Source: Elusimicrobiota bacterium (lineage in GTDB: Bacteria; Elusimicrobiota; Elusimicrobia; Elusimicrobiales; UBA9959). Taken from it: a stretch of 15,894 bases of DNA. Under the pieces are notes generated by a model, which was not told the DNA's origin, did no database searches, and was given only the letters and a program-made list of their open reading frames with translations. Each line of letters opens with the position of its first letter. The stretch's first letter is position 1. A program made the position numbers and the translations under genes. Positions 1 to 15,894 of the stretch are shown in pieces. The stretch lies in assembly GCA_037137395.1 (NCBI GenBank), contig JBAXKK010000063.1, positions 1-15,894 on the forward strand, given 5' to 3'.

Positions 1-2
1 GG

Positions 3-764
3 GCCGTAGCGCGTCTTGGACGGATAGATCTCAAAGCCATTACCGCGCAGGCCCTACACATGGGTGACGAGGTCCACAACCGCAATCGCGCCGGAACCTC
101 TCTTTTCTACCGCGCTATAGCGCCTGCCGTGATAACGACTACGCCCAATTCGGAACAGGCCGCGGCTGTGCTGGAATTTATCAATAAGAACGACCATTCA
201 TTCCTGAATCTTTCAATGGCGTTGAGCAAGGTCTGCCTCGACGCGGCGCGCGACATCAGCTGTTCCACCGTGGTCGTGGTGATGGCCAGGAACGGCACCG
301 AGTTCGGTGTGCAGCTATCCGGCACCGGTGATAAATGGTTCACGGGGCCCTCGCCCGTGCCTGATGCCCTTTTTTTTGCCGGCTACACCAAGGCGGATGC
401 CAACCCGGATATAGGCGATTCGGCTATCACTGAGACTAACGGGTTGGGCGGTTTCGCCATAGCGGCGGCGCCGGCCATTGTGCAGTTCGTGGGCGGTCTG
501 GCGGCGGACGCGGTCAACTATACCATGGCTATGTATGAAATTACCGCCGGAGAGAATAATATCTATCAAATCCCTTATCTCAACTTCCGGGGAACGCCGA
601 CCGGCATCGATGTAATAAAGGTCGTTGAGAAGGGTATACTGCCGTTCATTGACACCGGGGTTGCACATAAAAAACCCGGCGTCGGCCAGGTCGGTGCCGG
701 GGTATTGAGCGCGCCGCCGGAACCATTCATAAAAGCTTTCGAATATTTCGCCAGGAATCTGTAA
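3..764 (+). CDS. DUF1116 family protein (YlbE/YahG, oxamate carbamoyltransferase subunit AllG-like), 5'-truncated by the window edge
   Basis: The frame is open from position 3 (AVARLGRIDLKAITAQALHMGDEVHNRN). Motifs MGDExHNRN, MARNGTEFGV, NPDIGDSAITE, FRGTPTGID and GQVGAG are typical of DUF1116. The ATG at 60 is internal. Confidence 0.85.
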   Translation, partial: AVARLGRIDLKAITAQALHMGDEVHNRNRAGTSLFYRAIAPAVITTTPNSEQAAAVLEFINKNDHSFLNLSMALSKVCLDAARDISCSTVVVVMARNGTEFGVQLSGTGDKWFTGPSPVPDALFFAGYTKADANPDIGDSAITETNGLGGFAIAAAPAIVQFVGGLAADAVNYTMAMYEITAGENNIYQIPYLNFRGTPTGIDVIKVVEKGILPFIDTGVAHKKPGVGQVGAGVLSAPPEPFIKAFEYFARNL

Positions 765-772
765 ATAAGTGC

Positions 773-927
773 GACAGTACGGCAGCAAGACAGCGCGGCA
801 GGAACTGAATATCAGGCATAAAAGGCAAAAAACCTGTATCGGGGCGTGATTTCGCGGCGGGGCGTTCGTGCCTCCAAATTTGGCCGGTGCCTGTCGTACT
901 GTCTTGCTGCCGCTCTGCCGCGCTGTT
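773..927. repeat. Inverted pair of 8-bp tandem arrays (unit RRCAGnnn) around an 83-bp spacer
   Basis: Left arm 773-804: GACAGTAC GGCAGCAA GACAGCGC GGCAGGAA. Right arm 888-927 read on the minus strand: AACAGCGC GGCAGAGC GGCAGCAA GACAGTAC GACAGGCA. Confidence 0.85.
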
Positions 928-933
928 ACTATA

Positions 934-962
934 TTGTCATTTTCGGCTAAAAATGTTAATAT
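934..962 (+). promoter_or_regulatory. Sigma70-type promoter of the rimP-nusA-infB operon
   Basis: TTGTCA (934-939), 17-bp spacer, TAATAT (957-962), with an extended -10 TG at 954-955. Confidence 0.75.
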
Positions 963-970
963 AAGTGTAT

Positions 971-1000
971 GAGGTGGCTGAAGTTCGGCCGCTTTTTTTT
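971..1000 (+). terminator. rimP-leader premature terminator/attenuator
   Basis: Hairpin AGGTGGCTGA-AGT-TCGGCCGCTT containing G-U pairs, followed by T8 (993-1000), between the promoter and the rimP start. This is the position of the known rimP leader motif. Confidence 0.75.
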
Positions 1001-1027
1001 ATAAAGATTTGCCCTTATTGAGGTATT

Positions 1028-1492
1028 ATGGAACGAGAACTCATTGAGAAGGAAACTGAACCGTTGTTGACTGAGCAGGGTTTTGAACTTGTTGACCTTA
1101 AAGTTACTAAAATGGGCGGCAAGTTGCTGCTGCAGTTCTTCATCGACCGAGTAGGCGGCGGAGTTACGCTGGAGGATTGCGGGCTTATGAGCGAGAAGCT
1201 TGGCTCCTACATCGAGATGAATAATGTTTTAGACGGCGGCTACATTCTGGAAATCTCCTCCCCGGGGGTGGACCGGGTACTGAGAAAAGAGAAGGATTTT
1301 CTTAAATTCAAGGGCAGCAAGGTTAAGATAAAACTCAAAAAACCGCTCAACAACGCGCGCGTCTACTATGGCGAGTTGCTGGGTTTTGAGAGCGGGGCGG
1401 TCTTTTTGAGCGGGGATCTTAAATTAAATCTCAACGATATCGAAGAGGCACGGTTAAATCCGGGCGATGACGATATCCTGAAAAAACACTGA
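1028..1492 (+). CDS. rimP: Ribosome maturation factor RimP
   Basis: GFELVD, FID..GGVTLEDC and YILEISSPGVDRVL motifs; GAGG SD; directly upstream of nusA. Confidence 0.96.
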   Translation: MERELIEKETEPLLTEQGFELVDLKVTKMGGKLLLQFFIDRVGGGVTLEDCGLMSEKLGSYIEMNNVLDGGYILEISSPGVDRVLRKEKDFLKFKGSKVKIKLKKPLNNARVYYGELLGFESGAVFLSGDLKLNLNDIEEARLNPGDDDILKKH

Positions 1493-1528
1493 CGGAACTG
1501 ATAATCCAAGAATAGGCGGTAAAAACAT

Positions 1529-2899
1529 ATGACTAAAGAAAATACTTTTAAAGGCAAAACCGAACTCATCATGGCTCTGGAACAGCTGGAGCGTGAGAAG
1601 AACATAAAAAGGGACGACGTCTTTAAAACGATCACCGATTCGCTGGTTTCGGCCCTGCGCAAATATTTCGGCAAGACTTCACAGATCGCGGCCACTATTG
1701 ACCCCGACACCGGCGAGATGTGCGGCTACCTGGTGAAGAAAGTGGTTCCTGAAGTTTTCACCCCGGAGATAGAGATTACGCTGGAAGAGGCCGTAAAGCA
1801 TGAGCCCTCGGCCAAGCTGGACGAAGAAGTCAATATTCCCGTGGATATACAGGATTTCTCCCGGATCGCGGCTCAGACGGCCAAACAGGTCCTGATCCAG
1901 AAGATTCGCGAGATCGAGAAAGTTAAACTTTTTGACGAATATAAGCCGCGCGAAGGTGAGATCGTGACGGGCCTCGTGCACCATGTGGCCGGCCGGGATA
2001 TTTTCGTGGATCTTGGCAAGACCGAAGCGATCCTTCCTTATTCCGAACAGATAAGGCGCGAGCATTACACCATCAACCAGCGCGTACGCGCCATCATACA
2101 CCGCGTGGATAAGGAAAACAAAGGTCTTCAGATCGTTCTTTCCCGCGCCTCCATCCCGTTCCTTAAAAGCCTTTTTGAGGCCGAAGTTCCGGAAATAGCC
2201 GAGAAAGTGGTGGAAATAACGGATGTTGTCCGCGATCCCGGCTTTCGGTCCAAGGTTGTAGTGAAAAGTAATTCCTCCAAGGTGGACCCCGTGGGCGCCT
2301 GCGTCGGCATCCGCGGCTCGCGCATCCGCGTCATTATGGGCGAGCTCTCCAACGAGAAGATTGATCTGATCCCTTATACCGAGGAGCCGCTGCACATGCT
2401 GGCCAAGTCGTTCTCCCCCGCCGCGGTGCTATCGGTCCGCGTCATTGATAAGGCTTCCAAGAGGGCTCTCATTATTGTCCCGGACGACCAGCTGGCCATT
2501 GCGATAGGCCGTGAAGGGCAAAATATAAAACTGGTTTCCCGCCTTACCGGCTGGGAGCTGGAAGTAAAATCGGAAGGACAGAAAGTGGAGGAAGCCAAAA
2601 AAAATAACGACATAGCCGTTAACGACCTGCTTAAGGTCGACGGCATCGGAGCTAAAGTGGCCGATACCCTGGTTAAGCTGGGCATGGCCGATATCCGTAA
2701 AATCGCGGGTTTTACGGTTGAGGACTTGTGCGCGCTTGAGGGCATAGGCGAGAAGACCGCCCAGAAGATCGTGGACGGCGCTAAAAAGTTCCTGGAAGAT
2801 AACCCGACTTACGGCAAGACGGCCCTCGCGGGAGCCCCTAAAGATTTGGAAACCAAAGAGGTAAAAGAAAATGAGTCTAAAGAAACCGAAAGCAAATGA
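1529..2899 (+). CDS. nusA: Transcription termination/antitermination factor NusA
   Basis: FSRIAAQTAKQV, S1 domain, KH motifs DPVGACVGIRGSRI and AIGREGQNIKL, and C-terminal HhH-like repeats (GIGAKVA, GIGEKTA). Confidence 0.98.
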   Translation: MTKENTFKGKTELIMALEQLEREKNIKRDDVFKTITDSLVSALRKYFGKTSQIAATIDPDTGEMCGYLVKKVVPEVFTPEIEITLEEAVKHEPSAKLDEEVNIPVDIQDFSRIAAQTAKQVLIQKIREIEKVKLFDEYKPREGEIVTGLVHHVAGRDIFVDLGKTEAILPYSEQIRREHYTINQRVRAIIHRVDKENKGLQIVLSRASIPFLKSLFEAEVPEIAEKVVEITDVVRDPGFRSKVVVKSNSSKVDPVGACVGIRGSRIRVIMGELSNEKIDLIPYTEEPLHMLAKSFSPAAVLSVRVIDKASKRALIIVPDDQLAIAIGREGQNIKLVSRLTGWELEVKSEGQKVEEAKKNNDIAVNDLLKVDGIGAKVADTLVKLGMADIRKIAGFTVEDLCALEGIGEKTAQKIVDGAKKFLEDNPTYGKTALAGAPKDLETKEVKENESKETESK

Positions 2900-5363
2900 C
2901 GATTTAAACTCCGACGCTTCTCCGCAGGACGATAATAAGGTCCGGCTGGACGCCGCTAAGACTAAGAAAAAAAGCGCGGTCAAGCCGGTTGTTTCCGAAA
3001 GCGCGGAAAAGAAGCCCGTGAAAAAAGACGCGCCTAAAATTTTAAAAAAAACTAAAGTCGGGCAATCTTCAGAGGAAGGCGAGCAGGCTTTGGCGAAGGT
3101 GAAAAAGCCGCAGGCCGCGAAGCCAAAAAAAACAAAAGCGGAAGAGCCCGCGGTCCCGGCGCCCAAGGAAGAAGTGAGGCCGCCGCAGCCGCCCAAGCGC
3201 CTTATCATTTCCGTGTCCAGGCCCGAGGGGTATATCCCCCCCGGCCAACCGGTCAAGCCCGAAGTTCCGGCTCCGGTTCTTCCTGTCGAGCCAGTCGCCG
3301 CGAAACCTGTAGCGCCCCCCGTTACTAAGCCCGTGGCGCCACCTCCCGCGGCCCCGGCCCAGCCGGTAAAGCCCGCGGCTCCGGCAAAATCCGATATCCC
3401 CCCGTCAGGTTCGGTCTACAGGCCCGGCGCGCCGTCCCAGCCGCACAGGCCGTTCGCGGGCCACGCGCCCAAATCCGCAGCGCCGGCTCACCACGCTGCG
3501 CAGGCGAAACCCGCCGCGCCGCAGCAGGCTCCGGCCCAGGCTGTAAAACAGCCGGCTATCTCCGCGCCGGTCCCTGAGGCCGCGCCCGCTGAGCCCAAAG
3601 AACTTCAGAAAATAAAGATCTCCACCCAGGTCGTGGTCCGCGAACTGGCGGAAAAGATGAACCTGAAGCCTACCGACTTCATAAAGAAACTCATGAGTAT
3701 GGGCGTGTTCGCCACCATCAACCAGCGCCTTGACCCGGATGTGGCTACGCTTATCGCCGTGGATTACGGTTTCGATCTGGAAATAGTTCCGATTTACGAC
3801 GAGGAGGTTGTGGAAGAGGTTGAAACGGAAAAACCGGAAAACCTTAAGCCCCGTTACCCCATAGTTACAATCATGGGGCATGTCGATCACGGTAAAACCA
3901 CTCTCCTTGACGCGTTCCGTGAGTCCAATGTCGTTGATACCGAGGCCGGGCAAATAACCCAGCATATCGGCGCGTACATGGTGACTACCCCAAGGGGCAA
4001 GATCACGGTTCTGGACACGCCCGGGCATGAGGCTTTCACCGCCATGCGCGCCCACGGCGTAAAAGTTACGGATATCGTCATCCTCGTGGTCTCAGCCGTA
4101 GACGGCGTCATGCCTCAGACGCTAGAAGCCGTCAATCACGCCAAGGCTGCCAGTGTGCCGATAATCGTGGCCATTAATAAAATGGACCTTCCGACAGCAA
4201 ATTCGCAGGACATCAAACAGCGGCTGGCTAATATCGGGCTTAACCCGGAAGATTGGGGCGGCACTACGGCCATGGTCGAAGTGTCGGCCAAGAAGCGCAC
4301 GAATCTGGATAAGCTTCTTGAAATAGTCAGCATCCAGGCCGAAATGATGGAGCTTAAAGCTAATCCTGATACTATGGGCACCGGAGTCGTTGTCGAATCC
4401 CGGCTGGACTCCCAGAAGGGTATCGTCGCCACTGTCATAGCCGAGAACGGAATAATAAAAGTGGGAGATCCATTCGTTGTCGGTACCTCCCACGGCAAGG
4501 TGCGCGCTCTGGTGAACGACCGGGGTGAGCGCCTTGAGAAGATAGGTCCCAGCGAACCCGCCGAGCTCCTCGGCATCAGCGGAGAACTCCCGCACGCCGG
4601 CGACATCTTTAAGATCTATGAGACAGAAAAAGAGGCCCGCCGGGTGGCTGAGAAGAGAAAGCTTCACCGGCGCGAAGAATCCCTCATCCATCAAAAACAT
4701 GTAAGTCTGTTGTCACTTAAGTCTCAGGTGGACCAGAAACTTCTGAAGAACCTGAATGTCGTGCTTAAGACAGACGTGTTTGGCTCCCTCCAGGCCATAA
4801 AGGACTCGCTTGAGAAGCTGAGCAATCAGGAAGTTGCGATCCGTATTCTCCACTCGGGCGTTGGCAATGTTACCGAGTCTGACGTGTTGCTGGCGAAAGC
4901 CTCCGATGCGGTCATCTTCGGCTTCCACGTGGATGCCGACGGCAAGGTCAAGGAAGAAGCCAAATCCGCTGGCGTAGAAATCCGGACGTATCAGATCATA
5001 TACGACCTTATAGAGGACGTGAAAGCAGGCATGAGCGGCCTTCTGGAACCCGAGATAATCGAGACTGTTACCGGGCGCGCGGAGATACAGCAAATCTTCG
5101 ATCTGAGTTCCGGTAAAGTCGCCGGCTCGCTTGTCAAGGAAGGTAAGTTGCTCCGCAATCAGCCTATAAGGGTGATGCGGGGTAAGGATATTGCCGGCAA
5201 CGGCAAGATCTCCGGCCTTAAGAGATTCAAAGAGGACGTGAAAGAAGTGGAAAAGGGCCTTGAGTGCGGTATCCTGATAGAAGGCTTCAAGGACTACAGG
5301 GCCGGCGACATTGTAGAGGCTATCACCAAAGAAGAAAGGATACGAAGAATAACCCATGTTTAA
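2871..5363 (+). CDS. infB: Translation initiation factor IF-2
   Basis: [32 protein letters not shown] and [16 protein letters not shown]; Lys- and Pro/Ala-rich N-terminus; overlaps the nusA end by 29 nt. Confidence 0.98.
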
Positions 5364-5721
5364 ACGAACCGACCGCCTCAAGGAACTCTTTTTCCGCGAG
5401 GTCAATCTGGCGCTGCAGGATGTACACGGACTCAACAGCCGTGGCATCGTAACGCTCACCGGAGTTGAGTTGGTTGACGAAGGCAAGATGCTGCATGTTT
5501 ATTTTTCCGTGTTCGGCGGAGAATCCGACAAGATATGGACCGAAGCCTTGTTGACACGGTCCATTCACCAAATCAGGGCCGAACTTAAAAAACGCCTCAG
5601 GCTCAGGGTTATTCCGGCCATCATGTTCAAGTATGACCTTACTCCTGAAGAGGCCGCTAAGATTGAGAAGATCTTTGATAAGATCAGGGCCGAAAAGAAA
5701 GATGAAAACACCGGATCTTGA
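5356..5721 (+). CDS. rbfA: 30S ribosome-binding factor RbfA
   Basis: R..R N-terminus, VTLTGVEL and LRLRVIPAIMFKYD; canonical position after infB. Confidence 0.93.
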   Translation: MFKRTDRLKELFFREVNLALQDVHGLNSRGIVTLTGVELVDEGKMLHVYFSVFGGESDKIWTEALLTRSIHQIRAELKKRLRLRVIPAIMFKYDLTPEEAAKIEKIFDKIRAEKKDENTGS

Positions 5722-6682
5722 GCGGGAATTTAAAAAGCTTGAAGAGATAATAGTGACCGGCGATAGTTTTTTTCTGGCCGGGCATCTGAATCCCGACGGG
5801 GATACTCTCGGCAGCATGCTGGCCATTTCTTCGGTCCTTAAGCGGCTGGGTAAAAAGGTATATCTTTTCTCCAGCGACCCCGTGCCGGAAAATCTCAGCT
5901 TTCTTCCCCACGCAAAGAGCATAAAGGTCGGGCGCCCGCCCGCGAAAAAACGCTTTGACGCGGTCATACTTCTGGAATGCTCCACCCCCACGCGCGGCGG
6001 AGATCTGTCCGCCGTGCTGAAAAACGCCGGGAAAGTGATAAACATCGACCACCATAAGACTTCGGAGTTTTACGGGGACGTTAATATCGTTGAATCACAC
6101 TCATCTTCCACGGCCGAAATAGTTTATCGGCTTTTTTACAGCATGAGGGTTCATATCACCAAAACTGAGGCTGCCTGCCTTTATGTCGGTATCGTGACCG
6201 ATACCGGGCGCTTCCATTTTCCGGCCACCAGCCCGCGCACTCTTGAAGTGGCTTCGCGCCTGCTTGAAACCGGCTTTAAATTCTCAAGGATAAACGATCT
6301 GCTTTACGCCACTAAATCGTGTCAAGCCCTCAAGGTTCTGGGGCGGGCTCTGGGCAGCCTGGAGCTGCTTTTGGGAGGCCGGGTGGCAGTGATTACGCTG
6401 AAGGCCTCCGATTTTACCGATTTTGACGCGGCTCCGGAGCATACGGAAAATGTAATTAATTACGGCATGATGGCGCCGGGTGTTAAGATCGCCGTACTTT
6501 TTCGCGAAGAGGCGGATCGCACGGGCGTCACGTTCCGTTCCAGGGGCCACGCGGATGTCAGTCTCCTGGCTAAAACTTTCGGCGGCGGCGGGCATAGGAA
6601 CGCTTCCGGCTGCAAGATAAAAGCCGGCTTGAATGAAACCAGAAAAAAAGTTCTGGCCGGAATAAAAAAAATTTTAGATTAA
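5702..6682 (+). CDS. nrnA: DHH/DHHA1 phosphoesterase (NrnA-like nanoRNase/pAp phosphatase)
   Basis: GHLNPDGDTLGS, NIDHH, GIVTDTGRF and GGGGHRNASG. Start placed at ATG 5702 instead of 5633 to avoid a long overlap with rbfA. Confidence 0.88.
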   Translation: MKTPDLEREFKKLEEIIVTGDSFFLAGHLNPDGDTLGSMLAISSVLKRLGKKVYLFSSDPVPENLSFLPHAKSIKVGRPPAKKRFDAVILLECSTPTRGGDLSAVLKNAGKVINIDHHKTSEFYGDVNIVESHSSSTAEIVYRLFYSMRVHITKTEAACLYVGIVTDTGRFHFPATSPRTLEVASRLLETGFKFSRINDLLYATKSCQALKVLGRALGSLELLLGGRVAVITLKASDFTDFDAAPEHTENVINYGMMAPGVKIAVLFREEADRTGVTFRSRGHADVSLLAKTFGGGGHRNASGCKIKAGLNETRKKVLAGIKKILD

Positions 6683-6705
6683 GGAACCTTAAAAGTTTTT
6701 AATCA

Positions 6706-7422
6706 ATGAATGTAGTTTCCCCCCATTTTTCAGGCATTCTGCTTTTTGATAAACCTAAAGGCATCACCTCCCACGATGCGGTGGATCTGCTGCGCCGCCG
6801 TTTTAATTTTAAGAAAATTGGGCACACAGGCACGTTGGACCCTATGGCCACGGGGTTGCTGGTTATGCTACTCGGCCCGGCAACCAAGTATCAGGCCAAG
6901 CTTCAGAATTGCGCCAAGGTTTACAGCGGCGCCGTCACGTTGGGAATTGAGACTGATACCTGGGACGCGGAAGGTAAGGTCCAGAAAGAGACTCAGGTCT
7001 CCGGGATAACTCAGGAAAAAATTAAAAGTGTCATAGGCTTTTTTACCGGTAAGGTAATCCAGCAGGTCCCGTCGTTTTCGGCTGTGCGCTATAAGGGCAA
7101 ACACTTGTATAAGTTGGCCAGAAAGAACTCGGCGGTGCCTACCATACGCCGCGAGGTCAACATAACATGGAATAGTTACTCCTTCAAGCCCCCTGTGCTA
7201 AAGTTCGAAGTTGAATGTTCCGGCGGCACTTATGTGAGGTCTATCGCCTACGAAATAGGGCGCATGCTCGGCACCGGAGGCCACCTTAGCGAACTGCGCC
7301 GCCTGAGCGTTAACCGCTGGAAAGCTGACGAGGCCTTGGACAGGGAAGCGTTGCAAAAGCTGCCTATTGAGGTGCTCAAGGCCAGGCTGCTGGATGTTCC
7401 GCCGGATCTTAAAAACCTTTAG
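6706..7422 (+). CDS. truB: tRNA pseudouridine(55) synthase TruB (short form lacking the C-terminal PUA domain)
   Basis: DKPKGITSHD, KIGHTGTLDPMATGLL and CSGGTYVRS motifs. Confidence 0.96.
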   Translation: MNVVSPHFSGILLFDKPKGITSHDAVDLLRRRFNFKKIGHTGTLDPMATGLLVMLLGPATKYQAKLQNCAKVYSGAVTLGIETDTWDAEGKVQKETQVSGITQEKIKSVIGFFTGKVIQQVPSFSAVRYKGKHLYKLARKNSAVPTIRREVNITWNSYSFKPPVLKFEVECSGGTYVRSIAYEIGRMLGTGGHLSELRRLSVNRWKADEALDREALQKLPIEVLKARLLDVPPDLKNL

Positions 7423-7425
7423 GAA

Positions 7426-7491
7426 AGTGGCGAGTAATTAGTGGCTGGAAGTATACGGTGACTGGCCATTACGTCCTAACCACTAACCACT
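7426..7491. repeat. Short inverted pair of 7-bp tandem arrays (unit ~AGTGGYY)
   Basis: Left arm 7426-7446: AGTGGCG AGTAATT AGTGGCT. Right arm 7464-7491: GGCCATT ACGTCCT AACCACT AACCACT (reverse complement AGTGGTT AGTGGTT AGGACGT AATGGCC). Confidence 0.65.
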
Positions 7492-7499
7492 TCTCTATT

Positions 7500-8390
7500 A
7501 TGTCTGTATTTCTTACCATAGGCACTTATGACGGCGTACACCTCGGCCATCAAAAAATCATAAGGACCCTTATCCGCGAGAGTCTTAAACGGGGCATTGA
7601 CAGTGCCCTGGCCTATTTCCCATTTCCCCCAAAATTCTTTTTTTCCGGTGAGGCCGCGAATTGCCTTATCACGCTGCCGGAGGAGCGCGAAGAACGCATC
7701 CGTAACCTTCGCGTGGCGAACATCACCGAGGTTACCTTTGACGCTGTTATGGCTGAAATGCGGGCTGAAAAGTTTTTTGACGATATTATCCTGAAAGCTC
7801 ACGACGCCTCCGGTCTATGCGTCGGGCAGGACTTCGCGCTGGGGCATAATCGCAGAGGGAACACGGAATTTCTTAAGAAACACTGCGACGGAGCCGGGAT
7901 CCGTTTTAAGGCGATGTCCTTCGTCACTTTAGGCGGCCATAAGATATCTTCTTCATTGATACGCACTTTTCTCCGGAACGGCCGTGTTGAGACGGCCAAT
8001 AAATGTCTCGGCTGGAATTATACCGTATCGGGTAAGGTAATTAAGGGCGCGGGCATAGGCCGCCGTCTGGGATTCCCGACCGCCAATATTGACGCGCACC
8101 CTGCTAAGATACTTCCGCCGGGCATTTTCGCGGCTAAGGTAAGGCTGGATAAGGGAGTGTTTTACGGGGTGGTGAACGTGGGTCTCCGCCCTACCGTCAA
8201 CACTTTGGGTGGCCGGCTTCTTTTAGAGGTGCATATACTTGATTTCGACCGGGATATCTATGGCCGCACTCTTGAGGTTGAATTTTTGCGGCATTTGCGA
8301 CCGGAAAAAAAGTTCAATTCCAGGGAATCTCTGCAGCGGCAGATTCTTCAGGATATAAAGATTGCCAGGGGAATGTTTCGTAAAGCGTAA
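7500..8390 (+). CDS. ribF: Bifunctional riboflavin kinase / FMN adenylyltransferase
   Basis: GTYDGVHLGH, VGQDFALG, KISSSLIR, GRRLGFPTAN, NVGLRPT and EVHILDF. Start placed at ATG 7500 because the 7458 extension runs through the repeat. Confidence 0.96.
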   Translation: MSVFLTIGTYDGVHLGHQKIIRTLIRESLKRGIDSALAYFPFPPKFFFSGEAANCLITLPEEREERIRNLRVANITEVTFDAVMAEMRAEKFFDDIILKAHDASGLCVGQDFALGHNRRGNTEFLKKHCDGAGIRFKAMSFVTLGGHKISSSLIRTFLRNGRVETANKCLGWNYTVSGKVIKGAGIGRRLGFPTANIDAHPAKILPPGIFAAKVRLDKGVFYGVVNVGLRPTVNTLGGRLLLEVHILDFDRDIYGRTLEVEFLRHLRPEKKFNSRESLQRQILQDIKIARGMFRKA

Positions 8391-8541
8391 ATCGGGAAGC
8401 GTAAAGAGTAAAGTGTAAACTGCAAGCGATTGCTATTCTGCCTATAGCCTAAAGCCGATGGCTTATGGCGTGCGGAAAGCGTAATCAGGGAAGTAATTTA
8501 TTGCGGTGTTTTCGCTGGCTATTCCCGCTTTACGATTCCGG
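8379..8541. repeat. Compound inverted 7-bp tandem array element (CGTAAAG/CGGGAAG family), copy A
   Basis: 8379-8420: CGTAAAG CGTAAAT CGGGAAG CGTAAAG AGTAAAG TGTAAAC. 8441-8468: CCTATAG CCTAAAG CCGATGG CTTATGG. 8473-8493: CGGAAAG CGTAATC AGGGAAG. Then a 27-bp spacer and inverted units ATTCCCG CTTTACG ATTCCGG (8521-8541). 8472-8537 matches the reverse complement of 13851-13915. Confidence 0.9.
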
Positions 8542-8543
8542 CC

Positions 8544-9947
8544 TCACGGCATCGCCGATTTCTTCCTTCTTAAAAACTGGCCTGCTGGCCTGTCGGGTCT
8601 GGATAGTTTTCCTTCTTCGGCTATCATTTCCCCTCTTAAAATTGTGTACTTGGCCCAGCCATAGAGCTTCACGCCCTGATATGGGGAATAGTCGGTCTTG
8701 TGCTGAAGCTTTCTGAAATCTACAGCCGCGGATGCGGCCGGATCTATAATGGCCAGATCCGCGTCCGAGCCCGGTTTTATGGCTCCTTTGCGCGGGTAAA
8801 GTCCCATGACTTTCGCCGGATTTGACGATAAGACGCGCGCGAGGCCGGAGAGCTTTATGCGGCCCTGTTTTACTCCGAATGTGTAGATTAGCGGCAGCAG
8901 GGTCTGAGTTCCCGGCAGGCCCATGCAAAGCCGGGCGATGTCCCCGGCCCACTCGTCTTTCTGCTTGCTGGTGAAGGTGCAGTTATCGGTCGCTATTACC
9001 CCGACCGCGCCTTTGTTCAACGCGGCCCATAGAGCTTTTGAGTCGGCCGGCGTTCTTACCGGAGGGCAGGTGGCGTAGAGATGCCCGTCGCCGCGCCGTA
9101 AGACAGAGTCCTTTAGTACAAGATACTGTGGGGCTGTTTCCCCCATTGCGTGCACTCCTATGGCGCGGGCCCTGGCTATAAGCCCGGCCGAAACGCCGCT
9201 GGAGAGATGCACGAAATATATATTGCCGCCTGTGCGGCCCGCGAGCACGAGGGCGCGGCCCACGGCTTCCCATTCTGTGAAGTCCGGCCGCGAAAGCCGG
9301 TGAGCGTCCGCCCCTGGATGCTTTTCGCGCCGCCGGCGCTCCGTCAGCAGGTCTATTATGTCTCCGGATTCGGCGTGGACGCAGACAAGCGCCCCGCTGC
9401 GCCTGGACGCCTCCAAAGCTTCAAAGAGTTCTGCGTCAGACGCCATCAGCCCCCGGGATTCGTACGCCATGAAAAATTTAAAGCTGCTCACGCCCAGGGC
9501 CATAAGGTCTTTAATCTGGCCGGCCGGGTCCGAAAGCTTTTTCCACGACGGAATTATCGCGTGAAAACCGTAATCCACGTGCATGAGGCCTTCGGCCTCT
9601 TCTATCCTTTCCTTCAACCCAGCGCGAAGCGGGACGCCCGGGCCCTGACCTGTATAATCTATCACAGAGGTGACGCCGCCGCAGGCCGCGGCCGCGGAGC
9701 CGGAGTAGAAGTCGTCGGCTGTCATTTTTCCGCCCCCGAGGTGCAGGCTGTAATGGACGTGGGCGTCTATGAGCCCGGGCAGAACTACGAGACCGCGGGC
9801 GTCGATCACGCGGACGGCGTCGCAGGTGCCCTTCGCCGGCCTGCCTACGCGCCTTATCTTGCCTCCGGAAATAAAAATATCAGCCCTGGCCGGGCCATTT
9901 TCCAGTACGGCCAACCCGCCTTTAATTACAAGGTCATATCGCGTCAT
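8544..9947 (-). CDS. hydA: Dihydropyrimidinase / D-hydantoinase (cyclic amidohydrolase family)
   Basis: PGLIDAHVH, AACGGVTSVID, SSFKFFMAY (carbamylated Lys), VHAE, FVHLS, GETAPQYL, ATD, KGAIKPGSDAD and DYSPYQG. Exact substrate not established. Confidence 0.85.
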   Translation of the reverse strand: MTRYDLVIKGGLAVLENGPARADIFISGGKIRRVGRPAKGTCDAVRVIDARGLVVLPGLIDAHVHYSLHLGGGKMTADDFYSGSAAAACGGVTSVIDYTGQGPGVPLRAGLKERIEEAEGLMHVDYGFHAIIPSWKKLSDPAGQIKDLMALGVSSFKFFMAYESRGLMASDAELFEALEASRRSGALVCVHAESGDIIDLLTERRRREKHPGADAHRLSRPDFTEWEAVGRALVLAGRTGGNIYFVHLSSGVSAGLIARARAIGVHAMGETAPQYLVLKDSVLRRGDGHLYATCPPVRTPADSKALWAALNKGAVGVIATDNCTFTSKQKDEWAGDIARLCMGLPGTQTLLPLIYTFGVKQGRIKLSGLARVLSSNPAKVMGLYPRKGAIKPGSDADLAIIDPAASAAVDFRKLQHKTDYSPYQGVKLYGWAKYTILRGEMIAEEGKLSRPDRPAGQFLRRKKSAMP

Positions 9948-10174
9948 TTTAAATGAAGGTCGTGGTGCTTCGGTTCGGGTCTGTGGCGGTGGCCGAATAT
10001 GATGTTATAGGTCAGCCAGGTGGCGGAGAGCAGCGTTAACCCGCACATAAGGAGCCAGGCCCAGATAATCTGCGGGCTATGTTCGGTTGTCAGTACGCTG
10101 TACGCCAACAAACCGATAAGCCCGGCGGATGCCGCCCAGAATACGACGAAAATGGACCGGATAATTATCACCAT
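9944..10174 (-). CDS. Small hypothetical membrane protein (76 aa, two TM helices, His-rich C-tail)
   Basis: MVIIIRSIFVVFWAASAGLIGLLAYSVL...IIWAWLLMCGLTLLSATWLTYNIIFGHRHRPEPKHHDLHLK. ATGA overlap with the hydA start. Start placed at 10174 because the longer ORF from 10237 spans a consensus promoter. Confidence 0.7.
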   Translation of the reverse strand: MVIIIRSIFVVFWAASAGLIGLLAYSVLTTEHSPQIIWAWLLMCGLTLLSATWLTYNIIFGHRHRPEPKHHDLHLK

Positions 10175-10181
10175 AGGTTTA

Positions 10182-10210
10182 ATTTTAACGATTTGCCGCC
10201 AGCCTGTCAA
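10182..10210 (-). promoter_or_regulatory. Sigma70-type promoter, probably producing a leaderless mRNA
   Basis: TTGACA (10210-10205), 17 bp, TAAAAT (10187-10182). The ATG begins 7 nt downstream of the -10 box with no SD. Confidence 0.75.
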
Positions 10211-10261
10211 TAATCGGTTTTTTAACCCCGGCTGCATCCCTAAGACGGCAAAGTCGGATGC

Positions 10262-10864
10262 CTATTTCCCCGGCTTGAAATTGGCAAGCACTTTGTCAAA
10301 AAACTTCAGATTTGCTTCGGCGATATCCAGTGGGGCGTGATACTCTAACACGTAAAAACCGCCTTCTTTTCCGGGCAGAACCACTTTTTTTACTAACACC
10401 GCCACTTTTTTTGGCTTTACAGCGTAGGGAGGGATGAAGTCAAATTTTTGGATTTCAAACATCTTGCCTTTCCGGCCGCCGACAGTCACGTCTCGGACCG
10501 GGCCGTATTTCCTGCCTCTGATCGGCATGGAACTGTCGGGGATAGAGTTCAGCAGGATATATTTATCCATTGTTTTAAATTGCCGGTGGTCTGCGGCGTA
10601 ATAGGTCAGTGATATACGCGAGTAGGCCCCGTCCTTATTCCTTGGGCCTTTGAGGTCCACGCCGTACTCCCGGTACTGCCTGCCGGCTGTTATGGATTCG
10701 CTCTTGGGCCAGGTGCCGGGTATCTTCGCGGTGAAGAAATTACCGTCACAGACGAAATCCCGAAAATCGACCGCCGCGGGCTCCTTCTCGGCGCTGGAAT
10801 TCTGCAGCCAGGCGAAGCAGGCCGCGCATATTACAAGTGAAGCCGCGATTACATTTTTTTTCAT
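10262..10864 (-). CDS. Secreted hypothetical protein, probable PsbP/Mog1/DcrB-like fold
   Basis: Signal peptide MKKNVIAASLVICAACFAWLQNSSA. The pattern FTAKIPGTW...VTVGGRKG...FYVLEYHAP...FDKVLANFK resembles PsbP-like proteins. AAGGA SD. Confidence 0.65.
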   Translation of the reverse strand: MKKNVIAASLVICAACFAWLQNSSAEKEPAAVDFRDFVCDGNFFTAKIPGTWPKSESITAGRQYREYGVDLKGPRNKDGAYSRISLTYYAADHRQFKTMDKYILLNSIPDSSMPIRGRKYGPVRDVTVGGRKGKMFEIQKFDFIPPYAVKPKKVAVLVKKVVLPGKEGGFYVLEYHAPLDIAEANLKFFDKVLANFKPGK

Positions 10865-10879
10865 ATTTTATCCTTATAT

Positions 10880-12709
10880 TCAGGGCAATGCTTTAACCGG
10901 TTTTACCCTTAAGGTTGTGGCCGCGCCGCTAGTCGGTTTTAATTTATCCAGGCTGTCCTGAAAATAGCGCGCCTCTTCTTCTGATTTCTTGATGGTAAGC
11001 TTGTACCAGGGGTACAGAGAGTTTAATTCCTGAGTGAGTGCCATCGTGCTCGCGTAATACTTTTTCGCTCGCGAGGGGTCTATCTCCGCCGCTATCTCGC
11101 GAAGGGCCAGCTCTTTTTTTAGGGATTCATAACTGGCGAAGTTCTGGGCGGCTTTCCCCTCCTGCGAGGGCACCGCGTAATACATTATGGATCGCCCCAC
11201 GCCCTTCGCGCCTTCATTTTTTAGCAGGTCGGCCCTTTCGAGGTCAGAATCCAAGATCTGGTCGTAATAATTATTGTTGCCTTTTGCTTTTTCTGCGATA
11301 TTCTTTTGCAGCACATGCAGCGCGCCTTTAGAAAAAGCTTCTCCTTCCTGTCCGATATAATAATAGTCCGGTACCTTGTTCGCTCTGGCCCAGGCCGCCT
11401 GCTGCTGGTGTCCGCCGCCCTCATGGATAAATGTGGGTTCTATTATGGTGGTTACTTTTTTAATCGCGGCTTGATTATTCTTGTCCATAAGCTGGTCAGC
11501 CGTTACCGAGGCTTTTTGCATCGCCTCCTCTATATAGGTTTTGTTTAGCTTTATAGATCCATCTCCTGTATTGTATACGCCGCAGATATTTGGGTTATTA
11601 AGATTTGAGACGCTGAATTTAAGGGCGTTCCCAGGTTTGGCGTAAAAAGCTATCGTTTCGCGGCCGATGTCCGTGTCTGACAGCGAGCCCGGCACTTTAT
11701 CCGTTCCAAGGAGAACTTTCTGCATCCGGGGGCCTAGTTTTGCGGCCTGCTTGTCGGTTAGCGTATATACGGGGCCTGAGCCGCCGGCAGCGGCGGCGCG
11801 AGGCTTCGCGCCCGCTGCGTCGGGTACCTCCCCGGTGGCCGGGGCGGCGTTAGCAAAGGTCTTGTTGAAAAACGCCCGCTTGTCATCGTCCGATTGCGAA
11901 GAGAGATTGTCGAGGCTCTGTTGCATACTGTTGTATTTAGCAGCGGTCGCGGTATTTTGTGGCGAGTTCGGTTCACTGCTGGCTTTTTTTATGTCCTCTT
12001 TAACTCTGTCGATCGCATCTTGTATCTTTTGGCGCTGGCTGTCGTCGATGTATGGCCATATCGCTTCTATGGCCGGCAAATGTTTCACAAGGTCGACCCG
12101 GACGGCGCCCGGCGGAAATATCTTGTCAAAGTTCGCTTTGGCCCAATTTTTAAGGAAGGTCTGGCGGTCGGTGATAGTCCTGTCGGCCCATTGCTCGGGC
12201 GTCTCCGCGTCCTTTGAAATCGCGGCTGTCGTTTTGCCGCCCAGCGTGTCCCAGGACAGTGAAGCTGTTTTTGTAAGTTCCGTTTTATCGGAGGCGTATT
12301 TGGACACCCAGGGCAGAAGCTTGTCCGGTTGTGGGCCCATATCGAGGTCGGGGCCGCAGAGCGCGCAGGGCCGACTCTCCAGTCGCACAATCAACCCGGT
12401 GCGGATAATATATTCGTTATCTGCGTCGGTGAAAAAATCGCCCAGATCTTTTATCGCGTTCTCATTTGTCAGAATATATCTGGCCCGGGGTTCGTCTGCG
12501 GCCTGCAGCTTGTCCAGAAGTTTGAATTCATTCTTGTCGCCGTTAAGGCCGGTCAGGCAGGTGTCGGCCTCGGCGGGAGAAAATATCTTCTCGGAGATGT
12601 TGGTTTCGCACGCCGTTATCACGGCTTGCTCCTGCTCCGTAAATTCTTGCGCGCCGCCAGGTATGGCCTGGCCCAGCCCTAAAAACAGCAGTATAAATAT
12701 CTTTTTCAC
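10880..12709 (-). CDS. Secreted hypothetical protein with a C-terminal zincin-like metallopeptidase signature (HEGGGH)
   Basis: GTG start with GGGGAG SD; signal peptide MKKIFILLFLGLGQAIPGGA; Ala/Pro/Gly linker; CGVYN..DGSIKLN, FIHEGGGH and QEGEAF. The ORF is well supported; the function is inferred. Confidence 0.7.
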   Translation of the reverse strand: MKKIFILLFLGLGQAIPGGAQEFTEQEQAVITACETNISEKIFSPAEADTCLTGLNGDKNEFKLLDKLQAADEPRARYILTNENAIKDLGDFFTDADNEYIIRTGLIVRLESRPCALCGPDLDMGPQPDKLLPWVSKYASDKTELTKTASLSWDTLGGKTTAAISKDAETPEQWADRTITDRQTFLKNWAKANFDKIFPPGAVRVDLVKHLPAIEAIWPYIDDSQRQKIQDAIDRVKEDIKKASSEPNSPQNTATAAKYNSMQQSLDNLSSQSDDDKRAFFNKTFANAAPATGEVPDAAGAKPRAAAAGGSGPVYTLTDKQAAKLGPRMQKVLLGTDKVPGSLSDTDIGRETIAFYAKPGNALKFSVSNLNNPNICGVYNTGDGSIKLNKTYIEEAMQKASVTADQLMDKNNQAAIKKVTTIIEPTFIHEGGGHQQQAAWARANKVPDYYYIGQEGEAFSKGALHVLQKNIAEKAKGNNNYYDQILDSDLERADLLKNEGAKGVGRSIMYYAVPSQEGKAAQNFASYESLKKELALREIAAEIDPSRAKKYYASTMALTQELNSLYPWYKLTIKKSEEEARYFQDSLDKLKPTSGAATTLRVKPVKALP

Positions 12710-12754
12710 GTCTTCTCCCCTGATGCGCGGCTAATGAGTTGTCAGCTTCTTAAC

Positions 12755-12783
12755 AATATAGAGGATAAATCATGTTCTGTCAA
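12755..12783 (-). promoter_or_regulatory. Sigma70-type promoter for the 609-aa/200-aa gene pair
   Basis: TTGACA (12783-12778), 17 bp, TATATT (12760-12755). Confidence 0.75.
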
Positions 12784-12814
12784 GGTTCGTTCGGCCCCTG
12801 TTTGCCCGGTGAGA

Positions 12815-13792
12815 CTAGCGGATAAACATTCTGTGCAGCGTCTTCAGAAGCGGCTCACCATGCCTGAAAGCCGTTACGAGCGCTATCTTTTCAGGAGAGA
12901 CTGATATCCTGATTATTTGACGGCCGTCCGCCGCGCCGGCCTCGCCGAGGGCTTTGCGGATTCCGGGAGCGTCCAGCTTTGAGCCGATAATGTGTATCTC
13001 GGCCGAGTCCCCGTTTTTGCGGATGGCAAAGCAGGTTACTGCCGGCTTCTGGCGGGCGAGTTTAAAATTTCCCACAAGGGTTCCCGTTGCGCTCTCAAAA
13101 GACGAGCGGAGATGCAGCGGTATGGAGTGCTTCTTCGCGTAGGCTATGGCGCGCAACTGCCGCACTTCGGTGCCCGAGCGTGCCAGCTCCATCACCGCAT
13201 CATAGGAGATGCGCGATACTTTTTTTGCCTGCGGCACGATGGTGGGATTGGCCGTGTAGATGCCCTTAACATCGGTGTAAAGCTCGCACATCTCAGCTTT
13301 GAGCGCGTGGGTCAGAACGACAGCCGTAAAATCGGAGCCCCCGCGGCCAAGGGTGGTCGTGTCTCCCTCTTTTGTGAAGCCCTGGAAGCCCGCCACTACC
13401 GCTACCCGGCCTTTTTCTAATTCCCGCAATACGCGGGCCGGACGGACCGAAACTATTTCCGCGTCCGTATGCCGGGCATCTGTTTGTATTCCGGCTTGCG
13501 CGCCGGTAAGCGAGACGGCCTTTACGCCTGCGCGCGCTAAAGCCATGGCCATGAGAGCGGCGCTGATCTGTTCTCCGGCTGCCAGCAGCGCGTCGAGCTC
13601 CCGCGGGTTCGGCTTTGTTGTGAGAAGTTTTGAAAGGGCCAGCAGGTCGTCTGTGATATCAGCCGGGGCGGAGACCGTCATGACCACGGCAAAGCCCCGG
13701 CGGCGCGCGGAAGCTGCCCGTTCGGCCATGATCTTTATCTTTTCAGGCTCGGCCAGAGAGCTGCCGCCGAATTTCATCACTACTATTTTCAT
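12815..13792 (-). CDS. lysC: Aspartate kinase with a shortened regulatory C-terminus (325 aa)
   Basis: MKIVVMKFGGSS, DALLAAGEQIS, VVAGFQG, TTLGRGGSDFTA and YTDVKGIYTANP. Start placed at ATG 13792 because the 13876 extension runs through the repeat. Confidence 0.9.
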   Translation of the reverse strand: MKIVVMKFGGSSLAEPEKIKIMAERAASARRRGFAVVMTVSAPADITDDLLALSKLLTTKPNPRELDALLAAGEQISAALMAMALARAGVKAVSLTGAQAGIQTDARHTDAEIVSVRPARVLRELEKGRVAVVAGFQGFTKEGDTTTLGRGGSDFTAVVLTHALKAEMCELYTDVKGIYTANPTIVPQAKKVSRISYDAVMELARSGTEVRQLRAIAYAKKHSIPLHLRSSFESATGTLVGNFKLARQKPAVTCFAIRKNGDSAEIHIIGSKLDAPGIRKALGEAGAADGRQIIRISVSPEKIALVTAFRHGEPLLKTLHRMFIR

Positions 13793-13804
13793 CAGGAGAT
13801 ATCC

Positions 13805-13963
13805 CGTAAAACTAAAAGCGCAAAGCGTAAGTTGTAAGTCGTAAAACGCAAATCGTAAAACGGGAATAGCCAGCAAAATAAAGAAATAAATTACTTCCCT
13901 AATTACGCTTCCCGCTTTGCGCTTCCCGATTTACTACTTCCGCTTTACGCTTTGCGTTTTACG
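13805..13963. repeat. Inverted 7-bp tandem array element (CGTAAAG/CGGGAAG family), copy B
   Basis: Nine in-register units at 13805-13867 (CGTAAAA CTAAAAG CGCAAAG CGTAAGT TGTAAGT CGTAAAA CGCAAAT CGTAAAA CGGGAAT), a 26-bp spacer, and ten inverted units at 13894-13963 (minus strand: CGTAAAA CGCAAAG CGTAAAG CGGAAGT AGTAAAT CGGGAAG CGCAAAG CGGGAAG CGTAATT AGGGAAG). Confidence 0.92.
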
Positions 13964-13969
13964 ATCCCT

Positions 13970-15301
13970 CTAAACCATGGTCGCCGTGACGCGTATAACC
14001 TCGGACAGTGTTGTCACGCCGCTCCGCGCCTTTACGATGCCGTCCATGAGTAACGTGCGCAGTTTGCCGGTCTGGATGGCGGTGCGGCGTATCATGTCCG
14101 TGGGGCTGTGGTCCAGAACCTGTTTGCGGACTTCTTCGTTCATGATCATTAGTTCAAATATGCCGGTGCGCCCCAGATAGCCGGTGTTGCGGCAGGCGGG
14201 ACAGCCTTTTTCTACTTTATATTCCGCTCCGGGCTTTAGTATAAGCTCCTTTACAGCTTTGCCCTCAGCGGGGTCCATATTCTTTACGAATTCATTTACC
14301 ATGGCTTCGGCCGGTGGCGCCGCTTTCTGCGCGCATTGCGGGCATATCTTTCGCACCAGCCGCTGAGACATGGCGCCCAGCATGGATGAGGCTATCAGGA
14401 AGGGCGGGACGCCCATCTCGAAAAGTCTTTCTATGATGCTCGGGGCGCTTATAGTGTGGATAGTTGTGAACAGGAGGTGACCGGTAAGGGCGGAGCGCAG
14501 GCTGATCTCTGCCGTCTCATAGTCCCGGATTTCGCCTACCATAATCACATCCGGATCCTGTCTTAGTATGGTCCTGAGGCCTTCAGCCCAGGTGAAGCCG
14601 GTCTTAGCGCTGATCTGCGCCTGATTTATACCTTCCAGCCGGTATTCCACGGGGTCCTCTAGCGAGATGATGTTTATCATCGGGGAATTGATATCTTTAA
14701 GCATGGCGTAGAGCGAGGTGGTTTTGCCCGATCCGGTTGAGCCGGTGATAAAGAATATTCCGTAGGGGTTGCGGATCAGCTTCTTGATCATGGCAAGGGA
14801 TTCCTGATCCATTCCGAGCTGCTCCAGGTCCAGACCCAGCTGCTGGCGGTCAAGGACCCGTAAAACAAGCTTCTCTCCGTTTACGGTGGGAAAGGAGGAG
14901 ACTCGTATCTGTATGGCTCGTCCCGCCAGCATCTTCTGGAATCTGCCTTCTTCGTTCCGGAAGGATGTCGGAGGTTCCGGGTCGAATCCGGCCAGCACGC
15001 GAATGCGCTGGGTTAAAGGAATTTCTGAATTTTTGGGGGAATTGAGGACATCCTGCAGTATGCCGTCCACGCGGAAGCGCACGCGGAGGTTTGCGCCCTG
15101 GCTTTCGATGTGGACGTCGCTGGCGCGCTCGGTCACGGCGTGCTCCAGGATCATGTCGCTGAGTCTGATGGCCAGATCAATGCCGGGAGCCCGGCCTTTT
15201 GATTTGACCAGTTCGTGATAGGCTTCCTCTATGCCGCCGGGGTGAATCGGCGCTTGTCCGCTCTTAGGTTGTTCTTCCGGATTAGTTCCCCAAAATGCCA
15301 T
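13970..15301 (-). CDS. GspE/PilB family secretion/type IV pilus ATPase
   Basis: ASDVHIE, Walker A GSTGSGKTT, Asp box EDPVEY, Walker B LRQDPDVIMVGEIRD, His box TGHLLFTTIH, and zinc motif CPQC...CPAC; AAGGAG SD. Confidence 0.95.
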   Translation of the reverse strand: MAFWGTNPEEQPKSGQAPIHPGGIEEAYHELVKSKGRAPGIDLAIRLSDMILEHAVTERASDVHIESQGANLRVRFRVDGILQDVLNSPKNSEIPLTQRIRVLAGFDPEPPTSFRNEEGRFQKMLAGRAIQIRVSSFPTVNGEKLVLRVLDRQQLGLDLEQLGMDQESLAMIKKLIRNPYGIFFITGSTGSGKTTSLYAMLKDINSPMINIISLEDPVEYRLEGINQAQISAKTGFTWAEGLRTILRQDPDVIMVGEIRDYETAEISLRSALTGHLLFTTIHTISAPSIIERLFEMGVPPFLIASSMLGAMSQRLVRKICPQCAQKAAPPAEAMVNEFVKNMDPAEGKAVKELILKPGAEYKVEKGCPACRNTGYLGRTGIFELMIMNEEVRKQVLDHSPTDMIRRTAIQTGKLRTLLMDGIVKARSGVTTLSEVIRVTATMV

Positions 15302-15361
15302 AGCTTTTCTCCTTCCAAAATCTTTTAGAATCCCTCAGAAGACGCATTGGTATCCACATGT

Positions 15362-15370
15362 ATTATAACA
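15362..15370 (-). promoter_or_regulatory. Extended -10 promoter upstream of the GspE/PilB ATPase
   Basis: TGTTATAAT on the minus strand (15370-15362), a second TATAAT at 15378-15373, and no good -35. Confidence 0.55.
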
Positions 15371-15378
15371 CAATTATA

Positions 15379-15849
15379 TTATTTGTAATCCACCTTCAGT
15401 ATGTTGAGGATTTTTTCCCCGCCTGGAAGCTTGATGCGGACTTTTTCCCCCGCTTTAGCCCCCAGAAGGCCCTGTGCGAGCGGCGAACTGACTGAGATTA
15501 TCCCCCGGCCCGGATTGGCTTCGTCAGCGCTGCCCAAGGTATAGACCATTTGGTTCTTGGAGGTCTCATCCACCATGGTGACGGTGGCGCCCAGGCGTAT
15601 CTGGTCTTTATTGATCGCCAGGTCGTCGACTAGTTTGGCGTGCTGCAGCTTTACCTGCAAATCGTGTATGCGGCCAAAGAGCATGCTCTGTTTTTCTTTG
15701 GCGGCATGGTAGCCGGCGTTCTCTTTTAAGTCGCCCTGAGAGCGCGTCTCATCCACCTCGCGCGCGATCTCCATTTTTTCATCAGTGAGCTTCGCCAGCT
15801 CCTCTTTTAACTTCTCATAGCCGTCTTTGGTTAAATAAACGTCGGACAT
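15379..15849 (-). CDS. greA: Transcription elongation factor GreA
   Basis: LTKDGYEKLKEEL, GDLKENAGYHAAKE (catalytic D/E) and ISVSSPLAQGLLG. Confidence 0.96.
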   Translation of the reverse strand: MSDVYLTKDGYEKLKEELAKLTDEKMEIAREVDETRSQGDLKENAGYHAAKEKQSMLFGRIHDLQVKLQHAKLVDDLAINKDQIRLGATVTMVDETSKNQMVYTLGSADEANPGRGIISVSSPLAQGLLGAKAGEKVRIKLPGGEKILNILKVDYK

Positions 15850-15894
15850 CTTTCCCCCCCACCCGTTGTTATGCTTTTAAAGCTTGAGCCCCTC

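What the first reader, a model, noticed from the sequence alone, without database searches (positions are those of the whole stretch)
773..13963. Four intergenic elements share one architecture (inverted arms of degenerate 7/8-bp tandem units) but use different unit sequences
Seen directly: 773-927 (8-mer RRCAGnnn), 7426-7491 (7-mer AGTGGYY), and 8379-8541 and 13805-13963 (7-mer CGYAAAG/CGGGAAG). Each has a purine-rich arm first, a short spacer, then the complementary pyrimidine-rich arm. Each begins within about 10 bp of, or overlaps, a stop codon. One interrupts the conserved truB-ribF junction. No transposase, integrase or cas gene is in the window. Established background: heptameric STRR repeats occur in heterocystous cyanobacteria, and REP/BIME elements occur in Proteobacteria. 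From memory and unverified, similar arms often flank small four-helix-bundle (23S rRNA IVP-like), GxxExxY or DUF559 genes. Inference: these are 'empty', non-autonomous members of a repeat-flanked mobile or exchangeable cassette system in which the architecture is conserved and the unit sequence is not.
Basis: partly seen in the sequence, partly recalled or inferred. Interest (0 to 1): 0.8.

Follow-up and report, generated by a model that had tools for sequence, protein, structure and literature searches.

The report
Repeat-armed DNA patches rewritten in place
The four hairpin-like repeats are real and belong to about 535 gene-less patches in this genome whose repeat arms differ at the same spot between close relatives, even inside protein genes, so they are likely rewritten by an unidentified repeat-writing repair process that is probably tied to a small four-helix-bundle gene carried between the same arms.

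Summary
Observation confirmed. The genome holds about 535 such elements in about 15 unit families (910 arms versus 8 in a control). In 289 of 334 multi-arm elements the purine-strand arm comes first and the pyrimidine arm last; 4 show the reverse.

One assembled copy is filled, with a PF05635 four-helix-bundle gene. The same arms flank 52 of 76 homologues from many phyla. This scan found that link, and in-frame copies, before on other DNA.

Added here is how the elements behave. Against a relative about 92% identical, 18 of 58 shared occupied junctions changed unit family wholly or partly. Elements replace local DNA with no target duplication seen, also in frame: one Mfd loop carries different units in six genomes. 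The two arms of one element are no more complementary than swapped arms. Unit order is near-random, and most arms have no resident donor. Slippage, fold-back copying and fixed-end MITE transposition therefore fit poorly.

Best reading: arms are rebuilt unit by unit during replacement-type repair and kept where harmless. The enzyme is unidentified; no Pfam RVT_1 reverse transcriptase was found in two arm-rich relatives. I found no such account in ten literature searches.

The parts
768..801 (+). Element 1, left (purine-strand) arm, 8-mer family G[AG]CAG[CT][AG][AC]; starts 4 nt after the allG-like stop
   Evidence: I3; 46 bits
802..890 (.). Element 1 spacer, 89 nt, unique in the genome; orthologous but diverged in G001; element absent in G004 and G008
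891..926 (-). Element 1, right arm, same 8-mer family
   Evidence: 47 bits
7422..7444 (+). Element 2, left arm, AGTGNNN family, at the truB stop
   Evidence: 24 bits
7445..7475 (.). Element 2 spacer; differs from the spacer at the same junction in G001
7476..7495 (-). Element 2, right arm, ending 4 nt before the ribF ATG; the junction is 1-7 nt or overlapping in 8 relatives and holds other unit families in G002, G019 and G007
8378..8419 (+). Element 3, left arm, CGTAAAG family; supplies the ribF stop codon (8388-8390)
   Evidence: 56 bits
8420..8471 (-). Element 3: recurrent junction word plus a GCCATAG-family arm (A/D compound, 39 of 41 similar copies aligned); absent at this site in G001
8472..8548 (.). 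Element 3, inner CGTAAAG-family arm pair with a 34-nt spacer; reaches the stop of the convergent amidohydrolase gene
13805..13869 (+). Element 4, left arm, CGTAAAG family, 12 nt from the lysC start on the other strand
   Evidence: 60 bits
13870..13893 (.). Element 4 spacer, a reversed copy of the element-3 core; G001 has a different spacer here
   Evidence: (I2, I9)
13894..13965 (-). Element 4, right arm, 4 nt from the stop of the type II/IV secretion ATPase
   Evidence: 75 bits
6706..7422 (+). truB (flanking gene)
7500..8390 (+). ribF (flanking gene)

Best explanation
The four elements are gene-less members of a genome-wide population of repeat-armed patches that differ in unit family at the same site between relatives and are likely rewritten by replacement-type DNA repair that probably builds each arm unit by unit, with the four-helix-bundle cassette as the gene-carrying form and presumed trans-acting partner. 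SHOWN: architecture, polarity, copy number, one filled copy, unit switching at orthologous sites, replacement of local sequence in the Mfd loop, near-random unit order, and two arms no better matched than swapped arms. INFERRED: an event deletes a short local stretch and lays down about four degenerate 7/8-nt units on one or both sides of a short spacer. The most likely route is 3'-end synthesis that jumps among the family's existing arms, or their transcripts, through the shared 3-4-nt core. Events probably strike widely and survive only where the lost DNA is dispensable: an older element, a gene junction or a surface loop. That would make occupied sites look like hotspots. The stop-rich arm faces outward on both strands, so an element landing on a gene end would supply a stop in most frames. 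UNTESTED: the enzyme, and any role of the four-helix-bundle protein.
For: Population and polarity: 535 elements, 1.7% of the genome; first arm purine-strand and last arm pyrimidine-strand in 289 of 334 multi-arm elements, the reverse in 4. Rewriting: of 350 junctions orthologous in G001 (flank identity 92%), 40 same family, 11 switched, 7 partly switched, 31 scored in one genome only, 261 none. By eye, most one-genome cases keep a decayed remnant and only about 2-3 are clean gain or loss. Flanks at switched sites are not more diverged (92.9% versus 91.6%). In-frame switches keep the frame: DegT-family gene +15 nt, 4'-phosphopantetheinyl transferase -3 nt, C1:140408 gene +3 nt. The Mfd loop at residues 843-875 holds different unit families in G000, G002, G008, G016, G010 and G007, and a non-repeat loop of similar length in G001, G003 and G004. 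Assembly: within-element arm similarity is no higher than between-element in 7 of 8 families and 0.831 versus 0.823 in the eighth; duplex energy is no better than swapped arms in 8 of 8; adjacent identical units are at or below the random expectation in 5 of 9 families; distance to the nearest other arm matches simulated unit strings in most of 12 families. Cassette link: filled copy between kamD and kamE, absent in G004 and G006; arms on both sides of 52 of 76 homologues, 46 of them purine-first, versus 1 of 146 control windows; 9 of 14 junctions filled in relatives carry arms in G000 (baseline 22%; up to three mappings may be to paralogues); the two probed unit patterns match in 14 of 18 PF05635-positive genomes and 1 of 23 negative ones (kin are not independent). 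Stops: 2.26 of 3 frames closed on the outward-facing strand, 1.27 on the other, 1.64 in shuffles (749 arms).
Against: No writer enzyme was found: RVT_1 is missing from the arm-rich G002 and G010, Ku and archaeo-eukaryotic primase from 5 of 5 genomes searched, and PolX from G000 and G002. Some plain copying does occur: the element-3 core reappears reversed in element 4, 39 A/D compounds share a junction word, and 15-16% of A and D arms share four or more units with another element, above the Markov expectation of 5-11%. Adjacent identical units exceed expectation in the D, E, J8 and K8 families, so slippage contributes. The direction of change is unknown for most switches, and only 755 kb of one close relative was compared. 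Arm boundaries come from my own PWMs, trained on G000, so families absent from G000 are under-called. The PF05635 tree clusters only weakly by unit (14 changes versus 18.0 shuffled, with one near-identical pair included). No RNA data were available.
Confidence: 0.55

Rival explanations
1. Insert-and-decay: a four-helix-bundle cassette with its own unit family inserts at gene junctions, the gene is then deleted, and the empty arms are scars; a switch is a second cassette arriving at the same junction.
For: Filled and empty forms share polarity and inner boundary words. Filled junctions in relatives are often empty in G000 (9 of 14). A 5'-truncated four-helix-bundle fragment lies at C8:18533-18676. 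Abundant families often match a resident cassette: A in G000, D in G001 and probably in a G000 assembly gap, G in G004 and G008, B in G010.
Against: None of 101 spacers of >=25 nt scores as a remnant (top 2.8 bits, shuffles up to 2.0; the positive control was weak, 18 of 58, and not held out). 28 elements lie inside 21 called genes, including a Pol III delta-prime subunit and a Mur ligase, where a stop-rich cassette intermediate should be harmful. Single arms replace half a loop while the rest stays ancestral (G002 Mfd). About 15 families face one or two cassettes.
Confidence: 0.2
2. Selected RNA signals: the arms form stems that RNase III or the four-helix-bundle protein uses to process or stabilise operon mRNAs, as with ORF-bearing rRNA intervening sequences.
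For: Three of the four window elements fold with z of -4.6 to -10.5 on at least one strand. 22% of co-directional gaps are occupied versus 12.5% of divergent ones, at a median 4 nt from the stop. Coxiella IVS is cut by RNase III in a stem (PMC4990558, passages).
Against: Pairing is not optimised (8 of 8 families). Presence and unit are not conserved at a junction. Element 3 folds weakly (z -0.9 to -2.0). None of the four is a terminator-like site. No frame-breaking copy was found (0 of 85 and 0 of 74 junctions), so intragenic copies appear to be translated, and cleavage there would destroy the message.
Confidence: 0.1
3. Imported alleles: the patches arise elsewhere and enter as short DNA fragments from the community by transformation and microhomology-assisted replacement.
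For: The same unit families occur in distant phyla. Families are patchy within the genus (AGTG pattern: 139, 55 and 59 matches in G000-G002, 0 in G003-G006). Spacers are AT-rich (40% GC versus 52%). Most arms have no resident donor.
Against: Flanks at switched sites are not more diverged. The one spacer searched had only chance-level hits in 400 genomes of the phylum. It moves the origin question elsewhere without answering it.
Confidence: 0.12
4. Local replication slippage followed by hairpin-templated copying.
For: Some arms expand by unit gain; long pure runs exist.
Against: The same ~15 families recur at hundreds of unlinked loci; adjacent units are mostly not identical; the second arm is not a copy of the first; polarity is 289 to 4.
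Confidence: 0.03

Closest known systems
Heptanucleotide long simple-sequence repeats: cyanobacterial STRR (recalled; listing only), Xanthomonas GGGAATC and Nostoc GGGGA(C/T)T (PMC4692102, passages), Beggiatoaceae TAACTGA (PMC4679880, abstract, passages and section 15)
   Same: 7-nt units, about four per run, mostly between co-directional genes near stops or starts. Xanthomonas has 70-75 convergent inverted pairs. TAACTGA runs give stops in all three frames and occur in some ORFs.
   Different: Those papers treat one unit per genome and propose G-quadruplex or regulatory roles. The passages I read name no cargo gene and no unit switching. Here about 15 families, including 8-mers, coexist and replace one another.
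ORF-bearing 23S rRNA intervening sequences (Coxiella S23p, Leptospira; PMC4990558, passages); PF05635/TIGR02436; PDB 2GSC and 2RLD
   Same: Four-helix-bundle ORF between complementary arms; sporadic distribution.
   Different: Here the cassette and its empty forms sit in mRNA operons and inside ORFs, the arms are tandem-unit arrays with imperfect pairing, and empty forms outnumber filled ones by hundreds to one.
Rickettsia palindromic elements and other MITEs (PMC10969869, passages)
   Same: Short palindromic elements read in frame inside unrelated housekeeping genes.
   Different: No conserved internal sequence or peptide, no fixed terminal repeat, no target duplication seen, and replacement rather than net insertion.
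REP/REPIN/BIME with RAYT Y1 transposases (recalled)
   Same: Hundreds of gene-less intergenic palindromes beside one or two gene-carrying copies.
   Different: The partner gene is not a Y1 transposase; the four Y1 genes of G000 are not flanked by these arms.
DRT10 and telomerase-type repeat addition (PMC12632851, abstract); DGR Avd (NF033474)
   Same: Tandem-unit synthesis is a precedent for unit-by-unit writing; the cargo protein is a distant Avd relative (E 8e-8, below the family cut-off).
   Different: No RT tracks with the arms, units are degenerate, and variation does not follow the DGR adenine rule.

Membership tests
Bacterial heptamer long SSRs (STRR-like) | Short runs of 7-nt tandem units enriched between genes | tested here: met
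PF05635 repeat-armed cassette | Same arms, same polarity, around a four-helix-bundle gene | tested here: met
PF05635 repeat-armed cassette | Empty copies derive by deletion of the gene (remnants in spacers) | tested here: inconclusive
   No remnant in 101 spacers, but the positive control was weak; one separate 3' fragment exists
MITE / RPE | Conserved terminal inverted repeats and internal sequence across copies | tested here: not met
   22 of 141 spacers had any other hit, nearly all short or chance-level; arms differ in unit order
MITE / RPE | Target-site duplication | tested here: not met
   None seen by eye at truB-ribF, kamD-kamE, the Mfd loops and the clean presence/absence sites; not a systematic count
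MITE / RPE | In-frame insertion into unrelated genes | tested here: met
   28 elements in 21 called genes; checked against orthologues for Mfd and three switched genes
REP/REPIN-RAYT | Y1 transposase flanked by the same repeats | tested here: not met
   3 of 4 Y1 genes have no arm within 900 nt; the fourth has two weak hits of 22 bits more than 500 nt away
rRNA intervening sequence | Located in 23S or 16S rRNA | tested here: inconclusive
   The four elements are not in rRNA; the 23S gene is not assembled in G000
rRNA intervening sequence | Excised by RNase III | not testable with these tools
   No RNA holder was listed
Self-splicing or excised intron | Frame-breaking copies tolerated in intact genes | tested here: not met
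   0 of 85 and 0 of 74 element junctions split one orthologous gene
DGR-type mutagenic retrohoming | Variation confined to template adenines; RT present | tested here: not met
   Invariant A on both strands in the B, C, D and E families; no RVT_1 in G002 or G010
Intrinsic terminator | GC stem followed by a U run | tested here: not met
   None of 28 sites falls in the four elements

The most novel reading that the evidence does not exclude
Many bacteria carry a dedicated repeat-writing system: an Avd-like four-helix-bundle ring, with a polymerase not yet identified, caps broken or captured DNA ends with about four degenerate 7/8-nt units, telomerase-fashion, and seals them into the chromosome. 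This would be the source of the unexplained bacterial heptamer repeats, of ORF-bearing rRNA intervening sequences, and of new protein loops and signal peptides.
Probability: 0.25. Interest if true: 0.92.

Novelty: new variant of a known kind. Interest (0 to 1): 0.68.

Why it matters
Heptamer repeat runs have been reported in several bacterial groups without an accepted origin (PMC4692102 and PMC4679880 both leave it open). This genome and its relatives turn the question into a measurable process. About three in ten shared elements changed unit family over roughly 8% sequence divergence, the arms look assembled unit by unit, and the process rewrites loops and leader peptides of housekeeping proteins while keeping the frame. 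It names a candidate protein partner (PF05635, with solved structures but no function) and excludes several ordinary routes. If a dedicated writer exists, it would be a new kind of DNA synthesis or repair and a source of new protein sequence.

Tried and rejected
Cargo other than the four-helix bundle: GxxExxY/PDDEXK_3 gave one sub-threshold hit; the DUF559 gene and 3 of 4 Y1 genes have no arms nearby. Of 17 wide arm pairs enclosing sequence, only one encloses a small cargo gene between same-family arms. Spacers as cargo remnants: not detected, weak control. Spacer origin: one 62-nt Mfd spacer searched in 400 genomes gave chance-level hits only. Writer candidates RVT_1, Ku, DNA_primase_S and PolX do not track with the arms; divergent members could be missed. 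Intron-like excision: no split genes. Imported divergent tracts: flank identity unchanged. Contamination (7.7% in G000): 12 families share contig C1 and 26 contigs carry five or more, so the mixture is not a binning artefact. Sequencing runs: no RNA holder listed. Four runs laid on the window as contigs showed joints only with short sides across the repeats, which I do not count as excision. The 23S gene is unassembled. The per-genome array density from fetched loci rests on 3-26 kb per genome and was used only as a rough guide. Literature: ten searches gave no paper linking tandem 7/8-nt arms to PF05635 or describing unit switching. The library lacks most subscription papers, and I read no supplements; the Xanthomonas comparison tables (PMC4692102 S5) could bear on switching.


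Full report
Observation. The window is contig C63 of genome G000; earlier scan notes call it an uncultured Elusimicrobiota bacterium (not checked by me). It carries allG-like, rimP, nusA, infB, rbfA, DHH, truB and ribF on one strand, and an amidohydrolase, lysC, a type II/IV secretion ATPase and greA on the other. All four elements are present as described. Element 3 is compound, with an extra GCCATAG-family arm at 8440-8471, and its inner half reappears reversed as the core of element 4.

Genome-wide population. TRF shows a strong excess of periods 7, 14, 21 and 8, 16, 24 over a Markov control. I trained position-weight matrices for 15 unit families on these arrays: 910 arms reach 25 bits against 8 in the control. 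They merge into 535 elements of median length 83 nt, 1.7% of the genome. Among 334 multi-arm elements, 289 begin with the purine-strand arm and end with its complement, 4 show the reverse, and 41 begin and end in the same orientation. Elements occupy 395 of 1774 co-directional gaps, 38 of 197 convergent and 24 of 192 divergent, at a median 4 nt from the upstream stop (my own gene calls). In 114 of 398 co-directional cases the arm itself supplies the stop. Of 312 arm pairs, 235 are of one family and 77 mixed, 42 of these being an A/D compound. Spacers average 40% GC and are nearly all unique.

The filled form. G000 has one assembled PF05635/TIGR02436 gene, 115 aa, between CGTAAAG-family arms at the kamD-kamE junction (the kam names are my reading of the sequences). 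G001 shares it; G004 and G006 have a plain 18-21-nt junction. A second, GCCATAG-armed cassette of G001 probably lies in a G000 assembly gap: contig C35 ends inside the arm, and a contig from the run that may be the source of G000 covers the gene with 14 differences in 411 nt. Among relatives, 18 of 41 genomes have PF05635, and most of the 29 copies examined have arms, with the unit changing from copy to copy. Across phyla, 52 of 76 homologues with enough flank have arrays on both sides, 46 purine-first, against 1 of 146 control windows (4 of 80 loci dropped for short flanks). Nine of 14 junctions filled in a relative carry arms in G000 (up to three mappings may be to paralogues). Two probed unit patterns match in 14 of 18 PF05635-positive genomes and 1 of 23 negative ones; 14 of the negatives are one family, so this is not a statistical test. 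Earlier scan notes report the same link in about 90 findings; I had stated it as my reading before seeing them.

Behaviour at orthologous sites. The truB-ribF junction is 1-7 nt or overlapping in 8 of 15 relatives, holds AGTG-type units in G001 and G016, and holds other units in G002, G019 and G007. With 755 kb of G001 (about 92% identical; roughly 30% of that genome), 350 junctions could be compared: 261 empty in both, 40 same family, 11 switched, 7 partly switched, 31 scored in one genome only. By eye most of the 31 keep decayed remnants, and about 2-3 are clean gains or losses. So occupied sites are rewritten often while new sites are rarely colonised. Flank identity at switched sites is 92.9%, against 91.6% at unchanged ones.

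Inside genes. Mfd, identified from its sequence and search matches, has two. One loop carries different families in six genomes and a non-repeat loop of similar length in G001, G003 and G004; in G002 a single arm replaces half the loop. Three intragenic elements are switched between G000 and G001 with length changes of +15, -3 and +3 nt. No element splits a gene that is whole in the other genome (0 of 85, 0 of 74). Earlier notes report in-frame copies in other genomes; a search of the notes for in-place switching returned none.

How arms are built. Arms have a median of about four units, each a fixed 3-5-nt core plus variable positions drawn from a family vocabulary. The two arms of one element are no more alike or complementary than arms taken from different elements. 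Adjacent units are identical at about the random rate in most families, with an excess in D, E, J8 and K8. Four-unit strings are about as far from their nearest other arm as simulated strings are. A and D, the families with cassettes in G000 or G001, show modest sharing of longer strings (15-16% of arms) and a recurrent junction word. Inner ends carry family-specific words more clearly than outer ends in A, B, D and F, but not in C, E or J8. The outward-facing strand closes 2.26 of 3 reading frames, the other 1.27, and shuffles 1.64.

Mechanism. I conclude that arms are laid down by replacement-type repair that assembles units one or two at a time, most plausibly by template jumping among existing arms through their shared cores, and that survival in dispensable DNA explains the apparent hotspots (confidence 0.55). 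This is inference: no enzyme was found, and RVT_1, Ku, primase-polymerase and PolX do not track with the arms. Insert-and-decay of cassettes (0.2), imported alleles (0.12), selected RNA signals (0.1) and slippage (0.03) are the rivals; the first may well operate alongside for intergenic sites. That the solved homologue has five chains per entry while arms have four to five units is a coincidence worth testing, not evidence.

Comparison and novelty. The repeats are of the known but unexplained heptamer class (PMC4692102, PMC4679880; passages and one section read), the filled form resembles ORF-bearing rRNA intervening sequences (PMC4990558, passages), and the in-frame copies recall Rickettsia palindromic elements (PMC10969869, passages). 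The elements fail the membership tests for MITE, REPIN, intron and DGR. Ten searches found no paper joining these pieces or describing unit switching. I score it a new variant of a known kind, interest 0.68, with a 0.25 chance that a dedicated repeat-writing system lies behind it.

Noticed in passing
window 971-995: A hairpin plus T run upstream of rimP is conserved in G001, G004, G006, G008, G010 and G020 while the surrounding spacer is not; no Rfam match. Possible leader or attenuator RNA.
   Followed up: partly
window 10262-12709 (minus strand): Two ORFs of 200 and 609 aa with no Pfam match, apparently with signal peptides, are missing between the same neighbours in G001-G004, G009 and G017 but present in G016 (42% and 28% identity).
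   Followed up: partly
L135:1399-1821 and L136:1500-1845: In G006 and G002 a four-helix-bundle domain is fused in frame, through a pyrimidine arm that reads as a hydrophobic signal-like segment, to a secreted-looking protein of about 1200 aa; similar long open frames occur in G008, G019 and G021.
   Followed up: partly
G000, e.g. C3:34508, C33:19409, C55:2891, C4:42670: Arms within the first 60 codons of genes are read on the pyrimidine strand in 15 of 18 cases and give hydrophobic leader-like peptides, so they may supply signal peptides; start calls are mine.
   Followed up: partly
G000:C8:18533-18676: The 3' half of a four-helix-bundle gene directly after the stop of an 886-aa gene (alaS by my reading), followed by an 8-mer arm pair.
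   Followed up: partly
G000:C52:11795-14803 (L002, L199): A diversity-generating retroelement (RT, Avd, adjacent target-like gene) with no arms nearby; already noted by the scan.
   Followed up: partly
G000:C4:35837-35876, C102:6634-6665, C17:9422-10434: Other repeat families, unrelated to the 7/8-nt arms; those on C4 and C17 lie near Y1-transposase genes.
   Followed up: no
G000 contigs C17, C32, C49, C75: The A/D compound elements cluster on a few contigs (20 of 39 on these four) and form tandem chains of whole elements.
   Followed up: no
G008:C3:30286-30535: A run of more than 30 AAGGCT[AG] units, far longer than the usual four.
   Followed up: no
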